Below are positions 1-64,000 of a DNA stretch of 64,000 nucleotides, one piece after another. How positions within the stretch are numbered: position 1 is the stretch's first letter; each line of letters begins with the position of its first letter. The position numbers were made by a program, and so were the translations under genes. The stretch lies in the sequence record MT887289.1; one strand, 5' to 3'. The notes below the pieces were generated by a model. The model made no database searches. It saw only the letters and a list, made by a program, of their open reading frames with translations, and was not told where the DNA came from. The DNA is from Escherichia phage SME50.

Positions 1-2259
1 ATGACCTATCAAGACTTCTTAGCTTCTTTCAAACTAGAAAGGTTTGTTCAGATTGCTGGGAGCACTATGACGGGGGATTTAGGTATTGTCAAGTTACTTT
101 ACGGTGGTAAGGCTGTATTTGACCCAACAGATTCTTCTGAGATTACTATTGGGGATATTTTAAAGACTTTTAAAATTAACTCAAATGGTCTTAAACTCAC
201 TATTGCAGATGCTTCAAGGTCGGCAACTGTTTATCATACTTTGAATAAACCAAGCCCTAATGAACTTGGTATGAGAACTAATGAAGAGAATGATGCAAGA
301 TATGCAAGGCTTGCTGTCACAAATAACTTCAGCATTAGGCAAGCAATCGTAACTGATGGTGAGCAGTTAACTCTTAAGAAGGCAACCAATGCAGGTGCTT
401 CATATATTCAAGGTAGAGATGCTAATAATCAGCAAACTTGGTATGTTGGACAGGGAAATGCAAACAGTACTAATGTTTATTTGTACAATCATGCTACTGG
501 TGCAATGTTAACCCTTGATGCAACAGCAGCATTTAATAAGTCACTTAGAATCACTGGTCAAGTCCAACCTTCAGATTTCTCTAACTTAGATGCTAGATAC
601 TTTACTCAGACAGTCGCTAATCAGAGATTTGCACAGTTAGCTGGTAATAACACTTTTACAGGTGCTAATACATTTAGGACTATGAGTATTATCTCAAATG
701 CTGCTGCTATCACACTACAATGTGCATCAGCAAATGAATCTCTGTATCTACTTGCAAAAGATTATCAAGGTGGTAACTTATGGTATGTTGGTAAAGGTAG
801 CTCAGGTGATGGTGTCACTATCTACAACTATACCACTAACACCTCTTTGGTCTTAGATGCTGCTGGAGTATCAGCAAATAAAAATGTCAGAATCACTGGT
901 CAAGTTCAACCTTCAGATTGGACTAACATTGACTCTAGATATATTCCGGCAGCTACTTTAAGTACGATTGCAAGAACTAATGCACAAAATACTTTTAATG
1001 GTGTGCAGAAAGTTGTTACGGATAATGAAGCCCTAATTGTGAAAAACTCCACTCAGAACAGACCATTGTATATTCGTGGTGTGGATACTGCTAATGTTTC
1101 AAGGTGGTGGGTGGGTGTTGGTGGTGCAGACAGCAATGATGTGACACTGAATAATAGCTTCTCTGGCACTCAGTTAGTTTTAGGTAACTCTTCTGCTTAT
1201 ATCAATAAGACACTGTCTCTAGCTGGACAGATTCAACCTTCAGATTGGTCTAACTTAGATGCTAGATACTATACCCAATCTACCGCAAACTCTAGGTATA
1301 TGCTTGCTTACTCTTCTGGCAGTGGTACAGAGGTGGGTGAGAGTGATGGTATTGTTTGGAATGCTAAAACTGGTCTGTATAATGTGTATAATAAATCTGG
1401 TGGCTCAACACAGTTAGTCTACCATATGTATCAGGGTTCAAGTTCTACACCATCTGCACAGTTTAAGTTTATCTACAGGAATGGTGGTATTTTTTACAGG
1501 ACAGCACGAGATGGGTATGGTTTTGAGCAGGCATGGGCTAAAATCTATACAGACCAAGATAAACCAACCCCTTCAGAAATTGGTGCATACACTAAAGCTG
1601 AAACTGACCAGAAGATTGCAGAAGCAATTAGTGACTCTACAGACCTGAATAAAATCTATCCAGTAGGTATTGTAACGTGGTTTAACAGTAATGTTAACCC
1701 TAATACAGCACTTCCTGGTCTAACTTGGACGTACCTGAATAATGGTGTTGGTAGAACTATTAGAATTGCAGCAGCAAACGGTTCAGATGTTGCTACAACT
1801 GGTGGTTCAGATTCTGTAACACTATCTGTTGGTAACTTACCTTCACACACGCATAGTTTCTCTGCTACCACTTCATCATTTGATTATGGTACTAAGACGA
1901 CAAATACGACTGGCAACCATGCTCATGATAGAGGTAACATGGAAATTTCTGGTGTGTTTGGTTGGTTCAGAAGTGATAACGGTGCATTCTACACTGCTAG
2001 TGGTGCATTTGTGATGGGTGGTAGTCAGGCTTCGCATGGCTTCACAGGCTCTAACTTCACTTATGGTGCGCCTGTTGATTTCCACGCGTCAAGAACTTGG
2101 ACAGGTGTAACCAACACGACTGGTAACCACGCCCACAGTGTAGGTATTGGCGCTCACAGCCACACAGTTAGTGGTAACACAGGTGGTACTGGTTCTGGTT
2201 CAGCATTTAGTGTTACTAACCAGTTCTATAAGCTAATGGCTTGGGTAAGGACTGCTTAA
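1..2259 (+). CDS. tail fiber / receptor-binding fiber protein (may be 5'-truncated by window edge)
   Basis: 752 aa; three internal repeats of the ITGQVQPSD(F/W)xN(L/I)D(A/S)RY type; C-terminal HxH motifs (GNHAHDRG, GNHAHSVGIGAHSH) typical of phage fiber tips; Gly/Ser/Thr/Asn-rich. Confidence 0.6.
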   Translation: MTYQDFLASFKLERFVQIAGSTMTGDLGIVKLLYGGKAVFDPTDSSEITIGDILKTFKINSNGLKLTIADASRSATVYHTLNKPSPNELGMRTNEENDARYARLAVTNNFSIRQAIVTDGEQLTLKKATNAGASYIQGRDANNQQTWYVGQGNANSTNVYLYNHATGAMLTLDATAAFNKSLRITGQVQPSDFSNLDARYFTQTVANQRFAQLAGNNTFTGANTFRTMSIISNAAAITLQCASANESLYLLAKDYQGGNLWYVGKGSSGDGVTIYNYTTNTSLVLDAAGVSANKNVRITGQVQPSDWTNIDSRYIPAATLSTIARTNAQNTFNGVQKVVTDNEALIVKNSTQNRPLYIRGVDTANVSRWWVGVGGADSNDVTLNNSFSGTQLVLGNSSAYINKTLSLAGQIQPSDWSNLDARYYTQSTANSRYMLAYSSGSGTEVGESDGIVWNAKTGLYNVYNKSGGSTQLVYHMYQGSSSTPSAQFKFIYRNGGIFYRTARDGYGFEQAWAKIYTDQDKPTPSEIGAYTKAETDQKIAEAISDSTDLNKIYPVGIVTWFNSNVNPNTALPGLTWTYLNNGVGRTIRIAAANGSDVATTGGSDSVTLSVGNLPSHTHSFSATTSSFDYGTKTTNTTGNHAHDRGNMEISGVFGWFRSDNGAFYTASGAFVMGGSQASHGFTGSNFTYGAPVDFHASRTWTGVTNTTGNHAHSVGIGAHSHTVSGNTGGTGSGSAFSVTNQFYKLMAWVRTA

Positions 2260-2338
2260 TCCCTTGTTGACTGATTGTTAAGATGGTGTTAATATTCTTT
2301 ATGGGTATTCTCACCATCTTGGCTGATGAGGTGATTAA

Positions 2339-2536
2339 ATGCCTACAATCCTAGCAATTCTTCTAAAAAATCTAGGTAGCTTCTTCTGGAAACTCATTTT
2401 ATCCCTTCTAAGTGAATACATGATTGAGAAAGTGTTCTTTAGGCTTGCAAGATACCTTGCGAGTAAGACAGACACACCTATTGATGATGAGTTCGTAGAT
2501 AACTTAGAAAAAGCTTTTAAGGGGGAGAATAAATGA
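2339..2536 (+). CDS. small hydrophobic protein
   Basis: 65 aa ORF immediately downstream of fiber gene; N-terminal hydrophobic segment. Confidence 0.35.
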   Translation: MPTILAILLKNLGSFFWKLILSLLSEYMIEKVFFRLARYLASKTDTPIDDEFVDNLEKAFKGENK

Positions 2537-2904
2537 AGTGGCTAGAGGAAGCTTTTAAAAATAATATTGGTGCAATTGTAGTTGGTATTTTTAGTGTTAT
2601 TGGGATGTATACCACCATGCAAGTCTCGGAAGGTAAACAAGAAGTGTCTATCACAACAAAATTACAGCAGTTAGATAATTATTCCAAAAGTAATTATTCA
2701 GCTATTCGTGATTTACAGTCTGATATGAGGCTGCTTCAGCTAGGGATGGAGAACCAGAAAGTCCAGTTAGAGAATGTTAAGGGTGAGAACGCAAAACTTA
2801 CTAAGACTCTTGATAAATTCTCTGATAGTGTGAACAATCTGGCTCAATCAGTATCAGCCCTCCAAGCTATTACTGAAAAGAACACAAAGAATACTGAAAA
2901 GTAA
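2533..2904 (+). CDS. membrane-anchored coiled-coil protein
   Basis: 123 aa; 4-nt overlap with upstream ORF; one predicted TM (IGAIVVGIFSVIGMY) then heptad-like Q/L-rich region. Confidence 0.45.
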   Translation: MKWLEEAFKNNIGAIVVGIFSVIGMYTTMQVSEGKQEVSITTKLQQLDNYSKSNYSAIRDLQSDMRLLQLGMENQKVQLENVKGENAKLTKTLDKFSDSVNNLAQSVSALQAITEKNTKNTEK

Positions 2905-2908
2905 AGTT

Positions 2909-2941
2909 TAAGGCTCCCGTAAAAAGGAGCCTTTTTTGTTT
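2909..2941 (+). terminator. intrinsic terminator hairpin between convergent genes
   Basis: aaggctcccgtaaaaaggagcctt followed by ttttgtttt. Confidence 0.6.
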
Positions 2942-3840
2942 TATTTACCTACTGACAAAGGTGCTTCAATCTTTCCTGCATGTTGGTAGTTGTTAATACC
3001 ACCAATAAAGTCACTTGCAGTGAGATGTTTTAAGTCACTTAAAGTGTTAAGTGGGATACCAATTTCAAAAGTAGGTGCATGAAACTCTTCATTATTCATC
3101 AGTTCATAAACCTGCTTCATATGATTCTGATAAATCTGAGTATCTCCAAAGACACCTATCAAGTACCGTGGAGTGTATCCAGTCATCTTGCAAAGAACTT
3201 CCAGAATAAAACCATAAGACGCAATGTTAAAGGGAAGTCCTAAAAAGGTGTCTACAGAACGCTGATACCATTGTAAGTCAACTTCACCCTCGTTAGTGAT
3301 ATAAATCTGAAACAGAACATGACAAGGTGCTAAAGCCATTGAGTTTGCTGCAATATCTGCTGCATTCCAAGCATTAACAAGCATGTAACGGTCTGTGATA
3401 TCACCCTTCATCTTTGTTACTAAGGTCTCTAACTGGTCTACAACACAACCATTATGACCTTCAAAGTTTCTCCACTGAACCCCATAGATTCTTCCACCTG
3501 CATCTTCTAACCAATCTTGTTCAGAAGAATAATTAGAGCTTAACCAGCGTTTAAAATCATCTGACCAGATAGTCCAGCGTTCTCCGTCATTTTCACCCCA
3601 AGTGCGGTAACGGAGTTCACCAAGCTTATTCTCTCCATTCAGGAACCATAAAGCTTCCCCAATAACTTGCCGTGTAAACACCTGTTTAGATGTTAAGAGT
3701 GGGAAACCAGTTCGCATATCAAAACGAAACTGAGGTGGAGCAAATGCAGAGATAACATCTCCAGTTCGTGTAGTACGCAGTTCACCGACGGATAAAACAT
3801 GGTTCAGGATATTTTTGTAACTTGAATCTGCTTGTGACAT
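2941..3840 (-). CDS. thyA: thymidylate synthase
   Basis: 299 aa; active-site LAPCHVLFQ motif and overall ThyA-like sequence. Confidence 0.9.
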   Translation of the reverse strand: MSQADSSYKNILNHVLSVGELRTTRTGDVISAFAPPQFRFDMRTGFPLLTSKQVFTRQVIGEALWFLNGENKLGELRYRTWGENDGERWTIWSDDFKRWLSSNYSSEQDWLEDAGGRIYGVQWRNFEGHNGCVVDQLETLVTKMKGDITDRYMLVNAWNAADIAANSMALAPCHVLFQIYITNEGEVDLQWYQRSVDTFLGLPFNIASYGFILEVLCKMTGYTPRYLIGVFGDTQIYQNHMKQVYELMNNEEFHAPTFEIGIPLNTLSDLKHLTASDFIGGINNYQHAGKIEAPLSVGK

Positions 3841-3841
3841 A

Positions 3842-4387
3842 TCAAAAGTGTCCTTTTACTTGTGGAACATAAATTTCAAAAGTTGCTTTACCATCCTCTG
3901 ATGGTTTTGACTGTACCTTTGTAAATACACGACCATCATACAACTTCTCGAAGAAGTTTTCAAAAGGTAAATGCACAGTGACCTCTTCAGTAACTTTATG
4001 GAAAACTGTATGGAACACTACATCAGCATACGGTAAAGCATTGACAAGGACACCTGCACCACCAATTACAAAGACATCTTCATCAATAGAGCTATCAAGA
4101 TACTTCAAAAATGCTCCAAATGATTCTTTACTGGCTTTAGCATACATTACATCATCTTTTCCAAAGTCTATGCCTAAGTATGGTACAGAGTTTGTTAAGA
4201 TGAGGTTTGCACGTTCTGGTAAAGGTTTACTACCCAGAGTCTTAAAAGTCTCATTCCCCATTACTACTAAGTTGTTTTTAGTGAGTCTCTTAAACTCTTG
4301 CATGTCCTGTTTATGTCGAGGCCACGGCATACCAGTTGGAGTACCAAACTCACCATTTTCACCACTTGCAAAGATTAATTTAATCAT
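3842..4387 (-). CDS. folA: dihydrofolate reductase
   Basis: 181 aa; N-terminus MIKLIFA...GMPW and VMGNETF motif resemble DHFR; adjacent to thyA. Confidence 0.8.
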   Translation of the reverse strand: MIKLIFASGENGEFGTPTGMPWPRHKQDMQEFKRLTKNNLVVMGNETFKTLGSKPLPERANLILTNSVPYLGIDFGKDDVMYAKASKESFGAFLKYLDSSIDEDVFVIGGAGVLVNALPYADVVFHTVFHKVTEEVTVHLPFENFFEKLYDGRVFTKVQSKPSEDGKATFEIYVPQVKGHF

Positions 4388-4644
4388 TTTATAAATCCTT
4401 TCTTAATGAACCAGTTGATAACATTCTTCACAGCTTTATTGCTATGGTAGATTAAGTGTGGTGTAGGCTGGTATGAGCCATAGGCCCAGAATGATAGATG
4501 CTCACCACAACCAACACATGTAGTACTTTCTTCAGCTATATGACCATTAACAATCACATGAACTTCACCTTGCAAGTCTGTACACCCACAATGTGGACAA
4601 CGGATAGGTGTTCCATCAGACTCATAGCAGTGTTCAATTTTCAT
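4384..4644 (-). CDS. zinc-ribbon protein
   Basis: 86 aa; CPHCGC...CVGCGEH cysteine pairs. Confidence 0.4.
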   Translation of the reverse strand: MKIEHCYESDGTPIRCPHCGCTDLQGEVHVIVNGHIAEESTTCVGCGEHLSFWAYGSYQPTPHLIYHSNKAVKNVINWFIKKGFIK

Positions 4645-5160
4645 TTATTTAACCTCAAAAACTGGTTCAAGAACCAATATAAAGTCTACACAGTCATCTT
4701 CTTCATCCAGAATACCATCAAAGTTCTTAGGAACGAAGTCGAAGAGGCTCATAACAAAACAGTCAGAAGTAACCCTAATAGTGCCTCCCATATTCTCTAC
4801 AGTCAACACTGTACGACTTTCTTTTACCTCTCGCAGAAGATTGCTCACAAAGTCATCTAAGAAGTACTTCATCAGTGACTTAAAACCTTTAGGGTAATCT
4901 GTACCAGAGTATGTTTCAATCTGAGGTACAAGCTTAACATTTATGCTAGTCTTCGTTAAGAACGTGCTAGAAAACATACTATCAGGTAACTTACAAACAG
5001 TCTTTCCAGTACCCTCATGTTCAATCTCAACAAAACCAGCTTCATCACCACATGTAACTATTTTAAAAGATGCTTCATTCTCACACTGTGAAGCCATAAA
5101 CTTTTTAAGCATCACTTTAAGGAAATCTGCATGAGCATCTTGTAAGTAGATATCAATCAT
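4645..5160 (-). CDS. hypothetical protein
   Basis: 171 aa ORF in tightly packed minus-strand operon. Confidence 0.5.
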   Translation of the reverse strand: MIDIYLQDAHADFLKVMLKKFMASQCENEASFKIVTCGDEAGFVEIEHEGTGKTVCKLPDSMFSSTFLTKTSINVKLVPQIETYSGTDYPKGFKSLMKYFLDDFVSNLLREVKESRTVLTVENMGGTIRVTSDCFVMSLFDFVPKNFDGILDEEDDCVDFILVLEPVFEVK

Positions 5161-5173
5161 AGTTAATCACCTA

Positions 5174-5533
5174 TTATGGGAACAGACACTTGATGTCATC
5201 ATTTTTGAAAACGAAGCTTGTGTAGTTGTGACCGTCAACATCCAGCCAAACAGCCTGAACATCTACACCATCAAGATTGTGGTAAAGCTCTTTGATGAAG
5301 TGGTCTTTCACAATCTGACTGCTAGTTGTTTCCAGCTTAATGTTTGAGATTGCTGAACCTACAGCCATATAACCCATGACACGTTTCTTCTCAGTATGCT
5401 TAATCTTACCATCTTTGTAAGCCATAATGAGATTGGAAAGAATCTTTACACCATAATACTTTTCAAGGTGAGTCGGTACACCATAAAAACCTAATGCGAA
5501 GTTTTCAGAGTGGATAATGTTTTCACGTTTCAT
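5174..5533 (-). CDS. hypothetical protein
   Basis: 119 aa ORF. Confidence 0.45.
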   Translation of the reverse strand: MKRENIIHSENFALGFYGVPTHLEKYYGVKILSNLIMAYKDGKIKHTEKKRVMGYMAVGSAISNIKLETTSSQIVKDHFIKELYHNLDGVDVQAVWLDVDGHNYTSFVFKNDDIKCLFP

Positions 5534-5534
5534 A

Positions 5535-5864
5535 TTAATCTGCCAGCCTTAAATTAAAATTAACACCAAATTTTTCACATACTTCCAACATAAACTCAAG
5601 AGAGACATTACCAGTGAGATTAATTATGTTGGATACACGAGCCTGAGAGATACCACAAATTTTAGCAACTTGCTCTTGAGAAAGACCTCTAGATTTAATC
5701 TCTCTCTTAAAACGATGTGCAACGAAATCTCTCATTTCGTCTACATCCATTGGACAAATATAACTCTCCATTTCAGCCTCTCTGTCAGCCTCCCAATCAT
5801 CTTGTGGAGCATAAGGGTCAAAAACCTCATTCATCTTTCTTCTTCCGTTTACGTGAAGTGTCAA
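5535..5864 (-). CDS. helix-turn-helix DNA-binding protein (XRE-like)
   Basis: 109 aa; LSQEQVAKICGISQARVSNI resembles XRE-family HTH. Confidence 0.5.
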   Translation of the reverse strand: MTLHVNGRRKMNEVFDPYAPQDDWEADREAEMESYICPMDVDEMRDFVAHRFKREIKSRGLSQEQVAKICGISQARVSNIINLTGNVSLEFMLEVCEKFGVNFNLRLAD

Positions 5865-6040
5865 GCAATGAATCTATGTTTGTAGCCCTAACCTTTTCAC
5901 GTTCATCGTTAAGATAATCGTCAAGAGCCTTTTCAATCTGTGAATCATCTTGACAGATAACTGTAAAGACTGTAAAGCCATCTGTATCATCAATTATCTT
6001 ACCATAGCCGCTTCTGGGATGTAACTTTTTAAGAGCCATA

Positions 6041-6424
6041 TCAAATACCTGTGCAGCTTCTGTTTTCTAAGAAATACTCAACACCATACATAGCTTTTTG
6101 CATCAAATCTTCTTTAAACTGAATACGATGATTGAGCATAGCCTGTACATCAATATCATCATGGTGCTTCTCTTTAATATTTGCAGATTGCAGGAAATAC
6201 TCTGCAAGAACGCGATATTGATAGTCAGTTACCTTATCAGTCATCTCTGTTAAAGACTCTTCAGAGATTGGTTTAAGTAACTCACCATTAGCCAAAGCAA
6301 CACCTTTAACAATCTGACAAGTGTCTTCTGGAACACCTGATAAGTCCACATTTGGAAGTTCTGTTGCATTGACTGGTAAATTCATTGCCATAACCATTGA
6401 AGCGGCTAATAAAATCTTTTTCAT
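6041..6424 (-). CDS. secreted/periplasmic protein
   Basis: 127 aa; N-terminal signal peptide MKKILLAASMVMAMNLPVNA. Confidence 0.5.
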   Translation of the reverse strand: MKKILLAASMVMAMNLPVNATELPNVDLSGVPEDTCQIVKGVALANGELLKPISEESLTEMTDKVTDYQYRVLAEYFLQSANIKEKHHDDIDVQAMLNHRIQFKEDLMQKAMYGVEYFLENRSCTGI

Positions 6425-6510
6425 GATGACCTCAAAGTTATATTAAATTTTGTATTACGTTGAGTATAAAAATAAGCTATAACACCTGACTTGTCAACAG
6501 ATTTTATAGC

Positions 6511-6959
6511 TTATTTGGCAGATTTTTTATAAGGCTACTGCCATCCTTCCATACTTTACCGAACATCACCCTACTGAACCCGACCCTACCTCACCCGACC
6601 CAACCGAACCGTACCGAGCACAGCCTTATTAAAAGACCCTGTTTAAAGACCTTTTAAAAAGGTAAGTCTCATTTTAATGTAGCTGAGACTAACTACCCGC
6701 ACCGAACCTCACCTGACCTGACCGCACCCGACCTCACCGCGCCATGCCATACCATACCTCACTTAAAAACCCTTTTCAAAGACTCTTAAGTGATGTAATC
6801 GAATTTTAATGTAGCTCCGATTAACTACCCATACTTTACCTAACCCGACCGCACCTAACCCGACCTGACCCTACCAGACCCCACCTAGCTAAACCTTATT
6901 AAAAGACCCTGTTTAAAGACCTTTTAAAAAGGAGCCTCCGAAGAGGCTGCCTAGTCAAC
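6511..6959. repeat. repeat locus 1: conserved hairpins plus (NNACC)n pentanucleotide arrays
   Basis: three C/A-rich 5-bp periodic arrays (e.g. cgacc ctacc tcacc cgacc caacc gaacc gtacc); conserved blocks ccttattaaaagaccctgtttaaagaccttttaaaaagg; hairpins agtctca-ttttaatgtagc-tgagact and aatcg-ttttaatgtagc-cgatt (compensatory stem changes). Confidence 0.8.
6921..6951 (-). terminator. intrinsic terminator (minus strand) after gene 6960..7400
   Basis: ggagcctccgaagaggctgcc hairpin with T-run on minus strand. Confidence 0.5.
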
Positions 6960-7400
6960 TTAGAAAGGTTTTCTACGTTGCTTGTTAATATTAGCTTTCA
7001 TAGCAGCTAAGTGGTTTTGCTGTTCAATTAGTCGTGAACGTTCTTGGTGGCTAAGTGCCATAGTATTCACATTCTCAATCGCTTGAGTGGCTTGCTTTAA
7101 AGCACGACCAATCTTACCAGACATTTTACGTTTTGCAATAGTTGCTTGATGCTTAGGTTCAACCACACGATAACCAACACCCATTGAAGCAACCAGATAA
7201 ATCTTCTCTTCTTTAAGAAGCTTTTCAATAAACTTCTCAAGTCGGTTTAGACGTGTAAGTGCATAAGCCTTCATTTCATCTTCGTACTTAACAATGTCAC
7301 CTTGATAAGTTGGCTTCACAATACCTAAGAAGGTGTCCATCTCAGAATGTGATACAGTGTCACCGTAACTAAACTTTGCTGCTAATGCTTTTGTATTCAT
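6960..7400 (-). CDS. hypothetical protein
   Basis: 146 aa; flanked by the two homologous repeat loci. Confidence 0.5.
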   Translation of the reverse strand: MNTKALAAKFSYGDTVSHSEMDTFLGIVKPTYQGDIVKYEDEMKAYALTRLNRLEKFIEKLLKEEKIYLVASMGVGYRVVEPKHQATIAKRKMSGKIGRALKQATQAIENVNTMALSHQERSRLIEQQNHLAAMKANINKQRRKPF

Positions 7401-7402
7401 AA

Positions 7403-8008
<606 letters not shown>

Positions 8009-8057
8009 TTAGTTTATTGTTAAGTTGTTTGTAAAGAACCCTCAACAGAAGACTCTT

Positions 8058-8400
8058 TAGAAACTTGGTAGATTTTTAACGTGGCTACTACCATCCACCC
8101 ATACCTCACATCACCATACTATACCTGACCGGACCTAACCAAACTCCACAGCACCATACATCACATCACACAACCTTATTAAAAGACCCTCTTCAAAGAC
8201 CTTTTAAAAAGGTAAGTCTCATTTTAATGTAGCTGAGACTAACTACCCATACTGTACCGCACCTGACCCGACCTGACCAGACCTAACATTACCGTGCAAC
8301 ACCGTACCGAACAGAACATTGCCATACCTCGCATCACTTAAAAACCCTCTTAGAAGACTCTTAAGTGATGCTGGTGAGTACCCGTGGGTCTATGCTGCTC
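8058..8400. repeat. repeat locus 2 (homologous to locus 1)
   Basis: hairpin tggtag...ctacca (locus 1 has tggcag...ctgcca); (NNACC)n arrays; same conserved block caaccttattaaaagaccctcttcaaagaccttttaaaaaggtaagtctcattttaatgtagctgagactaactaccc. Confidence 0.8.
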
Positions 8401-8434
8401 AGTATACTCACCAAATTTTCTATGTCAACAACTT

Positions 8435-9574
8435 TTATTCATAATCTCGTATAACCAGCCCAACAGGGAACTGTAAAGACCCCTTACGAGTCATCTTCTG
8501 GAACTGAACAGTTAAAGGTTTCCCGATAAACTCTTCAGGATGTTCAGCAAGATACTGTTTCTTCTCGTGTGTAGTTTTCCATGAGACATCTACAAAGACG
8601 TTAGGAAGAGTCTCTACAACGAACTTGCCATGACCACGCTTATCAGTCTTTACACCAGTCACTTTAAACTCTTCAGTGTGCATCTTCTTGTGCTTAATCA
8701 AGAAGTATGAACGGTGACAACACTCATAGAAGGAGTCTTCAGAGATTGAACGGTACATTGCACCTTCAAACTTAGCTTCAACCCACTTATCATGAGCTTC
8801 ATCAAACTCTTCCCAAGAATTTACACGACGAGACTTAACAGGGATAACTTTACAGCCATCTCTAAAGTCATTCAATGGTGAAGTCTCAATAATATCTCTA
8901 CGCTCAGGCCACGTCTTAGTACTGTCACAGATATCGTACCAGTAAAATTTGAGCAAGTGTCTGTCAGGATTGTCTTCATTTTTAATCATGGAGACGATAT
9001 CTTCTAAGTCCCACCCATGAGCATAAATCTCTCCATCAAATTCATCAACATCTTTGTGGAGCCTTAACATTGCCATAATGTCAGGTATTAGCTCAGTAGG
9101 TATTTTATAAACAGTATTCTCACGAGAGTATGCTGTAAATACACTACCAATGCTTAAGTGCCTTGAAATCCTACAACGGACACCATCAAGTTTCGGTTGA
9201 GCATCAGCAGGGAACTTCAGATACTTTGCATGACTAACCTTTGCAGCATCATGAGCAAGCTGTACACCCACCTTCTCAGTATTCTGTGCAGACTCTTTTG
9301 TGTAAGCATAACCTTTGCGGTCAACCTGCTTTTTATACTTTGCAGCAACTTCAAAGAGAGCTTGCTGTTCAGCGTTACGCTCATTCTTTTTACCGATGTT
9401 TTTAGGTTCTGCTGTATACTCTTCAAACATCATCTTGCCATTTTCTTTACCGTAGGTTGTAATAACTTTGTCACCTACAGCTACACATGACCAGACGTTG
9501 AAAGAGCCGTCTTTATTTTGTTTGTACAGTATTGTCATTTTATTCCTCTGAGTGATACCAAGTATTGCAAGCAT
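8435..9574 (-). CDS. ATP-dependent DNA ligase
   Basis: 379 aa; motif I KxDGxR present as PKLDGVRC; size like T7-type ligases. Confidence 0.65.
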   Translation of the reverse strand: MLAILGITQRNKMTILYKQNKDGSFNVWSCVAVGDKVITTYGKENGKMMFEEYTAEPKNIGKKNERNAEQQALFEVAAKYKKQVDRKGYAYTKESAQNTEKVGVQLAHDAAKVSHAKYLKFPADAQPKLDGVRCRISRHLSIGSVFTAYSRENTVYKIPTELIPDIMAMLRLHKDVDEFDGEIYAHGWDLEDIVSMIKNEDNPDRHLLKFYWYDICDSTKTWPERRDIIETSPLNDFRDGCKVIPVKSRRVNSWEEFDEAHDKWVEAKFEGAMYRSISEDSFYECCHRSYFLIKHKKMHTEEFKVTGVKTDKRGHGKFVVETLPNVFVDVSWKTTHEKKQYLAEHPEEFIGKPLTVQFQKMTRKGSLQFPVGLVIRDYE

Positions 9575-9731
9575 TACATGCGTAAAGCTCTAAGTCATTT
9601 TTATCTGGTTTATGAAAACAGTTTGCTCCGCAGTGGCAACGAAACGGCTTTCCACCAACTGTCAGGATGAAAGATTGAACCTTTCCATCAGGAGTTCGTA
9701 CAGCATTTTTATGCTTATCTTCTTTGTTCAT
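9540..9731 (-). CDS. small zinc-finger protein
   Basis: 63 aa; CHCGANCFH...CNACNTWYH. Confidence 0.35.
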   Translation of the reverse strand: MNKEDKHKNAVRTPDGKVQSFILTVGGKPFRCHCGANCFHKPDKNDLELYACNACNTWYHSEE

Positions 9732-10033
9732 TTTCTCTTACCACCAATCTCTACGTCAATAACCTGAACATCACCAGCAACATCAAACTTGTGAATGATG
9801 CTTTCCACAGTGTAAGTCCAACCCTCGATGCGAACCAATTCACCTTCTCGTGGAACTATTGGGTTACGTTGAGCTACGGTTGTAGTGGAGTGAACAACAT
9901 CATAACAATAGATATAGTTTACTAGGACTTCCATCGTGAAAACCTCACTCAATAACCGTAGTGTGCGATTGACCATTTTTGCCATAGCTATAAGATGTTG
10001 TTGTTTGAGAATTTGGACATCTGACAACAACAA
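9728..10033 (-). CDS. hypothetical protein
   Basis: 101 aa; overlaps lipoprotein ORF in another frame. Confidence 0.3.
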   Translation of the reverse strand: MLLSDVQILKQQHLIAMAKMVNRTLRLLSEVFTMEVLVNYIYCYDVVHSTTTVAQRNPIVPREGELVRIEGWTYTVESIIHKFDVAGDVQVIDVEIGGKRK

Positions 10034-10205
10034 TATCTCTGCTTATGGCATCACCATGTAACTTATAGACTTTGCAATCTTGCATCTCTGGTGGGAGGCT
10101 ATAAGAAGCGTTTTTGTCCTCGTAAGAGGGATTGCAGCCAGATAGAAAGATAACACTAAGCACAATTACTGCTTTCCACATAATACTTCTCCCATTACTG
10201 TTCAC
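9945..10205 (-). CDS. small lipoprotein
   Basis: 86 aa; signal peptide with lipobox LSGC (MWKAVIVLSVIFLSGCN). Confidence 0.45.
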   Translation of the reverse strand: MNSNGRSIMWKAVIVLSVIFLSGCNPSYEDKNASYSLPPEMQDCKVYKLHGDAISRDIVVVRCPNSQTTTSYSYGKNGQSHTTVIE

Positions 10206-10367
10206 GATGTTCTACTTCTCTGTACGTTCGTCGATAGTTTATAATAAGCTGTGCTAACTCGTTGCTTTTAACATCTGAACGTAGAAGTTGCCAATCAAAA
10301 CCTTTGCCGACTCTTCCATATAAACTAAAGAATTTTACTTTGCGTTTCATTTTGGTATCTCCAGTAC

Positions 10368-10595
10368 TCAGATGTCAATGCTAATACGTTCACCTTTAAG
10401 GACTCCTGTACGGTCCCTTGCAATCTTACCGTCAACAATAAGGATATGCGCAGACCTTAAAGACTCACTATTAAAACCTTTTACGAACTTGCTGGGCATC
10501 ACCACAATAAGCATCTCTTGAATCAGCTCTGGAGTATAGCAATTGTCGTGAAGTTGCTGAATAACGTCTGAAAGTGTCATTTTTGATGTCTCCAA
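10368..10595 (-). CDS. small protein, paralog A
   Basis: 75 aa; shares LIV(D/A)GKIA(R/K)D(R/K)TG(V/Y)LKGER(I/V) C-terminal block with ORF 10783..11001. Confidence 0.45.
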   Translation of the reverse strand: METSKMTLSDVIQQLHDNCYTPELIQEMLIVVMPSKFVKGFNSESLRSAHILIVDGKIARDRTGVLKGERISIDI

Positions 10596-10786
10596 TACTC
10601 AATATCAATAAGTTCTTGTGCAATGCTTTTCAGATTACCTTTCAAGAAAACCTTCTCAGAACCTGAAAGAGATGAATTGTCAATTAGCCTGTTCATTCTC
10701 TCAAACAACTTCTGCTTACGGTTCTTTATGGTTTCCTTTGAAGCACCTTTCATCATCGCTGCATGGGTTCTTCCACGGTGGCTCAT
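10577..10786 (-). CDS. small basic protein
   Basis: 69 aa; lies between the two paralogs. Confidence 0.35.
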   Translation of the reverse strand: MSHRGRTHAAMMKGASKETIKNRKQKLFERMNRLIDNSSLSGSEKVFLKGNLKSIAQELIDIEYWRHQK

Positions 10787-11001
10787 AGTAAACTCTCAAT
10801 ATTTACACGCTCACCTTTTAAGTAGCCTGTCTTATCTTTTGCGATTTTACCTCCAGCAATAAAGATATCTACTCTACGTAGAACTTCAGGGTTTACCTTC
10901 AAATTCCTACAGCTACTGCAAAGAACAATAAACATCCCTTCAATCTCTTTTTGAGAATAACCTGCACATTGCAACTGAACTTCAATCTCTGAAAGTGTCA
11001 T
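10783..11001 (-). CDS. small protein, paralog B
   Basis: 72 aa; paralogous to 10368..10595. Confidence 0.45.
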   Translation of the reverse strand: MTLSEIEVQLQCAGYSQKEIEGMFIVLCSSCRNLKVNPEVLRRVDIFIAGGKIAKDKTGYLKGERVNIESLL

Positions 11002-11062
11002 GTGACCTCCTATACAAGATATAGTATAAGGTACTCTTCCATGAGCACCTTGTCAATACTAA

Positions 11063-13792
11063 TTAGTGTACTTCAAGCCAGCTTTTGCCAACCTTACCAG
11101 TGCCTGTAACAAGCGTTTCTTTCTTAAGACCTAAGTTTTTAGAAGCTTGTCCATAATACCAGTCAGTAACTGCTTTCACATCTGCCGTCATACTTTCTGG
11201 ACATTCCCAACTCGTCTCATCGTGATATGCGCAGAGCAAACGAGCACCAATAGCTGGTTGACGACCATTCAACTTCATCAAACCTTCATCAATCATACGA
11301 CGACAAGCAAGGTTGATTGCCTCATTTTGAATCTGAGCCTCTGAACCCATCAAAAGATAGTTCAACAGTTTGTGTGGAGATTTACACCACAACCAAGCTC
11401 CAGCAACCTTTACAAAACCCCCTTTAGAGATTGCAGCAGTTTTACCAAACACCTCTTCAAGTGCCTTTTTAGTTGCTTTGTAGTCAGCTTCCAAGTCATC
11501 TAGCAACTTCTTAATTTTAGGCAAACGAATAAAGTAAGTCTGTTTAGTCAGTGCACCTTCCTGAGTAGTTGCAGCTTTAATCGTCTTAGCAAACTTCTCA
11601 TCACCTGCACCGAACAGTAGTGCATAGATACCATTCTTAGCTTTCTTACGACCCTTGCTAATCTCATGGAGAAGGTTCTCATCCTGAGTAGCTCGACAAG
11701 TCAAGATATCCTGCTCATCATTCAAGCTAAAGTAAATACTGTTCAGTGTGTGTGCATCAGTCCCTGAATAGACAACGTAAAGGTCGTTCTCAGAGTCATA
11801 GCGAAGGTACTTATCAATCTCTGGGTTGAGGTACTCATCAAAGTGTTTGCAGTAATAGCGTCCATCTTCTTGACGAATAAACTCAATCTCTTCTTTACCT
11901 TGCGTTACCGCTTTGGTGAAGTCTTTGTCACCCATAAAGTTACAAAGAAGAACTAGCTGGGCTGAGTTCATGTCTACAGAGACAACGTTAGTACCTTCCT
12001 CACAAATCCATACTGCCCTCATTGGTTCCCCATAGACAGCAGCACCAGACGGTACGTTTACAATACCATACTGTGTCATACGTCCAGTTGAAGTACCAAA
12101 TACCATTGCACCAGCACTAAGGCGACCATCAGGACGAATCTGGTTCAACCAACCTTTTTCATCATCCTTTGAGTTCTCAATAGTTCTGCGTCGGTGCATC
12201 AAAGTATAGTATTTCGCAATCTTCTGTCCAAGCTCACCCTCAATCGTATCATAAGATGATTCAGTGAGTTTTGGTGAAGTACGGATTAAGCAAGGCTCAA
12301 GCAAATCTGTGTATTTCTTCACAGACCAGTTATGCTCGATGTACTGAACACCCTCGTGTTCAACATAACTCAAACCACACCGTTCCACCATCTCCTGCCA
12401 CTTAGGATGCTTTGTAATCATCTTTTTGTTATCTTTGAAACGACAAACTTTGACAGGACGACCGTCAGAGTCTTTCTTGTAGTTCCAGTCATCTGGAATC
12501 CAACCAACTGATTTCAAGTAGTCTTTAACAACTGCTACCTGAGTCATACGAGAAACTTCGAACTCAATTGGTGTATATGGTGCATCAATCAAACCTGTGT
12601 AGCGACTTGACTCAAGCTCAAAGTGGTTAACGACATGGCTGTTATAGTACTTCACAGTTTTAACTGTTTTTACTGGCTTCCAGTCTTTGCACTTCTTACC
12701 AATCTTTGCATTCAACTCATTGCAAATTGCACGAGCATCCTTCATTGCTACAAAACCCTCCTTGTACTCTTCACCAGTTACAGAGTTGGTTGGTGTATAG
12801 CAATTCCGCTTTTCAATGTTAAAAATCTTTGTAGTTGGCTTACCAAATGGCTTGATTTCGTATGTCTGCATCTCACCGTTACGTACCTGTTGACGATACT
12901 TTGTCTTAGGGTACTTGGTAATTCTCTTCAATCCATCTGCATGACCGAATGCTTCAACATACTCATTCCAAGCTTTTGCAAACTCTTCTCCAGTGACTTT
13001 ACCTTTGGTCTTAATAGTTGGAGGAAGATGTGGTTCAACCTCTGAAGCAAGCTCGTTAGTCAACTTGTCAAGTTCCTTTACATGAAACTCCATAAGCTCT
13101 TTATCAGCTTTCCAACCATTGATAGCCTGTTGACTCATCCAGAAAGATGTTTCTTTAGCTCGCATGTAGGTTTCATAAGTGTCTATGCCACACTTCTTCA
13201 GCTTGAGATATTCATTGTCCAGTGCACGTTTAGTTTTGGCGTTAATACGGATATCTTCCACAACACGAGTGAAGATTTCTGCATTCCACACACCCCAATG
13301 TTCAATCTCTGGTTTACGTACACCAACACGAGCACCCCATGCTGCCAAGCCATGAGCACCTTTATAACCTTTTGGAGTTGGTCTATCCATCCACTGAACA
13401 CGAGACTGGATAAGAGAATCCTGAAAGAAATTACTCCACGGCTTACACTTTGGATTATCAAAGTTCCACAAATCAGGTGCAATGTGATTGAAAACCCACC
13501 AGTCATACCCCAGACCATTATGGATGCAAAGTCGTTTTGCCTTTAACGCAAACTCAATACCTTCACGCAAACCACCCTTAATGTACTTGGTATACTTGTG
13601 ACCGAGGATAGGTTCATCTGTAAAGACCCATACAGGCGGCTCTTCATCGTCAGATTTATAGTCTGCGAAAGCCATTACGTGCACTTTAGTGAACTCAAGG
13701 AGTAAACCATCAGTTTCTGTATCACCAACTAAATGTAAGTTTTTAAAATCTACGTTTTCCATTTTTACTCCCTCTAAAATCATTAACCTCAT
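11063..13792 (-). CDS. DNA polymerase, family A, with N-terminal 3'-5' exonuclease
   Basis: 909 aa; Exo I motif DTETDGL at N-terminus; Pol A motifs: SVDMNSAQLVLL (A), KNGIYALLFGAG (B), YHDE (C). Confidence 0.9.
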   Translation of the reverse strand: MRLMILEGVKMENVDFKNLHLVGDTETDGLLLEFTKVHVMAFADYKSDDEEPPVWVFTDEPILGHKYTKYIKGGLREGIEFALKAKRLCIHNGLGYDWWVFNHIAPDLWNFDNPKCKPWSNFFQDSLIQSRVQWMDRPTPKGYKGAHGLAAWGARVGVRKPEIEHWGVWNAEIFTRVVEDIRINAKTKRALDNEYLKLKKCGIDTYETYMRAKETSFWMSQQAINGWKADKELMEFHVKELDKLTNELASEVEPHLPPTIKTKGKVTGEEFAKAWNEYVEAFGHADGLKRITKYPKTKYRQQVRNGEMQTYEIKPFGKPTTKIFNIEKRNCYTPTNSVTGEEYKEGFVAMKDARAICNELNAKIGKKCKDWKPVKTVKTVKYYNSHVVNHFELESSRYTGLIDAPYTPIEFEVSRMTQVAVVKDYLKSVGWIPDDWNYKKDSDGRPVKVCRFKDNKKMITKHPKWQEMVERCGLSYVEHEGVQYIEHNWSVKKYTDLLEPCLIRTSPKLTESSYDTIEGELGQKIAKYYTLMHRRRTIENSKDDEKGWLNQIRPDGRLSAGAMVFGTSTGRMTQYGIVNVPSGAAVYGEPMRAVWICEEGTNVVSVDMNSAQLVLLCNFMGDKDFTKAVTQGKEEIEFIRQEDGRYYCKHFDEYLNPEIDKYLRYDSENDLYVVYSGTDAHTLNSIYFSLNDEQDILTCRATQDENLLHEISKGRKKAKNGIYALLFGAGDEKFAKTIKAATTQEGALTKQTYFIRLPKIKKLLDDLEADYKATKKALEEVFGKTAAISKGGFVKVAGAWLWCKSPHKLLNYLLMGSEAQIQNEAINLACRRMIDEGLMKLNGRQPAIGARLLCAYHDETSWECPESMTADVKAVTDWYYGQASKNLGLKKETLVTGTGKVGKSWLEVH

Positions 13793-13821
13793 ACATTACT
13801 GCAAAAAATTATAAAAAGCAA

Positions 13822-13883
13822 GTTGACAATGTGCTTGACAAGGTGTTAATCTTTGCGAAGTGGGTTTTTACTTAAAAGGTTAC
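13822..13883 (+). promoter_or_regulatory. conserved early-promoter/regulatory motif
   Basis: gttgacaatgtgcttgacaaggtgt followed about 25 nt later by acttaaaaggtt; near-identical copy at 61222..61282; divergent intergenic region. Confidence 0.5.
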
Positions 13884-14019
13884 TTAACAGTTTAACTATA
13901 CAGATACTTTAAAACTCTTAAAAGATTATTTAATAGCTTTTAAAAAGCTTTAAAGTATAACGTATAGAATACGTTAAGATAAAAGATTAAAACTTAATAG
14001 TTACTTAAAAGAGGCTTAC

Positions 14020-14442
14020 ATGCAGAAAATGTTTGTTCACCCAGACATAGCTGACTTTGTTAGAGCTTTGCAGAAGTTGGAAGAACTTGACATTGCTGCT
14101 CAACGGGAATATGCTCACCATCACAGGAGAATGGTTGATATACAACATGAAATAGAGTTGTCTGAAAACTATGAAGATGACTTAAAATGCTCTGTGTTTG
14201 AGCACATGAAAGATGTTGCTACAGCGAGACGTAAAGCTAAAGACACAGTTGCTTTACTAGATTCTCTTAAAAAGAGGTTGCAAAGTGGTACAGACCTGTG
14301 TAATCTAGCGTCACTGATTAACGATGTTGAAACTTCTTGGGATAGACATTACTATCCACGTTCTGAAAAGACACTTGACTTTTCTTCATCAGAAAACTTA
14401 AAATGTTCTAGAAAGAAACTTAACCAACTGAGAGAGAAATAA
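14020..14442 (+). CDS. hypothetical protein
   Basis: 140 aa; first gene after promoter region. Confidence 0.5.
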   Translation: MQKMFVHPDIADFVRALQKLEELDIAAQREYAHHHRRMVDIQHEIELSENYEDDLKCSVFEHMKDVATARRKAKDTVALLDSLKKRLQSGTDLCNLASLINDVETSWDRHYYPRSEKTLDFSSSENLKCSRKKLNQLREK

Positions 14443-14443
14443 T

Positions 14444-15256
14444 ATGAATACTACTGTAGACCAGATGCTTGAAGAAAAAGGTATTGACGAAGCATTCTTA
14501 ATCAATGCCGTAGAAAGCATGGCTATGATTCTTCGTGGAAACAACTACACAGAACAGTTTATGCCTGCAAGCTATAACTTGCCTAAAGACAAGTCTGATA
14601 ACGGTGCTTTTGCAGAACAGGTTAATATGATGCTGTGTGATAAAACACTTGCTTTAGCATCTATCGTTGTAGGTGTTGATGCTCTTGCAGAGTTCATTTT
14701 CTATGAGATGCAGAAAAATGACTATATTGCCATGACCTCTGAAGAAAAAGACTCGCTACTGCTCTTAGGTTATGATGAGCTAGTTGACCTGTTAATTTCG
14801 TCAACAAGTGCTGTTATGGCTGCTCTTGAGAAGCGAATGGAAGAGAAGCTGTCACGATATGAAAAACTTGATTGGGGTGTAGAAGAGTTAAACCCACGAA
14901 TCAAAGAGATTATCCAGCAAACTAAAGACTCTTTAGCAGAAGCTGTGAAAGATGATTCTGTAGCTGATGTAGAACCACTACAGGTGAAGGTTGCTCTGAT
15001 GATTCCAGCTATCTCTACAATGATGAATATCGTTGCACTAATCCAACTTTCTCAGATGTTGGGTGTAACCATTGAGTTTGTTGAGGAGATGACTGGTGGT
15101 GTCAGTATGCAAGCAATCAATGATGTTTTGGTAAACATTGGCGCTTCAATCATTGAAGAGAAGCTTCGCATTAACTTTGGTGACGATTTTGTGAAGCAAG
15201 TCTCAGCTATGGCTGAAAAAGAGTATTCACAGATTACTAGTGACCAACTGCACTAA
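14444..15256 (+). CDS. hypothetical protein
   Basis: 270 aa; acidic. Confidence 0.5.
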   Translation: MNTTVDQMLEEKGIDEAFLINAVESMAMILRGNNYTEQFMPASYNLPKDKSDNGAFAEQVNMMLCDKTLALASIVVGVDALAEFIFYEMQKNDYIAMTSEEKDSLLLLGYDELVDLLISSTSAVMAALEKRMEEKLSRYEKLDWGVEELNPRIKEIIQQTKDSLAEAVKDDSVADVEPLQVKVALMIPAISTMMNIVALIQLSQMLGVTIEFVEEMTGGVSMQAINDVLVNIGASIIEEKLRINFGDDFVKQVSAMAEKEYSQITSDQLH

Positions 15257-15274
15257 GTCTTTATAAATCTTACA

Positions 15275-15299
15275 AGCCTCCTTAGTTGGGGGCTTTTTA
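15275..15299 (+). terminator. putative intrinsic terminator
   Basis: agcctccttagttgggggct plus ttttt. Confidence 0.45.
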
Positions 15300-15317
15300 G
15301 TAATTAAGGGAGACAAA

Positions 15318-16061
15318 ATGAGTAATATTATCGCATTTACTGGAAAGGCACGTTCTGGAAAAGATACCTCATGCTCTATTGTTAAGAATATCCTAGAAGA
15401 TGAGTATGGCTACAATGTTGCAGTGATGGCCTATGCAGACAATCTTAAACTTTCTGCATCAAAGATATTTGACTTGACATGGAATGACCTGTACGGCGAA
15501 ACTAAAGAGACTCCACAGGTTTTTGATTTATCATACTCTGAACTTATGTTCAAAGTTACGGAAGCTATGGAGTTCACCTTCAGAGATGAACGTTACCATA
15601 TGGACTTTAAGCTTATGTCAGAGTTAACCGGACGATTAATTATGGAACTTAAGAAGGTCGCTAAACCGACTCTATTGACACGTCTGGGATTTAGCAAAAA
15701 GTATAAATTCTCATCAAGACAAATTCAACAGATTTGGGGCACTGAAGTAATCCGTAAAGTTATGGGTGACAAGTTCTGGTCTAAAGACCTTGAAAAAAGA
15801 ATGGTAAACTTCTTTGACGTTTGCTCACTTAGGAATCAAGAAGGTGTTGTTTTAATCAGTGACTTAAGGTTTGACTCTGAAGCTGAGTGGCTGAGCAGAT
15901 TTGCACACCAAACTATTGAAGTAAAAAGAGACAATGTGGACAAGGTTTCATCACATGTTTCAGAAAATGGAATTTCTACCAAATATGCGCGTGACATTAT
16001 CCATAATAATGGTACTCTTGAAGACCTTGAAAGCAAGCTAAGAGCTATCCTGAAAATTTAA
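15318..16061 (+). CDS. deoxynucleoside monophosphate kinase
   Basis: 247 aa; N-terminal P-loop IIAFTGKARSGKDT resembling T4 gp1-type dNMP kinase. Confidence 0.6.
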   Translation: MSNIIAFTGKARSGKDTSCSIVKNILEDEYGYNVAVMAYADNLKLSASKIFDLTWNDLYGETKETPQVFDLSYSELMFKVTEAMEFTFRDERYHMDFKLMSELTGRLIMELKKVAKPTLLTRLGFSKKYKFSSRQIQQIWGTEVIRKVMGDKFWSKDLEKRMVNFFDVCSLRNQEGVVLISDLRFDSEAEWLSRFAHQTIEVKRDNVDKVSSHVSENGISTKYARDIIHNNGTLEDLESKLRAILKI

Positions 16062-16069
16062 AAGAGAGA

Positions 16070-16270
16070 ATGAAGATGAGAGTAAAAGATAATTTTAAAG
16101 TTATTGACCATCGTTTAGTGGAACTCTCATCTCTTTCCAATGAGGTAATGATTGAACGTCTTAAGAGAGTTGAATCACGAAGGAAAGAGATTGCAGACGA
16201 AATCCATGAACTGGACAAGATTGAAAATGGATTGAAGGCAGAACTACAACGAAGAGGTGCTAATGTCTAA
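16070..16270 (+). CDS. hypothetical coiled-coil protein
   Basis: 66 aa. Confidence 0.4.
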   Translation: MKMRVKDNFKVIDHRLVELSSLSNEVMIERLKRVESRRKEIADEIHELDKIENGLKAELQRRGANV

Positions 16271-18248
16271 AGGTCGTAAATTGAAAGAGGCTGGTCAGTT
16301 TATTGGTCATTGTGCATGTCCACGTTGTGGTTCATCAGATGCTGGTTCAATCTACCACCATGACGATGATTCTTATTCGATGACTTGCTTTAGCTGTAAC
16401 AAAGGTTTCCCAGAGTGGGATTTTGATAAAGGACAAATCGTGAGCACTTATTCTACTGGTTCAGATAATAAAAACCGTACTTTCCGTGGAATGGATTTAG
16501 ATGATGTAAAAGAAAACCTAGAAGCAATGGACTTGAAAGACAGGAAGATTCCTGCAAAAGTCCTTGAACGTTTAGGTATCAAGGTTGACATTGATAGTGA
16601 CGGTGAAATTGACGCACATTTCTATCCAACTTACAAACGTAATGAAGATGGTAAGCTAGAGCACGTCGGTTATCGTGTACGTCACCGTTACCCAGAAGAC
16701 CACCCAAAAGAACATCTACGCGGTAAGTTAAAAGACTTTTCAGGTGGTGTTGGGGACATTAAAGGTGAACTGGCAATGTTCGGTTCATGGATTGCTCCAG
16801 AAGGTGGTAACCGTCTATTCATTTGGGAAGGTGAGATGGAATGTGCCACAGCAATCTACATGACTTCTCTGGCGATTAAAGATAAGTCTCGTCGTAAGAA
16901 TTACTGTCACGTATCTGTTCCATCAGGTGCAAACATTAAGTCTATCAAAGACAACTATCAGTACATTACATCATTTGATGAGATTTACTTGTGTTTTGAT
17001 AACGATGAGGCAGGTGCTAAAGCTACCAAAGAGGCTGCTGGTATCCTACCTATTGAGAAGGTTCGTTTATTCCAGTATCCAGAAGGCGTAAAAGACCTTA
17101 ACGAATGGTGGACAAAGTTCTATAAAGAGAAAGACACAGTTCTGGAAGGATTTAAACAGCGTATCTACAATGCACCTCGTTACTGCCCTGCTGGTATTAA
17201 GAACTTTGCAGATGGTTTTGAGGCAATGAAGAATCGTGGTCAGATTCCATTGATTCCCTTCCCAGAATCTTTCGGAGATTTGAACAGGTTGACTTATGGT
17301 GGTTACGGTTTAGGTGAGATTACAACTCTGGCAGCACCATCTTCAGTAGGTAAATCAGCATATACCCGTGAAATGATTTACACTGCTTGGAAGGAAACCG
17401 ATTACAATATTGGTGTAATTCCAGTTGAAGATACCTATGAAGAGTTGATGGAGATGCTCTGTGCAATTCATCTAAGCAAGCAGATTTCTGAGATTCCTTA
17501 TGACGAACGTGATTGGGATGAATTGAAGGAAGCACACGCAGAACTATCTAAAGGCCGTCGTATCCATATCGTTGACCATCAAGGGGCAATTGACCAAGAT
17601 AACCTGCTGGAATTTGTTGACTATCTTGTTAACAGCTTAGATTGCAAGATTATCATTCTTGACCCTATCACGTTGGCTCTGTCACGTTCAGATACGGATG
17701 AAGAGGAAGTTTTGTCTGAGCTATTGCGTCGTTGCAAACGCTACCAGTATGCACAGGTAAACGTATGTCACGTTCGTAAGAGTGCAGGTGGTCAGAAAGC
17801 TAACTCTGAAGGTGGAGATATCTCTGAAGAGGATATTAAGGGTTCTGGTGCATACTTCCAGATTTCCATGAACAACATTCTGTTAATGCGTAACAAGGTT
17901 GACCCAGACCCTGTTAAGAAAAACTTGACAAAAATCAAGTTAACTAAGTGTCGTCGTCATGGTAAGTCAACAGGTATTGCTGGTCATACTTGGTACAATC
18001 CAGATACAGGACGTCTTATCAAAGCTTCTGGATGTGGTGTTGACATTGATGGTGCAGCAGAAAATATTCGTCAACAGTTTGGTATTGGTGAAGCTGAAGA
18101 CCATTACGATGACTCTTTACCTCATTATGAGGATGAAGTGTTTGACCGTGAGACTGGTGAAGTCTATACTGAAGAACAGCGTCAAAGTTCAACAATTCCA
18201 CCTGTATTAAGCGAGGATGCAGATGACTGCCCGTTCGAAACTGAGTGA
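16257..18248 (+). CDS. DNA primase-helicase (T7 gp4-like)
   Basis: 663 aa; N-terminal Cys4 zinc ribbon (CPRCGS...CFSCN), TOPRIM-like region (EGEMECA...DNDEAG), Walker A GLGEITTLAAPSSVGKS. Confidence 0.85.
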   Translation: MLMSKGRKLKEAGQFIGHCACPRCGSSDAGSIYHHDDDSYSMTCFSCNKGFPEWDFDKGQIVSTYSTGSDNKNRTFRGMDLDDVKENLEAMDLKDRKIPAKVLERLGIKVDIDSDGEIDAHFYPTYKRNEDGKLEHVGYRVRHRYPEDHPKEHLRGKLKDFSGGVGDIKGELAMFGSWIAPEGGNRLFIWEGEMECATAIYMTSLAIKDKSRRKNYCHVSVPSGANIKSIKDNYQYITSFDEIYLCFDNDEAGAKATKEAAGILPIEKVRLFQYPEGVKDLNEWWTKFYKEKDTVLEGFKQRIYNAPRYCPAGIKNFADGFEAMKNRGQIPLIPFPESFGDLNRLTYGGYGLGEITTLAAPSSVGKSAYTREMIYTAWKETDYNIGVIPVEDTYEELMEMLCAIHLSKQISEIPYDERDWDELKEAHAELSKGRRIHIVDHQGAIDQDNLLEFVDYLVNSLDCKIIILDPITLALSRSDTDEEEVLSELLRRCKRYQYAQVNVCHVRKSAGGQKANSEGGDISEEDIKGSGAYFQISMNNILLMRNKVDPDPVKKNLTKIKLTKCRRHGKSTGIAGHTWYNPDTGRLIKASGCGVDIDGAAENIRQQFGIGEAEDHYDDSLPHYEDEVFDRETGEVYTEEQRQSSTIPPVLSEDADDCPFETE

Positions 18249-18504
18249 TAGTTATAAAAGAGAGGGGTTTATACCCTTCTTTGAAGAAAAAAGTTTAAAT
18301 AAATTTCAGGAAGAGTGTTTGACAAAGATTGATAGGTTCTATAGAATGCTCCTCATGAAATGCGATGGGGAGGTTGCTATAAAAGAAGATTCCTACCAAA
18401 GCACGATTACAGTCATCATTACACTGCCTCAGCATAATATTAGTTGGCTGTTTATAATTAAAGAAAATGTGTTTGAATATCAAGTATATCGGAGAATATC
18501 ATGA
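18217..18504 (+). CDS. hypothetical protein
   Basis: 95 aa; overlaps end of primase-helicase. Confidence 0.3.
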   Translation: MQMTARSKLSDSYKREGFIPFFEEKSLNKFQEECLTKIDRFYRMLLMKCDGEVAIKEDSYQSTITVIITLPQHNISWLFIIKENVFEYQVYRRIS

Positions 18505-18650
18505 AGCACTCTAAAGCATTTGAAAAAGTTTTTGGGGATTCCTTAAAAGCCACTGCTGGCAAACCAGCAAAATACTATGAAGAGAAGCGTGTAAGAACTG
18601 GAAAAACTGCACGCAAAGCAGCTTCTAAAGATAAGCACAACTTCCAGTAA
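18501..18650 (+). CDS. small basic protein (below ORF-track cutoff)
   Basis: 49 aa ORF, ATG at 18501 preceded by ggaga; Lys-rich. Confidence 0.3.
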   Translation: MKHSKAFEKVFGDSLKATAGKPAKYYEEKRVRTGKTARKAASKDKHNFQ

Positions 18651-18722
18651 TTAATGTTTGACAATAGAGTATCAACAAATTAGAATTGGTACTCTTCATA
18701 AATTGAGATAGAGGTTTAAATA

Positions 18723-19580
18723 ATGTCTAAAGTTGTTAAAATGAAAGCTCCGGTAGAGAAGTACAATGGTACTGAACGTCAAACTCTGCGTTACCTGCTG
18801 AAAGATGTTTGGTTTTATTATCTGAACACTTCACCACGTCCGGGAAAAGGTAAATCCATTGATAAGAAATTCCCAGGAAAAGACTGCAACTATAGTGTTT
18901 CAATTCTGGCAGAAGATGGTAACAAGCTGTTTAAAGAGTTTACTAAGTCTAAGAAAAACCCAGAAGGTTGGGATAAAGTTACTACTGAAGCAGTTGATGC
19001 AGATGACTTCGAAGAGAAGTTTGGTTGCAAACCACCATTTGAAGCAGACACTTACTACATCTTGAAAGTAAGTCGTGCAGCAGCTTATAAAGATGGTGCT
19101 GTGTGGACAGCTAAACAATCATTCCCTGTAATGCTGATTGAAGAAGTAAATGGTAAGCGTGTAGCTGTTAAACAGCCGATGAAGAAAATCAAAGCTCAAG
19201 CATCTGATAAGCATGAAGATGACAAGAACTATGATGTAATTCATCCAGATATTGCAGTTGGTAACGGTTCTTTTGGTAGTGTGATTCTTTCTACTCACTT
19301 CTACACCTTTGAGAACAATGTTCTGACAAAACCTATTCAGGAACAGTTTATCATTGATACTCTTGTACCTTACACTGGTGGTAACGGTGCTAACGGCGAA
19401 CCTGAACTGGATGAAGATGAACTGGCTATGCTTGGTCTTGATGGTGTTGAAGATAACGGTGAAATCACTGAAGAAGATGCAACAGACCACAAACCTTCGA
19501 ATGCTTCTGATGATGGTGATGATGAAGACTTGCCAGACCCAGATGATGAAGAAGATGAAGACTTCGATACAGAAGACTAA
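18723..19580 (+). CDS. putative ssDNA-binding protein
   Basis: 285 aa; strongly acidic C-terminal tail (DDGDDEDLPDPDDEEDEDFDTED) as in phage SSBs; located in replication cluster. Confidence 0.35.
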   Translation: MSKVVKMKAPVEKYNGTERQTLRYLLKDVWFYYLNTSPRPGKGKSIDKKFPGKDCNYSVSILAEDGNKLFKEFTKSKKNPEGWDKVTTEAVDADDFEEKFGCKPPFEADTYYILKVSRAAAYKDGAVWTAKQSFPVMLIEEVNGKRVAVKQPMKKIKAQASDKHEDDKNYDVIHPDIAVGNGSFGSVILSTHFYTFENNVLTKPIQEQFIIDTLVPYTGGNGANGEPELDEDELAMLGLDGVEDNGEITEEDATDHKPSNASDDGDDEDLPDPDDEEDEDFDTED

Positions 19581-19598
19581 TCTCTAAAAGTTACTTTA

Positions 19599-19628
19599 AA
19601 GCCCTGTACTTAGTATGGGGCTTTTTCA
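19599..19628 (+). terminator. putative intrinsic terminator
   Basis: aagccctgtacttagtatggggctt plus ttttt. Confidence 0.5.
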
Positions 19629-19642
19629 TATGGAGAGTCACA

Positions 19643-20683
19643 ATGGAGAAGTATACACTAACAAAACTTCCCGATTCAGTTACACATGTCTTTATTGACT
19701 CTGATAGTATTGCCTATAAAGGTGCTTGTGTAGTTGAGAAAGCAAAATATAAATACGTCAATAAACTCACAGCAGAAGAATCTGAACCATTTGATAATGC
19801 AAAAGATGCTGCAAGATGGTTAGCAGACCAGAGAATCCTTGTAGAAGAGCTTGGCCTAACATTTGATGAAGATGAATGGGAAAGACAGACTTGGAAAGAA
19901 GCTAAGAGTGAAAAAGAAGCTATCATGGCTACTCAGCAGGTTCTTCAGGAATGGCTTAAGGTTGTTGGTAAAGAAAGAACTTGGGTAGGTTACTTAACAG
20001 AGAAAGGTGTACATAAACATAAAGACGTTAAAGGTCTTGAGCACCAATATCAAGGTAACCGTAAAGATGCTGTCACACCAACACACTTAGTCGCTTGTCG
20101 TGAATATCTTTTATCCAGACCAGAGTTCAAACTCTTAAAGGGTGGATTCGAAGCTGATTCAATCGTAATTGCTAAAGCTGAAAAGATGGGTAAGAAAGCT
20201 GCTCTTATGAGTATTGACAAAGACCTTCGACAAGCTGAAGGGACTTATTGTATTGATATGACTTATGAAAAGTCACCACTAATTTTTATTGCTGATAATA
20301 ATGTTGGTGATATCTGGGATTGTCCTATCAAATCAAAACCAAAAGCTGCAAAAACAGTTGGTGTAGGTTTTAAATTTTTGTGTTATCAGGCTGTTGCTGG
20401 AGATAATGCAGACAACTACTTTGGCCTTAAAGGTGCTGGAAAAGTAGCTGTGATGAATGCTTTAGATGGTAAAGAGACTTATAAAGAGTGTCTTGATGCT
20501 ATCTATGAACTCTATGCTAAAAAAGAGTCTTATACCTATGTATCGTGGGATGGACAGACTGTTACCAAAACACCATTAGAGTTAATGGAACAGCATTTCT
20601 GGATAGCATATCAAGAGAGAAATCCAAAAGATAATTTCTCTTTTAAGAAATATAATTGGGAGCCGTGTATGAATGAAGATTAA
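19643..20683 (+). CDS. putative 5'-3' exonuclease / flap endonuclease (RNase H-like)
   Basis: 346 aa; acidic clusters FIDSDS, GFEADS, SIDKD and H3TH-like GLKGAGKVAVMNAL. Confidence 0.45.
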   Translation: MEKYTLTKLPDSVTHVFIDSDSIAYKGACVVEKAKYKYVNKLTAEESEPFDNAKDAARWLADQRILVEELGLTFDEDEWERQTWKEAKSEKEAIMATQQVLQEWLKVVGKERTWVGYLTEKGVHKHKDVKGLEHQYQGNRKDAVTPTHLVACREYLLSRPEFKLLKGGFEADSIVIAKAEKMGKKAALMSIDKDLRQAEGTYCIDMTYEKSPLIFIADNNVGDIWDCPIKSKPKAAKTVGVGFKFLCYQAVAGDNADNYFGLKGAGKVAVMNALDGKETYKECLDAIYELYAKKESYTYVSWDGQTVTKTPLELMEQHFWIAYQERNPKDNFSFKKYNWEPCMNED

Positions 20684-21170
20684 AGGATTTGGCAATTGTC
20701 CTACCTATGGTCATTGGGTATCTTTATGTGGGGAAGTTGACCCCACTAAACATTTTGGCTTTGTCTATTTAGTATACTGTAAGAAAACCGGACAATATTA
20801 TATCGGAAAGAAACAGCTTAATAGCGTGACCAAAAGAAAAGTTGCTGGCAAGACTCGGAAGAAGGTAGTCACTAAGGAGAGTGATTGGATGACTTATGAG
20901 ACTTCTTCTGAGTATATTAAAAAAGATATTGAGAGCTTTGGAAAAGAATTTTTTGACTTTTACATTATCCAAACCTACTACACGAAAGGTGGTCTAGTTT
21001 ATGGTGAAGCAAACCTCCAACATAAATTCGATGTAATGACAAAAAGGATTGACTCTAAGCTCAGACTCTTCTACAATGCCAATATTGCAGCAATTAAGTT
21101 TATTACTAAAGAAACTTATGAAGATGCTGAAAAAAGAATCCATAAGGTAATGAAAGCGAATTGTGCTTAA
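20673..21170 (+). CDS. GIY-YIG domain nuclease
   Basis: 165 aa; FVYLVYCKKTGQYYIGKK resembles GIY-x10-YIG motif. Confidence 0.4.
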   Translation: MKIKGFGNCPTYGHWVSLCGEVDPTKHFGFVYLVYCKKTGQYYIGKKQLNSVTKRKVAGKTRKKVVTKESDWMTYETSSEYIKKDIESFGKEFFDFYIIQTYYTKGGLVYGEANLQHKFDVMTKRIDSKLRLFYNANIAAIKFITKETYEDAEKRIHKVMKANCA

Positions 21171-21176
21171 TAACTA

Positions 21177-21422
21177 TTGAGAGAGAATAAAATGTTTAAC
21201 AAAAGTAAAGCTGTGAGTCATGTAGCAAAGGTTGACAGCAAGATTGAAGAACTTGAGCGCATTCTTGCAAATGCCAGAGAGTCAATAATTAAAGAAGTTG
21301 AAGCTGTTGAATCTCAAATGCAGCACCTAATGCTTAAACGTCAAGAGTTACGTGAGCATCTGGAATATATTGAAACACGAGAGCTAAAAGTTAACAGATT
21401 TTTAAGGAGTCCGAATGTTTAA
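21177..21422 (+). CDS. hypothetical coiled-coil protein
   Basis: 81 aa. Confidence 0.4.
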   Translation: MRENKMFNKSKAVSHVAKVDSKIEELERILANARESIIKEVEAVESQMQHLMLKRQELREHLEYIETRELKVNRFLRSPNV

Positions 21423-22170
21423 CTCAAGAGAATCAGTAAAAAACTGGAATCTTCGTTGCGGAAACACCCAAAAGCAACCTTACAGTGATGAGTATTGGGA
21501 ATCTTTGAAATCCCAGTCTCTGTGTATGCTTGAAGAAGCAAAAGAGCTTGTAAAAGCAATTGAAGAGAAAGACCCCATTGAGACACTGGATGCTCAGGCA
21601 GATTTGCAATATGTTCTTGACGGTTTGATTTACCTGTCACAACATGACCATAACGGTGCTATGAAAGCTGTTTGCCATAATAATGACCTGAAGTATACAG
21701 ACGACTATGAAGAAGCTTTAAAACGTCTTGCAGATATTGAGAAGCGTACTGGTCAAGAGTGTATTATCAGAATGTCAGTAGTTGATGGTAAAGAGTGGTA
21801 TGCGATTGTCCGTGCAGCCGATGGGAAGATTATGAAGCAATCAAATCTCCCTAAAGTACAGCTTGGTGAATACATTGTAGAACTTGAAAGCCAAGAACTT
21901 TTTGTGGTAGTATCTGAGACATGCGTTATCTGCAAAGGTATTGTAGGTAGCTTAAAGGATTTGGGTGTAGATGGTTTTGTAGAAGTTAATCCAATTACCT
22001 CTAAAGCAGATAAAGATTTCTGTAAAGAGAATGGACTATGGATTGCAGATATTGTCTACTATGATGGTGAGCAGTTCCATGTAACCTCATACCCGAAACT
22101 GAATTATGATGCTAATAACCTGAAGTGCTGGTTAAAAGGGGTTGGTTATAATGGATTCACAGAACATTAA
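21415..22170 (+). CDS. hypothetical protein with possible MazG-like NTP pyrophosphohydrolase motif
   Basis: 251 aa; EEAKE...ETLD spacing resembles EExxE/ExxD metal-binding motif of all-alpha NTP-PPases. Confidence 0.3.
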   Translation: MFNSRESVKNWNLRCGNTQKQPYSDEYWESLKSQSLCMLEEAKELVKAIEEKDPIETLDAQADLQYVLDGLIYLSQHDHNGAMKAVCHNNDLKYTDDYEEALKRLADIEKRTGQECIIRMSVVDGKEWYAIVRAADGKIMKQSNLPKVQLGEYIVELESQELFVVVSETCVICKGIVGSLKDLGVDGFVEVNPITSKADKDFCKENGLWIADIVYYDGEQFHVTSYPKLNYDANNLKCWLKGVGYNGFTEH

Positions 22171-22474
22171 TAAAGAAGGTGTGGCTCAGAAGAGCCACTT
22201 CTCAAACTACAATATCTCTATGACGGTGTTTATGAATGACCCGTTACTTGAGAAGTATGGTGAGACTCCAGATACACTTCTGGATAATGAACAAGTTTTA
22301 AAAGCAGTCCTGTACAAATATGGGATTGATATTGAGAAAGAGTATTCCTTTGAAATCTGCCAACACAGAAATACTTTTGGTAAAGTTGTGATGGCTCCAC
22401 TCTTCATGGGTGTAGAAAGAACCGACTATGGTTGGTTATATCTAAAAAGAAACTTGGAGAAATACCGTGTCTAA
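22142..22474 (+). CDS. hypothetical protein
   Basis: 110 aa. Confidence 0.4.
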   Translation: MVIMDSQNINKEGVAQKSHFSNYNISMTVFMNDPLLEKYGETPDTLLDNEQVLKAVLYKYGIDIEKEYSFEICQHRNTFGKVVMAPLFMGVERTDYGWLYLKRNLEKYRV

Positions 22475-22808
22475 AGCAAAAAAGTTATCTTATGATGACA
22501 TTATCTCAGGTGCTAAGTTAGGTGTTGACAGTATCGGACAAGACGTTAAGCACGGAGACACAGTTATGTACTGTGATGACCGAAGAGGTAGAAGTGCAAT
22601 CTTGTTTGGAAGAATTGTTTGCAAGATGCGAGGTAATTACGTTGTTGCAGACATGGATGTGAACGTTACACAAAAACTTGAAACACTTATGGATGATAAT
22701 ACATCATCATCATGGTTCTTCCTGAATTGTATGCACACTTCTTCAGTCACAAAAGTAAGTGATAAGTTTTACGATATGTGGCAGAATGAGCAAATTTTCA
22801 AGATTTAA
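22467..22808 (+). CDS. hypothetical protein
   Basis: 113 aa. Confidence 0.4.
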   Translation: MSKAKKLSYDDIISGAKLGVDSIGQDVKHGDTVMYCDDRRGRSAILFGRIVCKMRGNYVVADMDVNVTQKLETLMDDNTSSSWFFLNCMHTSSVTKVSDKFYDMWQNEQIFKI

Positions 22809-22812
22809 ACTA

Positions 22813-22838
22813 GGGAGCCTCTTCGGAGGCTCTTTTCA
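22813..22838 (+). terminator. intrinsic terminator
   Basis: gggagcctcttcggaggctc plus ttttcat. Confidence 0.6.
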
Positions 22839-22854
22839 TCTGTAGGATTCAAAA

Positions 22855-25089
22855 ATGATTAAGACAATTAAAAAATCAAACGGTACAGTAGTAAGCTTTG
22901 ACCCAGAAAGACTGAATAAGTGGGCATCATGGGCAGATAAGCGTGGAATTATCTGGTCAGAAGTCACTATGGAAGCTATGAAACGTGTCTATGAGGGTTG
23001 CACTACAAAAGAGATGCACCAAGCCATGATTGATGTTTGTGTTGATAAGCAAACTCAAGAGTACTCAGATATGGCTGGACGGCTACTTCTGGGAATTATC
23101 TACAAAGAAGCCTTTGGAGGCTTTACTAAGGTTCCTACGCTGGTTACCTTCGTTAAAAATATGGAGAGAGCAGGACTTTGGGAGAAGATGGACTATTCTC
23201 AGGAAGAGCTTGAATACCTGCAAGGTTACATCGTGCACTCAAAAGATATCTCTTACGGTTATGCAGTCTTGAAACAGTTCAGAGACAAGTATGGTATCCG
23301 TGATATTAAAACTGGAAGATTGTTTGAGTCACCACAGTTTATGTTTATGGGTATGGCTATGAAAGCCTTTGAGAAGCAACCAAAGCACCGTAGGCTGCAA
23401 GATGTTATCAAGCTGTACACTTACCTATCTGACCTGAAGATTAACGCTCCTACGCCTTATCTGAATGGTTTAAGAGCTACTAAATCGGGTTATGCGTCAT
23501 GCTGTTTGATTAAGGCAAATGATACTGCTGAATCACTCGGTATTGCTGCAAAGGTTGCTTATGATATGACTACAAAGCAAGCTGGTATTGGTATGTTGAT
23601 GGAGACTCGCACTATTGGTGATGGTATTCGTCAAAATACTATTGAGCACATGGGTAAACTACCTTATTACAAGCTTGTACGTTCATCTGTAGAGGCAAAC
23701 AAACAGAAGAGTCGTGGTGGTTCAGCTAACAACTTCTACACTGCTCTAGACCCGCAGATTGAAGATTTACTACGTTTGAAGCACCCTACAACGGTTCCTT
23801 CAAAACGTATTAACGAGATGGACTACTCATTTGGTACAAATGATTATTTCTGGCAGTGTGTTCAATATGATACAGACTGGTTGCTATTCTCTTACAAGGA
23901 TGCACCAAAGCTCTATGACATGTTCTACACAGCATCTGCTGATGAGTTTGCTATGGCAGTTGGTCATGCAGTGCATTCAGGTGTTAAACACAGACGGGTG
24001 AAGGCTCGTGAAATTGCTAAACTGTTTATCCAACAGCGTTATGCAACAGGCCGTGTGTATCCATTCTTCACAAATAATGCAAACACACATACACCATTTA
24101 AAGAGCCTTTGAAGATGTCAAATCTTTGTATGGAAATTGTGTTGCCAGTGTACGGCTTTGAGAAAGAGACAGACCTTTACAGAGATGATGCTGTGAAAGA
24201 GGATGGTGAGGTAGCTCTTTGCTTCCTAGCTAGTTTGGTTGCAGGGAGAATTTCAGAAGATGAATACGCTGACGTTGCTTATTATGCTCTTGCAATGGTT
24301 GACTCCGTTATTGACCTTATGGACTATCCGTATCCGTCGATGCGCAACCATGTTCAGAAGCGTCGTTCTGTTGGTATTGGCCTTACAAATGTGGCTCATT
24401 ACCTTGCAAAAAATTACGTGAACTACTCTTCAAGAGCAGGTAAGACGAAGCTTCATGAGCTTGCTGAAATGCACTCTTACTACTTACACGAAGCTTCTTT
24501 AAGACTTGCTAAAGAACGTGGTGTACCTGAGTATATGCAGTTCACTAAGTATCCTGAAGGTTGGGTTCCTCCAAAGACAGCTAACAGGAAGATTGATGAG
24601 AAGCATGATGCAAAACTAAGATATGATTGGGATGACTTAGCACAACGTATTAAAGAAAATGGTGGAATCCGTAACTCTGTATTAGAAGCTTACATGCCTA
24701 ATGAGAGTTCTTCACTGGCAACTAATACGACAAACGGCTTGTATCCAATTCGTGACTTTATTTTAACTAAAAAGTCTGCAACTGGTAACGTACTGTTTAT
24801 TGTTCCAGATTACGAAGAGTTGAAGTATGTCTATGAAATTGCTTGGGATATTGACACCTTTGACCTGATTGATTGCTATGCAATTGTTCAAAAGTTCACT
24901 GGTCAAGCTATCTCTTCAGATTTCTATGTTGACTACGCAAAAGCTAAGAAGGTATCATTGGCTCAAGCTTTGAAGTACATGATTTATGCCAACTCAGTAG
25001 GTATGAAAACCATGTACTACCTTAACAGTCGCATCGGTGTAGGTAAATCTGCACTGCAAGACGCTTATTGCGAGGGTTGTGGTGTTTAG
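22855..25089 (+). CDS. nrdA: ribonucleotide reductase class I alpha subunit
   Basis: 744 aa; N-terminal ATP-cone (VKKSNGTVVSFDPERL); followed by nrdB and glutaredoxin. Confidence 0.9.
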   Translation: MIKTIKKSNGTVVSFDPERLNKWASWADKRGIIWSEVTMEAMKRVYEGCTTKEMHQAMIDVCVDKQTQEYSDMAGRLLLGIIYKEAFGGFTKVPTLVTFVKNMERAGLWEKMDYSQEELEYLQGYIVHSKDISYGYAVLKQFRDKYGIRDIKTGRLFESPQFMFMGMAMKAFEKQPKHRRLQDVIKLYTYLSDLKINAPTPYLNGLRATKSGYASCCLIKANDTAESLGIAAKVAYDMTTKQAGIGMLMETRTIGDGIRQNTIEHMGKLPYYKLVRSSVEANKQKSRGGSANNFYTALDPQIEDLLRLKHPTTVPSKRINEMDYSFGTNDYFWQCVQYDTDWLLFSYKDAPKLYDMFYTASADEFAMAVGHAVHSGVKHRRVKAREIAKLFIQQRYATGRVYPFFTNNANTHTPFKEPLKMSNLCMEIVLPVYGFEKETDLYRDDAVKEDGEVALCFLASLVAGRISEDEYADVAYYALAMVDSVIDLMDYPYPSMRNHVQKRRSVGIGLTNVAHYLAKNYVNYSSRAGKTKLHELAEMHSYYLHEASLRLAKERGVPEYMQFTKYPEGWVPPKTANRKIDEKHDAKLRYDWDDLAQRIKENGGIRNSVLEAYMPNESSSLATNTTNGLYPIRDFILTKKSATGNVLFIVPDYEELKYVYEIAWDIDTFDLIDCYAIVQKFTGQAISSDFYVDYAKAKKVSLAQALKYMIYANSVGMKTMYYLNSRIGVGKSALQDAYCEGCGV

Positions 25090-25402
25090 TTTTAATAACT
25101 ATGAGGGTCGTAAAAGACCCTCTAAAATTAACTTTGGAGAAACTATGAAAGACCTAATAGAAAAACATGAGAAACCAATATACTTGTTCTACAAACCCCG
25201 CAAAACATTATACTACGTGAGCAGCACAGGCATCATGATAAAGCAGAATGATGACTTATGGGTAACTGGAGCCTCTTACATCTCTACAGCAGATGGTAAA
25301 ATCTACGCAAGACCTTACGAGATGTTCAATGAAGAAAATTGGGAAGTTTTAGACAGAAAACAAGCCTTAGAGATGATAAAGAAAGGAGAAATCACACTAT
25401 GA
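25079..25402 (+). CDS. hypothetical protein
   Basis: 107 aa between nrdA and nrdB. Confidence 0.4.
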   Translation: MVFSFNNYEGRKRPSKINFGETMKDLIEKHEKPIYLFYKPRKTLYYVSSTGIMIKQNDDLWVTGASYISTADGKIYARPYEMFNEENWEVLDRKQALEMIKKGEITL

Positions 25403-26472
25403 TTAACCAACACCCAATCTTTTTAGGTGGTGAAAGAAAAACATTTGACTCCCTTAATAAACACTACCCAAAAATCTTTGAGCTATACAAACAACAAAAA
25501 GCGCAAGACTGGTCAGAAGATGAGTTCCCTTTTGAACAATCACGTCTTGATTTTGAGAGTGTGCCAGCATCAATGTCAGGTGTAATGCTTGAGATTCTTA
25601 AGTGGCAGTGGGAAGCAGATACCCAAGTTGCTAAGAGCTTAGCGTTTGCCTTTGCACCATTCATCTCTGATGACATTTATGCAACTGCAATTATGAAGCA
25701 GTCTGAGATTGAAAACCTACATGCTCTTACTTACTCGGAGATTGTAAGACAATGTATTAAAAATCCTGAAACAATCTTAGATGAGATTAACCAGAACATT
25801 GCTGTACAAGACCGATTAAAAACTGTGAATCGTGTTCTTGAAGAATTACTAGATGAAGGCATAAACTATCGACTAAGCTATGTCCGTGACTCACTTCTGG
25901 ACAAAGACCCTTTACACTTCCATAAAGTGATTCTAAAAGGTCTATTTGCAGTGACTGCACTTGAAGGTATTTCTTTTATGGCATCCTTTGCATGTACTTT
26001 TGCACTTGATGCTCAAGATAAATTTCAAGGTATTGCTCAAGCTGTCCAGAAAATTATGCTTGACGAAATCCTTCACACTAAAATTGATATTGAAGTTTTA
26101 AAAGAAACTTTAAGAGATGATGAGTGGCAAAAAGCTTTCCAACAAATTCTTCCAGAGATTAAAGTAATCTTAGATGAAGTAGTTGAAAGTGAAGAGAAAT
26201 GGTCGTATTATATCTTCTCCGAAGGACGTGCTGTAGTTGGGTTAAATACAAAACTTCTTCATGAGTGGGTTTACTATAATGCTGCCCCACTGTATGATAT
26301 GTTTGGCATTCCCAGAGATTTTGTAGCTCCTAAAGAACCACCTTTGAAGTATATGATTAAGAAGATGGAAATTGATAAAGAGCAGAATGCTAATCAGGAG
26401 CAACAGAACGGTGCGTATTTATTGAATACTGTTGTAGATGATTTGAATAGTGGATTTTTAGAGGTTCCTTAA
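25399..26472 (+). CDS. nrdB: ribonucleotide reductase class I beta subunit
   Basis: about 357 aa from ATG 25399 (RBS aaaggag upstream); tracked ORF 25339.. is probably an N-terminal over-extension. Confidence 0.8.
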   Translation: MINQHPIFLGGERKTFDSLNKHYPKIFELYKQQKAQDWSEDEFPFEQSRLDFESVPASMSGVMLEILKWQWEADTQVAKSLAFAFAPFISDDIYATAIMKQSEIENLHALTYSEIVRQCIKNPETILDEINQNIAVQDRLKTVNRVLEELLDEGINYRLSYVRDSLLDKDPLHFHKVILKGLFAVTALEGISFMASFACTFALDAQDKFQGIAQAVQKIMLDEILHTKIDIEVLKETLRDDEWQKAFQQILPEIKVILDEVVESEEKWSYYIFSEGRAVVGLNTKLLHEWVYYNAAPLYDMFGIPRDFVAPKEPPLKYMIKKMEIDKEQNANQEQQNGAYLLNTVVDDLNSGFLEVP

Positions 26473-26714
26473 TGACTTATGTAATTTACTCCAAAACTGG
26501 ATGCCCTCAGTGTGAGACTGCAAAGAATTTTGCAAAAGCTCGTGGTATTGACCATGTTGTGAGAATGTTGGGGCAGGATTATGAACTGTCAGACCTGATT
26601 GATATTGCACAGATGCCAGTTCGTCAGATGCCATTCATCATGAAAACTGACGGTCAAAACCTAAAACCTGTTGGAACGCTACAGAATTTTATGGCAGAGG
26701 TGAATAATGCTTAA
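26472..26714 (+). CDS. glutaredoxin-like redoxin
   Basis: 80 aa; CPQC active site at N-terminus; adjacent to nrdAB. Confidence 0.6.
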   Translation: MTYVIYSKTGCPQCETAKNFAKARGIDHVVRMLGQDYELSDLIDIAQMPVRQMPFIMKTDGQNLKPVGTLQNFMAEVNNA

Positions 26715-26913
26715 ACGCCTTTGGGAAGGTTTGGTTGTTGATGCACCAGCTATTGTGATTGGTATGCTTGTTGTTAACCTATTTACTGATTTTGAACAAG
26801 GTTCGTTGTTCGGAGCCATGTTACTATGGGTTATCTTTGAAATATTAGAAATACAGTTAGGCATCACTGAAAAACTAAGAGAACTTGTTTCGAAGTTTTC
26901 TAAAAAGATTTAA
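26707..26913 (+). CDS. small membrane protein
   Basis: 68 aa; two hydrophobic segments. Confidence 0.35.
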   Translation: MLKRLWEGLVVDAPAIVIGMLVVNLFTDFEQGSLFGAMLLWVIFEILEIQLGITEKLRELVSKFSKKI

Positions 26914-26917
26914 AATG

Positions 26918-26943
26918 AAAGGGTCTCTTCGGAGACCTTTTTA
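26918..26943 (+). terminator. intrinsic terminator
   Basis: aaagggtctcttcggagaccttt plus tt. Confidence 0.6.
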
Positions 26944-26961
26944 GCATGTAAAGGGGCAATA

Positions 26962-28158
26962 ATGAACAAAGTACAGATTATTAAAAAGAACGGCTCACTT
27001 GAAGAACCTGATATCAAAAAAGTTTTAGCAGCAGTAACTAAGTCAGCTAACAGAGTTGGGTATAAAGAACTCCCACCAGATGTTACCCAAGCTCTTGAGT
27101 CAGCATTTATGAGGATTCTGGTAAAGTCCACTAAGCAGAATAATTTGCTCATCTCGGTAAACGATATTCACAGTATTGTTGAAGGTGCTTTGGCAGAAGT
27201 CAATCACGAGATTTATGAGTCTTACTCAACATACAGAAATTACCGTAAAGAGGTTGCTCAAAATTGGGATGAGCTTTACCAAAAGACTAAAGACACACTC
27301 TTCTTAGGTGACCGTGAAAACGCTAACTTTGACAGTAGTTTAATTTCTACAAAAGGCTCAATTATTCGTGGTTACCTGACTAAAGAAATCTTTAAACAGT
27401 ACCATTTAACACCAGAGGAACTTGAAGCCATTGAAAAAGGGTTTATCTACATCCATGACTTAAGAGACCTAATTTTTGGTGGGATTAACTGTTGCCTGTT
27501 CGACATTGGTAAAGTACTGAAAGGTGGCTTTGAAATGTCTGGCATCGAATACTGTGAACCAAAGTCTGTACTGTCAGCCTTACAAGTTATCGGTGATGTA
27601 GTTCTTTCAGCAACTGCACAGCAATTTGGTGGATTTACTTTAGCAGAGATTGATAAGGTGCTTGTACCGTATGCTAAGAAGTCTCTACGCTATCATGCTG
27701 AGAAAGCAGCATCTTACGGTATTCCTAAAGAACATTACCATAATTATGTCATGGAGCAGCTACAGATTGAATTAACTCAAGGTTTCCAGTCACTAGAGAT
27801 GAAGCTAAATACTGTACCTTGCAGCCGTGGTGATTTCGCATTCACAACTTTAACATTTGGTTTACTTGACTCAGACATGTCTAATGAAGACAACCGACTA
27901 CAATACATGATTGCAAACACCATTCTTGATGTTCGCATGAATGGACAAGGTAAGAGCAAGAAGCCTGTTGTATTCCCTAAACTGGTTTATATTCATGACC
28001 AGAAGAGACACGATGAGAATATCTGTCAAGGTCAACTGTACAGTAAAGCTATTGAGTGTTGCTCTAAAGCAATGTATCCAGATTTCTTAAGCGTATCTGG
28101 TCATGGTGCTGTAGCAGAGGCTTTTGAGCGTTCTGGCAAGGTCATTTCACCGATGGGT
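26962..28158 (+). CDS. nrdD: anaerobic ribonucleotide reductase, exon 1
   Basis: N-terminal ATP-cone; reading frame ends ...KVISPMG then stop; last exon nt is T. Confidence 0.8.
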
Positions 28159-28900
28159 TAACAAGCTCTATAGCTCATCTAAAACGTGCCTAAACAGGGA
28201 AACTCTACAGGTGTAGACAATCCTGTGCTAAATGATGTACGATGTAAGAAACTATATAAAATAGGAGTATTACATGCCAAATTATCATGTTACTGAGGAC
28301 GGAAGAGTCTTTAGGAAAAATGGTGTAGAACTTACGCAGTGGAAATCCAACACTGGTTATATGAAAGTAAGGTTTTATGGAAGGAAGAATCGTGACATGT
28401 ATGTCCATAGGTTAGTTGCTGAAAAGTATGTACCTAACCCTAACAATCTTCCAATTGTAAAACACAAAGATGATAACAAACTGAACAACCATGCTTCTAA
28501 CTTAGAATGGGGAACTCATTCTGAGAATGTTAAAGAAGGCTATGAGAATGGTTGCTACAAGTTTTGTAAGCGTTCATATGCTGTGAAGGCTACACATAAA
28601 GTGACAAAAGAAGTTATTGTTGCTAAGTCAATACGAGAGTTATCTAATGTACTTGGGTATAATCGCAAGACTATCTCTTCAATATTGAAGGGTGTAAAAG
28701 AGTATAATAACTTTGAACATGATTTTGAGTACATTTAAATGCCGAACGACTAACCGTGATGAATGTAGCGGTGTAGGGTCAAGCGACTCGAAATGGTACG
28801 CTACTTAGAAATAAGTAGAAGATATAGTCTGGACTTACTGGTGACAGTAAGCAGCTTGAATAAAGCGGGGTAAGCGTAGCGAACTTACCTGAACAACAAG
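28159..28900 (+). mobile_element. group I intron in nrdD carrying an HNH homing endonuclease
   Basis: exon 1 ends in U, intron ends in G; joining 28158 to 28901 restores in-frame ...SPMG-CRAFLSPYLNEDGEEFYVGR...; in-frame stop at 28877 upstream of exon 2. Confidence 0.75.
28274..28738 (+). CDS. HNH homing endonuclease (intron-encoded)
   Basis: 154 aa; HRLVAEKYVPNPNNLPIVKHKDDNKLNNHASNLEWGTHSEN resembles HNH motif. Confidence 0.7.
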   Translation: MPNYHVTEDGRVFRKNGVELTQWKSNTGYMKVRFYGRKNRDMYVHRLVAEKYVPNPNNLPIVKHKDDNKLNNHASNLEWGTHSENVKEGYENGCYKFCKRSYAVKATHKVTKEVIVAKSIRELSNVLGYNRKTISSILKGVKEYNNFEHDFEYI

Positions 28901-29848
28901 TGTAGAGCGTTTTTATCACCATATCTTAATGAGGATGGGGAAGAGTTCTATGTTGGTCGTGCTAACATTGGTGCTGTATCTTTGAACTTGCCTATGATTT
29001 ACCAGTATTCTAAAGAGAATGGTTTAGATTTCTGGAAAGAGCTTGATAAGTACCTAGAGATGATTCGCAGCTTCCACAAGAAACGCTACGAAATGATTGC
29101 TAATATGCCAGCAAGTTCTAACCCTCTTGCATTCACACAAGGTGGTCTGTACAAAGGGACTAAGAAACCTACTGATAAGGTTGGTTGGGATATTGTGAAG
29201 TCTTTCACAGCTTCTTTTGGGGTTACTGCTCTTGATGAGTTGTCGGTTCTTGCTGAGGGTAAACGACTCCATGAAGTTGGAAGCTATAGTTTTGCATACG
29301 ATGTTCTGGCATACATTAACATGAAAACTGAGGAGTTTAAAAATGAAGATGGCTTCTTATATGCCGTCTATGGTACTCCAGCAGAATCACTTTGCGGGAC
29401 TCAGCTAAAACAGTTCAGAGATATGTTTGGCGTTATCAAAGGTGTTTCTGATAAGGAATACTTTACAAACAGTTTCCATATGAATGTTGCAGCGGATATC
29501 TCACCATTTGAGAAGCAGGACTTAGAAGAACCATTCTTCCATATCTGTAGAGGCGGCAGAATCCAGTATGTGAGGGTAGCTAACCCAGAAAACTTACCAG
29601 CACTTAAAAGTTGTATTACAAGAGGCATGTTGAAGGGTTTTTATCAGGGACTTAACTTTGACTTAGCAATCTGTGAACATTGTGGTAACAGACCAAAGGC
29701 TGATGTTGAAGAATGTGAGGTTTGCCATTCACATGACATCTCTGTGATTAACAGGGTGTGTGGTTATCTTGGATGGACTAAGATTAAAGGTGAATCACGA
29801 ATGAACGATGCAAAAATTGCTGAGATTCGTGACAGGGTTTCTATGTAA
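28901..29848 (+). CDS. nrdD: anaerobic ribonucleotide reductase, exon 2
   Basis: C-terminal glycyl-radical motif RVCGYLG and CxxC zinc site (CEHCGN...CEVCHSH). Confidence 0.8.
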   Translation, partial: CRAFLSPYLNEDGEEFYVGRANIGAVSLNLPMIYQYSKENGLDFWKELDKYLEMIRSFHKKRYEMIANMPASSNPLAFTQGGLYKGTKKPTDKVGWDIVKSFTASFGVTALDELSVLAEGKRLHEVGSYSFAYDVLAYINMKTEEFKNEDGFLYAVYGTPAESLCGTQLKQFRDMFGVIKGVSDKEYFTNSFHMNVAADISPFEKQDLEEPFFHICRGGRIQYVRVANPENLPALKSCITRGMLKGFYQGLNFDLAICEHCGNRPKADVEECEVCHSHDISVINRVCGYLGWTKIKGESRMNDAKIAEIRDRVSM

Positions 29849-30002
29849 AACTTGACAAGGTGGTGTGAGTCTTGATAGGCTTACATCACCTTTTTTATTG
29901 GATGTTAGATATGGCAGAGAGCATCATGGGCCTGTTCATAGGTTCTGTCTTACTGGGGTTCTTTTTAGGACTCTCTTATTGTGAGTTGAGAGATAAGTTA
30001 AA

Positions 30003-30203
30003 ATGTTTAAAATATCAAAAACGTTGATATACATACTTCACATTCTAATCTTCTTTTTTGGAGTTAGTGTTATGGTATGGGGTTTTTCAGACCCACAATG
30101 GAGTTTCGCATATCATGGTCAGATGGATTTATGGTCATGCTTCAAACCATTTTTAGGGTTAGCTATAGCATTCAGTGCATTACCAACTAGGGTGAAATTA
30201 TGA
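30003..30203 (+). CDS. small membrane protein
   Basis: 66 aa; two hydrophobic helices. Confidence 0.4.
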   Translation: MFKISKTLIYILHILIFFFGVSVMVWGFSDPQWSFAYHGQMDLWSCFKPFLGLAIAFSALPTRVKL

Positions 30204-30595
30204 TTAAGTTGAACCAAAAACAGTTAGAGTGGGTTAAAGACTACGCCTCAGAGTGTGGCTCTTGCGAAAAGAATCACGTAAGATACTCAACATTCCATAC
30301 AGTCTTCACATTGTACATCAGCGACAATGTTCTAAGTGATTCCGTGGAAGACGGTGTAGCGTTACCTAATGAGTTACTTGATAAACTAGCTGTAGTCACT
30401 GGAACTTGGTCTGAAGAAGACGGTCATGAATTATCTGATGATATTGTCTTCTACACTCTTGAAAACATCATGAATCCAGAGTACATTATGCTAATGACTT
30501 GTGCACAAGACTGTGTGCCATTACAAAACTTCATTAAAGAACACTGTGAAGAATTTATTACTAAACAGGTTCCTTGTCAGGTTGTGTTTGAATAA
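30200..30595 (+). CDS. hypothetical protein
   Basis: 131 aa. Confidence 0.45.
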   Translation: MIKLNQKQLEWVKDYASECGSCEKNHVRYSTFHTVFTLYISDNVLSDSVEDGVALPNELLDKLAVVTGTWSEEDGHELSDDIVFYTLENIMNPEYIMLMTCAQDCVPLQNFIKEHCEEFITKQVPCQVVFE

Positions 30596-30630
30596 GTAAA
30601 ACAATTAAATAATATTGGTGAGGTAACTAG

Positions 30631-31116
30631 ATGAATTACATGGAGATTCGACCATTCGACACAGCTAATGGTGAAGGGGTTCGTGTAAGCCTCTTCGTAG
30701 CTGGCTGCAAACATCACTGTGAAGGCTGCTTTAACAGGGAGTCTTGGAAGTTTAATGCTGGTAAAGAGTTTACTTATGCAAACCTCTACGGCATCATTAA
30801 ATTAATGGATGATGAGGCCATCAGTGGGTTGTCAATACTTGGTGGAGAACCTCTTGATGACAGAAACATTCAAGAAGTCACCAACATATGTAAACGTATT
30901 AAAACTGTTTACCCAGAAAAGTCTATCTGGCTCTGGACAGGTTTTCAGTTACACGAAAAAATTCATCTAGATGTGATGAAATATGTTGACGTGGTGATTG
31001 ATGGTAAGTATGATTCTTCTAAACCAACAGTTAAACCATATCGTGGTTCTGATAACCAAAACCTCTGGAGAAAAGAGTATGGATGGCAAGGCGATTGTCA
31101 ATGGCGAGCAGAGTAA
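30631..31116 (+). CDS. nrdG: anaerobic ribonucleotide reductase activating protein (radical SAM)
   Basis: 161 aa; CxxxCxxC as AGCKHHCEGCFN; downstream of nrdD. Confidence 0.8.
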   Translation: MNYMEIRPFDTANGEGVRVSLFVAGCKHHCEGCFNRESWKFNAGKEFTYANLYGIIKLMDDEAISGLSILGGEPLDDRNIQEVTNICKRIKTVYPEKSIWLWTGFQLHEKIHLDVMKYVDVVIDGKYDSSKPTVKPYRGSDNQNLWRKEYGWQGDCQWRAE

Positions 31117-31153
31117 ATCTCGTCGTAAAATTGGCTACGGAAAAGGTGAGATA

Positions 31154-31456
31154 ATGATTATCTCTTTTAATAGTGCTTTATTAGGCACTTATAAGGTTAA
31201 GACTGAACTCCTTGATGAGTGGAAAAAGTATACAAACTCACTTTTTGGTAATGTTGGAATGGAAGCCTTAGCAGAGATTGAGAAGGCTGGAACATTCGAA
31301 GTTGTTGGTAAAGGCCACTTTACAATGTTCTACAAAACAAATTTAAACGTTGGTGACAGTGTTGTTGGTGTCACTGAAGAAGAACTTAAAACATTTTGTG
31401 AAAAGATTGAGAGAGATATCAAATGGGAATCTGGAACAGTTTTAAATCAAAAGTAA
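31154..31456 (+). CDS. hypothetical protein
   Basis: about 100 aa from ATG 31154 with RBS aaaaggtgag; tracked ORF 30998.. overlaps nrdG. Confidence 0.4.
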   Translation: MIISFNSALLGTYKVKTELLDEWKKYTNSLFGNVGMEALAEIEKAGTFEVVGKGHFTMFYKTNLNVGDSVVGVTEEELKTFCEKIERDIKWESGTVLNQK

Positions 31457-31680
31457 AAGCAGCATTGGCATCACTAGGTATGCTCACTGGTGTTGACGTT
31501 ACTCATCTCATGCAGAATTTCAAGATGGATGAGAGGCTGGCTAATGAGATTATGAAAAGCATCTATGTAGGTCGTGGAAAAGGTGGTAAAAAACAAGCAC
31601 ATCGACCAACTGGTGCAGCAGCAATTAAACGTGCAGCTAAAAAAGCTCGTAACCGTAAACGTAACAAGAAGGCTAAATAA
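31423..31680 (+). CDS. small protein with basic C-terminus
   Basis: 85 aa; C-terminal KRAAKKARNRKRNKKAK. Confidence 0.4.
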   Translation: MGIWNSFKSKVKAALASLGMLTGVDVTHLMQNFKMDERLANEIMKSIYVGRGKGGKKQAHRPTGAAAIKRAAKKARNRKRNKKAK

Positions 31681-31682
31681 TC

Positions 31683-32003
31683 ATGAGCAAAGTTTATAAC
31701 ACTCGTAAATTACAGATTTTCGTACTGTGCCAGTTTATGGCTAAAGAGTATAACTGCTACTATTGTGGTACAGGGTTCATCAGTGACAATGACGGTTCAT
31801 ATCTACCATTCAAAGAGGCTGTAAAACTCTTCAATGAAGAGAAAAGCTCTAAGAAAGATATTGAAAAGGTTAAGCTAACCTACAGCAAGAAAGATAAGAA
31901 GATTATCTGCCTAGATAACTTTGTGAAAGTTACTGGAGAAGCAAAAGAGTTTATGGATGAGAGTGAAATCTCATTCACAAGCATCTTGAAAGTAGCTCAG
32001 TAA
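31683..32003 (+). CDS. hypothetical protein
   Basis: 106 aa. Confidence 0.4.
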   Translation: MSKVYNTRKLQIFVLCQFMAKEYNCYYCGTGFISDNDGSYLPFKEAVKLFNEEKSSKKDIEKVKLTYSKKDKKIICLDNFVKVTGEAKEFMDESEISFTSILKVAQ

Positions 32004-32015
32004 ACAGATACTATA

Positions 32016-32045
32016 AGGGGACTGTAAAGGTTCCCTTTTTTATTT
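32016..32045 (+). terminator. intrinsic terminator
   Basis: ggggactgtaaaggttccc plus ttttttatttt. Confidence 0.55.
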
Positions 32046-32055
32046 TGGAGATAAT

Positions 32056-32571
32056 ATGTATCTGTCAAATCTGAAACGTTCTGCTGCAATGTCAGTTCTA
32101 AGACTCAGCTTCGAGGAACGTCAAGAGTTCATTGACTCCCACCAATACGACCCTTCTAACTCAAATCACATGATTCTCTGGAATCGTGATAGTACCCGTG
32201 AAAGAGCACTATTCCGATATTACCCACACTACACTGTAGATAACTTGTATGAATGTTTTGTTGTGAAGAACACCATTGCAGTTCTCAATAAACTTTGCAG
32301 ATACACAGGTAGTCAATCCTTCACATTAGGTCACCACAAGCCTGTTACAAAAGGTGGTGAACATCACTGCGCAAACTGGTTTATCCAAACTAAAGCTGAT
32401 AACCAGAAGCAAGGAGATAGCCTTCTAAGCACTCCTAAGATGACCTATGAAGAGCAAGAGAAATATATCAAAAATAATATGCCAGATGTGCTTGACAACA
32501 ACTATACAGATTTGGCAATATCTCTCCTGTTGAAGTTCGAGACAGTTTATAGGGCAACTTACAATGGCTAA
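32056..32571 (+). CDS. hypothetical protein, possible HNH-like nuclease motif
   Basis: 171 aa; GHHKPVTKGGEHHCANW...NQKQG loosely resembles His-Me finger. Confidence 0.3.
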   Translation: MYLSNLKRSAAMSVLRLSFEERQEFIDSHQYDPSNSNHMILWNRDSTRERALFRYYPHYTVDNLYECFVVKNTIAVLNKLCRYTGSQSFTLGHHKPVTKGGEHHCANWFIQTKADNQKQGDSLLSTPKMTYEEQEKYIKNNMPDVLDNNYTDLAISLLLKFETVYRATYNG

Positions 32572-32842
32572 AGAGAAGTGGGAGATTTTACCACTAGTCA
32601 GTGAGGGTGGTAATGGTTGTGAAATGTATATGATACGAGGTCATGTTCCAGAACCAATTGCACTTGAGATGGTAAACAATTTTACAGATGGCTCTTACAA
32701 AGATTTAGGAGAACCAACTGTCAAGCAACAATGGGTTAAACCTGTACCAGACAGCACAGGTAACTGTAGTGTACTTTATCACGTTGTAGACCCTGCAAAA
32801 TGCAAATCTGCAATGGCAGTAACAAACGTAACTTTTAATTGA
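32564..32842 (+). CDS. hypothetical protein
   Basis: 92 aa. Confidence 0.4.
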   Translation: MAKEKWEILPLVSEGGNGCEMYMIRGHVPEPIALEMVNNFTDGSYKDLGEPTVKQQWVKPVPDSTGNCSVLYHVVDPAKCKSAMAVTNVTFN

Positions 32843-33735
32843 GAGAGAAAACTATGAAAACATCTATCCGTGTTACAGTTCATTCACCAACTAAAGGGAC
32901 TCATGAAGAAGAGTTTAACATCATCCAATTCCCTTCTGGTGAGATTGGTGGACACTTTTCACCAGAGTTTGTTGACTTCACTGCTTATGCAGCATCATCT
33001 ATCAACAATGTGATTATGATTGTAAAAGGTTATGATAAAGATACATTGTTTGCTGTGGCACTTGCTAAAGAGGCGGTGGACAACTTAGTACCTCATAAGT
33101 TTGCTATGAAGACTGTCATCTTTTACTATTTGCCAAATGCACGTTACGACCGTCACATGTTTAAAGGTGATGCAGCAGCTTTGAAAGTGTTTGCACAACA
33201 GGTTAATGCAATGGGTTTCGATGCAGTCTGTGCAGTTGACTCTCACAGTTATGTACCAGATAACCTGTTTAACTGCTTCCAGAGTATCCCCCAAAAGGAG
33301 ATTGCAGTCCACTATGCGAATGACCCACTGGTTGATTACTTAGTAGCCCCAGATGCAGGTGCTGCTAAGAAGATTGCAGAGACCGCTAAAGAGGTGGATA
33401 AACCATACATCACAATGTCTAAAGTGCGTAACCTTAAGACTGGTGAGATTACCGGTATGCGAATCCTCGATGATGTTGATTTGACAGATAAAACTGTCAT
33501 GATTCTGGACGACATCTGTGATGGAGGTCGTACCTTCATAGAGGCAGCTAAACATCTCCGTGAAGCAGGTGCAAAACGTGTGGAACTCTATGTAACACAT
33601 GGTATCTTCTCTAAAGATGTTGAAAACCTTCTTGACAACGGTATTGACCACATCTACACTACAAACTCTTTAGGGGAAGCTAAAGACCGTGGATTAACAC
33701 ATTATAGTCAAGTTACTGTAGCAAATTTGGATTAG
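32839..33735 (+). CDS. ribose-phosphate pyrophosphokinase (Prs)-fold enzyme; candidate ADP-ribose pyrophosphate synthetase
   Basis: 298 aa; PRPP-binding-type motif VMILDDICDGGRT; N-terminal half diverged from housekeeping Prs; adjacent to Nampt-like gene. Confidence 0.65.
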   Translation: MREKTMKTSIRVTVHSPTKGTHEEEFNIIQFPSGEIGGHFSPEFVDFTAYAASSINNVIMIVKGYDKDTLFAVALAKEAVDNLVPHKFAMKTVIFYYLPNARYDRHMFKGDAAALKVFAQQVNAMGFDAVCAVDSHSYVPDNLFNCFQSIPQKEIAVHYANDPLVDYLVAPDAGAAKKIAETAKEVDKPYITMSKVRNLKTGEITGMRILDDVDLTDKTVMILDDICDGGRTFIEAAKHLREAGAKRVELYVTHGIFSKDVENLLDNGIDHIYTTNSLGEAKDRGLTHYSQVTVANLD

Positions 33736-33743
33736 GTATTAAA

Positions 33744-34235
33744 ATGGATAAGGGTTACTTCGAAAAATACCTAAGATACGAACCAGAGACAGGTTTACTA
33801 ATTTGGAAAGTAACCCTTTGCAATACCGCTATTGCTGGCAATGTTGCTGGCACAAGGTCTAAGAAGGGTTATATCCAAGTTCAGATAAATAAGAAGAGGT
33901 ACTATGCACATAATATTGCATGGATTATGTCTGGAGGTGAGATACCAAGTGGATATGAGATAGACCACATAGACCTTGATAAAACTAATAATAAGTTGGA
34001 GAACTTAAGACTTAGCACAAAGTCACAAAATCAGAGGAATAGAGGCATACACAAGAATAATAAAACTGGTGTGAAGGGTGTAAGTTTTTGTAAACAAACA
34101 GGTCTTTACAAAGCAAGAGTCATGCTTTACCATAAAGAATACTTTTGTGGAAGATTTAAAACGGTAGAAGAAGCAAAAGAAGCTGTAATTAAAAAGCGAA
34201 TAGAACTTCATGGTGAGTTTGCAAGACATAACTAA
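33744..34235 (+). CDS. HNH homing endonuclease with AP2-like DNA-binding domain
   Basis: 163 aa; EIDHIDLDKTNNKLENLRLSTKSQN (HNH) plus GVKGVSF...YKARV... (AP2-like); free-standing between Prs-like and Nampt-like genes. Confidence 0.7.
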   Translation: MDKGYFEKYLRYEPETGLLIWKVTLCNTAIAGNVAGTRSKKGYIQVQINKKRYYAHNIAWIMSGGEIPSGYEIDHIDLDKTNNKLENLRLSTKSQNQRNRGIHKNNKTGVKGVSFCKQTGLYKARVMLYHKEYFCGRFKTVEEAKEAVIKKRIELHGEFARHN

Positions 34236-34249
34236 GAGAGAGATAAAAT

Positions 34250-36031
34250 ATGAGTAATTCACTTTACGCAGTACCAGCAGGTCTTAATGCAGATGCTTAC
34301 AAGGCATCACATATATATCAGTATCCAGATGCTACACAGTATCTTATGTTGAACCTGACACCACGTAGTGACAAATGGTTTAACAGCCCCTTAGCAATTG
34401 ACGGTGTAGTGGCTTTTGGTATTCAACGTTTTGTTAAAGATTACCTGATAGACCACTGGAACGCCACCTTCTTCGAACGTGACAAAAAAGAAGCAATTGA
34501 TGAAATCTTAGAAGTCATGAACGGCGTTCTGGGTAAAGATGCTATTGGTCGAGAACATTGGGAAGCACTCCACGACTTAGGTTATCTACCAGTTGAAGTC
34601 TACGCTGTAGAAGAAGGTACAGTTGTCCCTATGCGTGTGCCAATGATTGTCTTCCAGAACACTGTTTCAGGTTTCCATTGGGTAGCGGGGTATCTGGAAG
34701 ATGCTTTCTCTGCTGAGATTTGGAAGGCTTGTACCATTGCAACTATTGCATTGCACTACAAACGTATCTGTAAGAAGTGGTCTGACCTTACTTGTGACAA
34801 CGACTTGCATTTGCCTTATCAGTGCCATGATTTTGCTATGCGTGGTATGTCCGGCTTTACTGATGACGCATTTAACGCTGTAGGCCACTTAACCAGCTTT
34901 AAAGGGACTGATAGCTTCCCTGCTGTATATACAGCTAAACGCATCTACGGTCAGTCCTACCCAATCTCTGATATTGGTAGCTCTGTACCAGCCACTGAAC
35001 ACTCTGTAATGTGTGCAAACATTGCTTGGGAAGGTGGTAATGAGTTGATTGAAGAAGAAAGACGCTTTAAAGGTGAGTTACAAACCTTCCGTCGATTCTT
35101 AACAGAGACTTACCCAACTGGTATTGCAAGTGTTGTTTCAGATACTTATAATTTCTGGAGAACTGTATCAGTCATATTGCCAGAACTCCGTAAAGAGATT
35201 ATGGAACGTGATGGAAAACTGGTAATTCGTCCTGACTCTGGAGACCCTGTACATATTGTCACAGGCTATAAAGCAATCCACTTAGAGTGTGCTAAAAAGG
35301 CTTATTACGAACACCTAAGCAAGCTGGAAGCCAGCGACACAATGTTGAATGCTGTTCTGAACATGAAGCTTGAAAACATCAACTATGGTATTGCTGGGTG
35401 GCTACTGTCAGAAGGCTACGAAATGGTTGTTGACAGAGAAGACTTTGAAGTTGCTGATACAGTGCTGTTGAAAAATGCTTACATGGTTGGTTCTGCAAAC
35501 GTTGTAACACGTCCTGTAGCAGAGATTGATGGTGCTATTAAGACCCTGTATAACATCTTTGGAGGGACTATCAACTCTAAAGGTTTTAAGGTACTGGATG
35601 AGCACATTGGCCTTATTTATGGTGACTCTATCACGTTGGAACGTGCAAACGAAATCCTGAAACGTTTGTATGAAATGGGTTTTGCAAGCTCTAACGTAGT
35701 GTTTGGTGTAGGTTCTTATACTTACCAGTACATGACTCGTGACACCTTTGCATTTGCTGTCAAAGCAACTCTTGCAAGTATTGGTGGTAAAGAGATTATG
35801 CTTGCAAAAGACCCTAAAACAGATAGCGGTGTTAAGAAGTCTGCTTTTGGTGGTGTAGCACCCATGTGGGATGGTGATAAGCTGAAAGCTGTAGATGGCT
35901 ATGGATTCCAGAGCTTTGCAGATGTGCTTGAACATCCAGCTTGTGCTTTACGTTTAGTCTTTAGTGACTCTGAGCAGTTCGGTTACACAACTCTTGGTGA
36001 TATTCGAAATAATATTGACAAGCAACTTTAA
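34250..36031 (+). CDS. nicotinamide phosphoribosyltransferase (Nampt)-family enzyme; candidate nicotinamide ADPR transferase
   Basis: 593 aa; Nampt-like core including SVVSDTYNFW and GDSIT motifs. Confidence 0.7.
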   Translation: MSNSLYAVPAGLNADAYKASHIYQYPDATQYLMLNLTPRSDKWFNSPLAIDGVVAFGIQRFVKDYLIDHWNATFFERDKKEAIDEILEVMNGVLGKDAIGREHWEALHDLGYLPVEVYAVEEGTVVPMRVPMIVFQNTVSGFHWVAGYLEDAFSAEIWKACTIATIALHYKRICKKWSDLTCDNDLHLPYQCHDFAMRGMSGFTDDAFNAVGHLTSFKGTDSFPAVYTAKRIYGQSYPISDIGSSVPATEHSVMCANIAWEGGNELIEEERRFKGELQTFRRFLTETYPTGIASVVSDTYNFWRTVSVILPELRKEIMERDGKLVIRPDSGDPVHIVTGYKAIHLECAKKAYYEHLSKLEASDTMLNAVLNMKLENINYGIAGWLLSEGYEMVVDREDFEVADTVLLKNAYMVGSANVVTRPVAEIDGAIKTLYNIFGGTINSKGFKVLDEHIGLIYGDSITLERANEILKRLYEMGFASSNVVFGVGSYTYQYMTRDTFAFAVKATLASIGGKEIMLAKDPKTDSGVKKSAFGGVAPMWDGDKLKAVDGYGFQSFADVLEHPACALRLVFSDSEQFGYTTLGDIRNNIDKQL

Positions 36032-36044
36032 AAGTATATGATAA

Positions 36045-36070
36045 GAGGCTCCTACGGGAGCCTTTTTAAT
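36045..36070 (+). terminator. intrinsic terminator
   Basis: aggctcctacgggagcct plus ttttaattt. Confidence 0.6.
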
Positions 36071-36084
36071 TTCTGGAGAAGATT

Positions 36085-36420
36085 ATGAAAATCAAAGAAA
36101 TGAATATCAACATTGTCTTAGAAGAACGTTGGGAGAACATCAAGAAGCCTGAAAATGGTCATAAGTTCCTCAACAAAATCTTAGTGGCAGCTAAAGAAGA
36201 ACTGACTGGCAAGGTTGCAGCAGCAATCACAATAAAGGTGTGTGTAAAAGGTCTTCCAGACAATCACCAATTTGCACTTGACGAGTTTAAAGAAAGCTTC
36301 TACAATCCAAACAAACAGATGCTTGAAAGTAACTTTGCAGTATCTACAAGTATCGTTCATGACAGAAGCTTTATCCTTTACAAGAATATGAGAGGTGAGT
36401 CATGCAAGCATATTGGATAG
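36085..36420 (+). CDS. hypothetical protein
   Basis: 111 aa. Confidence 0.45.
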   Translation: MKIKEMNINIVLEERWENIKKPENGHKFLNKILVAAKEELTGKVAAAITIKVCVKGLPDNHQFALDEFKESFYNPNKQMLESNFAVSTSIVHDRSFILYKNMRGESCKHIG

Positions 36421-36578
36421 AAATTTTACTGTCACTTGGTAGTGTAGCAGTGTTCGTTTACCTTCTTTGCAAGTACTATGCAGAGCACAAAAAATGTGAC
36501 TTCTGTGACGGAGAAGGTTATACAAGAGCAGGTTGCTGCCCTATGTGTGGCGGTTCTGGTAAAATGTTTAATAAGTAA
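36402..36578 (+). CDS. small membrane protein with C-terminal zinc ribbon (below ORF-track cutoff)
   Basis: 58 aa; MQAYWIEILLSLGSVAVFVYLLC TM then CDFCDGEG...CPMCGGSG. Confidence 0.3.
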   Translation: MQAYWIEILLSLGSVAVFVYLLCKYYAEHKKCDFCDGEGYTRAGCCPMCGGSGKMFNK

Positions 36579-36606
36579 TTTAACAGTAAACTAAGAGGAA
36601 AGTATT

Positions 36607-38973
36607 ATGCGCATGGTAAATGACCACGCAGAAGTGATTAAGAGTTCAACTTCTTTAGAGACGTCTCAAGCACAGATTACAATGACACCTGAAATGTTCA
36701 GCCTTTTGAGTTCTGGTGTATATACCTTTAAAGAAAGGGCAGTTATTCGTGAACTGTCATGTAACGCAGTAGATGCTCAGAAAGAAGCTGGAAAAGAGAA
36801 CATCCCGTTCCATGTGCATTTACCTACTCGTTTTGAGCCTTACTTTGAAGTTCGTGATTTTGGAACTGGATTGACTCATGATAAAGTTATGAGTTTGTAT
36901 CTAAATTACGGGGCTTCTACGAAGAATGACTCTAATGACTACATTGGTGCAATGGGTATCGGCTCAAAATCCCCATTTGCAATTGCTCAGTCATTCACAG
37001 TATCTAGCTATGTTGATGGTGTTGTCAATAAGTACTCTGTTTACCTTGAGAATGGTATCCCTCAAGTAACTAAGCTGACCACTAACCCAACAAAAGAACC
37101 TAATGGTTTAGCTGTACGTGTAGCAGTTGCTGACCACCGTATTTCAAAGTTCTTTGAAGAAGCTGGTCATGTGTACTCATACTTTGCTGTAAAACCAGAA
37201 AGTAATATCGAGTATGATGATGTATTAGCAGATATGAATGTCATTGCCCGTGAAGAAGGTGTTTATGATGCCATGATTCACAAACAAAGCTGGCGTTCTA
37301 GTGGTAACAGGACAGAGTTTAATGTGGTGATGGGTAATATCGCCTATCCAGTGAACATGGAAGCACTACTTGGTGATGATTTCTTCAAAGTCTTGCCAGA
37401 GTTTTTCCGTAGAAGCGTAGACCTTGTAAACATCTACATGCCTATTGGTTCAGTTGCTATTGCAGCTTCTCGTGAAGCATTGCAGATGAACGACACGACA
37501 AAAAATGTTATCATCGAGGCTACTAAAAAGATAACTGAAGCAATTACAAAGGATGTTATCAAGAAAGTTAATAGTCAACCTACACTCATGGATGCTGCAC
37601 AGGCTTATGCTGAGTTACGCTTGAACTCACGAGAGATGTTTAATGCTGTGTGTCCAAAGCTAGAGTGGGGAGGCGTTAAGCTTGATTCTCTGGAAGAAGA
37701 ATTACTAAACATTCGTCGTGGAATTATCTACGCAGAAGACGGCTCAGTTATCTATGAACGTGATGGTAAAGGTAATATTAAGGTTGATAGGAACGGAAAC
37801 AATATCCCTAAAGTAGATTATCTTTATAATCCAGTTGCTTATGTTAAGTTCAACTCTTTAGAAAGTAAGATTCGTGCAACAGCACTTTCCTACACTCAAG
37901 AGGCAAGTATGTTCAATATCTTTGGTGCAATGCGCAAAAGCCAAATTGAACAGTTTTTGTTTGTTATCAATGACCGTCGCAATAAAAACGGTACTGAGAA
38001 AACTGTAGGACGCAACCAGATTCTGCGTGGTGCATGTCGAGACTATGCCAGTGAGTCAAGTCTGTTTCACAGATACAATGGCATTGTCTTTGTATTCTCT
38101 ACTGAGAAAGAGCTAGACGACTTAATCAATCTGCACAAACTTGATAAAAGCTTGTTAAAGATTGTGAAGATGTCTGACAAGGAACATCATTATCAGCGTA
38201 AAGAAGCTGTAAGAGGTGTTGTAAAACTCTGGAAAGCTGTTCCAGCAGAAGGTGTAGCTTCATACAAAGAGGTGTCAGAAGACTTAGATACGATTGAAGA
38301 ACCTCAGCTTTACATTAAGGCAGTCGGTGACACAGTTGATGGTGAATGTTTTTGCTCATCTCCAGAAGATGTAGCTAAGTCAGTTGCCAATGTCATTGAA
38401 AAGACAGTCTATGTTTTCCGAAAAGCAAATTGGAAAAAGATACCAGAAGACTGGATTGAAGTAGATGAGAAGCTCTTGAACGACAGCTTAACTGATATTC
38501 ACTGGATTAATCATAACAGGTATATGACACGTATCTATATGAATGGTGTCCTAGACCTTACAAGCAGTTGGATTATTGCCAGAAACTTTACGTTCAATAA
38601 CAGGAAGATTTCTCGCGGCTATTGCTATTCACGAGACACAAACAAAACTATCTTCTTAGAAGGTAATGAAGATGCTGTTGAGGCAATGTTCGGTAAAATC
38701 CAATACGTTGCTGCACCATTTGCATACACTTACACTATTAGTGTGTTGCAAGATTTGAAAAGGTGTCTTGATAATGATACAAAGCTTTACAAGAAAATTA
38801 AGAAAGCTGGTGACCGTATGGTCATTAAGGTGACAAACTATCTTTTAAAAAGAAAACAAGAAAACTTCTTGCTTTCTCATTTAGATTGGAATAAAGTGTC
38901 ACCCATCGAAGTGAGTAAGTTCTTAGGCTTTGATGTGAAGTGTGTTCCAGAAGGGACTACAATTTACGATTAA
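36607..38973 (+). CDS. rIIA: rIIA-like protein with N-terminal GHKL ATPase fold
   Basis: 788 aa; GHKL N-box ELSCNAVDA, G1 VRDFGTGL, G2 IGAMGIGSKS; followed by rIIB-like gene. Confidence 0.55.
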   Translation: MRMVNDHAEVIKSSTSLETSQAQITMTPEMFSLLSSGVYTFKERAVIRELSCNAVDAQKEAGKENIPFHVHLPTRFEPYFEVRDFGTGLTHDKVMSLYLNYGASTKNDSNDYIGAMGIGSKSPFAIAQSFTVSSYVDGVVNKYSVYLENGIPQVTKLTTNPTKEPNGLAVRVAVADHRISKFFEEAGHVYSYFAVKPESNIEYDDVLADMNVIAREEGVYDAMIHKQSWRSSGNRTEFNVVMGNIAYPVNMEALLGDDFFKVLPEFFRRSVDLVNIYMPIGSVAIAASREALQMNDTTKNVIIEATKKITEAITKDVIKKVNSQPTLMDAAQAYAELRLNSREMFNAVCPKLEWGGVKLDSLEEELLNIRRGIIYAEDGSVIYERDGKGNIKVDRNGNNIPKVDYLYNPVAYVKFNSLESKIRATALSYTQEASMFNIFGAMRKSQIEQFLFVINDRRNKNGTEKTVGRNQILRGACRDYASESSLFHRYNGIVFVFSTEKELDDLINLHKLDKSLLKIVKMSDKEHHYQRKEAVRGVVKLWKAVPAEGVASYKEVSEDLDTIEEPQLYIKAVGDTVDGECFCSSPEDVAKSVANVIEKTVYVFRKANWKKIPEDWIEVDEKLLNDSLTDIHWINHNRYMTRIYMNGVLDLTSSWIIARNFTFNNRKISRGYCYSRDTNKTIFLEGNEDAVEAMFGKIQYVAAPFAYTYTISVLQDLKRCLDNDTKLYKKIKKAGDRMVIKVTNYLLKRKQENFLLSHLDWNKVSPIEVSKFLGFDVKCVPEGTTIYD

Positions 38974-39052
38974 AGTGTTTGACAAGGGGCTTTGAAGCCC
39001 CTTAGAATATCCTTACAAAATGATTTATTAACTGACAAGAGAGAGTAATAAG

Positions 39053-40162
39053 ATGACTACTAAAACTAAAGCACAGATTGACGCAGAAATTTACAAACTG
39101 GTTAAAGAAGGTAAGCTGACTAAAACAGCTATTGCACAGAAGTTCAATACTTCAACCCGTTCAGTTGGTCGTGCTGTAGAGCGTCATGAAGCAACCTTAA
39201 AAGGTAAGAAAAAGGTAGCTTCGACACCAGCTAAGAAGACTTTGAAGCAAGTTGCTAAGACCTTTAAAAAGAAAGCTGACAAACCAGTTGAAAAGGTTGT
39301 TAAAGAGTCTGTACAGAAAGCTCCAGTAAATAAACTGCATGAAGCTATGCAGAAAGATGACAAGATTGAGTACATGATTACTGGTGACTCTGTAATTATG
39401 ACTTACGGTTCAGAATCTGAAATTGTTGAGTCTACTCATCCGAACTATCAAGAGATTGTAGTCCATGTTGTGAAAGGTGAGTTCAAGAAAGCCTTTGAAC
39501 TGATGAATATTCGTAAGTCTATCGAAAACTTCACTCAGGGTGCTATCACAATCAAAGGTGACAAGTTATTCTACGGTGCTGTTGAGATGCGTTCTACTCT
39601 GGTTGACCGTATCCTTCACATGATGAAGACTGGTGATAAAGGTTTTGAACGCCTTGTAATGTTCTTCGAAAAACTGATGGAAAACCCATCTAAAGATTCT
39701 GTAGAACAACTTTGGGGATTCGTATCTCACCTTGATGTTGAAATTGATGAAGAAGGCTACATCATTGGTTGGAAGAAAGTCTCTACTCGTGAAGGCAAGC
39801 TGGTTGACTCTCACACCTACAAAGTACCTAATGATTTGGGTAACATTGTAGAAATGCCACGTTGGATGGTTGATAACAACCGTAACGTAACTTGCTCTCA
39901 GGGTCTTCATGTTGGTGCTTGGGATTATGTTCGTTGCTTCTCAGGCGATACAATCCTGAAGGTTCGTGTCCATCCACGAGATGTTGTATCTGTTCCGACT
40001 GATTACAACGATATGAAGATGCGTTCATCCCGTTATGAAGTTGCAGCAATCGTTGATAATCAACGTAAAGTGCTGAAAGCATGGGATGGTAAGACTGAAG
40101 CTTTGCATGTCATCGTTGGCACTGCTGGTGAACTCATCTCTCAACGTAAACGTGAAATCTAA
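39053..40162 (+). CDS. rIIB: rIIB-like protein
   Basis: 369 aa; N-terminal HTH-like region; conserved blocks LVDRIL...LMENPS and CSQGLHVG...VHPRDVVSVPTDYNDMKMR recalled from T4 rIIB. Confidence 0.55.
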   Translation: MTTKTKAQIDAEIYKLVKEGKLTKTAIAQKFNTSTRSVGRAVERHEATLKGKKKVASTPAKKTLKQVAKTFKKKADKPVEKVVKESVQKAPVNKLHEAMQKDDKIEYMITGDSVIMTYGSESEIVESTHPNYQEIVVHVVKGEFKKAFELMNIRKSIENFTQGAITIKGDKLFYGAVEMRSTLVDRILHMMKTGDKGFERLVMFFEKLMENPSKDSVEQLWGFVSHLDVEIDEEGYIIGWKKVSTREGKLVDSHTYKVPNDLGNIVEMPRWMVDNNRNVTCSQGLHVGAWDYVRCFSGDTILKVRVHPRDVVSVPTDYNDMKMRSSRYEVAAIVDNQRKVLKAWDGKTEALHVIVGTAGELISQRKREI

Positions 40163-40177
40163 TAAGTAATTTCTTAA

Positions 40178-40206
40178 AAGGCTGCTTCGGCGGCCTTTTT
40201 TATTTG
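40178..40206 (+). terminator. intrinsic terminator
   Basis: aaggctgcttcggcggcctt plus ttttatttg. Confidence 0.55.
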
Positions 40207-40262
40207 TATTTTGTGCAGAGTGCTGTATAATTGTTGTCACGATAAACTAAACAGGAGAACCA

Positions 40263-40811
40263 ATGAAGAAGTTGATTCTAGGTTTGTGCTTAATGTTTAC
40301 AGCACACTTATCTTATGCAGTTGACTGCCCAGAGCTATCAATTAGCCAAAAAGTAAACATGTTAAAAGCTTACCAGTATGGTGAGAATAATATGGGTAAA
40401 GGTTGGGGTATCACTCTAGCTGCTATAGCCTTACAAGAGTCAGAGTTAGGTCTGAAGGTAGAGAATAAAAAGACCCATGACTATGGTATCTTCCAGAATC
40501 ACTTGAAGACTGTTGTAAAGCGTAACAAAATCAGTCCTAATGTGGCTAAAAAGAAACTCTTAAAAGACTTTGACTATGCTGCAAAGGAAACACACAAAGA
40601 GCTTGAGTTTTGGACTAAGGTACATGGTCAACCAAAGTCAAAGAAGACTTTACAAAAAGTTTTAGCGTCATATAATGCTGGGTATTCGTACAAAATCCCT
40701 AAAGCTAAGAAATACTCTCAAGATGTTTACAACAATATGAAAGTCATCGCTCAATGTGAATTTGCAACAAACATTTCTAAGGTAAACCATGAAAAAATTA
40801 AGAAAGTCTGA
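40263..40811 (+). CDS. lytic transglycosylase (SLT domain) with signal peptide
   Basis: 182 aa; signal peptide MKKLILGLCLMFTAHLSYA; SLT-like motifs ALQESELG, YGIFQN, ASYNAGYS. Confidence 0.55.
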   Translation: MKKLILGLCLMFTAHLSYAVDCPELSISQKVNMLKAYQYGENNMGKGWGITLAAIALQESELGLKVENKKTHDYGIFQNHLKTVVKRNKISPNVAKKKLLKDFDYAAKETHKELEFWTKVHGQPKSKKTLQKVLASYNAGYSYKIPKAKKYSQDVYNNMKVIAQCEFATNISKVNHEKIKKV

Positions 40812-41484
40812 TGAAGTCCTGTGCCATGCTTACGACTTGCACCCTCATGAGTTAGGTCTTGATTCCTGTGTATGGACTCCAGAACAGTGCAGAGATTTTG
40901 AAGATACTGCAAGAGAAGTTGTATGTTCACTTGAAGAGTTCCACACATCAGAACCAATTGTGAGCGTTGTGGACAAAGAGACTGGACAATCTATAGGTGT
41001 AAGACGTGACAGTTTAGTCATAGTCAATAAAGACCTTGTAGAAAAAGGTAACCTAATCTTAGCAGATATTGATGGTGTTCTTACAAATTTTAATCACGAA
41101 GATTGCTCAACGGAATTGACTGATGGGTCATTCTCACAGTACACTAATCTTCTTGACTCTGTAAGAGCAAAACCAACGTATGTTTTCAGTATCATTGATG
41201 CAATTGCTAATCATGCTGCCATTGGACTCTTGACAGCAAGAGGTGAATCTCAGAGAATACCTACTGAGATGTTTTTAAGGCATAACATAGAGCATGATTA
41301 CATGCTTTTTATGCGTGGTTTTGGAACTAACTCTATAAGTGCAGAAAGTTTAAAAGTTAGGATGATTCAGTCTTGCATTCTTCCTTACTTTAATATAGTA
41401 TGCTTTATAGAAGATACAGAGAAGAATGTTCAGAAGGTAAACAGAATCCTTCCACACATTAAAACCATGTTAGTAAAACATTGA
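40789..41484 (+). CDS. HAD-superfamily phosphatase (possible deoxyribonucleotidase)
   Basis: 231 aa; HAD motif I LADIDGVLT and motif II-like GLLTARG. Confidence 0.45.
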   Translation: MKKLRKSDEVLCHAYDLHPHELGLDSCVWTPEQCRDFEDTAREVVCSLEEFHTSEPIVSVVDKETGQSIGVRRDSLVIVNKDLVEKGNLILADIDGVLTNFNHEDCSTELTDGSFSQYTNLLDSVRAKPTYVFSIIDAIANHAAIGLLTARGESQRIPTEMFLRHNIEHDYMLFMRGFGTNSISAESLKVRMIQSCILPYFNIVCFIEDTEKNVQKVNRILPHIKTMLVKH

Positions 41485-41494
41485 GAGAAAACTT

Positions 41495-41959
41495 ATGAAC
41501 AATATCATTACGGTAGCACTGGACGTTACGGCAAACAAATCTGAAGTGGTTCGTAACATTATCAAAAGCAACTTTGAGGGTAAAATCTTTCGTGCTGTCA
41601 ATGTAAAAGCAGACGGTAACATCCGAGAGTATCGTGCTCTTCTAAATGTTAAGAAACACGTCAAAGGTGCTGGTTCAACGACTGCACACAAAGAAAACCT
41701 GATGACTATCTATGATATGGGTATGGCTTCAGAGTTAGGTGCTGAAGGTATCGTTAAAGAAGGTGCTCCGTATCGCTCTTTCAATCTGGAAACTGCTCTT
41801 ATGCTTTCCTTTACAAGTGGTTCTAAAACAACTACTTATCTCTTTACTGATGCTGCAACGGTATCTGCTATCAAGGATAGCACCGTCAAAGCTGGGGTAG
41901 CTGCTGCTGCAAAAGCTTCTTCGATGGCTGCAAATGTCCTTGCTAAAGTCCTCGGTTAA
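41495..41959 (+). CDS. hypothetical protein
   Basis: 154 aa; Ala-rich C-terminus. Confidence 0.45.
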   Translation: MNNIITVALDVTANKSEVVRNIIKSNFEGKIFRAVNVKADGNIREYRALLNVKKHVKGAGSTTAHKENLMTIYDMGMASELGAEGIVKEGAPYRSFNLETALMLSFTSGSKTTTYLFTDAATVSAIKDSTVKAGVAAAAKASSMAANVLAKVLG

Positions 41960-41970
41960 GGTTAAGATAC

Positions 41971-41997
41971 AGGCTCCTTCGGGAGCCTTTTTCATTT
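41971..41997 (+). terminator. intrinsic terminator
   Basis: aggctccttcgggagcct plus ttttcattt. Confidence 0.6.
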
Positions 41998-42011
41998 CAG
42001 GAGATTGTTAA

Positions 42012-42359
42012 ATGACATTTAAAGAGTTCTGTCAAGCTACTTTCATAATTGTTTTCTTAGTTGGAGCAGGTGTCTGGGGAGGATACTCTTACAGAGACTA
42101 CCAAGTTGCTGAGACTGAGCTAAATAATGAGAAACTAATAAGTGTTGCTAAAGATGCTTATCAGGAAGGTTTAGCCACACTCAGCACCAATTACAAAAAT
42201 GATTTGAAAGATGTGCTTGCTAAGAATAAGCATACAAAAGAGGTACTAACATATGAAAAAACTAAGCCAGAGTTTTATAATGTTTGTGTTACTGATAATT
42301 ATGTCAGGGTGTTCAACGAACAAAGTGAACAGTACATTCAAAAACTCCCAAGTAAGTGA
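42012..42359 (+). CDS. putative inner-membrane spanin (i-spanin)
   Basis: 115 aa; N-terminal TM (FIIVFLVGAGVWGGY) then charged, helical periplasmic region. Confidence 0.4.
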   Translation: MTFKEFCQATFIIVFLVGAGVWGGYSYRDYQVAETELNNEKLISVAKDAYQEGLATLSTNYKNDLKDVLAKNKHTKEVLTYEKTKPEFYNVCVTDNYVRVFNEQSEQYIQKLPSK

Positions 42360-42522
42360 GAGTGACAAGTACACTCAAGAAGAGTCAAGATTCACTGTCA
42401 AAGGTAATACTGGTAGTGATGTGGCAGCAGCCCTTGAGTTTTATCGTGACGGTTTTTACCAGTGCACAATCAAAGCTAATAACCTTATTGATATGATTTT
42501 ATTAGGAAACAAACAGCAATGA
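42253..42522 (+). CDS. putative outer-membrane lipoprotein spanin (o-spanin), overlapped
   Basis: 89 aa; starts inside i-spanin ORF in another frame; lipobox MSGC. Confidence 0.4.
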   Translation: MKKLSQSFIMFVLLIIMSGCSTNKVNSTFKNSQVSESDKYTQEESRFTVKGNTGSDVAAALEFYRDGFYQCTIKANNLIDMILLGNKQQ

Positions 42523-42788
42523 CAGAGAATGAAGACACTTTCTATGTAGAAGGGTACTTACTGCTACCACGACCAAAAGAAACTTATATGCGGGTTGATT
42601 TCTCACCAACCATTATGGATAACGTGATGTGCCATATCTTTATGCAAGGTGTCACAGCACAGCTTAAGCATGTTGGTAAAGAGTGCAAAATAAAGGTTGA
42701 CACTCATCCAGAAATCAAAGAGAATCACTACACATGGTTCTTACCAGACTCTAAAGAAATCTTAGCAGTTCTTAAAACGAGGAAATGA
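42519..42788 (+). CDS. hypothetical protein
   Basis: 89 aa. Confidence 0.4.
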   Translation: MTENEDTFYVEGYLLLPRPKETYMRVDFSPTIMDNVMCHIFMQGVTAQLKHVGKECKIKVDTHPEIKENHYTWFLPDSKEILAVLKTRK

Positions 42789-43099
42789 TTATGCAATTCC
42801 AGCCAACAAATCGTGGATTTTCTTATGCAGAATTTAAAGATGCTAAAGGAGAGATTTGTACTTTACAAGAAAGTTCATCATATGAACCATGTATCTGGTT
42901 AGGTGCTAAAGAGGTCTCTGTTCAGTACCTAGATGGTGGCTGGAAAACACTTGATATCCCAGCATTAGTAGGCAAAGATTTTGTAGGTAACCAAAGAATG
43001 AAACTCAACCAAGAACAGGTGAAAGAGTTATTGCCATACCTTCAGTACTTTGCTGAAAATGGTGAATTACCAACAGAGGAACTTACAAATGCAGATTAA
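42785..43099 (+). CDS. hypothetical protein
   Basis: 104 aa. Confidence 0.4.
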   Translation: MIMQFQPTNRGFSYAEFKDAKGEICTLQESSSYEPCIWLGAKEVSVQYLDGGWKTLDIPALVGKDFVGNQRMKLNQEQVKELLPYLQYFAENGELPTEELTNAD

Positions 43100-43415
43100 T
43101 GGAAGAGACTTTGTAGCTGTTTACTATGAGAAAGATAAAGAAGTTGGCGTAGCACAAGTATCTTATGGTAATGGTAAGTGGTTGTATGGAACAATCGCAG
43201 TAGTCGGAACAAGGAGTGATACAAAAACTTTTAAAGATTGTGTTGACCTTCTTGAAGAATCCATCCACAATCATTGGTGTCTGATATGGATGACTGACAA
43301 CGAAGTGATAGAACGCTTCAAAAAGATTGGTATCAACATTGATAGCATTGAGCATGTTGATTTGTATGAGCTAACTGAGAAGGTAAACTATGAAAGTAAT
43401 ACTAGCCAGAGATAA
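43089..43415 (+). CDS. hypothetical protein
   Basis: likely start ATG 43089 (RBS gagga); tracked ORF begins 43050. Confidence 0.4.
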   Translation: MQINGRDFVAVYYEKDKEVGVAQVSYGNGKWLYGTIAVVGTRSDTKTFKDCVDLLEESIHNHWCLIWMTDNEVIERFKKIGINIDSIEHVDLYELTEKVNYESNTSQR

Positions 43416-43623
43416 AAAGACACGTAAGATTGTAAGTTCAGCAGTATTCAAAGGGAGACATGAAGTCGTCCCGTTTGCAGGAGAAGATGTGTTAACTTAC
43501 AAGAAGGTGATGAAACGTGAGTTCAGTAACCATTTCCGTGACTTCTTCTCTGAACCATTAGAAGATTTTAAAAGTCGTTGTGGTAAAGGTATCATCACTC
43601 AAGAGGTAATTATTCATGGCTGA
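43390..43623 (+). CDS. hypothetical protein
   Basis: 77 aa. Confidence 0.35.
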   Translation: MKVILARDKKTRKIVSSAVFKGRHEVVPFAGEDVLTYKKVMKREFSNHFRDFFSEPLEDFKSRCGKGIITQEVIIHG

Positions 43624-43816
43624 CTTCTGCAAAGACTGCTCTATCGAAATGTTCGGACGTGATACAGGTGACTTAAAAGGTCTTATCACTGAAGACGACT
43701 TTAAAGCTGGCTATGCAATGCCAGTAATCTGTGAAGGTTGTGGATGTATCTGGGTAGACCATGAAGGGCAACGTGTAAAACCTTCAGAAGATAAAGAATC
43801 TTGGGAGAGATGCTAA
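43616..43816 (+). CDS. small Cys-rich protein
   Basis: 66 aa; CKDCS...CEGCGC. Confidence 0.35.
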   Translation: MADFCKDCSIEMFGRDTGDLKGLITEDDFKAGYAMPVICEGCGCIWVDHEGQRVKPSEDKESWERC

Positions 43817-44602
43817 ATGGGTATTGTAAAAATTATCAATGGGGATATCTTCTCAGCATTTGATAAAGGTAAGTTTGATATCATTGGTCACGGTTGCAAC
43901 TGTATGAACTTAATGGGTGCAGGTATCGCTGACAAGATTTCTAAACTTTACCCAAAAGCATATGAGACTGATACAGAAGTTTATCTGTATGCAGGAGGTA
44001 TAGGTCACAAACCCTGTGAAAATTTACTAGGCAACTTCTCTGTAGCACGTTTAAAACAAGGACGTATAGCTAACCTTTACACTCAGCTTAAGACTGGTAA
44101 AGATGCCCGATACAGTGCTTTAGAGTCATCTTTGAAACAGCTTAACAGATACTGTGAAGTCAATCAGTTGAAGAAAGTTGGGTTACCTATGATTGGTGCA
44201 GGTATCGGTGGACTAGACCCTCAAGCCGTCACAGTTATCATTAATCAGGTGATGAAGAGTGTAGATGTGTATCTGTATGTCTACGAAGGAGAGATGTACC
44301 ACAAGTTACGCTCAGGTTGGAAGAACTACTGTGAACCAGAATACTTTGCAGGTGTAGTAGTGTTCACTGATGATGCAGTTACCCTCTTCAGACGAAGAAA
44401 AGGTAAGATACATCAAAGTAACCCTCCGGTTGAAAAGATGTCTCTAAGTAACGCTCTAGTTACCCACCTGTCGAAGAGCAATCACAGAATTGCAGTAACA
44501 TTTGGCAGTGATGCAGATACATATATCTATGCAAGAACTGATGAGGATGTTGAGGAAATTTTCTCTTCACCGGAAGTAACCTTCTTAGACGCAAAGAACT
44601 AA
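43817..44602 (+). CDS. macro domain protein (ADP-ribose binding/hydrolase fold)
   Basis: 261 aa; INGDIF...DIIGHGCNCMNLMGAGIADKI and second Gly-rich loop LPMIGAGIGGLDP match macro-domain signature. Confidence 0.6.
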   Translation: MGIVKIINGDIFSAFDKGKFDIIGHGCNCMNLMGAGIADKISKLYPKAYETDTEVYLYAGGIGHKPCENLLGNFSVARLKQGRIANLYTQLKTGKDARYSALESSLKQLNRYCEVNQLKKVGLPMIGAGIGGLDPQAVTVIINQVMKSVDVYLYVYEGEMYHKLRSGWKNYCEPEYFAGVVVFTDDAVTLFRRRKGKIHQSNPPVEKMSLSNALVTHLSKSNHRIAVTFGSDADTYIYARTDEDVEEIFSSPEVTFLDAKN

Positions 44603-44675
44603 GAAACTCTGTAGAATATTCACAATAGGTTAAGCCTTTCTTATCTGGTAAATTTTTCAGGTAAGGAGGGCTTTT

Positions 44676-44860
44676 TCATTTCAGGATTGTGCAGGTAGAG
44701 TTCTGGACAGAAATCTGTAGAGAAAATTTTGAACTCCAAAGAGAAAATTCATTTTCAAACTGTGCAGGTAATCTCCAAAGAGCTTTTTCATTTTCAAAAC
44801 GTGCAGACCCCGCTCAGGTCGGGCAAGAAAAATCATTTTAGAATTGTGCAGGTAGGTGGG
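44676..44860. repeat. four direct repeats of a roughly 20-nt motif ending in ttgtgcagg
   Basis: ttttcatttcaggattgtgcaggta / cattttcaaactgtgcaggta / cattttcaaaacgtgcaga / cattttagaattgtgcaggta(ggtgggtgcaggtgg). Confidence 0.6.
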
Positions 44861-45030
44861 TGCAGGTGGGGATGTCGCCATTTCTCACAAGGCTACCACA
44901 TCTGAAAAGAAAAGTCAACAGAAAAATTTGTAGCGGATTGAAAAATAATTCTTGATTGTAGTTCTGTTTTGTGGTAGTCGCGTGCGCCCGTTTCATTACA
45001 GTTTTTGCAAAAATATTTTTAAAATTCCTA

Positions 45031-45059
45031 TTGACTCTTTGAATATGGTTATCTAATAT
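45031..45059 (+). promoter_or_regulatory. sigma70-like promoter heading the small-gene array
   Basis: -35 ttgact, 17-nt spacer, -10 taatat. Confidence 0.55.
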
Positions 45060-45109
45060 TTGCATCAGACGGGCAATCAAGCCCACTTCCTAAACTGGAG
45101 AATCAAAAA

Positions 45110-45316
45110 ATGCTTTACAGTCGTGAATTGATGGTTACAACTAACGTTAACACAAAGGTAAAACGTTTTTATATGCAAGTGTGCGGCGCATGGCGTAGAA
45201 TATCAGAAGCTGATTATTGCAACTATGTAGAAACGGCAATCAATTCTAATTGCTACCTTACGAAGAATACAAAGCGACATATAAAACAGACAGCGGTTTA
45301 CTATTACGATATATAA
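45110..45316 (+). CDS. array ORF A, hypothetical
   Basis: 68 aa; RBS ctggag. Confidence 0.45.
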   Translation: MLYSRELMVTTNVNTKVKRFYMQVCGAWRRISEADYCNYVETAINSNCYLTKNTKRHIKQTAVYYYDI

Positions 45317-45406
45317 AAAGTACTTTACAGGGGGCTTAAAAGCTGATATCTTAAGCCCCAGATAAAGAGCTTTACTTAATTAACCCTTAAACTAGGAGAT
45401 TCAAAA
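45317..45406 (+). promoter_or_regulatory. type-1 leader cassette (GC hairpin plus conserved RBS leader)
   Basis: agtactttacagggggcttaaaagctgatatcttaagccccagataaagagctttacttaattaacccttaaactaggagattcaaaa-ATG. Confidence 0.7.
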
Positions 45407-45787
45407 ATGGCTTATCGTGCACCTAAATTCATCAACAAAGACAACTTTCGCAACGCACTGGAGAAGTCACTTGATGAAAATTTTAAAGGTAACATTATCG
45501 TTGTTCACGCATTCAATTTTAAGTATGATGTAAACGGGAATAGAATCAACCATTACACAGCAACCATGTTAGATGGTACGCTATCAAGTGAAAAAGCTGT
45601 ACTGAATGCACTTGCAGGACGTGGTAAAAACCTGATAAGATGCGATAAGAGACGTTATCAGGGTGGCGCATATGGTTATGATGATGCTGTTTATCATCTT
45701 GAAAATATGGGCTATTCAGTGGAAAAAGCTGGAGTGTCTCAAATAATCGGCAGTGACGGCTATGTGACAATTTTCAAAATTAACTAA
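45407..45787 (+). CDS. array ORF B, hypothetical
   Basis: 126 aa. Confidence 0.5.
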   Translation: MAYRAPKFINKDNFRNALEKSLDENFKGNIIVVHAFNFKYDVNGNRINHYTATMLDGTLSSEKAVLNALAGRGKNLIRCDKRRYQGGAYGYDDAVYHLENMGYSVEKAGVSQIIGSDGYVTIFKIN

Positions 45788-45878
45788 TAAAGTACTTTAC
45801 AGGGGGCTTATAGTTCGATAAAGTAAGCCCCAGATAAAGAGCTTTACTTAATTAACCCTTAAACTAGGAGATTCAAAA
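45788..45878 (+). promoter_or_regulatory. type-1 leader cassette
   Basis: same unit; hairpin variant ggggcttatagttcgataaagtaagcccc. Confidence 0.7.
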
Positions 45879-46169
45879 ATGGCTATTATTAAAAACGTTG
45901 TAATTCCTGCAAAAACTCGTGATGACGCTCGCATCATGGCGAAAAAGTTAGGCGGGAAAGTGGTTGACAACGGAAAACAAACTGCTGTAAGGTGGAACGT
46001 GAAGGCGGATAAACAAATGAATTTAAAAAATTCACCAATAAACCTTTTTACATGTGTAAACACTATCGGGAAAACGAATGTATACACTAAAAAGGCATAT
46101 ATCAGACGCATCGCCATGACGTCACCTATTCGCACAATGAGAAGTCATGCAAAGCTGAAAATTAAGTAA
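45879..46169 (+). CDS. array ORF C, hypothetical basic protein
   Basis: 96 aa. Confidence 0.5.
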   Translation: MAIIKNVVIPAKTRDDARIMAKKLGGKVVDNGKQTAVRWNVKADKQMNLKNSPINLFTCVNTIGKTNVYTKKAYIRRIAMTSPIRTMRSHAKLKIK

Positions 46170-46259
46170 TAGAGTACTTTACAGGGGGCTTAAAAGCTGA
46201 TATCTTAAGCCCCAGATAAAGAGCTTTACCACTCAATCCTTAAACTAGGAGATTCAAAA
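46170..46259 (+). promoter_or_regulatory. type-1 leader cassette
   Basis: same unit. Confidence 0.7.
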
Positions 46260-46772
46260 ATGAAAACTGTAGACGCTACCTTTGAAGTTGTAAAAGAAAA
46301 ATTTTCCATCATTTACGAAGCTGTCAATTGCTACGAAGCAAGCCATAATCTTGATAATTGGAAGTTTACAGATGACCATCAAGGCGGTGTGACTATTAAA
46401 AACCCCAACTGTCAGCGTAATGGATTTAAATATGCAATTCCTTTACATTACAGCCTTAAACAGCTTTCAATTGACTATGCAAAACAAGGCCGGGAAAATC
46501 CATCGAAAGAGGCTTACATCAGCTTACAGAAAGAACTAGAAAGAGATTTAGAGGCTTCAGAATATAACATCGCCGCGAAAGTTGTAGATGCAAACGGTAG
46601 CACGGTTTTAGAGAGTTTTTATATTGGTTATGCTTTCGATTGGTGCTACAGTGACGGCGATGATTTAGATGACAGACTAAAAGAGGAAGTGAACAACGCA
46701 GACGCAGAATCTGAAGTATTAGAACGCTTGGAAGCATTAAAAGATTCAGTGATGAATATCTTTAAGAACTAA
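46260..46772 (+). CDS. array ORF D, hypothetical acidic protein
   Basis: 170 aa. Confidence 0.5.
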   Translation: MKTVDATFEVVKEKFSIIYEAVNCYEASHNLDNWKFTDDHQGGVTIKNPNCQRNGFKYAIPLHYSLKQLSIDYAKQGRENPSKEAYISLQKELERDLEASEYNIAAKVVDANGSTVLESFYIGYAFDWCYSDGDDLDDRLKEEVNNADAESEVLERLEALKDSVMNIFKN

Positions 46773-46863
46773 ATAGACCTCTTTACACGGGGCTAACAAG
46801 CGGATATGATAGCCCCAGATAAAGAGATTTATCAAATTAACCCTTAAACTAGGAGATTCAAAA
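46773..46863 (+). promoter_or_regulatory. type-1 leader cassette (diverged hairpin)
   Basis: hairpin ggggctaacaagcggatatgatagcccc with compensatory stem changes. Confidence 0.65.
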
Positions 46864-47160
46864 ATGAAACTATCAAATAAAGTCCGTGAAAATCTAAGCA
46901 AGTTGCTTAATAAAATTGATTTCATTGAAACATCAAGGAATAGCCATGATGTTATGGAATGGTTACACGGAAAAATCAAAGGCCGTCGTGTAGTGATTTG
47001 CTTATGGAATAGTTGCAGGGAATATAAAAAACCTGTATTACAAGTCAATATCTATGATGATACTTTTAAAAGCCCTGTAAAGTCTAAAAGCGATTTATTA
47101 GAATCTTATGAGATAACTGTAAATGGCAAGGTATCACGTAAAGAGGAAGCACCATGTTAA
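46864..47160 (+). CDS. array ORF E, hypothetical
   Basis: 98 aa. Confidence 0.5.
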   Translation: MKLSNKVRENLSKLLNKIDFIETSRNSHDVMEWLHGKIKGRRVVICLWNSCREYKKPVLQVNIYDDTFKSPVKSKSDLLESYEITVNGKVSRKEEAPC

Positions 47161-47486
47161 TGATGGGTATCACTGCAATCATTGCCATTATAGCACTTTA
47201 CAAGGCTTATAGCGCATATAATTTGGCAAGTAAGGCAATCACGCAGCAGGTCAATAATAACCTTGTAATGAGCTTTCTGGAGCGTTTAAGCGATGAACAA
47301 ATAAAACGGTTAGAAATGAGCTTCAGATTTCAATCAAAAACTTATCAAATCAGCGACATTTTCAAAGATGATTTTCAGCTCGTCGATGATTATAACTCTC
47401 TGATAAATGCTTTAAATATCAGTGATTTAAAAGATTATCATGCTGTAATAGTTCAAGAATTGAGCAAACGAAAACAAAATTCTTGA
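47154..47486 (+). CDS. array ORF F, membrane protein
   Basis: 110 aa; N-terminal TM MLMMGITAIIAIIALY. Confidence 0.45.
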   Translation: MLMMGITAIIAIIALYKAYSAYNLASKAITQQVNNNLVMSFLERLSDEQIKRLEMSFRFQSKTYQISDIFKDDFQLVDDYNSLINALNISDLKDYHAVIVQELSKRKQNS

Positions 47487-47575
47487 CACTGATTTTTAGA
47501 TAGATTAAATTACTCATCAACGGGGAGGGATTAACCTTCCCACTAAGTAAAGTCCTTAAACTAGGAGATTCGAAA
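47483..47575 (+). promoter_or_regulatory. type-2 leader cassette (promoter plus 5' hairpin plus RBS)
   Basis: -35 ttgaca, 17 nt, -10 taaatt; then hairpin ggggagggattaaccttccc; then actaagtaaagtccttaaactaggagattcgaaa-ATG. Confidence 0.7.
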
Positions 47576-47734
47576 ATGATTCAAATAGGTGATAAAGTTG
47601 TCTGGAACGATATAGACAATGATTTATGCACAAAAATTGTAATTGTCTTAGAGCTTGATTATATAATTGGTGTTGCAACTGTTGCAGATAATGATATAAT
47701 CTTTGATGTTTTAATCAGTGAGCTATCGAAATAA
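47576..47734 (+). CDS. array ORF G, small protein (below ORF-track cutoff)
   Basis: 52 aa; preceded by type-2 cassette. Confidence 0.4.
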   Translation: MIQIGDKVVWNDIDNDLCTKIVIVLELDYIIGVATVADNDIIFDVLISELSK

Positions 47735-47757
47735 GCCTTAAACTAGGAGATTCGAAA

Positions 47758-48030
47758 ATGTATACTACTAACAACGGTCGCACTTTGAACGTAACCCTGC
47801 GCCACTATGTGAACGGTGTAATGCACTTCGAGGATTTACAAGCCGAACAACATATCTTGGATTGGCAAGTAGCAGGACTCCAAAAAACTGCTACAGGATA
47901 CGGGAAAAAGATTCCAACTAGTTGGAAAGTATACTACGAAGGGCGTTTGCGCAGAATTTATCAAGATGTATACAGTAATAGCGCATCAAGTTACATCATA
48001 GTAAAAGGTAAAAAGCTGCATTTAGTATAA
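47758..48030 (+). CDS. array ORF H, hypothetical
   Basis: 90 aa; conserved RBS leader ccttaaactaggagattcgaaa. Confidence 0.5.
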   Translation: MYTTNNGRTLNVTLRHYVNGVMHFEDLQAEQHILDWQVAGLQKTATGYGKKIPTSWKVYYEGRLRRIYQDVYSNSASSYIIVKGKKLHLV

Positions 48031-48115
48031 AGTACTTTACAAGGGGCTTATAGTTCGATAAAGTAAGCCCCAGATAAAGAGCTTTAACACTCAATCCTAA
48101 ATTGGAGATTCTAAA
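48031..48115 (+). promoter_or_regulatory. type-1 leader cassette
   Basis: same unit. Confidence 0.7.
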
Positions 48116-48520
48116 ATGGCTATTAATAATCGTGAGTTATCAATCTTAAAAGCACGTTTGACCGTTAATCGGATTAATGTTATTACATCATCAGCACCGG
48201 ATGAGACATTGCACAACATTATCGGGAAGATTCAAAGTGTTATCTTAGACGTTGAAAACGTAAAAAACTCACTGGCTGACGTTGCAGCAGGTATCACGCT
48301 AGACGGTGCGCAATATGAAATGGCTGACATGTTAGGCAAATCTAAGGTAATGAATAAAGAGTTAGACTTGAAAATGTTTAGATTTGCTGTTAAAGTGTGG
48401 CTATCTGTCGAGTATGACGCAAATTTTGCAATCGCTGACTTTTTCGCAACATGGTTGCAACGTAATTTAACAAATCATGATTTCCGTGATGTCTGTGATG
48501 CAATTTATGCGGAACTCTAA
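48116..48520 (+). CDS. array ORF I, hypothetical
   Basis: 134 aa. Confidence 0.5.
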   Translation: MAINNRELSILKARLTVNRINVITSSAPDETLHNIIGKIQSVILDVENVKNSLADVAAGITLDGAQYEMADMLGKSKVMNKELDLKMFRFAVKVWLSVEYDANFAIADFFATWLQRNLTNHDFRDVCDAIYAEL

Positions 48521-48533
48521 AAAAAAAAAACTG

Positions 48534-48627
48534 TTGACACTGATTTTTAGATATATTAAATTACGCATTAACGGGGAGGGAATGAACTTCCCCACTAAGT
48601 AAAGTCCTTAAACTAGGAGATTCTAAA
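48534..48627 (+). promoter_or_regulatory. type-2 leader cassette
   Basis: ttgaca-17-taaatt promoter then hairpin ggggagggaatgaacttcccc and conserved RBS leader. Confidence 0.7.
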
Positions 48628-48831
48628 ATGGCTATTATTAACGGCTTAACCATTGAAACAACACACATCAAAGACATTAAAGTTGGTGATGTAGTCCTTT
48701 CCCACGGCGTAGAGAAAACTGTTACTGCAAAGGATATTAAAGAGGATTCTTTCATGGGTAGGACTCTCTTCGGTGATTCTTATTGCTTGGGTTATCTTGC
48801 AGTTTTAAAAGTTGTCAAAAATAACCGTTAA
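48628..48831 (+). CDS. array ORF J, hypothetical
   Basis: 67 aa. Confidence 0.45.
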   Translation: MAIINGLTIETTHIKDIKVGDVVLSHGVEKTVTAKDIKEDSFMGRTLFGDSYCLGYLAVLKVVKNNR

Positions 48832-48923
48832 AGTACTTTACAAGGGGCTTATAGTTCGATAAAGTAAGCCCCAGATAAAGAGCTTTACCACTCAATCAAG
48901 TCCTTAAACTAGGAGATTCAAAA
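48832..48923 (+). promoter_or_regulatory. type-1 leader cassette
   Basis: same unit. Confidence 0.7.
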
Positions 48924-49487
48924 ATGAAATGCTATCACGGCACTACTCTGAAAAACTTTGTAAACCTGCTGAATGGTGGCGACAAGCCTGAAGGAATCTG
49001 GAACTGCTCCTACATGGATGATTGTTTCTACGTTTACCCAATGAACAAGGTTATCAAAACGGAATGTCTGGAAGATGAGGAAGATTCTTATATCCGTGAA
49101 CGCTGCATTCAAAGCGCCTTAGAGTCTGGACTTATTACGGCAGCTTTCCAAATGGAAACGCAGGAAGTGATTGTTATCGAAATGGATATCCCAGAGGAAG
49201 AACTTGAGGACGATTATTCTTGTGACAACATGAGCGAAATTGCCAGCTTTACCGGATACTTTGATAAGAATTGGATTATCGGTATACACTCGACGAAATT
49301 TAGTGCGATGTATGCGCCTTTCTTTGTACCGGATACAACTAACCGTAATTTAGGATATATTGACGATGATTTGTTAAGTATGGCGAAAATTGTACAGAAT
49401 AGCGGTGATAGTTCCGTGTTTTGTGACCTACTTGATAAAATCACGGCAAACATCACAGAACGCAATTTAAAAGACTTTTTAGGTTAA
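48924..49487 (+). CDS. array ORF K, hypothetical acidic protein
   Basis: 187 aa. Confidence 0.5.
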   Translation: MKCYHGTTLKNFVNLLNGGDKPEGIWNCSYMDDCFYVYPMNKVIKTECLEDEEDSYIRERCIQSALESGLITAAFQMETQEVIVIEMDIPEEELEDDYSCDNMSEIASFTGYFDKNWIIGIHSTKFSAMYAPFFVPDTTNRNLGYIDDDLLSMAKIVQNSGDSSVFCDLLDKITANITERNLKDFLG

Positions 49488-49550
49488 TCAGTACAAAGAC
49501 ACCAACTTCCAACTTAAGGCCCGTACAGGGCCATTTAGAGGGCTTCAATC

Positions 49551-49784
49551 ATGCTTACAACCATTTACCTCATCCTTTCCATTTGTAATGGTCATTCATG
49601 CGATTTTAAAGGGCTTGAGGAGTTTACAGGGAGTAAAGAAAATGTTATTCATACCTGTCAGATAGCAAGGCAAGACTATCCCGCCAGTGATGATATACAA
49701 TGTTACTTTAAGACAGAAGATAATGACGGCGTTTATTTTGATAGCGTAGACGGTCAATATGAAATTATCATTGAAAAAGACTAG
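49551..49784 (+). CDS. array ORF L, small protein with N-terminal hydrophobic segment
   Basis: 77 aa; atypical leader, no cassette. Confidence 0.4.
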   Translation: MLTTIYLILSICNGHSCDFKGLEEFTGSKENVIHTCQIARQDYPASDDIQCYFKTEDNDGVYFDSVDGQYEIIIEKD

Positions 49785-49874
49785 ACAAGCCTGATAAAAG
49801 TCTGTAAATTGTCAATCAACGGGGAGGTAATAACCTCCCTACTAAACAAAATCCTTAAACTAGGAGATTCGAAA
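49785..49874 (+). promoter_or_regulatory. type-2 leader cassette (partial promoter)
   Basis: taaatt ... ggggaggtaataacctccct hairpin plus conserved RBS leader. Confidence 0.6.
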
Positions 49875-50216
49875 ATGGCTTATGTAACCGTAATTACCAA
49901 TAAAGAAGATTCATCTTGGTCAACTCAAGTAAGTGACAAGATGTCACCTATGCAGTGCCTAAAATACTTTGAGCAATGGAACAAAGGTGAGGAAACAAGC
50001 CCCTTTCAAGTAATGCAGATTATCCATACAGACAACGAAGGGAATAAAACTGTTTTGAATAGTGAGTACTATGCAACCAGATTCGAAACGAGAAGTAAAG
50101 CAATGAAACTCTTACGTGAATCCGGTTATTCTCATATTGCCGCGCTAATCTGGGATGACCTCCTAAAAAGTCAGCGTATCAGTTATGTAAAACCTGAAAA
50201 AATATTCATCAGTTAA
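49875..50216 (+). CDS. array ORF M, hypothetical
   Basis: 114 aa from ATG 49875; tracked ORF begins 49809. Confidence 0.5.
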   Translation: MAYVTVITNKEDSSWSTQVSDKMSPMQCLKYFEQWNKGEETSPFQVMQIIHTDNEGNKTVLNSEYYATRFETRSKAMKLLRESGYSHIAALIWDDLLKSQRISYVKPEKIFIS

Positions 50217-50436
50217 TCAACAACTTACAAAAAACTTTTAAAAAAGTGTTGACAATGCCCCTTGACATTGGTAACTTTGTTCGAGGGGGTTTATCTAAAA
50301 GGGATTAACTTAAAAGATTCTTTATAGATAAACTTAAAAAATTGCTTGCAATCAGATATCAAAACAAGTAAATTACTAATCAACGGGAGGGATAACCTCC
50401 CCACTAAGTAAAGTCCTTAAACTAGGAGATTCAAAA
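50217..50436 (+). promoter_or_regulatory. promoter region plus type-2 leader cassette
   Basis: gttgacaatgccccttgacattgg, acttaaaag motifs, then cgggagggataacctcccc hairpin and RBS leader. Confidence 0.6.
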
Positions 50437-50967
50437 ATGAACAAATTTCAAGCTATCAATTACATCCGCTCAAATAGTGTTATGTCAAAGCCTGTTAAAG
50501 ACACCTATGAATTTCGTTGCAATGGTGTACACTTTGCAACCATCACCAAATCAGAAAACGGGGCTTATTACGTTCATCGCCGTAATGTTGCAACCGTTGT
50601 AGTCTCTCACTTTATGCAAGCTGTCGCGGAACTTCTCCCGATGTTTTTAGGGCTTTACTTAGATGAGTGTAAGCACATTCATAACCATGTTAAAAGCCTT
50701 TTAAACGGTTATAAAATGGCTTATGAGCGTTCTATCAAGTCCTTAAACAAGTTTTACAACGCACCTGAAAACACCGTATCAATGGCATACGCTGTAAAGG
50801 GTGAGGCGGTGAGTCTCTTCGAAGTGGAAGAAATCGAGCTTTATGACCATCGCCCCAATGGTTACGCTAAAACTCTCGGTGAAGGTTTAACGTTCAATAT
50901 CAAGAACTTAGAAAAAACTTTAAAAGATATTGAAAAAGATATTGACGAGACAATCAAAAGTCTGTAA
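50437..50967 (+). CDS. array ORF N, hypothetical
   Basis: 176 aa. Confidence 0.5.
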   Translation: MNKFQAINYIRSNSVMSKPVKDTYEFRCNGVHFATITKSENGAYYVHRRNVATVVVSHFMQAVAELLPMFLGLYLDECKHIHNHVKSLLNGYKMAYERSIKSLNKFYNAPENTVSMAYAVKGEAVSLFEVEEIELYDHRPNGYAKTLGEGLTFNIKNLEKTLKDIEKDIDETIKSL

Positions 50968-51033
50968 ATTGTCAATCAACGGGGAGGGAATGACCTTCCC
51001 CACTAAGTAAAGTCCTAAACTGGAGTTATCAAG
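50968..51033 (+). promoter_or_regulatory. type-2 leader cassette
   Basis: taaattgtcaatcaacggggagggaatgaccttcccc... Confidence 0.6.
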
Positions 51034-51297
51034 ATGGAAAACGTCGAACTGACCACACTTTTACAAATTGCAACCGACAAAGAGGATGTAGCATTATTCC
51101 ACCGTATCGAAAGTGATTTGTTCAATGGTGAAATCATTAAAGAATCTTACGAAGTGGTCGGATTCAAAGATGGTAAATCATTTGGATTCTTTGACCTCGA
51201 CAAAGGCAACGCTATTACAGAGTATGATGTTTTATCTTGTGAGATTCTGACAAAATACAACGAAAAAAGACTTGCAACATACGCCAACATGCAGTAA
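51034..51297 (+). CDS. array ORF O, hypothetical acidic protein
   Basis: 87 aa. Confidence 0.5.
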   Translation: MENVELTTLLQIATDKEDVALFHRIESDLFNGEIIKESYEVVGFKDGKSFGFFDLDKGNAITEYDVLSCEILTKYNEKRLATYANMQ

Positions 51298-51365
51298 ATT
51301 ACTAATCAACGGGGAGGGAATGACCTTCCCCACTAAGTAAAGTCCTTAAACTAGGAGATTCTAAA
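51298..51365 (+). promoter_or_regulatory. type-2 leader cassette
   Basis: taaattactaatcaacggggagggaatgaccttcccc... Confidence 0.6.
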
Positions 51366-51614
51366 ATGGCAACTATCCGCGCAATTGTAAATTCTTATGG
51401 CTGCTACACTCTGGACGTTAAATTTGATATAGGTGGGACCGATGAGTGTTTCGAACTGGTGAAAACAGTCATTAAACAAGTTATCCCAGACTATAACCCT
51501 ACTGATGACTTCTGGAAAGATGCAGTAAAAGAGGCATTGAACGATGAATATCATTACCATTATTGGGGTGATTTGATTGTCTCCCTGTACTACAATAAAC
51601 AAGGTTGCAACTAA
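51366..51614 (+). CDS. array ORF P, hypothetical
   Basis: 82 aa. Confidence 0.5.
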   Translation: MATIRAIVNSYGCYTLDVKFDIGGTDECFELVKTVIKQVIPDYNPTDDFWKDAVKEALNDEYHYHYWGDLIVSLYYNKQGCN

Positions 51615-51651
51615 TCGGCGCAACGGGGCAAATAGCCCCAGATACCTTTAT

Positions 51652-51676
51652 AGCCCCTTAAATGGGGCTTTTTTAC
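51652..51676 (+). terminator. intrinsic terminator ending the plus-strand array
   Basis: agccccttaaatggggct plus tttttac; preceded by second hairpin ggggcaaatagcccc. Confidence 0.6.
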
Positions 51677-53240
51677 GTCTTATCAAATCCTATACAATCC
51701 TTTTCCTTTCCTTTCCAGAGTCTTACTAGACCTTAAAAGCAATAACTCTATAGCTTACTCTATAACCTTTTATCAAATCAACTTAAATATAAGCCCATAA
51801 CCCGAAAGGGAAGGGCAACCGTTTAAACGCTCTATAAAGCTCTATAACAGCCTTATCAACCTAACTTAAGGGATTGCATTAACTCACCCTAAAAAGCCCT
51901 TTATAAAGCTTCCTAGAGGCTTAAAAGAATCTTATAAGGGTGTAAGCTTTATCATCTCGTTAGTTCCTTGTGAATATCTAGAAAGGGCTTGTTAGTGTCT
52001 TAAAAGTATGTTATAGGGGCTATAAAGTAGATTAAAAGTTACTTCAAAGTTACGTAAATGCTAGCCCCCTTAACATTTTCTTAACAATTTCTTAACAAAT
52101 CCTACATAGTTATGCTTTTAAGGTACTTGTTAGCAACTTGTTAGCCCCTTGTTAAATCTCTGTTAATACCTCGTAAAAGCCTTGTAAGAGTCTTTGGCAT
52201 AGCCTTTAAAGCCTCTGTAAAGCCCTATAAAGAGCTTTCTACATAGTTGGGGTGTAATTACTAGGAAGAGACTAAAAAGAGCTTATAAGGAGCTATAAAG
52301 GGCTTTTAAGAGGGCTATTTAAAGAATCACTAAGAGAGAAAGGGAATGATAAGAAAAGAGATAGTGACCATGTTAACAGCTTGTTAAAAAGGTTAAACAC
52401 TTGTTAGGAACTTGTTAATTATCTTAACAAAATAACTCTTTAAAATTAACTTGTTAGCTCTTGTTAGTCATCTGTTAAGCCTCTGTAAAGACTATGTATC
52501 AACTGTTAAGAAACTGTTAAGCTCTTGTTAGTTCTGTTAAGAATCTGTTAAGACCTCTGAAGAGATGTTAAGAGGATGTAAGAACTGTTAAGAGATTGTT
52601 AATGATATTTTAAAATTCTGCAAAGGGGATGTTACAGGGATGTTAAGGGCTACCAAGCAGATATACATCCTAGACAGATATTTTTCAGTTCCTTCAAAGA
52701 CCCTAAAAAATGACTTGATAGTCCTATTTTATAAAAATTTTAAAATTCTGAATAATTACCTAGACAGTCTTCTAAAAATACAGGCATAAACAGGTTTATA
52801 AGATACCTTGTTAGTACCGTGTTAGACCTTGTGAGATAAGGTCTGTAAAGATATTCCTGTTAAGTTTGTTAAAACAGTCTATATAGAGGCTTAGTAATAC
52901 CTAGTGAACACCTATAGAGGGTAACATAGCTGACATAGAGATTAAGAGGTGTATAGGGGCTTCTAAGAGGGTGTAGAGAGATGGTTAAGGTGATTGTATA
53001 GGTTGTTAAGAAGGATTGTTAGAGGGCTATTTAGAAGGGCTATACAGAGGGGCTATTAAGACCACTAGATAGATACTAAGATACTATATAGTACTATATA
53101 ACTATATATATAGAGAGTAAGCTTAAGAAGGTTGTTAAGAAGGTTAGATATTTTATTCACATATGATGGTGACCCAGAGGTTGGGACAACCGATAAAATT
53201 TTATAAAAATTAAAAAGCCCCCAATTAAGGAGGCTCTTAA
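51676..53240. repeat. ORF-free iteron-rich region (candidate origin, packaging or protein-binding array)
   Basis: dozens of short motifs in both orientations: (c/t)tgttaag, ttgttag, ctataaag, cttataagg, ctgtaaag, cttaaaag; AT-rich tract ctatatagtactatataactatatatatagag. Confidence 0.75.
53205..53240 (-). terminator. putative terminator for minus-strand block
   Basis: minus-strand reading gagcctccttaattgggggct plus tttttaattttt. Confidence 0.4.
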
Positions 53241-53246
53241 GATATT

Positions 53247-53840
53247 TTAAACCAGTGTTTCCAGAACTGTCTTCAGTGATGACTTGGTTGTCTGATAAAA
53301 ATGAGTAAATCCATTGTTGTTATCGAATACCTGCATCATGATATCATCTCCCTTGATTGGGTACACTCGGATATCATAGTGGAACCCGTTAAAGACAGCA
53401 GAACCATTACAGAATGAACTAAAGTCATCCACTGAGATGTACTCTTCGTGACCTGTGATTTTTATACAGACACCTTTGCTCGGTCTCTTAGGGTTAATAT
53501 CTTCCATCACAGACATATTCTGTCCACCAAGAGATACCATAGTGACCACTTTACGGTTCTTCTGTTTAAAGTACATCTTAACTTTCTGTAAAGTATCTTC
53601 ATAGAACGGATAAGACTTCTCTACAAAGATTCCTTCAAGTGGCTCTTTACCATTTCTAACTTCTCTGATATGACGTACTGAGAAGATAAGTTGCTCTAGT
53701 ATGTCAAGGCTTTCTTTGGAGAGTGCTTCCCGAACATCAGCCCAGTCAAGGACTAGGTAGTTGCCTTCAACTTCTTTCAAGTTATCTTTTTCCATAGCTA
53801 TCACACCATTATTGTAAAACTTGGTAATCCGGTACTGCAA
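53247..53840 (-). CDS. hypothetical protein
   Basis: 197 aa. Confidence 0.5.
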   Translation of the reverse strand: MQYRITKFYNNGVIAMEKDNLKEVEGNYLVLDWADVREALSKESLDILEQLIFSVRHIREVRNGKEPLEGIFVEKSYPFYEDTLQKVKMYFKQKNRKVVTMVSLGGQNMSVMEDINPKRPSKGVCIKITGHEEYISVDDFSSFCNGSAVFNGFHYDIRVYPIKGDDIMMQVFDNNNGFTHFYQTTKSSLKTVLETLV

Positions 53841-54273
53841 ACTTGTTGTTGTTGTTCTTAATGAGGTCTTCTTCTGTTACTAAGAATGTAAGACCACACA
53901 AGTGTGTATATCTGCTATCATACTCAAATATTTTAAGTAAGTATTTACCATCATGGTAAACAAATTCTACTACACCTTTTGCAACAATCTTTCCAGTCTT
54001 GAAATCTTTAAGAGGGTATACATTACCAACTTTAGGAACTGTTTTCATCTCAGGTTCTTTTAGCTTCTCACCAACTTCTACATCACCTAACAAGTGAGAA
54101 CTCTCAAACGCTACATATTGCATATAAGCTTCTGAGCATTCCCAAATAAAACAATGTACAAGAACCTTAGCAGCATGTCTTGAACAGTTCAACTCATCAC
54201 AGATTTCTTTGTACATTTCATCTTTAGTTGAATTGGTAAGCATTGCTTTTCGAACTGTTTCTTTAATTTTCAT
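53809..54273 (-). CDS. hypothetical protein
   Basis: 154 aa. Confidence 0.45.
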   Translation of the reverse strand: MKIKETVRKAMLTNSTKDEMYKEICDELNCSRHAAKVLVHCFIWECSEAYMQYVAFESSHLLGDVEVGEKLKEPEMKTVPKVGNVYPLKDFKTGKIVAKGVVEFVYHDGKYLLKIFEYDSRYTHLCGLTFLVTEEDLIKNNNNKFAVPDYQVLQ

Positions 54274-54691
54274 AAGCTCTCCGAATAACCCTATTAAGCA
54301 TCTCTAAAGTCAGCTTTCCAGACTCTAAATGTGGCATAACAAGCTTTAAAGCTTTTTCAACATCATGCACAACATCTATTATACCTTCTTCATAGGCTTC
54401 TACAAGGATATCTTTTACATTTTGTGATTTACCTTTTTGTGGTATCACTAGACGCATATCAAACTCATTTGCTTGAGGATGGTTCTTACCTTGCCAATAA
54501 CCATCTTTGTTAAAGCTGATGTAGTCACCGTGGTAAAAGTGTACACCATTAGCTTTAAACTTCTCCAGCACAAGGCATTGAATTGGGTATTCAGTATTCC
54601 ACTCCCTGACTCCTATAACCTTCACTGTTGCGATGTACTCCTGTGTTTTTGCATCTATGATGTCAAGTTCTTGACCAGCTATGATTTGCAT
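54263..54691 (-). CDS. hypothetical protein
   Basis: 142 aa. Confidence 0.5.
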   Translation of the reverse strand: MQIIAGQELDIIDAKTQEYIATVKVIGVREWNTEYPIQCLVLEKFKANGVHFYHGDYISFNKDGYWQGKNHPQANEFDMRLVIPQKGKSQNVKDILVEAYEEGIIDVVHDVEKALKLVMPHLESGKLTLEMLNRVIRRAYEN

Positions 54692-54745
54692 ATTCGCTAC
54701 CTTCTAAGTTCCTACAAAGGGGCTACCAAGTAACCCCTCAAGTTA

Positions 54746-54970
54746 TTACTCAGACTTCTCAGTCTTCTTATCAGATTTCTTACTAGTCTTCTTCTCAGCT
54801 TTCTGTTCAGGTTCCTTCTCAGAAGTTACCTTGATAACCATGTCAAGAAGCTCTGATAGGTCACTCTTCAGCAAAGTAACAGGCTGCTCATTGTAGAAGT
54901 TTTTGTCAAGATAATCTTTGAACTCTTCAATAGAAGGAAATCCAAAAATTGGTACAGGTGTCTTAATCAT
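54746..54970 (-). CDS. small protein with Lys/Glu-rich C-terminus
   Basis: 74 aa. Confidence 0.4.
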   Translation of the reverse strand: MIKTPVPIFGFPSIEEFKDYLDKNFYNEQPVTLLKSDLSELLDMVIKVTSEKEPEQKAEKKTSKKSDKKTEKSE

Positions 54971-55046
54971 TACTTAGTTTCTCCATAGGCATCTTTTAAG
55001 ATTGCCTTGTTAATCATTTCAGCGATTGCAAAACGAACACATACGG

Positions 55047-55580
55047 CTATAATTGTAGGTTGCATTCTTTACTTACCTCTTCAAGTTTAACCTCAGAGTC
55101 CTTGAGTCGTTTCTTATGAACTCTGAATCTCATTAGTGCGATGATGATACCAACTAAAGGGACAGCATACAAGTACCAAACATCATATACCTTTGCAGTA
55201 ATCTGTGTAATGGTTAAGTCTTGAGCTATGGAACTGATTGCTGATACTGCCAGTAATGTTGCTAGGAAAAATGCCAGTACCATTACCGTACTTAAACAAC
55301 CTCTGGCATGGTGTTCATGCTTAATACACTTATTCTTTTCGTCAACGACCCTGTTGTAGTCATTTGTAAAGTCTCTGTAGAAAGCTTTCAAGTATTCTTT
55401 ATTGTAGCCTTCAAAGCAACCTGTACCGTACCAATAATCACCACCAAAATGTGCTATGATACCAGTTTCTCCGTTTGGTTTAGTTACTCTCAAAGATGTG
55501 TGATGACGAGTATCTTGATAGTCTATTTTGTATCTTTCTTCGTAAATCATTTTCCAACCCCTCTCAATCGTTTGTTCCAC
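55047..55580 (-). CDS. membrane protein
   Basis: 177 aa; two C-terminal TM helices. Confidence 0.5.
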   Translation of the reverse strand: MEQTIERGWKMIYEERYKIDYQDTRHHTSLRVTKPNGETGIIAHFGGDYWYGTGCFEGYNKEYLKAFYRDFTNDYNRVVDEKNKCIKHEHHARGCLSTVMVLAFFLATLLAVSAISSIAQDLTITQITAKVYDVWYLYAVPLVGIIIALMRFRVHKKRLKDSEVKLEEVSKECNLQL

Positions 55581-55765
55581 TCAAGGTCAACAAGTCTTTG
55601 TAGGACTTTACCTCTAGGTGTTACACCTTTTAAATCTGCATCGTAGCAATGGTAAAAGTCACCTTCAGCGTGTTTACCATAGCATTTCCTGATATTCTGA
55701 CTTCTACGATACTGCTCTAGTAGGGATAGTCTGTAGTAATCTTCAACTGTAGTTAGTTTTTTCAT
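55547..55765 (-). CDS. hypothetical protein
   Basis: 72 aa. Confidence 0.4.
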   Translation of the reverse strand: MKKLTTVEDYYRLSLLEQYRRSQNIRKCYGKHAEGDFYHCYDADLKGVTPRGKVLQRLVDLEWNKRLRGVGK

Positions 55766-55848
55766 TCTTTCACCACGAATCCTTTTAAGAAACTAAAAAG
55801 GGAACTACCTCTCGATAGCTCCCATCATAGTTAACATTGTATACTCGG

Positions 55849-56430
55849 TCAAGAGTATTTTTTAGGCAGTAATGCACTACGCTTGTTACTCTCTTCACTC
55901 AATAGTGCGATAAATTCATCGCCTTTCCCTTTCCACGGACTGAATGTAGGGATGTGCTCTCTGATAGCCTCAATCACTGTTTTCAGGGCATTGTTCTTTA
56001 ACCACCAATCAGACACTGCCGAAGCTACAATGTAGTAAGCACCATCATCTGTGAAAATTGGCTCAGAGATACATGGTGAAATCATAGTGGTAATGATAGA
56101 GCCATTATTCATGTAGTATGTTCTTTTTTCAACCTTGTCAAGAAGTTTATGAAGGTCTGCAAAGAGACTTACCACCTCTTTATGGTCAATATCTTTTTCA
56201 AGATTTGCTCTATATTTTAATAGTGCAGCATCAACCTCTTTATCATTGAATTTGAAGTATTGGACTTCTTCATTCACACATACACTGATATTATTTGTGT
56301 TTATCGTCAATTTGCACAGTTTGACTGGAGAGTTGATGTTGGTCTGGAAAAGTGCTACACAGCCTTCTACATTCCCGAAATGTTTGACTAGTGTAACTTC
56401 TGGTTGAATGTGCTCATGTTCTTCGGACAT
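55849..56430 (-). CDS. hypothetical protein
   Basis: 193 aa. Confidence 0.5.
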   Translation of the reverse strand: MSEEHEHIQPEVTLVKHFGNVEGCVALFQTNINSPVKLCKLTINTNNISVCVNEEVQYFKFNDKEVDAALLKYRANLEKDIDHKEVVSLFADLHKLLDKVEKRTYYMNNGSIITTMISPCISEPIFTDDGAYYIVASAVSDWWLKNNALKTVIEAIREHIPTFSPWKGKGDEFIALLSEESNKRSALLPKKYS

Positions 56431-56774
56431 TACAGTTTCCTCATTAAATACTTTTTAAGTTGTGTATTAGGTTTCTCAAAAACTTCTATAGAAGATATCT
56501 TGACAGACTCACCACGCATACCAGTGTGTTTGAAAATATAGTATTCTAACATACCTATGTATTTTGCTGGTAAGTCATACTTGACGTACACTGTTACAGA
56601 ATCTTCAAATTCAACAACCTTTGTACCATCTTTGTAGTTAAACTCTTTAGGATGGTTGTAATTGTCGATGTCGTACATTAAAAAGAGTCTTTTACGCTGC
56701 ATATCTAGCTTATTTGTCAAAGACTCTTTGATATCTGAAAAGTTTTTATAGACTGTGACATGGAGCTTACTCAT
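56430..56774 (-). CDS. hypothetical protein
   Basis: 114 aa. Confidence 0.5.
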   Translation of the reverse strand: MSKLHVTVYKNFSDIKESLTNKLDMQRKRLFLMYDIDNYNHPKEFNYKDGTKVVEFEDSVTVYVKYDLPAKYIGMLEYYIFKHTGMRGESVKISSIEVFEKPNTQLKKYLMRKL

Positions 56775-57060
56775 CGTTAAACTCTCTGACGAAGAAATAG
56801 TTGACTTTGTTATTACCTACCATAAGGTCAAAGCAGGTGTTCTCAAAAGGTTTGTTGTAGGCATCATATGAAGTGTACGTATCAGCTACTTGTTTAGTGT
56901 TGAGCTTTTTACTTGATGGATTTAAGAGGCCACCATACAGTTTCTTGATAGCCTCTTCTACAACAGACCAGATGATTTCGTCAGTAATTTCTTCGTACAG
57001 GTCAAGTTCACGCTCTAGTGAGAAGTCACAAATAGGGAAAATAACCTGCACTTTACTCAT
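56767..57060 (-). CDS. hypothetical protein
   Basis: 97 aa. Confidence 0.45.
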   Translation of the reverse strand: MSKVQVIFPICDFSLERELDLYEEITDEIIWSVVEEAIKKLYGGLLNPSSKKLNTKQVADTYTSYDAYNKPFENTCFDLMVGNNKVNYFFVREFNDE

Positions 57061-57455
57061 TAACGGATAACCTGTGTGACTTGAATTGCTTCAGTTACGG
57101 ACAATTCACCTACTTTCTCTTCTTTGATAAAAGTGAAGGTGAGTTCAACAGGTTCTTCCTCTTCTTGCTCAACTGGAACACCATTAAGCTCATCAAAGAT
57201 TGATTGGGTTGTCCAGTCTTCACCACCATCTGGGTAGTGGACTGCGTAAAGAGGAAACTCTAAATTATACCAAGCAAAAACAGGGCAACCATCTGCATCA
57301 TCTCGGCATCTGTGGAGATATGTGTTTGTACCTTCAAAATGCAAATGGAGATTACCATTCTTCTCAAAGAGAAGAGCATCTCGCAGGTCTAGTTCCTCAT
57401 TTTCGCTGTAACGGCTGACATCAACTTTAACGTGGATATGACTGTTATTATTCAT
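57060..57455 (-). CDS. hypothetical protein
   Basis: 131 aa. Confidence 0.5.
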   Translation of the reverse strand: MNNNSHIHVKVDVSRYSENEELDLRDALLFEKNGNLHLHFEGTNTYLHRCRDDADGCPVFAWYNLEFPLYAVHYPDGGEDWTTQSIFDELNGVPVEQEEEEPVELTFTFIKEEKVGELSVTEAIQVTQVIR

Positions 57456-57846
57456 AAAAACCTCTCTCTGCTTGTTCGATTTTTTCTCTTAAAATTTCGC
57501 AATGTTGTAAATGGTAGTTAGCTTCTTGTTCATGTGTTGCTAACTGCCTTTCCAGAACAGTTTTATAGTAACCTGCAAGTTGCTCTTTTGTCAATGGGTG
57601 CTCTGAAATAATATCAAGCCCACTTTCACCAAGAGGGTTGAATTGTCCATGCTCATTGACATTGTAAGTCTCAAACTTGAACAGGCCATTGTTCACAGAT
57701 TCAATAGGTGACAATTCAACAAGCTCTACAGTAAATCGTGTATACACCTTGTCGCCTCTTGAAACCACATTGTTTCCGACAATGCGTACAAGCGAACCAT
57801 TACGTGTGTACTTAAAAGTTCCAAAGTCACTAGCCCAAAGCTTCAT
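57448..57846 (-). CDS. hypothetical protein
   Basis: 132 aa. Confidence 0.5.
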   Translation of the reverse strand: MKLWASDFGTFKYTRNGSLVRIVGNNVVSRGDKVYTRFTVELVELSPIESVNNGLFKFETYNVNEHGQFNPLGESGLDIISEHPLTKEQLAGYYKTVLERQLATHEQEANYHLQHCEILREKIEQAERGFYE

Positions 57847-57857
57847 AGTTTTCTCCT

Positions 57858-57888
57858 TAGAAAATAAAAAAGGCTCCCGAAGGAGCCT
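57858..57888 (-). terminator. intrinsic terminator (minus strand) after lysozyme gene
   Basis: aggctcccgaaggagcct with minus-strand T-run. Confidence 0.55.
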
Positions 57889-57897
57889 ATGAAGATA

Positions 57898-58362
57898 TTA
57901 CTTTGGGTATACACTGTCAAGATAAATGTCAGCTTCCATTCTACGTCTGTTTTTCAGACCATTTGAAGTGACCTTCTTACCTTTGACTGTAACCTTGTTC
58001 CACCACTGCATAGCTTCTGCACAACCTACCTTGTTACCAGCATTGTGGCGCTTGATAAATGTAGACTCCTGCATAGCTGTGATACCGATGTTGTATGTTT
58101 CACTTACAAGTGCATCGAACTCATTCTGAGAAGTTGGAGCCTTGATAGCTTTATTCACTGCTGCAACAAACTTCTCAACATCTGCGAGAAGATACTGTTC
58201 AGCTTGTTCAGCCGTGATTTTCATACCCATCTTAACAGGTTTTCCGTCAATACGGATTGTACCATACCCGATTGTTGGGATTCCGGCAGAGTCTTCGTAA
58301 GCCTCTAACTTCAGACCTTCAAAGAACTTAATAGCTTCTAAACCTTTTCTTGAGAGTTGCAT
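57898..58362 (-). CDS. T4-type lysozyme (GH24 endolysin)
   Basis: 154 aa; FEGLKLEAYEDSAGIPTIGYGT matches T4 lysozyme catalytic region (Glu/Asp/Thr). Confidence 0.85.
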   Translation of the reverse strand: MQLSRKGLEAIKFFEGLKLEAYEDSAGIPTIGYGTIRIDGKPVKMGMKITAEQAEQYLLADVEKFVAAVNKAIKAPTSQNEFDALVSETYNIGITAMQESTFIKRHNAGNKVGCAEAMQWWNKVTVKGKKVTSNGLKNRRRMEADIYLDSVYPK

Positions 58363-59747
58363 TATGCCTCCCCTGCTGGGTTAACTGTAACTGTTGCCGC
58401 ATTAGATGTTACAGAGCCACCTGCACCAGTCACTACACAAGTGTAGCTTCCTGCATCAGCAGCAGTTGCACCTTCTTTGGTGTAAGTTGCAGTCGTTGCG
58501 TCTGGGATGACTTCCTCACCTTTCTTCCACTGGTAACCTGTTGCACCAGTTGCCACAACATTCAGCGTTAAGGTCTCACCTTCAGTGATTTCTTGATTGG
58601 CTGGTTGTTGAGTGATGACTGGAAGAGCATTAACGGTAACAGTTGCAGCATTAGATGTTACTGTTGTACCACCTGCACCAGTAACTACACAGGTATATGA
58701 ACCAGCATCGGCAGGGTCTGCTTTAGCTTTCGTGTAAGTTGCACCAGTTGCACTAGGGATGTTCACATTATCTTTCTTCCATTGATAACCTGTTGCACCT
58801 GTGGCCTCAATACTCAGCGTCAAACTGCCACCTTCATTGACTACTTGGTTAGTTGGCTGCTTGGTAATAACTGGCAAAGCATTTACCGTGACAGTTGCAG
58901 GGTTAGAAGTAACAGAACCTCCAGCACCAGTTACAACGCAAGTGTAAGAACCTGCATCTGCTGGAAGCGCACCAGATTTGCTATAGTTAGCATTTGTAGC
59001 TGATGGGATGTCAGAGCCATCTTTCTTCCATTGGTAGCCTGTTGCACCTGTTGCAGTAACTGATAAGTCAATGTTTCCACCCTCATTAATGGTCTGGCTA
59101 GAAGGTTGCTGTGTAATCACAGGCAGTGCGTTCACAGTAACTGTTGCTGCATCTGAGGTGACACTTGTTCCACCATCTCCAGATACAGCACAAGTGTATG
59201 AACCAGCGTCAGAAGGTGCTACAGATTGTTTTGTATAGGTTGCAGATGTGGCACTGGAGATATTCTCACCATCCTTCTTCCATTGATACCCAGTGGCATT
59301 AGTTGCGAGAACACTTAGGGTAAGTGCTCCACCTTCATTGACTGTTTGGTTTGTCGGTTGCTGAGTAATTACTGGTGGCTTAATGGCATCCTTCAACTTA
59401 GCATTCAACATTGAGAACGGTTTAACTCTTGCCAACCATTCACAATACACTGTGTCAACGTCTTTACCATTGATAATTGCATATTGTAAATCCATGAAGA
59501 AGTCAGAAGTTCTCATTTGAGCACCGACGCTGTAAAGCAAATCATCACTAAAAGGAACTTTGTAGTCTGGTTTGTAGTCAAACTTCTTAACCTCTGCGAT
59601 ATCAGCTTCAGGCCAATATGAGCTATAGGTGAGTGGTAAAATAGCTTCTTGATATGTTCTAAAATCATATCTCTTACCAGCCTTTACATTTGCGATGAAG
59701 CCCTTCACAAATTCTTTGAAGTCTGGGTAAGTCTTTGCTTTAATCAT
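58362..59747 (-). CDS. Ig-like repeat protein (Hoc-like decoration/adhesin candidate)
   Basis: 461 aa; N-terminal domain paralogous to ORF 59744..60115; four tandem roughly 90-aa Ig-like repeats each with YQWKKDG...DAGSYTC...VTVNALPVITQQP. Confidence 0.65.
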   Translation of the reverse strand: MIKAKTYPDFKEFVKGFIANVKAGKRYDFRTYQEAILPLTYSSYWPEADIAEVKKFDYKPDYKVPFSDDLLYSVGAQMRTSDFFMDLQYAIINGKDVDTVYCEWLARVKPFSMLNAKLKDAIKPPVITQQPTNQTVNEGGALTLSVLATNATGYQWKKDGENISSATSATYTKQSVAPSDAGSYTCAVSGDGGTSVTSDAATVTVNALPVITQQPSSQTINEGGNIDLSVTATGATGYQWKKDGSDIPSATNANYSKSGALPADAGSYTCVVTGAGGSVTSNPATVTVNALPVITKQPTNQVVNEGGSLTLSIEATGATGYQWKKDNVNIPSATGATYTKAKADPADAGSYTCVVTGAGGTTVTSNAATVTVNALPVITQQPANQEITEGETLTLNVVATGATGYQWKKGEEVIPDATTATYTKEGATAADAGSYTCVVTGAGGSVTSNAATVTVNPAGEA

Positions 59748-60115
59748 TTCTTTTTAGCCTCTAAACGTGCGTTTAATCTAAAATAGCCTTTATGTTGTGG
59801 AGACACATCACCAACAACGATACCTTCAACTTTATAACCTTTACCGATTACATACTGGATATCCATAAGAAATGTACCAAGTCCTACAATGTGGAACATT
59901 GGATATAATAACTTATCTGAATCTGGGAGATTAATATCTGGGTTGTAGGTAGGTTGTTTACTAGTAGGTGTAATATCTTCTTCAGGCCATTTACTTAGTC
60001 TCCATGTCAAAGGTGTTGGGATAACATCATTAAGATTGTACCTCCCACCATTCTCCACGGAATGGATATAGGATTGTAGGAAGCAATAAAAGTCTTTTGC
60101 ACTCTTAGCTTTCAT
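59744..60115 (-). CDS. paralog of N-terminal domain of the Ig-like protein
   Basis: 123 aa; shared blocks KAK..DF, WPE.DI, SD.LLY, MD(I/L)QY.I..G. Confidence 0.55.
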   Translation of the reverse strand: MKAKSAKDFYCFLQSYIHSVENGGRYNLNDVIPTPLTWRLSKWPEEDITPTSKQPTYNPDINLPDSDKLLYPMFHIVGLGTFLMDIQYVIGKGYKVEGIVVGDVSPQHKGYFRLNARLEAKKK

Positions 60116-60162
60116 TAAATATCCTTATAAATAGATAAAGGGGCATTAGCCCCTGTTTATAC

Positions 60163-60753
60163 TTAAGCTTTGGTCTTAAGTAGGTTCTTAAGTTTTTTGA
60201 GATTCATGCTCTCGTCAAACTTAAAACCAAATCCATTGACATAATCAATGAACTCGGATTTCTTACTAAGTGATAGCGCGTAACTCATATCAAAGTTATT
60301 ACTTGTTTCTGCGTCTGGACTAGAGTTCACATCAAATGAAATTTCTGTAGGCTCTTGCTTGCTACTTCTCATATTATCAATTAATAGGCATGTATAGTTC
60401 GCTGGATAGAAGTTTGCACTGCCATCAACATACCCATACTTATTGTTGTGAATAAGGTTTGAAAATACCTTAAGAAATGTTTCTGAGTCGTGGCATACAA
60501 GTTTGAATTGGCTGCATTCTCCAAGAGCCACTAAAGAATAAGGGCTTTCACTATCAATGTCGTAGTTTGGATTTGATGTTGTAACCGTCACACGCATCAA
60601 GTTATTAGCAATAGTCTTCTGCTTGAAAGAATTTGGGACATAGTGAAGACCTCTATCACACTGATTAACTAACTCTTTAAGTAGGTCGTTTGCATATGGT
60701 GAATTAATTGATACAGAGCCATCACTATTATAGTTAAAACTTACTGTTAACAT
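60163..60753 (-). CDS. hypothetical protein
   Basis: 196 aa. Confidence 0.5.
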   Translation of the reverse strand: MLTVSFNYNSDGSVSINSPYANDLLKELVNQCDRGLHYVPNSFKQKTIANNLMRVTVTTSNPNYDIDSESPYSLVALGECSQFKLVCHDSETFLKVFSNLIHNNKYGYVDGSANFYPANYTCLLIDNMRSSKQEPTEISFDVNSSPDAETSNNFDMSYALSLSKKSEFIDYVNGFGFKFDESMNLKKLKNLLKTKA

Positions 60754-60980
60754 TTTTCAGTTCTCCTGCGATTTATGATTTTGCTGCAATAGAGAAACGA
60801 AGTAAACTCACTGGAAGAAACCATTAAGTGTTGTTCACTAGATTGAGCCATTGCCCTGAAATACATTCCAGTCAAAGCATCGTAGTGACTATTCTTTCCA
60901 ATTGAGGTTATATAGCTATGACTCTTTGCAGTTTTATATAAATCTATAATATCTGCGATTTCTAATTGGGAACTACACAT
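60747..60980 (-). CDS. hypothetical protein
   Basis: 77 aa. Confidence 0.35.
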   Translation of the reverse strand: MCSSQLEIADIIDLYKTAKSHSYITSIGKNSHYDALTGMYFRAMAQSSEQHLMVSSSEFTSFLYCSKIINRRRTEKC

Positions 60981-61221
60981 AGATAATCCTCTTGTCTTCT
61001 GTAATTTTGAAAGAACAGGTACAGACCAATTTCAGAGGATGAATAGTAGAGTAACTCTACCCTTTTTGATTCCTTACAGTGATTGGTATTTTTACCTTTC
61101 TTCGGGTTGTTTGATTTTCTCATTAAGTCTCCTTTGTAGAACAAGGCAGACCTACAGCTTTAAGTAAGATGGTACAGTAATCCATACAACAAGTCAAGAA
61201 CTATTGCAAGTTAAAAAAGTT

Positions 61222-61282
61222 GTTGACAAAGTACTTGACAAGGTGTAGGCTTATAAATACTTAGAAGATAACTTAAAAGGTT
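61222..61282 (+). promoter_or_regulatory. conserved early-promoter/regulatory motif (second copy)
   Basis: gttgacaaagtacttgacaaggtgt ... acttaaaaggtt; divergent intergenic region with probable minus-strand promoter ttgact-17-taccat about 61170..61200. Confidence 0.5.
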
Positions 61283-61372
61283 CCTCTAAAAAGGCTATTT
61301 AAACAGATATCTTTCTGGATATCTATCTTTTATCTTAAAAGCCTTTTAAGAGGTCTTATAAGAGGCATACCA

Positions 61373-61744
61373 ATGAAAAACAGAACAAACAAAGGCCAGT
61401 TTAAAAAAGGCCAGTCTGGTAACCCATCTGGAAGACCGAAAGGTTCTCGTAACAAAAGCTCACTTGTAAAAGCTCAACTGACCATTGATAATTCTGCTGA
61501 GTTTGCTGCAAAGTTGTTTGAAGCGATTGTTACAAGGGACGCTGCTAAGCTTGCAGAGTTCGGGTTAAACACAGATGACGTAACCATCAAGAGCATGATT
61601 GAGGTCGGTAAAACTATCTTTACTCACTCAGCAGGTGAGATGAAAGCACTTGCAGCAGACACTAAGAAGACTTCTGATAATGGTGGTCAGTCACAGACAG
61701 ATAACAAACCAACGTTCTCTGCTGTAGCGACTCTCAAAAAATAA
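61373..61744 (+). CDS. hypothetical protein with GNPSGRPKG motif
   Basis: 123 aa; basic N-terminus. Confidence 0.5.
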   Translation: MKNRTNKGQFKKGQSGNPSGRPKGSRNKSSLVKAQLTIDNSAEFAAKLFEAIVTRDAAKLAEFGLNTDDVTIKSMIEVGKTIFTHSAGEMKALAADTKKTSDNGGQSQTDNKPTFSAVATLKK

Positions 61745-61824
61745 TTTTAAAAGGTGTTGACAGACTCTACAAAGTTGCTCTAAAGTCTGTCACATCAACC
61801 AACAATGAGAGAAGAGAGTAAAAT

Positions 61825-63240
61825 ATGAGCGAATTATTTAAACATGCGCACCTTCATGCAGGTCGAACTGAAAATGGTGCTGTAAACCATACTTCATCAA
61901 TGTCTGCTCTGGTAGACTTCTACAAAGCCGCTGGCTCAAGCCGTAGCAATGTAGAAATCTTACCAGACCTGTTCTACAAAGCTTTGCGTGAGGATGTTGA
62001 TGTTGCAGTTCGTATTTTACTGCATATGCGAGATGTACGAGAAGGTATGGGTGAGCGTAAAGCTTTCCGAACTGTTTTACTTCAAGCGATTGAAGATAAG
62101 GTTTTAGAACCTACACAGGTTCTTCGCATTATGGATAAGATTGCAGAACTTGGTCGTTTTGATGACTTCAAAATCTTTGTAGGTACTCGTTTTGAGACAG
62201 ATGCCTTCAAACATTTAGAAGCAGCATTACTAGACCCTGCAACAGCAGGTTTAGCGGCTAAGTGGTTACCACGAGTAAAACCACGCCACAAACAGTTTGT
62301 AAAACGTTTCTGTAAGTTTGCAAACTTAAGTGAGAAGGAGTATCGCACACTGTTATCTGCACTGTCCGATACGGTTGAGCAAAAAATCTCTGCTAATGAG
62401 TTTGGTAAGATTGACTACAGCAAGATTCCTTCACTCGCTGCTGCACGTTACCAAAAGCTCTTTAACCGTAAAGATGGTGAACGTTACAAAGCTTATATCG
62501 AGTCACTCTCAAAGGGTGAGGCTAAGATTAACGCTGGTGCCGTTTACCCATACGATGTGATTAAATCTATCAAGTATGGTAATGCAGGTGTTGCTAATGA
62601 GCAGTGGAAAGCACTACCAAACTGGATGGCAGAGGGTGAAAACATCTTGTGTATGACTGATGTTTCAAGCTCAATGTCTTGGGTGAATCTTGGTTCAATC
62701 ACTGCCCTTGATATTGGCGTATCACTTGCCTTGTATGTAGCAGAACGCAATACAGGTTGCTTTAAGAATGAGTTAATGGTTTATTCAACAAACCCTCACT
62801 TCATCGAACTGAGTGGTGATTTGAGAAACCGTCACCGTCAGGTAATGCGTCATGTTGAATATGGTTCAACTAACTTACAAGCAGCTTTTGACCGCATTCT
62901 TGAAATAGGTAAGAGAAACAACTTGACTCAGAAAGATATGCCAAGTAAGCTTATTATCTTCTCTGATATGGAGTTTAATCAGGTTGATGGTGCAAATGGT
63001 CGTACAAACTTTGAAGCAATTCAGAGTAAGTACAAAAAAGCTGGATACGAAATGCCACAACTAGTATTCTGGTACTTAGCAAACCGTAATGGTACTTGCG
63101 AAGTATCTGTTAAAGATAATGGTGTAGCAATGGTATCAGGGTTCTCTCCAGCCACTTTAAAAGCTCTGCTTGGTGGTGAGAAGTTTGACCCAATCAGCGT
63201 AATGCTCAAAGCAGTAATGATTGACCGTTACATCTGGTAA
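61825..63240 (+). CDS. vWA-like domain protein (MIDAS motif)
   Basis: 471 aa; MIDAS-like DVSSSMS; conserved N-terminal TENGAV...LHMRDVREGMGERKAFR block. Confidence 0.5.
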   Translation: MSELFKHAHLHAGRTENGAVNHTSSMSALVDFYKAAGSSRSNVEILPDLFYKALREDVDVAVRILLHMRDVREGMGERKAFRTVLLQAIEDKVLEPTQVLRIMDKIAELGRFDDFKIFVGTRFETDAFKHLEAALLDPATAGLAAKWLPRVKPRHKQFVKRFCKFANLSEKEYRTLLSALSDTVEQKISANEFGKIDYSKIPSLAAARYQKLFNRKDGERYKAYIESLSKGEAKINAGAVYPYDVIKSIKYGNAGVANEQWKALPNWMAEGENILCMTDVSSSMSWVNLGSITALDIGVSLALYVAERNTGCFKNELMVYSTNPHFIELSGDLRNRHRQVMRHVEYGSTNLQAAFDRILEIGKRNNLTQKDMPSKLIIFSDMEFNQVDGANGRTNFEAIQSKYKKAGYEMPQLVFWYLANRNGTCEVSVKDNGVAMVSGFSPATLKALLGGEKFDPISVMLKAVMIDRYIW

Positions 63241-63258
63241 AAAGTTTCAAAAAGGGTA

Positions 63259-63287
63259 TTGACAATGTGTTTGATACCCTTTAATAT
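63259..63287 (+). promoter_or_regulatory. sigma70-like promoter upstream of tRNA cluster
   Basis: -35 ttgaca, 17-nt spacer, -10 taatat; embedded in inverted repeat gggtat...ataccc. Confidence 0.55.
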
Positions 63288-63349
63288 GTTCTACATAGAA
63301 ACGAAATGAGAGCTTTTCTAAGATACTGAAAAATATTTTAAAAAAGTTC

Positions 63350-63378
63350 TTGACAATCACTAAAAAATAATGTTAAAG
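63350..63378 (+). promoter_or_regulatory. second putative promoter upstream of tRNA cluster
   Basis: -35 ttgaca, 17 nt, -10 ttaaag. Confidence 0.4.
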
Positions 63379-63405
63379 TGGTTACATAGAGTTTGAAAAG
63401 TTTAT

Positions 63406-63482
63406 CTCTGTTTAGCTCAGCTTGGTAGAGCGTTCCGTTTGGGGCGGTAAGGCCGGAGGTTCAAGTCCTCCAACAGAGACCA
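63406..63482 (+). tRNA. tRNA-Pro (anticodon UGG), CCA encoded
   Basis: hand-folded cloverleaf: acceptor ctctgtt/aacagag, D-arm gctc...gagc, anticodon loop tttgggg, T-arm ggagg-ttcaagt-cctcc; one U-U mismatch in anticodon stem. Confidence 0.6.
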
Positions 63483-63489
63483 AATTAAT

Positions 63490-63567
63490 GTTCCAGTAGA
63501 CAAAACGGTAAAGTCACCACTCTTTCAAAGTGGATATTTGAGGGTTCAAATCCCTTCTGGAACGCCA
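63490..63567 (+). tRNA. tRNA-Glu (anticodon UUC), CCA encoded
   Basis: acceptor gttccag/ctggaac, anticodon stem ccact/agtgg with loop ctttcaa, T-loop ttcaaat. Confidence 0.65.
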
Positions 63568-63658
63568 GTTTTGACAGAAGACCAATTGCAGCAAACTTAA
63601 TCTTATTCATCTGACACGAAATCGGACAAAGAAGATATTTGGTCTGGTCATTAAGAAT

Positions 63659-63735
63659 TGCGGGTATAGAGAAAGGGCGTCTCACATGTCTCATTAGCAT
63701 GGTATCGGCAGGTTCGACTCCTGCACCCGCCTCCA
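63659..63735 (+). tRNA. tRNA-Met family (anticodon CAU), CCA encoded
   Basis: T-arm gcagg-ttcgact-cctgc, anticodon stem catgt/gcatg with loop ctcatta; position 1-72 appears mismatched, so could be initiator-like or Ile2-like. Confidence 0.55.
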
Positions 63736-63812
63736 ATTTTGCAGAAGACCGTATTCAGCAACAAAATACTTTTTGCGGATAAAAGAAAAAACACGGTCTG
63801 GCAATGTATTAA

Positions 63813-63886
63813 GGTTAGGAAGCACATAAGGTATGTGCGGTCGCCTGTTAAGCGAATGGCACAGGGTTCGAATCCCTGACTAACCG
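63813..63886 (+). tRNA. tRNA-Asn (anticodon GUU)
   Basis: acceptor ggttagg/actaacc, D-stem gcac/gtgc, anticodon loop ctgttaa, T-arm caggg-ttcgaat-ccctg; CCA not encoded. Confidence 0.6.
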
Positions 63887-63898
63887 CAAAATTTAAAT

Positions 63899-63986
63899 GT
63901 GTCGTTATCCCGTAGATGGTAGCGGTGGGGACTGTAAATCCCTTGTCATTGAGACTCGGTAGGTTCGACTCCTACACGGCACACCA
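63899..63986 (+). tRNA. tRNA-Tyr (anticodon GUA), long variable arm, CCA encoded
   Basis: acceptor gtgtcgt/acggcac, anticodon loop ctgtaaa, long variable arm ttgtcattgagactcgg, T-arm gtagg-ttcgact-cctac; resembles bacterial tRNA-Tyr. Confidence 0.7.
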
Positions 63987-64000
63987 ACACTTAGCGAGAT

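What the first reader, a model, noticed from the sequence alone, without database searches (positions are those of the whole stretch)
26962..29848. nrdD interrupted by a group I intron carrying an HNH homing endonuclease
The two NrdD ORF fragments are separated by 742 nt that contains a complete HNH endonuclease ORF (28274..28738). Exon 1 ends with U (28158) and the intervening sequence ends with G (28900). Joining 28158 to 28901 gives the in-frame junction ...KVISPMG-CRAFLSPYLNEDGEEFYVGR..., matching the conserved NrdD region where T4-like phages are known to carry a self-splicing intron. An in-frame stop at 28877 excludes simple read-through or an intein.
Basis: partly seen in the sequence, partly recalled or inferred. 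Interest (0 to 1): 0.5.

Follow-up and report, generated by a model that had tools for sequence, protein, structure and literature searches.

The report
Self-splicing intron with homing nuclease in nrdD
The anaerobic ribonucleotide reductase gene of this Felix O1-like phage is interrupted, just before the codon of its catalytic cysteine, by a genuine T4-type group I self-splicing intron carrying an I-HmuI-like HNH homing endonuclease gene; it is a well-understood kind of mobile element that genome annotations usually record as two gene fragments.

Summary

- **Host genome:** the window is a Felixounavirus, 97.3% identical to Salmonella phage SP116.
- **Intron:** bases 28159-28900 (742 nt) form a subgroup IA2 group I intron. 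All helices P1, P3-P9.2 and P10 are canonical. It has a U•G 5' splice site and a terminal G.
- **Endonuclease gene:** the HNH ORF (28274-28738) sits in the P6a loop.
- **Rfam:** the family model misses its threshold on the window itself (38.6 bits against 50) because of the ORF. ORF-deleted alleles of the same intron in sister phages pass (54.9 and 60.4 bits).
- **Splice junction:** intron-less sister phages such as FO1a have exactly the predicted junction, ATGGGT|TG.
- **Covariation:** twelve related introns show strong covariation, with 89% of cells paired against 36-42% in slid controls.
- **Insertion site:** the intron lies immediately before Cys400, which aligns with T4 NrdD Cys290.
- **Correction:** T4's own nrdD intron lies about 120 codons upstream. 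Phi92 and a Vibrio phage carry introns at this exact site.
- **Protein:** the HNH protein is a homologue of I-HmuI.

Verdict: a new member of a known kind, of modest interest. Splicing and cleavage have not been tested experimentally.

The parts
26962..28158 (+). nrdD exon 1 (399 codons: ATP-cone plus the N-terminal half of NrdD), ending ...SPMG
   Evidence: ORF list. Pfam ATP-cone 4.3e-12 and NRDD profile positions 1-250. A Shine-Dalgarno-like AGGGG lies 6 nt before the ATG.
28159..28900 (+). Group I intron, subgroup IA2, 742 nt. It begins UAA, which is a stop in the exon-1 frame, and ends with the terminal G at 28900.
   Evidence: It is absent, base for base, from intron-less FO1a/D4/warpig/Pr103Blw. 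RF00028 scores 38.6 plus 17.6 bits here; ORF-less alleles score 54.9 and 60.4 bits against a gathering score of 50.
28152..28179 (+). P1: exon GAUGGGU (28152-58) pairs with the internal guide GCUCAUC (28173-79). The splice-site pair is U28158•G28173.
   Evidence: 7 canonical pairs. The outermost pair changes G-C to C-G in phi92-type introns.
28165..28172 (+). P10 guide GCUCUAUA, directly 5' of the P1 guide. It pairs with exon 2 bases 28901-28908 (UGUAGAGC).
   Evidence: 8 canonical pairs, recovered by the unconstrained minimum-energy fold. Vibrio phage F96 has a different 8-bp P10 (GAUUGGCA/UGCCGAUC) that matches its own exon 2.
28185..28240 (+). 5' half of the ribozyme core: P3 5' strand (28185-90), P4 (28194-99/28221-26), P5 (28204-08/28213-17), P6 (28227-28), P6a 5' strand (28234-40). 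There is no P2.
   Evidence: All pairs canonical. P3, P4 and P5 recovered by RNAalifold with compensatory changes.
28263..28267 (+). Shine-Dalgarno AGGAG of the intron ORF, 6 nt before the ATG
   Evidence: Read directly from the sequence.
28274..28738 (+). HNH homing-endonuclease gene (154 aa) in the P6a loop. Its last codons and stop form the 3' strand of P6a.
   Evidence: Pfam HNH_3 2.7e-10. I-HmuI (PDB 1u3e) E 8.4e-10 over residues 3-115. PHROG 59 HNH endonuclease 3.2e-43. Between alleles, third-codon positions are 73-88% identical while the whole ORF is 89-95% identical, which indicates purifying selection.
28729..28890 (+). 3' half of the core: P6a' (28729-35), P6' (28741-42), P7 (28747-52 with 28825-31), P7.1 (28753-56/28769-72), P7.2 (28776-80/28785-89), P3' (28795-800), P8 (28801-07/28812-18), P9 (28834-40/28845-51, GUGA loop), P9.1 (28854-57/28863-66), P9.2 (28868-76/28880-90)
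   Evidence: All pairs canonical. Covariation shown. About 71% identical to the T4 td intron over the 160 nt that BLAST aligns, and 76% identical to the T4 nrdD intron from J1/3 to P9.
28901..29848 (+). nrdD exon 2 (315 codons plus stop), starting with Cys400, which aligns with T4 NrdD Cys290. It includes the glycyl-radical domain.
   Evidence: Pfam NRDD profile positions 264-560 and Gly_radical. PMGCR aligns without gaps to solved NrdD structures and to T4 P287-C290. No start codon occurs in frame before TTG 28982, and no Shine-Dalgarno sequence precedes 28982 or 28994.

Best explanation
Bases 28159-28900 are a mobile group I intron of subgroup IA2. It is a T4 sunY/td-type ribozyme that lacks P2 and has P7.1, P7.2, P9.1 and P9.2. 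It is inserted in the nrdD gene of a Felixounavirus between the Gly399 and Cys400 codons.

How it most likely works (inferred from the canonical group I mechanism):
1. The internal guide GCUCAUC pairs with the last 7 exon bases (P1, with U28158•G28173).
2. Exogenous guanosine bound at P7 attacks after U28158.
3. The adjacent guide GCUCUAUA holds the first 8 bases of exon 2 (P10).
4. The free exon-1 3'-OH attacks after the terminal G28900 and ligates the exons.
5. The ligated mRNA encodes an uninterrupted 714-aa NrdD with the motif SPMG-CRAF.

The P6a loop carries a separately translated gene with its own AGGAG ribosome-binding site. It encodes a 154-aa HNH endonuclease related to I-HmuI. By analogy with I-HmuI and I-BasI, this enzyme probably nicks intron-less nrdD alleles of co-infecting Felixounaviruses a few bases into exon 2. 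Recombinational repair would then copy the intron and a short stretch of donor exon 2 into the recipient.

Shown here: the exact boundaries, the ribozyme architecture and its covariation, the homologies, and the three allelic states in the genus. Inferred, not shown: splicing activity, endonuclease activity and the cleavage site.
For: 1. **Exact boundaries.** Intron-less alleles (FO1a, D4, warpig, Pr103Blw, ESh19) read ...CCGATGGGT|TGYAG... with nothing in between. The spliced product aligns without gaps across the junction to solved NrdD structures.
2. **Rfam.** RF00028 scores 54.9 and 60.4 bits (gathering score 50) on two ORF-deleted alleles that are otherwise nearly identical to this intron. 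On the window itself the match is split by the ORF into 38.6 and 17.6 bits.
3. **Helices.** All 81 proposed pairs in P1, P3-P9.2 and P10 are canonical. The unconstrained fold of the ORF-excised intron recovers P10, P3, P4, P5, P7.1, P7.2, P8, P9, P9.1 and P9.2, with z = -2.84.
4. **Covariation in 12 related introns.**
   - RNAalifold finds the same helices on its own, and 30 of its 48 pairs carry compensatory changes.
   - On my structure, 89% of cells pair against 36-42% when the partner is slid.
   - 39 of 68 pairs change on both sides.
   - 0 of 500 shuffles reach the observed values.
   - P10 covaries with exon 2 in Vibrio phage F96.
5. **Homology.** The core is homologous to the T4 nrdD intron (76% from J1/3 to P9) and to the td intron. 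I take it from established knowledge that both self-splice.
6. **Selection.**
   - The window and FO1a exons differ at 126 synonymous and 15 non-synonymous codons.
   - The non-coding ribozyme is 97-100% identical between alleles whose exon third positions are 80-91% identical.
   - Exon 2 codons 400-426 are conserved as protein but have no start codon or ribosome-binding site of their own.
7. **HNH protein.** Pfam HNH_3. I-HmuI E 8.4e-10, with H64/N76/N85 aligned to I-HmuI H75/N87/N96.
8. **Signs of mobility.**
   - All three stages of a homing cycle occur in the genus: about 60 records have intron plus HNH, about 32 have the intron without the ORF, and the 74%-coverage (intron-less) class takes up many rows of the spread listing.
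   - All 5 fixed differences between intron-plus and intron-less alleles lie in exon 2 at +3 to +51.
   - Intron similarity does not track exon similarity.
Against: - The window's own sequence does not reach the Rfam gathering score (38.6 against 50). The explanation, a 488-nt loop insertion, is inferred from the ORF-less alleles.
- No RNA or protein data were available, so splicing, endonuclease activity and cleavage position are untested.
- The residue aligned with I-HmuI D74 is Lys63, and the C-terminal NUMOD1 match is below threshold (E 0.038). Nuclease competence is therefore not assured.
- The sample behind the 5 fixed exon differences is small (11 alleles against 4).
- The 12-intron alignment was gathered through a conserved 25-nt P7/P7.1 motif, so those columns are invariant by construction.
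- MAFFT misplaces parts of P9.1 and inner P7.2, where only 54-65% of cells pair.
Confidence: 0.92

Rival explanations
1. Genes in pieces. A homing-endonuclease gene cassette split nrdD into two independently translated fragments that assemble into an active enzyme without RNA splicing, as described for Aeromonas phage Aeh1 nrdA split by mobE.
For: GenBank records annotate two NrdD CDSs plus an HNH gene. Bardina et al. 2016 describe nrdD of UAB_Phi87 simply as a split gene interrupted by a homing endonuclease gene. Dwivedi et al. 2013 describe the Aeh1 precedent.
Against: - The first in-frame start in exon 2 is TTG 28982 or ATG 28994. Neither has a Shine-Dalgarno sequence, and either would drop 27-31 residues, including the cysteine aligned with T4 C290.
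- Those residues are nevertheless conserved as protein through synonymous changes.
- About 280 nt of non-coding sequence around the ORF forms a complete, covarying group I core.
- That sequence is kept at 97-100% identity and is retained even in alleles that have lost the ORF.
Confidence: 0.03
2. Decayed intron. The ribozyme no longer splices, or needs a missing factor, so nrdD is a pseudogene in this phage and the aerobic NrdAB reductase suffices.
For: Splicing was not tested. The Rfam score on the window is below the gathering score. Intron-less and intron-containing phages coexist, so nrdD function might be dispensable under laboratory conditions.
Against: - Every core pair is canonical, and the P7 strands that would carry the guanosine-binding site (paired G28748-C28829, unpaired U28830) are invariant across relatives.
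- Both exons stay open and show 126 synonymous against 15 non-synonymous codon differences from an intron-less allele.
- All 10 further intron-containing alleles examined also give a single uninterrupted 714-codon reading frame after removal of the intron.
Confidence: 0.04
3. The intron splices, but its HNH protein is no longer an active homing enzyme. The intron would then be immobile, as the T4 nrdB intron with defunct I-TevIII is, or it would depend on another nuclease acting in trans.
For: Lys63 stands where I-HmuI has Asp74. The protein is short (154 aa) and its C-terminal DNA-binding match is sub-threshold. About a third of intron-bearing records have lost the ORF. Trans-homing of the defunct I-TevIII by mobE is documented (title and abstract of PMC2790892, listed).
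Against: The ORF is intact in all 7 ORF-bearing alleles examined. Substitutions fall mostly at third codon positions. It has a strong ribosome-binding site. The H, N and N residues of the HNH motif are conserved. Some alleles carry nearly identical introns (99.5-100%) in exons that are only 94.6-96.4% identical.
Confidence: 0.25
4. Intein or translational read-through or bypass of the insert.
For: None beyond the fact that the two halves are parts of one protein.
Against: The insert begins with TAA in the exon-1 frame and has TAG at 28877 in the exon-2 frame. The HNH ORF has its own start and stop. No intein domains were found.
Confidence: 0

Closest known systems
Phage T4 nrdD (sunY) group I intron with I-TevII
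   Same: Same host gene and same ribozyme type: IA2, no P2, with P7.1/P7.2. It has the same internal guide core GCUCAU. It is 76% identical from J1/3 to P9, the highest of the introns compared.
   Different: The insertion site differs: T4 codon about 180, which aligns with window residue 280/281, about 120 codons upstream. In T4 the ORF follows the ribozyme core, and the record annotates I-TevII as a GIY-YIG family endonuclease. Here an HNH gene sits in the P6a loop.
Phage T4 td group I intron with I-TevI
   Same: IA2 architecture with the ORF in the P6 extension. The intron starts with UAA directly after exon ...GGGU. The P7.2, P9 and P9.2 sequences are very similar (68% over the core).
   Different: The host gene is thymidylate synthase. 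It has a P2 helix. Its endonuclease is annotated as GIY-YIG family, not HNH.
Same-site nrdD introns of coliphage phi92 (annotated 'spliced variant') and Vibrio phage F96
   Same: The insertion point is identical (ATGGGT | TG, before the catalytic Cys codon). The cores are homologous and both lack P2. F96 also has an HNH ORF in the P6 loop.
   Different: These are different phage lineages. The phi92 intron has no ORF. The cores are 66-74% identical to this one. F96 has a different P10 guide, matched to its own exon 2.
I-HmuI (Bacillus phage SPO1 DNA polymerase intron) and its relatives I-HmuII, I-BasI and I-TwoI
   Same: Sequence homology across the N-terminal DNA-binding and HNH regions (E 8.4e-10), and all are encoded in phage group I introns. 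These enzymes are nickases. [quoted passage not shown] That matches the exon-2 location of the fixed allele differences here.
   Different: The host gene and target sequence differ. The protein here is 154 aa against 174 aa. Lys stands at the position of I-HmuI D74. Its activity is untested.

Membership tests
Group I intron (Rfam RF00028), subgroup IA2 | Covariance-model score at or above the curated gathering score (50 bits) | tested here: inconclusive
   The window itself scores 38.6 bits (28671-28851) plus 17.6 bits (28194-28268), below threshold. The same intron with the ORF deleted scores 54.9 bits (S19cd) and 60.4 bits (RPN213), above threshold. The shortfall is attributed to the 488-nt insertion in the P6a loop.
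Group I intron (Rfam RF00028), subgroup IA2 | Conserved core: the P4-P6 and P3-P8 domains with the P3/P7 pseudoknot, supported by covariation | tested here: met
   All pairs are canonical. RNAalifold recovers P3, P4, P5, P7.1, P7.2, P8, P9 and P9.2, with 30 of 48 pairs compensatory. 89% of cells pair against 36-42% in slid controls, and 0 of 500 shuffles reach the observed values. P7 is invariant, so it gives no evidence either way.
Group I intron (Rfam RF00028), subgroup IA2 | 5' splice site after a U that forms a U•G wobble at the end of P1 with an internal guide sequence | tested here: met
   U28158•G28173 closes a 7-bp P1. The distal pair is G-C here and C-G in phi92-type introns.
Group I intron (Rfam RF00028), subgroup IA2 | Terminal G and P10 pairing with the 3' exon | tested here: met
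   G28900 is the terminal base. An 8-bp P10 (28165-72 with 28901-08) lies directly next to the P1 guide. The F96 guide is fully compensatory for its own exon 2.
Group I intron (Rfam RF00028), subgroup IA2 | IA2-specific peripheral helices P7.1 and P7.2 between P7 and P3' | tested here: met
   P7.1 is 28753-56/28769-72 and P7.2 is 28776-80/28785-89. Both have compensatory changes.
Group I intron (Rfam RF00028), subgroup IA2 | Precise excision restores the host reading frame | tested here: met
   Intron-less alleles are identical to the predicted ligated exons at the junction. PMGCR aligns without gaps to solved NrdD structures.
Group I intron (Rfam RF00028), subgroup IA2 | Guanosine-dependent self-splicing | not testable with these tools
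   This needs in-vitro transcription with GTP labelling, or RT-PCR from infected cells.
I-HmuI-type HNH homing endonuclease | HNH catalytic motif | tested here: met
   Pfam HNH_3 scores 40.2 bits against a cut-off of 24.8. H64, N76 and N85 align with I-HmuI H75, N87 and N96. Lys63 stands where I-HmuI has D74.
I-HmuI-type HNH homing endonuclease | N-terminal DNA-binding sheet plus a C-terminal helix-turn-helix (NUMOD1-type) | tested here: inconclusive
   The I-HmuI alignment covers residues 3-115. The NUMOD1 match has E 0.038 and 14.7 bits, below the cut-off of 22.8. The single-sequence AlphaFold model was unusable, with pLDDT 35.
I-HmuI-type HNH homing endonuclease | Site-specific nicking of the intron-less allele and promotion of homing | not testable with these tools
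   Only indirect evidence exists: the fixed differences lie on the exon-2 side, and intron and exon similarities disagree between alleles.
Intein | In-frame insertion without stop codons, with splicing domains | tested here: not met
   TAA at 28159 and TAG at 28877 are in frame. No intein domains were found.
Genes-in-pieces split by a free-standing endonuclease gene (Aeh1 nrdA/mobE type) | The downstream fragment has its own start codon and ribosome-binding site, and there is no ribozyme | tested here: not met
   There is no start codon before 28982 and no Shine-Dalgarno sequence. A complete ribozyme is present.

The most novel reading that the evidence does not exclude
The sunY-type ribozyme may have moved between two sites of the same gene by reverse splicing. 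The T4 nrdD intron and this intron share 76% of their core, both lack P2, and both carry the same guide core 5'-GCUCAU-3'. That guide can pair with the 5' exon at the T4 site (AUGAGU) and at this site (AUGGGU, one G•U). After the move, the intron would have acquired a different endonuclease gene (HNH in P6a instead of I-TevII downstream of the core), which now drives its spread. By analogy with PhiPA3 gp210 (PMC11620839), that endonuclease may also act as a weapon against intron-less Felixounaviruses in co-infection.
Probability: 0.15. Interest if true: 0.55.

Novelty: new member of a known kind. Interest (0 to 1): 0.28.

Why it matters
**Annotation.** Felixounaviruses are widely used as Salmonella and E. 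coli typing and biocontrol phages. About 90 public genomes carry this element. Nearly all of those listed annotate nrdD as two fragments plus an HNH gene or hypothetical proteins, without recognising the intron or the 714-aa product. The Felix O1 genome paper states that the prototype phage has no introns, and I found no paper that links Felixounavirus with a group I intron.

**A natural homing series.** The genus holds empty sites, intron plus endonuclease gene, and two independent ORF deletions, all in otherwise 90-97% identical genomes. The candidate recognition or co-conversion tract is already narrowed to +3..+51 of exon 2. That makes it a convenient system for studying homing and intron-mediated phage competition.

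**Limits.** It does not change how these elements are understood.

Tried and rejected
- **Rfam at gathering threshold on the whole window:** no intron hit. This is explained by the ORF insertion and resolved through the ORF-less alleles.
- **AlphaFold2 on the HNH protein as a single sequence:** pLDDT 35, unusable, so no fold search was run.
- **MAFFT alignment of the 12 introns:** it misaligns P9.1 and the inner part of P7.2 (54-65% paired). I did not build a covariance model to repair this because the remaining helices already decide the question.
- **Promoter scan of 26700-30100:** no more sites than chance (6 found, 8.8 expected), so it says nothing about expression of the HNH gene.
- **Literature:**
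  - The phi92 genome paper is not held in the library.
  - Moreno Switt et al. 2013 mentions homing endonucleases inserted into genes but neither nrdD nor introns.
  - No paper combines Felixounavirus with 'group I intron'.
- **Rejected on the sequence:** intein and read-through.
- **Rejected:** the idea that the T4 nrdD intron occupies this site.
- **Not used:** the large protein-database searches, because the I-HmuI and Pfam matches were sufficient.
Full report
**1. Observation.**
The window is a Felix O1-like phage. The region 26962-29848 is 97.3% identical to Salmonella phage SP116 and 90-96% identical to dozens of Felixounavirus genomes.
- The ORF 26962-28161 ends ...ISPMG, with GGT at 28156-28158 followed by TAA.
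- A 154-aa ORF lies at 28274-28738.
- Base 28900 is G.
- The frame from 28901 reads CRAFLSPYLNEDGEEFYVGR... to 29848.
- TAG at 28877 is in that frame.

Pfam places exon 1 on NRDD profile positions 1-250 (plus an ATP-cone) and exon 2 on positions 264-560 (plus Gly_radical). The middle ORF matches HNH_3.

**2. Exact boundaries from natural alleles.**
The public phage collection holds three states of this locus.
- The 742-nt insert with the HNH ORF: about 60 records.
- The same insert with the ORF deleted: 316 nt in S19cd-type and 292 nt in RPN213-type alleles, about 32 records.
- No insert at all: Felix O1a, D4, warpig, Pr103Blw and others. This 74%-coverage class takes up many rows of the spread listing.

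Aligning the three states shows that intron-less genes read ...CCGATGGGT|TGCAGAGC.... That is exactly exon 1 joined to exon 2 at 28158|28901. A one-base ambiguity (T/T) is resolved by the group I rules. The spliced 714-aa product aligns without gaps across the junction to solved NrdD structures (SPMGCRAFL against APMGCRSFL). Cys400, the first codon of exon 2, aligns with Cys290 of T4 NrdD. From established knowledge (Logan 1999; Andersson 2001) I take Cys290 to be the thiyl-radical cysteine.

**3. The insert is a group I ribozyme.**
Rfam finds nothing at its gathering score on the window. With relaxed filters RF00028 matches in two pieces on either side of the ORF, at 38.6 and 17.6 bits. It is the only non-tRNA hit in the 64 kb at E<=0.01. 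The ORF-deleted alleles, otherwise nearly identical, score 54.9 and 60.4 bits against a gathering score of 50. I assigned these helices, and all pairs are canonical:
- P1 28152-58/28173-79
- P10 28165-72/28901-08
- P3 28185-90/28795-800
- P4, P5, P6
- P6a, with the ORF in its loop
- P7 28747-52/28825-31
- P7.1, P7.2, P8
- P9, with a GUGA loop
- P9.1 and P9.2

There is no P2. An unconstrained fold of the ORF-excised intron recovers P10, P3, P4, P5, P7.1, P7.2, P8, P9, P9.1 and P9.2, with z = -2.84.

**4. Covariation.**
A scan of IMG/VR with the 25-nt P7/P7.1 motif gave 35 loci. From these, plus phi92, Vibrio phage F96 and T4 td, I aligned 12 distinct introns with their ORFs excised.
- RNAalifold, given no structure, found the same helices. 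Of its 48 pairs, 30 carry compensatory changes.
- On my structure 89% of cells pair, against 36-42% when the 3' partner is slid by 1-3 columns.
- 39 of 68 pairs change on both sides, and no shuffle out of 500 reaches the observed values.
- P3 alone shows CGUGCC/GGUACG, UCUGCC/GGUAGA, CAUCCU/GGGAUG, CCUACC/GGUAGG and CUCCUC/GGGGAG.
- P1 and P10 covary too. The outermost P1 pair is G-C here and C-G in phi92-type introns. F96 has an entirely different 8-bp P10 (GAUUGGCA/UGCCGAUC) that fits its own exon 2.

Caveats: the sequences were collected through a conserved motif, so P7 and P7.1 are partly invariant by construction. MAFFT also misplaces P9.1 and part of P7.2.

**5.
From J1/3 to P9 the core is 76% identical to the T4 nrdD (sunY) intron, 74% to F96, 68% to T4 td and 66% to phi92. 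However, T4 and JK45 carry their nrdD intron at about T4 codon 180, which aligns with window residue 280/281, about 120 codons upstream. There the I-TevII gene lies downstream of the ribozyme core. The statement that this is the region where T4-like phages carry their intron is therefore wrong in detail.

Introns at exactly this site exist in several other places:
- phi92, which has no ORF, scores 70.6 bits in Rfam and is annotated as a 'spliced variant';
- Vibrio phage F96, which has an HNH ORF in the same loop;
- IMG/VR contigs L012, L036, L037 and L042.

**6. The ORF.**
The 154-aa protein matches I-HmuI (PDB 1u3e) at E 8.4e-10 over residues 3-115. H64, N76 and N85 align with I-HmuI H75, N87 and N96, but Lys63 stands opposite D74. 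It also matches PHROG 59 'HNH endonuclease' at 3e-43 and has a sub-threshold NUMOD1 match at residues 111-137. It has a consensus AGGAG 6 nt before its ATG. Its last codons form the 3' strand of P6a. Between alleles, its third codon positions are 73-88% identical while the whole ORF is 89-95% identical, which indicates purifying selection.

**7. Evidence that the gene is expressed through splicing.**
- The window and FO1a exons differ at 126 synonymous and 15 non-synonymous codons.
- All 11 intron-containing alleles give one open 714-codon frame once the intron is removed.
- The first 27 codons of exon 2 (CRAFLSPY...) are conserved as protein through synonymous changes. They have no in-frame start before TTG 28982 and no Shine-Dalgarno sequence.
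- The non-coding ribozyme is 97-100% identical between alleles whose exon third positions are only 80-91% identical.

These points argue against both the 'genes in pieces' reading (the Aeh1 nrdA/mobE precedent) and a dead intron.

**8. Evidence for mobility (indirect).**
- The genus shows empty sites, full introns and ORF-deleted introns.
- The two ORF-less forms come from different deletions. The S19cd type fuses ATG-CCA-AAT in frame to the last ten codons.
- Intron similarity does not follow exon similarity. For example, the introns are 100% identical where the exons are 96.4% identical, and 99.5% identical where the exons are 94.6% identical. The pair with the most similar exons (97.0%) has introns only 96.0% identical.
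- There are 428 variable sites among 11 intron-plus and 4 intron-less Felixounavirus alleles. Only 5 of them are fixed between the two classes. All 5 lie in exon 2 at +3, +9, +12, +18 and +51, and all are synonymous.
- The +3 change also perfects P10.

[quoted passage not shown] The sample is small, and the pattern cannot separate co-conversion from target-site immunity.

**9. What is known.**
- The Felix O1 genome paper states that the prototype has no introns, which is correct for that phage.
- Bardina et al. 2016 note that nrdD of UAB_Phi87 and a few relatives is 'split' by a homing endonuclease gene, without invoking an intron.
- Moreno Switt et al. 2013 mention endonuclease genes inserted into genes.
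- No paper in the library combines Felixounavirus with 'group I intron'.
- Group I introns with HNH or GIY-YIG genes in phage ribonucleotide reductase genes are a classic, well-studied class.

**10. Verdict.**
This is a genuine group I (IA2) intron with an I-HmuI-type HNH gene. It is a new, under-annotated member of a known kind and of modest interest. Splicing and endonuclease activity are inferred, not demonstrated. The least ordinary reading still open is that a sunY-type ribozyme with the guide GCUCAU moved between two AUGRGU sites of nrdD and swapped its endonuclease gene, and that the HNH enzyme serves in competition between co-infecting Felixounaviruses (compare PhiPA3 gp210).

Noticed in passing
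window 28901-28951 (exon 2, +3,+9,+12,+18,+51): All 5 nucleotide differences fixed between 11 intron-containing and 4 intron-less Felixounavirus nrdD alleles fall here. All are synonymous third positions, and none lies in exon 1 or elsewhere in the 2145 nt. This is a candidate homing-site or co-conversion tract.
   Followed up: partly
L001 (S19cd) 1501-1816; L003 (RPN213) 1504-1795: Two independent deletions removed the HNH ORF from the same intron. The 316-nt form keeps the ribosome-binding site and ATG-CCA-AAT, fused in frame to the last 10 codons. The 292-nt form removes the start as well. These are the degenerate stages of a homing cycle within one genus.
   Followed up: partly
IMG/VR loci L010, L013, L015, L018, L019, L033: Introns sharing the 25-nt P7/P7.1 motif interrupt other phage genes: terminase large subunit (L015), family A DNA polymerase (L018), Pol III alpha (L013) and tape-measure genes (L010, L019 by Pfam; L033 by resemblance only).
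   Followed up: partly
L005 (T4) nrdD 5' splice site compared with window 28152-28179: The T4 nrdD intron and this intron use the same guide core GCUCAU. It pairs with AUGAGU at the T4 site and with AUGGGU here, about 120 codons apart in the same gene. This is compatible with a site switch by reverse splicing, which was not tested.
   Followed up: no
window 28253-28263: TATATAAAATA lies directly upstream of the HNH ribosome-binding site and resembles the T4 late-promoter motif TATAAATA (recalled from memory). It may allow separate, late expression of the endonuclease. The sigma-70 scan says nothing on this.
   Followed up: no
Pseudomonas phiKZ-like phages (H73-H79, H145-H148), Campylobacter phages (H80, H81, H103): Stretches of 40-160 nt of the 3' intron core match unannotated regions of jumbo Pseudomonas phages and of Campylobacter phages at 73-98% identity. 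These are probably unannotated group I introns there.
   Followed up: no
window 29857-29892: A strong terminator-like hairpin (16 pairs, then a T run) lies 9 nt after the nrdD stop.
   Followed up: no
window 63406-63886: Three tRNA genes at the end of the window. This fits the known tRNA cluster of Felix O1-like phages.
   Followed up: no
L006 (Vibrio phage F96) 1-3700: The nrdD of this phage appears to be cut into at least three or four pieces, with two HNH genes. That suggests two introns in one gene, the second of them at the Cys site.
   Followed up: partly

What the first reader, a model, noticed from the sequence alone, without database searches (positions are those of the whole stretch)
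32839..36031. Prs-like plus Nampt-like gene pair: candidate phage NAD+ reconstitution (NARP1-type) counter-defence module, split by a homing endonuclease
Seen in sequence: a 298-aa protein with the PRPP-synthetase fold (VMILDDICDGGRT) but a diverged N-terminal half, and a 593-aa nicotinamide phosphoribosyltransferase-family protein (SVVSDTYNFW), lie in one operon separated only by a free-standing HNH-AP2 endonuclease gene. Established knowledge: phages counter NAD+-depleting immunity (Thoeris, DSR, SIR2-type systems) with NAD+ reconstitution pathways; NARP1 uses a Prs-homologous ADP-ribose pyrophosphate synthetase plus a Nampt-homologous nicotinamide ADPR transferase, while NARP2 uses Nampt plus Nmnat. 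Inference: I see no HxGH Nmnat signature in the window, so the pairing points to NARP1-type chemistry rather than classical salvage. The divergent Prs N-terminus and the roughly 100-aa extra length of the Nampt homolog would fit neofunctionalised enzymes.
Basis: partly seen in the sequence, partly recalled or inferred. Interest (0 to 1): 0.85.

Follow-up and report, generated by a model that had tools for sequence, protein, structure and literature searches.

The report
Known phage NAD+ rebuilding operon (NARP1)
This is the already-published two-enzyme phage pathway (NARP1: Adps plus Namat) that rebuilds NAD+ after bacterial immune systems destroy it, here in a Felix O1-like phage whose two genes are separated by a common selfish endonuclease gene, so it is a correct call but not a new finding.

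Summary
Three co-directional genes occupy 32839-36031: a Prs-like gene, an HNH-AP2 endonuclease gene and a 593-aa Nampt-like gene. The Prs-like protein is more likely 293 aa from the ATG at 32854 than 298 aa.

The window is a Felixounavirus. NARP1 was discovered and genetically validated in Felixounavirus Bas63 (genes 79-80). The window's Nampt-like protein is 97% identical to Bas63 Namat, with the same length. It carries the published Namat adenine-clamp signature (GSYTYQYMTRD; K42/W43) and the catalytic Arg (R327). The Prs-like protein is 80% identical to Bas63 Adps and keeps the catalytic Lys (K190).

The HNH-split layout is also not new. Felix O1 itself has it, the same HNH gene sits in 61 phage records, and the founding paper's tables already list Felix O1's Adps and Namat.

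The ~100 extra residues are a lineage-specific folded insertion that the biochemically characterised SpβL1 Namat (491 aa) lacks. The PRPP-type loop does not separate Adps from Prs.

Minor by-products: a homing-site-like tract in namat that tracks HNH presence, and an ancient two-allele Adps N-domain.

Novelty: already known. Interest is low.

The parts
32015..32037 (+). Terminator-like GC hairpin followed by a T-run. It is the likely upstream boundary of the transcription unit that holds two small ORFs, adps, the HNH gene and namat.
   Evidence: AAGGGGACTGTAAAGGTTCCCTT + TTTTATTTTG; sequence checked. This is a consensus match only. The number of terminator-like sites in the region (6) is not above the shuffles (5.6 +/- 2.2).
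32840..32853 (+). Ribosome-binding-like motif GAGAGAGAAAACT directly upstream of the adps ATG.
32854..33735 (+). adps: ADP-ribose pyrophosphate synthetase, a Prs-family enzyme of 293 aa. Key residues in 293-aa numbering: R97/D99/R100 (RYDR), H131, P166/D167/G169, catalytic K190 (nt 33421-33423) and the DDICDGGRT loop at 219-227 (nt 33508-33534).
33744..34235 (+). Free-standing HNH-AP2 homing endonuclease gene (163 aa) inserted in the adps-namat spacer. It is not part of the NAD+ chemistry.
   Evidence: HNH_3 2.7e-19 plus AP2; PHROG 99 1.4e-69. Present once each in 61 phage records, against 253 records with this namat. Absent from Bas63 and wV8, where a 45-nt spacer with a GC hairpin takes its place. 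dN/dS ~0.11.
34236..34249 (+). namat ribosome-binding-like motif GAGAGAGATAAAAT. It marks the right-hand junction of the HNH insertion and is shared by HNH+ and HNH- genomes.
34250..36031 (+). namat: nicotinamide ADP-ribose transferase, a Nampt-family enzyme of 593 aa. Key elements: catalytic R327 (nt 35228-35230); selectivity-clamp loop K42/W43 (nt 34373-34378); selectivity-clamp helix motif G488-SYTYQYM-TRD498 (nt 35711-35743).
   Evidence: 97% identical (575/593) to Bas63 gp80. Best PDB sequence and fold match is SpβL1 Namat 9W5X/9W5W (E 1e-128; Foldseek E 1e-53, TM 0.95 on the target). The motif matches the published GSXΦXΦXΦTRD. AF2 pLDDT 92.2.
34280..34351 (+). Polymorphic tract in the 5' end of namat (codons ~11-34) whose sequence co-segregates with presence or absence of the HNH gene. 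It is a candidate homing-endonuclease recognition, immunity or co-conversion tract.
35021..35074 (+). Small lineage-specific insertion in Namat (residues 258-275, IAWEGGNELIEEERRFKG) that the ~496-aa Namats lack.
   Evidence: Alignments; coordinates.
35267..35530 (+). Large lineage-specific insertion in Namat (residues 340-427), predicted to be a compact alpha/beta subdomain. It accounts for most of the extra ~100 aa.
   Evidence: Absent from SpβL1 Namat, HdNadV and Xcc or human Nampt. Conserved in the 590-610-aa homologs of Ounavirinae-like phages down to 46% identity. pLDDT 92-96 with defined helices and strands. dN/dS 0.035-0.08, as constrained as the rest of the gene. No Pfam family.
36043..36066 (+). 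Terminator-like hairpin with T-run 11 nt after the namat stop codon. It is the likely end of the unit.
   Evidence: AAGAGGCTCCTACGGGAGCCTTTT + TAATTTCTGG.

Best explanation
The locus is a Felixounavirus copy of NAD+ reconstitution pathway 1 (NARP1).

Mechanism. When an NAD+-depleting defence (SIR2-HerA, DSR1/2, type I Thoeris, SEFIR and similar) cleaves NAD+ into ADP-ribose and nicotinamide, Adps (32854-33735) uses ATP to pyrophosphorylate ADPR to ADPR-PP. Namat (34250-36031) then displaces the pyrophosphate with nicotinamide and regenerates NAD+ directly, so the host NMN-to-NAD+ enzymes are not needed.

The endonuclease. The gene between them (33744-34235) is a free-standing HNH-AP2 homing endonuclease, a selfish insertion into the intergenic spacer. 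It leaves both open reading frames and the namat ribosome-binding motif intact and has no role in the chemistry.

Shown versus inferred. The gene content, the orthology and the signature residues are shown here. The biochemistry and the anti-defence phenotype are shown in the literature for Bas63 (in vivo), FADO (deletion phenotype against DSR2) and SpβL1 (in vitro, plus knock-in against Thoeris). Their transfer to this phage is inferred from 97% and 80% identity. The homing behaviour of the HNH gene is inferred.
For: 1. Phage identity. The window is a Felixounavirus: 258 phage records match 32500-36500, and the best are 96-97% identical. The window is collinear with Bas63 from ~20.8 kb to beyond 60 kb.
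2. Founding experiments. NARP1 was discovered in Bas63 genes 79-80. Deleting them gave ~20-fold fewer plaques on SIR2-HerA cells and deeper NAD+ depletion. ADPR-PP appeared only with wild-type phage plus the defence. The effect persisted in a ΔpncC ΔnadR host.
3. Orthology. Window Namat is 575/593 identical to Bas63 gp80. Window Adps is 233/293 identical to gp79 in the same gene order: NrdG, small ORFs, adps, namat, small ORFs, rIIA.
4. Namat-defining features are present: the SCH motif GSYTYQYMTRD with aromatics at positions 3 and 7, SCL K42-W43 identical to Bas63, and R327 equivalent to R306. Genuine Nampts read differently at the SCH: GAQTYQRNTRD in HdNadV and GGALLQKVDRD in Xcc.
5. Structure. 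The best PDB match by sequence and by fold is the SpβL1 Namat crystal structure, ahead of every Nampt.
6. Adps residues. K190 corresponds to the essential SpβL1 K162, and the Prs/Adps catalytic residues are invariant.
7. Prior cataloguing. The founding paper's supplementary tables already list Felix O1 genes 140 (Adps) and 142 (Namat, 'Adps-associated'), which have one gene between them. They also list wV8 Adps, which carries this window's N-terminal allele.
8. No Nmnat signature anywhere in the window.
9. Selection. Both enzymes and the HNH gene are under purifying selection.
Against: No experiment exists for this particular phage.

The in vitro enzymology was done on SpβL1 proteins, which are only ~35-38% identical to these, because Bas63 Adps did not purify well.

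The Bas63 deletion removes both genes together, so the two enzymes were not tested separately in this lineage.

The window's Adps N-terminal domain (aa 1-130) is only ~71% identical to Bas63's.

By pairwise BLAST the window Adps scores no better against FADO Adps (64.7 bits) than against E. coli Prs (65.1 bits). Its assignment therefore rests on orthology to Bas63 and wV8 and on the Namat partnership, not on a diagnostic Adps motif.

Namat retains PRPP-dependent NMN synthesis in vitro, so some classical activity cannot be excluded.

Whether the HNH insertion alters the expression ratio of the two genes is unknown.
Confidence: 0.93

Rival explanations
1. Classical salvage boost. The Prs homolog makes PRPP, the Nampt homolog makes NMN from nicotinamide and PRPP, and host NadR/PncC finish NAD+ synthesis. 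This is how databases annotate these genes.
For: Every deposited genome annotates the pair as ribose-phosphate pyrophosphokinase and nicotinamide phosphoribosyltransferase. Pfam and NCBIfam place them in those families. SpβL1 Namat can make NMN from PRPP in vitro. All Prs catalytic residues are retained.
Against: In Bas63, the 97%/80% ortholog pair works in a ΔpncC ΔnadR host and produces ADPR-PP in vivo. SpβL1 Adps gave no product in the PRPP-synthetase assay (Fig. 2D legend: ribose-5-phosphate plus ATP), and SpβL1 Namat makes only NAD+ when both substrates are offered. The window Namat has the adenine-clamp residues that Nampts lack.
Confidence: 0.04
2. NARP2-type pathway. Nampt works with a phage Nmnat encoded elsewhere in the genome, and the Prs homolog supplies PRPP.
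For: The window covers only 64 kb of a genome of about 87 kb, so a gene outside it cannot be excluded from the window alone.
Against: No HxGH motif occurs in any of the 240 frames of 60 aa or more. No Nmnat-like product is annotated in Bas63 positions 1-60,000. The protein carries the Namat, not the Nampt, clamp signature. The published tables classify the Felix O1 Namat as 'Adps-associated'.
Confidence: 0.01
3. The operon is functionally compromised in this phage. The 0.5-kb HNH insertion uncouples adps from namat, through polarity, altered stoichiometry or loss of the intergenic hairpin, so NARP1 is weakened or inactive.
For: HNH-less relatives have a conserved 45-nt spacer with a GC hairpin (GGGGCTTGAAAGCCCC in Bas63, GGGGCTTAAAAGCCCC in wV8) that this insertion replaces. 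The experimentally tested phage, Bas63, is the HNH-less form.
Against: Both ORFs are intact and strongly constrained: namat dN/dS is 0.03-0.07, and adps pN is well below pS. The namat ribosome-binding motif is preserved at the right junction. No terminator-like site lies between the genes. The same arrangement persists in 61 sequenced phages, including Felix O1.
Confidence: 0.03

Closest known systems
NARP1 of Escherichia phage Bas63 / JohannRWettstein (MZ501086, genes 79-80; Osterman et al., bioRxiv 10.1101/2024.02.11.579819; published in Nature in 2024 to my recollection)
   Same: Same genus and the same syntenic slot between nrdG and rIIA. Namat is 97% identical and also 593 aa, including both insertions and identical clamp residues. 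Adps is 293 aa and 80% identical, with its C-terminal half (aa 131-293) 87% identical.
   Different: Bas63 has no HNH gene between the two genes; it has a 45-nt spacer with a hairpin. Its Adps N-terminal domain belongs to the other allele class, ~71% identical over aa 1-130 with saturated synonymous sites. The first ~34 codons of namat differ in a way that tracks HNH presence.
Felix O1 (AF320576) ORF301-ORF305-ORF308
   Same: The same three-gene layout: adps, a 163-aa HNH gene, then namat, with near-identical spacing (517 nt versus 514 nt between adps and namat). HNH is 93% identical and Namat 97.6% identical. It is already listed as Adps plus 'Adps-associated' Namat in the founding paper's tables.
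   Different: Felix O1 carries the Bas63-type Adps N-terminal allele.
NARP1 of Bacillus phage SPbetaL1 (OQ921341; Namat crystal structures 9W5X/9W5W, PMC12774641)
   Same: Adjacent adps-namat gene pair. Catalytic K162/K190 and R306/R327 are conserved. The SCH aromatic pair F392/Y396 corresponds to Y490/Y494. The fold superposes at TM 0.95 normalised on the target.
   Different: Identity is only ~35-38%. SpβL1 Namat is 491 aa and lacks both insertions. Its SCL uses R40 for adenine stacking, whereas this lineage uses K42 followed by W43. Its Adps is 272 aa and has an SFGGT loop instead of DGGRT.
Housekeeping Prs plus Nampt/NadV salvage (E. coli Prs; HdNadV 9KE8; Xcc and human NAMPT)
   Same: The same two folds and the same catalytic cores.
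   Different: Identity is 22-29% for Prs and 24-34% for Nampt. Nampts lack the SCH aromatic residues. Bacterial prs is only rarely adjacent to a Namat homolog.
NARP2 (Nampt plus Nmnat, e.g. Vibrio phage KVP40) and NARP1-AP / RyDEP-extended NARP1
   Same: The same biological purpose: restoring NAD+ against depletion-based immunity.
   Different: There is no Nmnat signature. Pfam scans found no Macro-domain Adpp or RyR-domain RyDEP in the ORFs scanned up to ~2.6 kb upstream and ~3 kb downstream or between the genes (definitions). The inserted gene here is a nuclease, not a pathway accessory.

Membership tests
NARP1 - Adps | Member of the phosphoribosylpyrophosphate-synthetase family (PF14572/PF00156) with the two-domain Prs fold | tested here: met
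   Pfam PF00156 1.6e-11 and PF14572 4.1e-10; TIGR01251 125.6 bits, above its cut-off of 113. The AF2 model (pLDDT 91.7) aligns over 278-284 columns to E. coli and human PRPP synthetases at TM ~0.75.
NARP1 - Adps | Belongs to the phage-specific Adps clade rather than to bacterial Prs | tested here: met
   80% identity to Bas63 gp79 and 95.6% to wV8 Adps. Both are listed in the founding paper's Adps table. No tree was built here. Pairwise scores to Bacillus-phage Adps and to E. coli Prs are similar, so the test rests on orthology to listed members.
NARP1 - Adps | A Namat homolog in the immediate vicinity (true of 97% of the Adps clade) | tested here: met
   namat starts 514 nt downstream on the same strand, with only the HNH gene between.
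NARP1 - Adps | Catalytic lysine equivalent to SpβL1 K162 (K162A abolishes NAD+ reconstitution) | tested here: met
   K190 aligns with K162. It is conserved in all eight phage and bacterial Adps-type sequences of alignment A2 and is an invariant column in the 31-sequence alignment A4.
NARP1 - Adps | Pyrophosphorylates ADPR to ADPR-PP with ATP and does not act as a PRPP synthetase | not testable with these tools
   Shown in vitro for SpβL1 Adps, and ADPR-PP was detected in Bas63-infected cells. No sequence motif diagnostic for ADPR versus R5P was found: the 5-phosphate loop is SFGGT, SYGGT, DAGGT or DGGRT among Adps-type sequences, against DTGGT in E. coli Prs.
NARP1 - Namat | Nampt-like fold and catalytic core, including the Arg equivalent to SpβL1 R306 / human R311 | tested here: met
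   R327 lies in VIRPDSGDP. PF04095 and PF18127 both match. Foldseek to 9W5X gives E 1e-53 and TM 0.95 on the target.
NARP1 - Namat | [quoted passage not shown] | tested here: met
   Window residues 488-498 read GSYTYQYMTRD, with Y490 and Y494 at positions 3 and 7. HdNadV reads GAQTYQRNTRD and Xcc Nampt reads GGALLQKVDRD. Φ3 is Met rather than the commoner Asn or Val, exactly as in Bas63.
NARP1 - Namat | Selectivity-clamp loop that supplies an adenine-stacking residue. The third residue is Arg, Lys or Tyr; if it is Lys or Tyr, the fourth residue does the stacking. | tested here: met
   The loop reads S40-D41-K42-W43 and is identical to Bas63 Namat, which the paper cites as the Lys-type example. 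Stacking itself was not modelled here.
NARP1 - Namat | Prefers ADPR-PP over PRPP and forms NAD+ directly | not testable with these tools
   Shown for SpβL1 Namat. Inferred here from the clamp residues and 97% identity to Bas63 Namat.
NARP1 - pathway | Counter-defence phenotype against NAD+-depleting systems | not testable with these tools
   Shown by deletion in Bas63 (SIR2-HerA) and FADO (DSR2), and by knock-in of SpβL1 NARP1 (type I Thoeris).
NARP2 | A phage-encoded Nmnat (HxGH nucleotidyltransferase) partnering the Nampt | tested here: not met
   No H-x-G-H occurs in any six-frame open frame of 60 aa or more in the 64-kb window. None is annotated in Bas63 positions 1-60 kb. About 23 kb of the genome lies outside the window.
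NARP1-AP / RyDEP-extended NARP1 | A Macro-domain ADPR-1''-P phosphatase (Adpp) or an RyR-domain glycosidase (RyDEP) in the operon | tested here: not met
   Pfam scans of eleven ORFs between 30200 and 38973, including the inserted gene, found no Macro (PF01661, PF14519, PF20016) or RyR (PF02026) match (definitions). Single-sequence hmmscan is less sensitive than the HHpred search used in the paper.
Free-standing phage homing endonuclease (HNH class) | Intact HNH nuclease domain plus a DNA-binding module, encoded between genes rather than in an intron or intein | tested here: met
   HNH_3 matches full length at 2.7e-19. AP2 matches at 4.9e-4, which is below Pfam's cut-off. PHROG 99 matches at 1.4e-69. 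The gene occupies the adps-namat spacer. dN/dS is ~0.11.
Free-standing phage homing endonuclease (HNH class) | Presence/absence polymorphism at one locus among close relatives, with flanking sequence variation linked to presence | tested here: met
   61 records carry it, one copy each, against 253 records with namat. Namat codons 11-34 co-segregate with HNH presence in all five genomes compared. The sample is small.
Free-standing phage homing endonuclease (HNH class) | Site-specific cleavage of the HNH-less allele and unidirectional inheritance in mixed infection | not testable with these tools
   No data are available. This needs in vitro cleavage assays or co-infection crosses.

The most novel reading that the evidence does not exclude
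The Ounavirinae-type NARP1 may carry an extra, uncharacterised functional layer that the studied SpβL1 system lacks.

Two features suggest this. First, Namat has a conserved, confidently folded ~88-aa alpha/beta subdomain (residues 340-427) plus an 18-aa insertion. Second, the Adps N-terminal domain exists as two anciently diverged allele classes, saturated at synonymous sites, that recombine within an otherwise ~94%-identical genus.

These could reflect regulation of the enzymes, Adps-Namat docking or substrate channelling, or escape from a host factor that senses or inhibits NARP1 enzymes. For comparison, SpβL1 Namat does not stably bind Adps according to the section heading in PMC12774641.

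Separately, the HNH gene may home specifically into the NARP1 locus, using namat codons ~11-34 as its target.
Probability: 0.15. Interest if true: 0.4.

Novelty: already known. Interest (0 to 1): 0.1.

Why it matters
NARP1 is an important recent discovery: viruses rebuild a metabolite that host immunity destroys. This window adds nothing to it, because the same operon, in the same phage genus, is the published founding example. The HNH-split form in Felix O1 is already in the paper's own census.

The practical value is for annotation. Hundreds of Felixounavirus genomes, many proposed for phage therapy and food biocontrol, still label these genes ribose-phosphate pyrophosphokinase and nicotinamide phosphoribosyltransferase. 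Relabelling them Adps and Namat predicts that these phages resist SIR2-, DSR- and Thoeris-type NAD+ depletion. It also predicts that they are vulnerable to aRES-type defence, because no Adpp phosphatase is present.

Tried and rejected
1. Rejected. The 5-phosphate loop is SFGGT (SpβL1), SYGGT (FADO), DAGGT (a Cronobacter homolog) or DGGRT (this lineage), against DTGGT in E. coli Prs. It varies as much within Adps-type sequences as between Adps and Prs, and the other catalytic residues are shared.

2. Pairwise similarity as a clade test. The window Adps scores 97.8 bits against SpβL1 Adps, 64.7 against FADO Adps and 65.1 against E. coli Prs. This is not discriminating, so I relied on orthology to Bas63 and wV8 and on the published tables.

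3. The ~100 extra residues as a Namat hallmark. Rejected, because SpβL1 Namat is 491 aa.

4. Identifying the inserted subdomain. Pfam on residues 336-427 gave only an insignificant DUF4528 hit (E 0.028). The whole-model Foldseek search returns only Nampt and Namat folds.

5. Accessory NARP1 genes (Macro Adpp, RyDEP). None were found in the flanks.

6. Promoter scan. 34 promoter-like sites against 24.6 +/- 5.0 in shuffles, and terminators at chance level. I used this only to note the two hairpin-plus-T-run sites that bracket the unit, not as evidence of operon structure.

7. A group I intron around the second HNH gene, inside split nrdD. No Rfam hit at gathering score.

Full report
**1. What is there**

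The + strand of 32839-36031 carries three tightly packed ORFs:
- A Prs-family ORF at 32839-33735.
- A 163-aa HNH_3 plus AP2 endonuclease ORF at 33744-34235.
- A 593-aa Nampt-family ORF at 34250-36031.

The family matches are unambiguous. The first ORF is better started at the ATG at 32854. The TTG at 32839 overlaps the upstream stop codon. The ATG is preceded by GAGAGAGAAAACT, the same motif that precedes namat. The resulting 293-aa product matches the length of the annotated orthologs.

The unit lies between nrdG (30631-31116) and rIIA (36607-38973). It is bracketed by hairpin-plus-T-run sites at 32015-32037 and 36043-36066. These are consensus matches only.

**2. Where the window comes from**

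The 4-kb region matches 258 deposited phage genomes. Nearly all are Felixounavirus from Escherichia, Salmonella, Shigella and Citrobacter hosts, and the best are 96-97% identical. The window is collinear with Escherichia phage JohannRWettstein (Bas63, MZ501086) from about 20.8 kb to beyond 60 kb, apart from a few small indels.

**3. This is the published system**

NARP1 was discovered in exactly this operon. Osterman et al. (bioRxiv 10.1101/2024.02.11.579819; to my recollection published in Nature in 2024) noticed a Prs-like/Nampt-like gene pair in four BASEL phages and deleted genes 79-80 of Bas63. They reported the following:
- Loss of resistance to SIR2-HerA and deeper NAD+ depletion.
- Independence from host PncC and NadR.
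- Appearance of ADPR-PP only in defence-expressing cells infected by wild-type phage.

The enzymology was done with the SpβL1 homologs, because Bas63 Adps did not purify well. It showed ADPR plus ATP giving ADPR-PP, then ADPR-PP plus nicotinamide giving NAD+. The K162A mutation in Adps and the R306G mutation in Namat abolished the pathway. The pathway was found in 859 phage genomes, 4.3% of those analysed.

I located Bas63 gp79/gp80 and compared them directly. Window Namat is 575/593 (97%) identical with no gaps. Window Adps is 233/293 (80%) identical with no gaps.

The founding paper's supplementary tables already list Felix O1 AF320576_00140 (Adps) and AF320576_00142 (Namat, 'Adps-associated'), which have one gene between them. 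They also list wV8 Adps, which has this window's N-terminal allele.

**4. Signature residues**

The 2026 crystal-structure paper on SpβL1 Namat (PMC12774641; PDB 9W5X/9W5W) defines what separates Namat from Nampt:
[quoted passage not shown] The window protein has GSYTYQYMTRD at residues 488-498, S40-D41-K42-W43 in the loop, and R327 in the catalytic VIRPDSGDP. The true Nampts HdNadV and Xcc Nampt read GAQTYQRNTRD and GGALLQKVDRD at the helix.

The AlphaFold2 model (pLDDT 92.2, pTM 0.91) matches SpβL1 Namat best (Foldseek E 1e-53, TM 0.95 on the target). HdNadV comes next, followed by mammalian NAMPT.

For Adps, K190 aligns with the essential SpβL1 K162, and the residues shared by Prs and Adps are invariant: RxDR, the catalytic His, PDxG, DD and G..T. 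The model (pLDDT 91.7) is a complete two-domain PRPP-synthetase fold at TM ~0.75 and ~20% identity to E. coli and human enzymes. No Adps structure exists in the PDB copy searched.

**5.

- **Extra length.** The ~100 extra residues of the Nampt homolog are not a Namat feature. The characterised SpβL1 Namat is 491 aa. The extra length comes from two insertions, residues 258-275 and 340-427. They are conserved only in the 590-610-aa homologs of Ounavirinae-like ~85-92-kb phages, down to 46% identity. The larger one is predicted to be a compact alpha/beta subdomain with pLDDT 92-96. It is as constrained as the rest of the gene (dN/dS 0.035-0.08) and has no Pfam match.
- **The DDICDGGRT loop.** It does not discriminate Adps from Prs, because validated Adps enzymes differ from each other in that loop.
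- **Absence of an Nmnat signature.** This part of the reading was confirmed: no HxGH occurs in any of 240 open frames.

**6. The endonuclease**

The right junction preserves the namat GAGAGAGA motif. The gene is under purifying selection (dN/dS ~0.11).

In the five genomes compared, namat codons ~11-34 co-segregate perfectly with HNH presence. DNA identity to HNH-less genomes is 20-22 of 30 in namat nt 31-90, against 25-30 of 30 in the other 30-nt bins of the first 300 nt of namat. That is the pattern expected for a homing site, an immunity tract or a co-conversion tract of a free-standing homing endonuclease. This is an inference and was not tested. The endonuclease is therefore a selfish passenger, not a NARP1 component.

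Pfam scans found none of the known NARP1 accessories, Macro-domain Adpp or RyR-domain RyDEP, in the surrounding ORFs.

**7. Adps dimorphism**

The Adps N-terminal domain (codons 1-130) exists in two allele classes:
- Class B: Felix O1, Bas63.

The classes are ~70% identical in protein, with saturated synonymous differences (pS 0.76). Codons 131-293 show pS 0.29-0.40. The classes do not track HNH presence. Both are in the published Adps list.

This is the only respect in which the window differs materially from the experimentally tested Bas63 enzyme, and it is the main residual uncertainty.

**8. Verdict**

The module is the already-published NARP1, in the genus where it was discovered, in an arrangement present in the type phage Felix O1.

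Confidence that it works as NARP1 is 0.93. Novelty: already known. Interest: 0.1.

The most novel reading that remains open is that the lineage-specific Namat subdomain, the Adps N-domain dimorphism, or both encode an additional regulatory or evasive function. I give this a probability of about 0.15 and modest interest if true.

Noticed in passing
[not shown]
   Followed up: partly
window 34280-34351 (namat codons ~11-34): The sequence of this tract co-segregates with presence or absence of the upstream HNH gene in all five genomes compared. It is a candidate homing-endonuclease target, immunity or co-conversion tract.
   Followed up: partly
L005:4129-4173 (Bas63) and L008:2556-2600 (wV8); the equivalent of window 33736-34249: HNH-less relatives carry a conserved GC hairpin followed by ATTTT in the 45-nt adps-namat spacer (GGGGCTTGAAAGCCCC in Bas63, GGGGCTTAAAAGCCCC in wV8). 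The HNH insertion replaces it. It may be an attenuator or an RNA-stability element that sets the Adps:Namat ratio.
   Followed up: no
window 35267-35530 and 35021-35074: Namat of Ounavirinae-like phages has two conserved insertions, of 88 aa and 18 aa, that are absent from SpβL1 Namat and from all Nampts. The larger is a confidently predicted alpha/beta subdomain with no Pfam match. The same site holds unrelated insertions of other lengths in several other homologs (P0231, P0226, P0234, P0216).
   Followed up: partly
window 26962-29848: nrdD is split into two ORFs (26962-28161 and 28982-29848) by a second HNH endonuclease ORF (28274-28738, PHROG 59, 3e-43). Bas63 annotates the equivalent gene as a two-piece join. 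No Rfam intron family reached its gathering score.
   Followed up: partly
window 32056-32571: The 171-aa ORF two genes upstream of adps (PHROG 3500, function unknown) contains an HNH-like stretch (GHHKPVTKGGEHHCANW...ADNQKQG) and gives a weak hit to an HNH-endonuclease PHROG (1e-4). Together with the 92-aa ORF at 32564-32842, it lies between the same two terminator-like hairpins as adps and namat.
   Followed up: no
[not shown]
   Followed up: partly
window 32840-32853 and 34236-34249: Both NARP1 genes are preceded by the same purine-rich GAGAGAGA motif 6-7 nt before the ATG. The motif is conserved in all five genomes compared. The HNH gene lacks it, having only TAGGTATTAAA before its ATG, which suggests weaker translation initiation for the endonuclease.
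   Followed up: no

What the first reader, a model, noticed from the sequence alone, without database searches (positions are those of the whole stretch)
36607..40162. rIIA/rIIB-like pair with a GHKL ATPase N-domain
The 788-aa protein has clear GHKL ATPase motifs (ELSCNAVDA, DFGTGL, GAMGIGSKS). The following 369-aa protein carries blocks I recall from T4 rIIB (RIL...ENPS; CSQGLHVG; HPRDVVSVPTDYNDMKMR). rII proteins are classic but still mechanistically obscure exclusion-escape factors (Rex of lambda). Finding them beside a family A DNA polymerase, a T7-type primase-helicase and the NAD+ module marks this as a mosaic genome and a second candidate counter-defence locus.
Basis: partly seen in the sequence, partly recalled or inferred. 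Interest (0 to 1): 0.45.

Follow-up and report, generated by a model that had tools for sequence, protein, structure and literature searches.

The report
Felix O1-type phage rIIA/rIIB genes
These two genes are the ordinary, already-annotated rIIA and rIIB counter-defence genes of a Felix O1-like coliphage, and near-identical copies in a sister phage have already been shown by knockout to be needed against a bacterial defence system.

Summary
ORFs 36607-38973 (788 aa) and 39053-40162 (369 aa) exist and carry every quoted motif. Profile searches place them in rIIA (phrog_612, E 3.5e-189, full length) and rIIB (phrog_609, E 4.3e-89). Direct BLASTP against T4 gives rIIA E 3e-37 (N-terminal ~300 aa only) and rIIB E 2e-60 (near full length).

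The window is a typical Felixounavirus. The locus is 92-98% identical in over 200 public genomes, most of them labelled rIIA/rIIB, so the 'mosaic genome' remark is not supported.

The counter-defence reading is right but already tested. Bas63 genes 84 and 85 (98% and 83% identical) are each required on a QatABCD host, and SUSP1 rII (63% and 80%) counters lambda RexAB.

The extra details here are modest. rIIA appears to have a two-domain GHL-type ATPase module with an invariant S-R-E loop. rIIB has a sigma-region-4/LuxR-like HTH, a disordered Lys-rich linker and a core without a solved relative. The verdict is: already known, low interest.

The parts
36607..38973 (+). rIIA gene (788 aa)
   Evidence: phrog_612 'RIIA lysis inhibitor', E 3.5e-189, residues 1-770 against profile 1-716 of 725. 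32% identical to T4 rIIA over aa 23-317, E 3e-37. 98.2% identical to Bas63 gp84 and 63% to SUSP1 rIIA over the full length. Annotated rIIA in many Felixounavirus records.
36679..37206 (+). rIIA residues ~25-200: GHKL (Bergerat-fold) ATP-binding domain, Hsp90-like at sequence level
   Evidence: E49, N53, D56, D84, G86, G114, G117 and G119 are invariant in 13 sequences from 8 phage lineages and in 111 homologs. The family profile hits HtpG, TRAP1, Grp94 and Hsp82 N-domains at E 2e-12. hhalign against E. coli HtpG gives probability 96.6%. NCBIfam HSP90 family E 3e-11 and sacsin ATP-binding domain 4.8e-7, both below the curated cut-offs. PF13589 is precomputed on homologs.
37207..37596 (+). rIIA residues ~201-330: second domain of the ATPase module (transducer / Hsp90-middle-like), containing the invariant S288-R289-E290 loop followed by a long helix (296-322)
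37597..38970 (+). rIIA residues ~331-788: C-terminal alpha/beta region, poorly conserved across phage families
38979..39008 (+). sigma-70-like promoter match in the rIIA-rIIB gap (TTGACA, 18 nt, TAGAAT), with a G+C-rich hairpin in the spacer
   Evidence: 11 of 12 consensus matches; sequence shown. This is a consensus match only and function was not tested.
39053..40162 (+). rIIB gene (369 aa)
   Evidence: phrog_609 'RIIB lysis inhibitor', E 4.3e-89. 35% identical to T4 rIIB over aa 11-339, E 2e-60. 100% identical to the annotated rIIB of phage vB_EcoM_Shy. 83.4% identical to Bas63 gp85 and 80% to SUSP1 rIIB. All listed homologs carry precomputed PF26926.
39068..39202 (+). rIIB residues 6-50: three-helix HTH domain
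39209..39325 (+). rIIB residues 53-91: disordered lysine-rich linker
   Evidence: pLDDT is below 50 for residues 53-91. Residues 45-100 hold 16 K+R against 5 D+E. The length varies among relatives.
39332..40150 (+). rIIB residues 94-366: conserved alpha/beta plus beta-rich core with no solved structural relative
40176..40199 (+). intrinsic-terminator-like hairpin plus T-run that ends the rII unit
   Evidence: 10-bp stem with 5 G-C pairs and a TTTTTTATTT tail (sequence).
36015..36066 (+). promoter-like site (TTGACA, 16 nt, TATGAT) and terminator-like hairpin at the NAMPT 3' end; upstream boundary of the unit that holds two small ORFs and rIIA
   Evidence: Consensus matches only.
36085..36578 (+). 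two small conserved ORFs between that boundary and rIIA: a 111-aa ORF (phrog_4262) and a 58-aa ORF with an N-terminal TM helix and CxxC...CCxxC (phrog_3931). Context only; a link to rII is unproven.
   Evidence: The same arrangement is found in Bas63 (bas63_0082/0083, 'putative membrane protein') and in SUSP1.

Best explanation
This is the rIIA-rIIB locus of a Felixounavirus (Felix O1-like myovirus of E. coli and Salmonella). It is a two-gene accessory module that is dispensable on naive hosts but needed for growth on hosts carrying certain abortive-infection or defence systems: lambda RexAB, QatABCD, and probably others.

Shown here:
- rIIA carries an intact GHKL ATP-binding site that is closest in sequence to Hsp90. 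This site appears to sit in a two-domain GHL-type module, the architecture of Hsp90, MORC, SMCHD1, MutL and Topo VI-B.
- That module includes an invariant S-R289-E290 loop.
- A fast-diverging ~450-residue C-terminal region follows it.
- rIIB has an N-terminal sigma-region-4/LuxR-like HTH, a disordered Lys-rich linker, and a conserved core with no solved relative.
- Neither protein has a transmembrane segment.
- In the phage collection the two genes are found in almost the same number of records, with matching distributions by organism.

Inferred mechanism:
- rIIA acts as an ATP-driven dimerising clamp or remodeller, with R289 playing the gamma-phosphate-contacting role of Hsp90 R380 or MutL/GyrB Lys.
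- It works with rIIB, which tethers the complex to nucleic acid, or to a nucleoprotein or membrane-proximal replication structure, through its HTH and basic linker.
- Together they hide or resolve the infection-specific intermediate that sensors such as RexA or QatA detect, so the effectors (membrane depolarisation, nuclease) are never triggered.
- Acting on a shared trigger rather than on one defence protein would explain how the same module can counter unrelated systems, and why rIIB itself can become a trigger for a third system (CARD/gasdermin).

The confidence below is for identity and biological role. The molecular mechanism on its own I would put at about 0.35.
For: Identity:
- PHROG rIIA and rIIB profiles and BLASTP to T4 rIIA and rIIB.
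- Over 200 Felixounavirus records at 92-98% nucleotide identity, mostly annotated rIIA/rIIB, with the same synteny in RPN213, SUSP1 and Bas63.

Role:
- Deleting Bas63 g84 or g85 lowers plating 1e4-1e5-fold on a qatABCD host, and complementation restores it. The window proteins are 98.2% and 83.4% identical to them.
- Knockdown of SUSP1 rIIA or rIIB lowers EOP on lambda RexAB. Those proteins are 63% and 80% identical.
- T4 rIIA and rIIB are conditionally essential with RexAB, and Bas37 rIIA/B are needed in clinical isolates.

Architecture:
- Invariant GHKL motifs plus R289 and E290.
- Hsp90-family profile hits.
- rIIB model with pLDDT 85.2, with the HTH supported.
- No TM segments.

Co-occurrence: rIIA matches 2925 phage records and rIIB 2910, with near-identical counts by organism.

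rIIB as a trigger, and toxic on its own.
Against: - No experiment exists on this exact phage.
- rIIB here is only 83% identical to the tested Bas63 protein, and its 3' third is a different allele, so its specificity could differ.
- The trigger-masking, nucleic-acid-centred mechanism is inference from domain content.
- The classical description, carried in the T4 and Bas63 annotations, is 'membrane integrity protector', and the PhageMaP authors themselves favour a membrane-depolarisation model.
- The equivalence of R289 to the Hsp90 catalytic Arg is not supported by sequence profiles: the HMMER stretch scores -0.1 bits, and hhalign stops at residue 197. I could not inspect the model coordinates.
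- ATPase activity and rIIA-rIIB binding have not been tested.
Confidence: 0.9

Rival explanations
1. Membrane-level protection. rIIA and rIIB are peripheral membrane proteins that act downstream of sensing. They would directly block or compensate for the ion-channel or depolarising effector (RexB, possibly QatB), preserving membrane potential and ATP. This is the classical 'membrane integrity protector' view.
For: The T4 and Bas63 annotations describe them this way. RexAB is described as acting by membrane depolarisation, and PhageMaP proposes the same logic for QatB. In Ounavirinae a conserved 58-aa membrane protein sits immediately upstream of rIIA and could serve as an anchor.
Against: Neither protein has a TM or strongly hydrophobic segment: the maximum 19-residue Kyte-Doolittle mean is 1.29 for rIIA and 0.69 for rIIB. 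The recognisable domains are a GHL-type ATPase and a DNA-binding-type HTH. A membrane role for QatB is a proposal, not a result. The small membrane ORF has no counterpart in T4, where rIIA.1 is unrelated and soluble.
Confidence: 0.3
2. rIIB is mainly a transcription factor, with rIIA as its ATP-dependent regulator, and it tunes phage or host gene expression. The defence-escape phenotypes would be indirect consequences of altered expression timing.
For: Iyer et al. 2021 classify rIIB as a specific transcription factor. An HTH is detectable in a large part of the family and resembles sigma region 4 and LuxR domains.
Against: rII knockdowns and knockouts have no phenotype on hosts that lack the defence system. 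That is unexpected for a regulator of the phage programme. The most conserved part of rIIB is the C-terminal core, not the HTH. RIIB alone activates a CARD/NLR-type sensor in the absence of any phage genome.
Confidence: 0.12
3. The GHKL protein is really a diverged topoisomerase, MutL-type or Hsp90-type housekeeping enzyme that has been mislabelled rIIA.
Against: Identity to those proteins is only 11-15%. None of the 60 best profile matches to solved structures is a topoisomerase or MutL. The NCBIfam HSP90 score is 42.5 bits against a 455-bit cut-off. There is no Toprim, MutL C-terminal or Hsp90 M/C domain. The full-length match is to rIIA families, T4 rIIA matches directly, and an rIIB gene is adjacent.
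Confidence: 0.01

Closest known systems
Bas63 (Escherichia phage JohannRWettstein, Felixounavirus) gp84 rIIA / gp85 rIIB
   Same: Same genus and same gene order: PRPP synthetase, NAMPT, small ORFs, rIIA, rIIB, a 182-aa ORF, PNK, spanins. rIIA is 98.2% identical and the same length. rIIB is 83.4% identical. Each Bas63 gene was shown by deletion and complementation to be required on a QatABCD host.
   Different: The last ~50 codons of rIIB, and residues 241-280, belong to a different allele: dS rises to ~2.6 at the 3' end against 0 at the 5' end. The window also has an HNH homing endonuclease between PRPP synthetase and NAMPT that Bas63 lacks at that spot.
T4 rIIA / rIIB (founding members; Benzer's rII locus)
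   Same: Homologous N-terminal ATPase module of rIIA (32% identity over ~300 aa, E 3e-37; all GHKL motifs and the SREAL loop are shared). rIIB is homologous over almost its whole length (35%, E 2e-60). The two genes are adjacent and co-oriented, rIIA first.
   Different: The rIIA C-terminal ~450 residues cannot be aligned by BLASTP. rIIB here has a longer Lys-rich linker. The genomic neighbourhood is unrelated: T4 has topoisomerase gene 60 and rIIA.1 on the rIIA side and denB on the rIIB side, whereas here it is NAD+ salvage genes and a small membrane ORF.
SUSP1 (Suspvirus, Ounavirinae) rIIA / rIIB
   Same: 63% and 80% identity over the full length, identical synteny including the HNH gene. 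Knockdown sensitises the phage to lambda RexAB.
   Different: Different genus. About 70-82% nucleotide identity over the collinear 44 kb.
Hsp90 / MORC / SMCHD1 / MutL / Topo VI-B (GHL-type GHKL ATPases)
   Different: 11-15% identity. No Hsp90 C-terminal dimerisation domain, no CW or coiled-coil (MORC), no Toprim, and no MutL endonuclease domain. The NCBIfam Hsp90 score is far below its cut-off. The C-terminal 450 residues are specific to rIIA.

Membership tests
rIIA family (T4 rIIA-like) | Significant sequence homology to T4 rIIA or to an rIIA family profile | tested here: met
   phrog_612, E 3.5e-189, covering residues 1-770. BLASTP to T4 rIIA, E 3e-37 over aa 23-317.
rIIA family (T4 rIIA-like) | N-terminal GHKL ATPase domain followed by a variable C-terminal region (Iyer et al. 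2021, PMC7824862) | tested here: met
   [not shown]
rIIA family (T4 rIIA-like) | Encoded next to, and upstream of, an rIIB gene on the same strand | tested here: met
   rIIB starts 79 nt downstream. The same arrangement is seen in T4, SUSP1, Bas63 and RPN213.
rIIA family (T4 rIIA-like) | Dispensable on naive hosts, required on hosts with RexAB or another abortive-infection system | not testable with these tools
   Known only through orthologs: Bas63 gp84 (98.2% identical) against QatABCD and SUSP1 rIIA (63%) against RexAB.
rIIB family (T4 rIIB-like, PF26926) | Significant sequence homology to T4 rIIB or to an rIIB family profile | tested here: met
   phrog_609, E 4.3e-89. BLASTP to T4 rIIB, E 2e-60 over aa 11-339. 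The 98%-identical cluster representative P0121 carries precomputed PF26926. My local Pfam scan returned no rIIB-specific family for this protein.
rIIB family (T4 rIIB-like, PF26926) | N-terminal HTH domain | tested here: met
   [not shown]
GHKL ATPase superfamily | Bergerat-fold motifs: N box (E-x3-N-x2-D), G1 box (D-x-G-x-G), G2 box (G-x2-G-x-G) | tested here: met
   E49, N53, D56, D84, G86, G114, G117 and G119 are invariant; G88 is conserved in at least 90% of sequences.
GHKL ATPase superfamily | Bergerat alpha/beta sandwich fold | tested here: met
   [not shown]
GHKL ATPase superfamily | ATP binding and hydrolysis | not testable with these tools
   Only inferred, from intact motifs and strong purifying selection (dN/dS 0.010 over codons 1-330).
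Hsp90 family proper | Full N-M-C architecture passing the curated family threshold | tested here: not met
   NCBIfam HSP90 scores 42.5 bits against a cut-off of 455, and only residues 30-134 match. hhalign to HtpG covers only the N-domain. The middle-domain loop match is non-significant at -0.1 bits.
Type II topoisomerase ATPase / MutL | Sequence-level family membership and the partner domains (Toprim, MutL C-terminal) | tested here: not met
   No Pfam, NCBIfam or PDB sequence hit to these families appears in the results shown. Similarity is at fold level only, with 11-15% identity.

The most novel reading that the evidence does not exclude
Probability: 0.04. Interest if true: 0.7.

Novelty: already known. 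Interest (0 to 1): 0.13.

Why it matters
rII is historically central, through Benzer's fine-structure mapping and the triplet code. Its mechanism is still unresolved, so any rII locus is a legitimate object of study. This particular locus adds nothing new at the level of discovery. It is a standard core-accessory module of a heavily sequenced phage genus, it is annotated as rIIA/rIIB in public records, and it has already been tested by knockout in a sister phage.

Its practical value is for annotation and for phage-therapy host-range prediction, because Felix O1-like phages carrying it should resist RexAB- and QatABCD-type defences.

The structural notes made here are testable refinements rather than discoveries:
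- an apparently two-domain GHL-type ATPase module with an invariant S-R-E loop in rIIA;
- a sigma-4/LuxR-like HTH, a basic disordered linker and an orphan core in rIIB;
- no transmembrane segment in either protein.

They lean toward a nucleoprotein-centred mechanism rather than a membrane-embedded one.

Tried and rejected
1. The local Pfam-A scan of both proteins found nothing above the gathering thresholds (HATPase_c E 0.13; HTH_Tnp_ISL3 E 1.3e-3). I do not count this against the finding. No rIIB-specific family came up there, although precomputed PF26926 and PF13589 hits exist on close homologs.

2. Single-sequence phmmer against PDB gave nothing for rIIA and only noise for rIIB. A family profile was needed.

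4. ART-fold lead for the rIIB core. No ART or PARP family appears among the 25 most frequent of 142 Pfam families hit by the 102 members, or in the profile search of PDB sequences. It is kept only as the low-probability novel case.

5. 'Mosaic genome': rejected. Window 1-25000 is 96% covered at ~96% identity by Felixounavirus genomes, 20042-63894 is collinear with SUSP1, and 31-46 kb is collinear with Bas63. Only the far right part is patchier, at 63-68% coverage in one place.

6. Positive selection on rIIB: rejected as the explanation for its divergence from Bas63. dN/dS stays at 0.15-0.38 while dS climbs from 0 to ~2.6 along the gene, which indicates allelic replacement by recombination.

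7. T4 rIIA.1 as a counterpart of the 58-aa membrane ORF upstream of rIIA: unrelated and not hydrophobic.

8. PADLOC gave only a GHKL-level hit of the rIIA N-domain to TmtA (E 1e-8) and nothing for rIIB.

9. The T4 genome review (PMC150520) is not held, so statements about classical membrane fractionation of the rII proteins rest on my own knowledge and on the record annotations.
Full report
OBSERVATION. Every quoted motif is present. Both ORFs have Shine-Dalgarno-like sequences upstream. Their ends coincide with the annotated rIIA and rIIB CDSs of related phages.

WHAT THE GENOME IS. Megablast of the locus finds 276 phage records. Of these, 209 cover at least 80% of the query at 92-98% identity, almost all of them Felix O1-like myoviruses of Escherichia, Salmonella, Shigella and Citrobacter (genus Felixounavirus). 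The best is Escherichia phage ZX4221 at 98.0%. Window 1-25000, which holds the DNA polymerase, primase/helicase, ligase, RNR and tail fibre genes, is 96% covered at ~96% identity by the same genus. Window 20042-63894 is collinear with the more distant Ounavirinae phage SUSP1 at 70-82%.

The local gene order is PRPP synthetase, (HNH), NAMPT, two small ORFs, rIIA, rIIB, a 182-aa ORF, polynucleotide kinase, then the spanins. It is identical in RPN213, SUSP1 and Bas63. By convention the Felix O1 genome itself was opened just upstream of its rIIA homolog (PMC3185647).

FAMILY ASSIGNMENT. PHROGs gives rIIA (phrog_612, E 3.5e-189, residues 1-770 on profile positions 1-716 of 725) and rIIB (phrog_609, E 4.3e-89). 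Against the T4 founders, rIIA is 32% identical over residues 23-317 (E 3e-37), with no alignable C-terminal half. rIIB is 35% identical over residues 11-339 of 369 (E 2e-60). tblastn finds rIIA in 2925 phage records and rIIB in 2910, with nearly identical distributions by organism. They span Straboviridae, Ackermannviridae, Schitoviridae (N4-like), Ounavirinae, and Streptomyces and Caulobacter phages, so the genes travel as a pair. The local Pfam and NCBIfam scans gave nothing above their curated thresholds. Homologs in the large protein collection do carry precomputed PF13589 (HATPase_c_3) for rIIA and PF26926 for rIIB.

THE GHKL CLAIM. An alignment of rIIA N-terminal regions from eight phage lineages has these invariant residues: E49, N53, D56 (N box); D84, G86 (G1 box); G114, G117, G119 (G2 box); and also S104, K106, G167, Y247, R289 and E290. 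The core positions remain invariant in a 111-sequence alignment, where S104 and K106 are conserved in at least 90% of sequences. The profile hits Hsp90-family N-domains in the PDB (HtpG 2.2e-12, TRAP1, Grp94, Hsp82). hhalign to E. coli HtpG gives 96.6% probability over rIIA 17-197.

Is that loop the counterpart of the Hsp90 catalytic arginine loop? HMMER's sub-threshold alignment to HtpG 'SREILQ' suggests so, but the match is not significant and hhalign does not reproduce it. I treat it as an inference. The NCBIfam Hsp90 score is also far below its cut-off (42.5 against 455 bits), so rIIA is its own family within the superfamily. This agrees with Iyer et al. [quoted passage not shown] The C-terminal ~450 residues are confidently folded, poorly conserved, and have no listed structural match.

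rIIB. The model (pLDDT 85.2) shows four parts: a three-helix bundle (6-50), a disordered Lys-rich linker (53-91; 16 K+R against 5 D+E in residues 45-100), an alpha/beta domain (94-230), and a beta-rich domain (237-366). The last two carry the invariant residues F204, G235, V273, C281, G284 and P308 and the CSQGLHVG and HPRDVVSVP blocks.

TRANSCRIPTION SIGNALS (consensus matches only). There is a terminator-like hairpin right after NAMPT (36043-36066), preceded by a promoter-like site. There is an 11-of-12 promoter match in the rIIA-rIIB gap (38979-39008). There is a strong terminator-like hairpin after rIIB (40176-40199). So rIIA may be transcribed together with two small upstream ORFs, and rIIB may also have its own promoter.

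FUNCTION: WHAT IS KNOWN.
- T4 rII mutants are excluded by lambda RexAB. Transposon and knockdown screens confirm that rIIA and rIIB are conditionally essential only when RexAB is present.
- CRISPRi-ART showed the same for divergent rII modules, including SUSP1 (PMC11879866). SUSP1's proteins are 63% and 80% identical to those in the window.
- PhageMaP made genome-wide knockouts in Bas63, a Felixounavirus. Deleting g84 or g85 lowered plating 1e4-1e5-fold on a QatABCD host, and complementation restored it (bioRxiv 10.1101/2024.10.10.617714). I located Bas63 (MZ501086) and found the window's rIIA 98.2% and rIIB 83.4% identical to those proteins.
- The neighbouring PRPP synthetase and NAMPT (Bas63 g79 and g80) were identified in the same study as counters of Sir2-HerA.
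- Conversely, T6 RIIB is toxic on its own, and it is the trigger of a Lysobacter CARD/gasdermin system.

MECHANISM: WHAT I COMMIT TO. Shown: rIIA has an intact, strongly constrained GHL-type ATPase module (dN/dS 0.010 over codons 1-330). rIIB has a DNA-binding-type HTH, a basic disordered linker and an orphan conserved core. Both proteins lack TM segments. The genes co-occur almost strictly.

Inferred: rIIA is an ATP-driven dimerising clamp or remodeller working with rIIB on a nucleoprotein, possibly membrane-proximal, infection intermediate. Their action prevents sensors such as RexA or QatA from firing. [quoted passage not shown]

This accounts for activity against unrelated systems and for rIIB being sensed by a third. 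I give this mechanism about 0.35. The classical membrane-protection model gets about 0.3, and a purely transcriptional role about 0.12. Identity and biological role I put at 0.9 or higher.

VARIATION. Within the genus, rIIA is nearly invariant: at least 95% identity in 213 records. rIIB splits into allele classes: 137 records at 95% or more, 62 at 90-95%, and 49 at 80-90%. Against Bas63 the differences concentrate in residues 241-280 and 321-369. dS rises from 0 at the 5' end to ~2.6 at the 3' end while dN/dS stays at or below 0.38. This is the signature of recombinational allele replacement, not of positive selection on point mutations.

VERDICT. The locus is an already known, already annotated and, in a 98%-identical ortholog, already experimentally tested rIIA/rIIB counter-defence module. 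Interest is low. The residual value lies in the testable structural hypotheses about a mechanism that is still open.

Noticed in passing
window 33744-34235 (+): A 163-aa HNH_3 + AP2 homing endonuclease (Pfam HNH_3 E 2.7e-19; phrog_99 E 1.4e-69) lies between the PRPP synthetase and NAMPT genes. The same insertion is present in SUSP1. It is absent at this spot from Bas63 and RPN213, where the nucleotide alignments break at about 33725-34236. It looks like a mobile element that varies within the NAD+ salvage module.
   Followed up: partly
window 36402-36578 (+), overlapping 36085-36420 (+): A 58-aa ORF has an N-terminal transmembrane helix (19-residue Kyte-Doolittle mean 2.11) and a C-terminal CxxC...CCxxC zinc-ribbon-like motif (phrog_3931). 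A 111-aa ORF of unknown function (phrog_4262) precedes it. Both lie between the NAMPT terminator and rIIA, and both are conserved in that position in Bas63 and SUSP1. Because rIIA and rIIB have no TM segment, this small membrane protein could be a partner or anchor. T4 rIIA.1 is not a homolog.
   Followed up: partly
window 39053-40162 (+), especially 39773-39892 and 40013-40162: rIIB exists as distinct alleles within Felixounavirus, while rIIA is nearly invariant. Against Bas63, dS climbs from 0 (codons 1-52) to ~2.6 (codons 321-370) with dN/dS at or below 0.38. This indicates recombinational replacement of the 3' part of the gene. It could matter, because RIIB is sensed by a CARD/gasdermin defence system.
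   Followed up: partly
window 38974-39052 (+): The rIIA-rIIB gap holds a near-consensus promoter (TTGACA, 18 nt, TAGAAT). Its spacer is a perfect G+C-rich hairpin (GGGGCTTTGAAGCCCC) with no T-run after it. The NAMPT 3' end also pairs a promoter-like site with a hairpin (36015-36066), there followed by a T-run.
   Followed up: no
window 40263-40811 (+): The 182-aa ORF just downstream of rIIB has an N-terminal signal-like hydrophobic segment and a weak SLT lytic transglycosylase match (Pfam E 1.2e-3, below the cut-off; phrog_600, unknown function). One public record labels a gene in this stretch as a lytic transglycosylase domain protein. It is conserved next to rIIB in Bas63, SUSP1 and RPN213.
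   Followed up: no
window 32853-36031 (+): The PRPP synthetase and NAMPT genes directly upstream correspond to Bas63 g79 and g80, which PhageMaP reports as counters of the NAD+-depleting Sir2-HerA defence. Two experimentally supported counter-defence modules are therefore adjacent in this genus.
   Followed up: partly
[not shown]
   Followed up: partly
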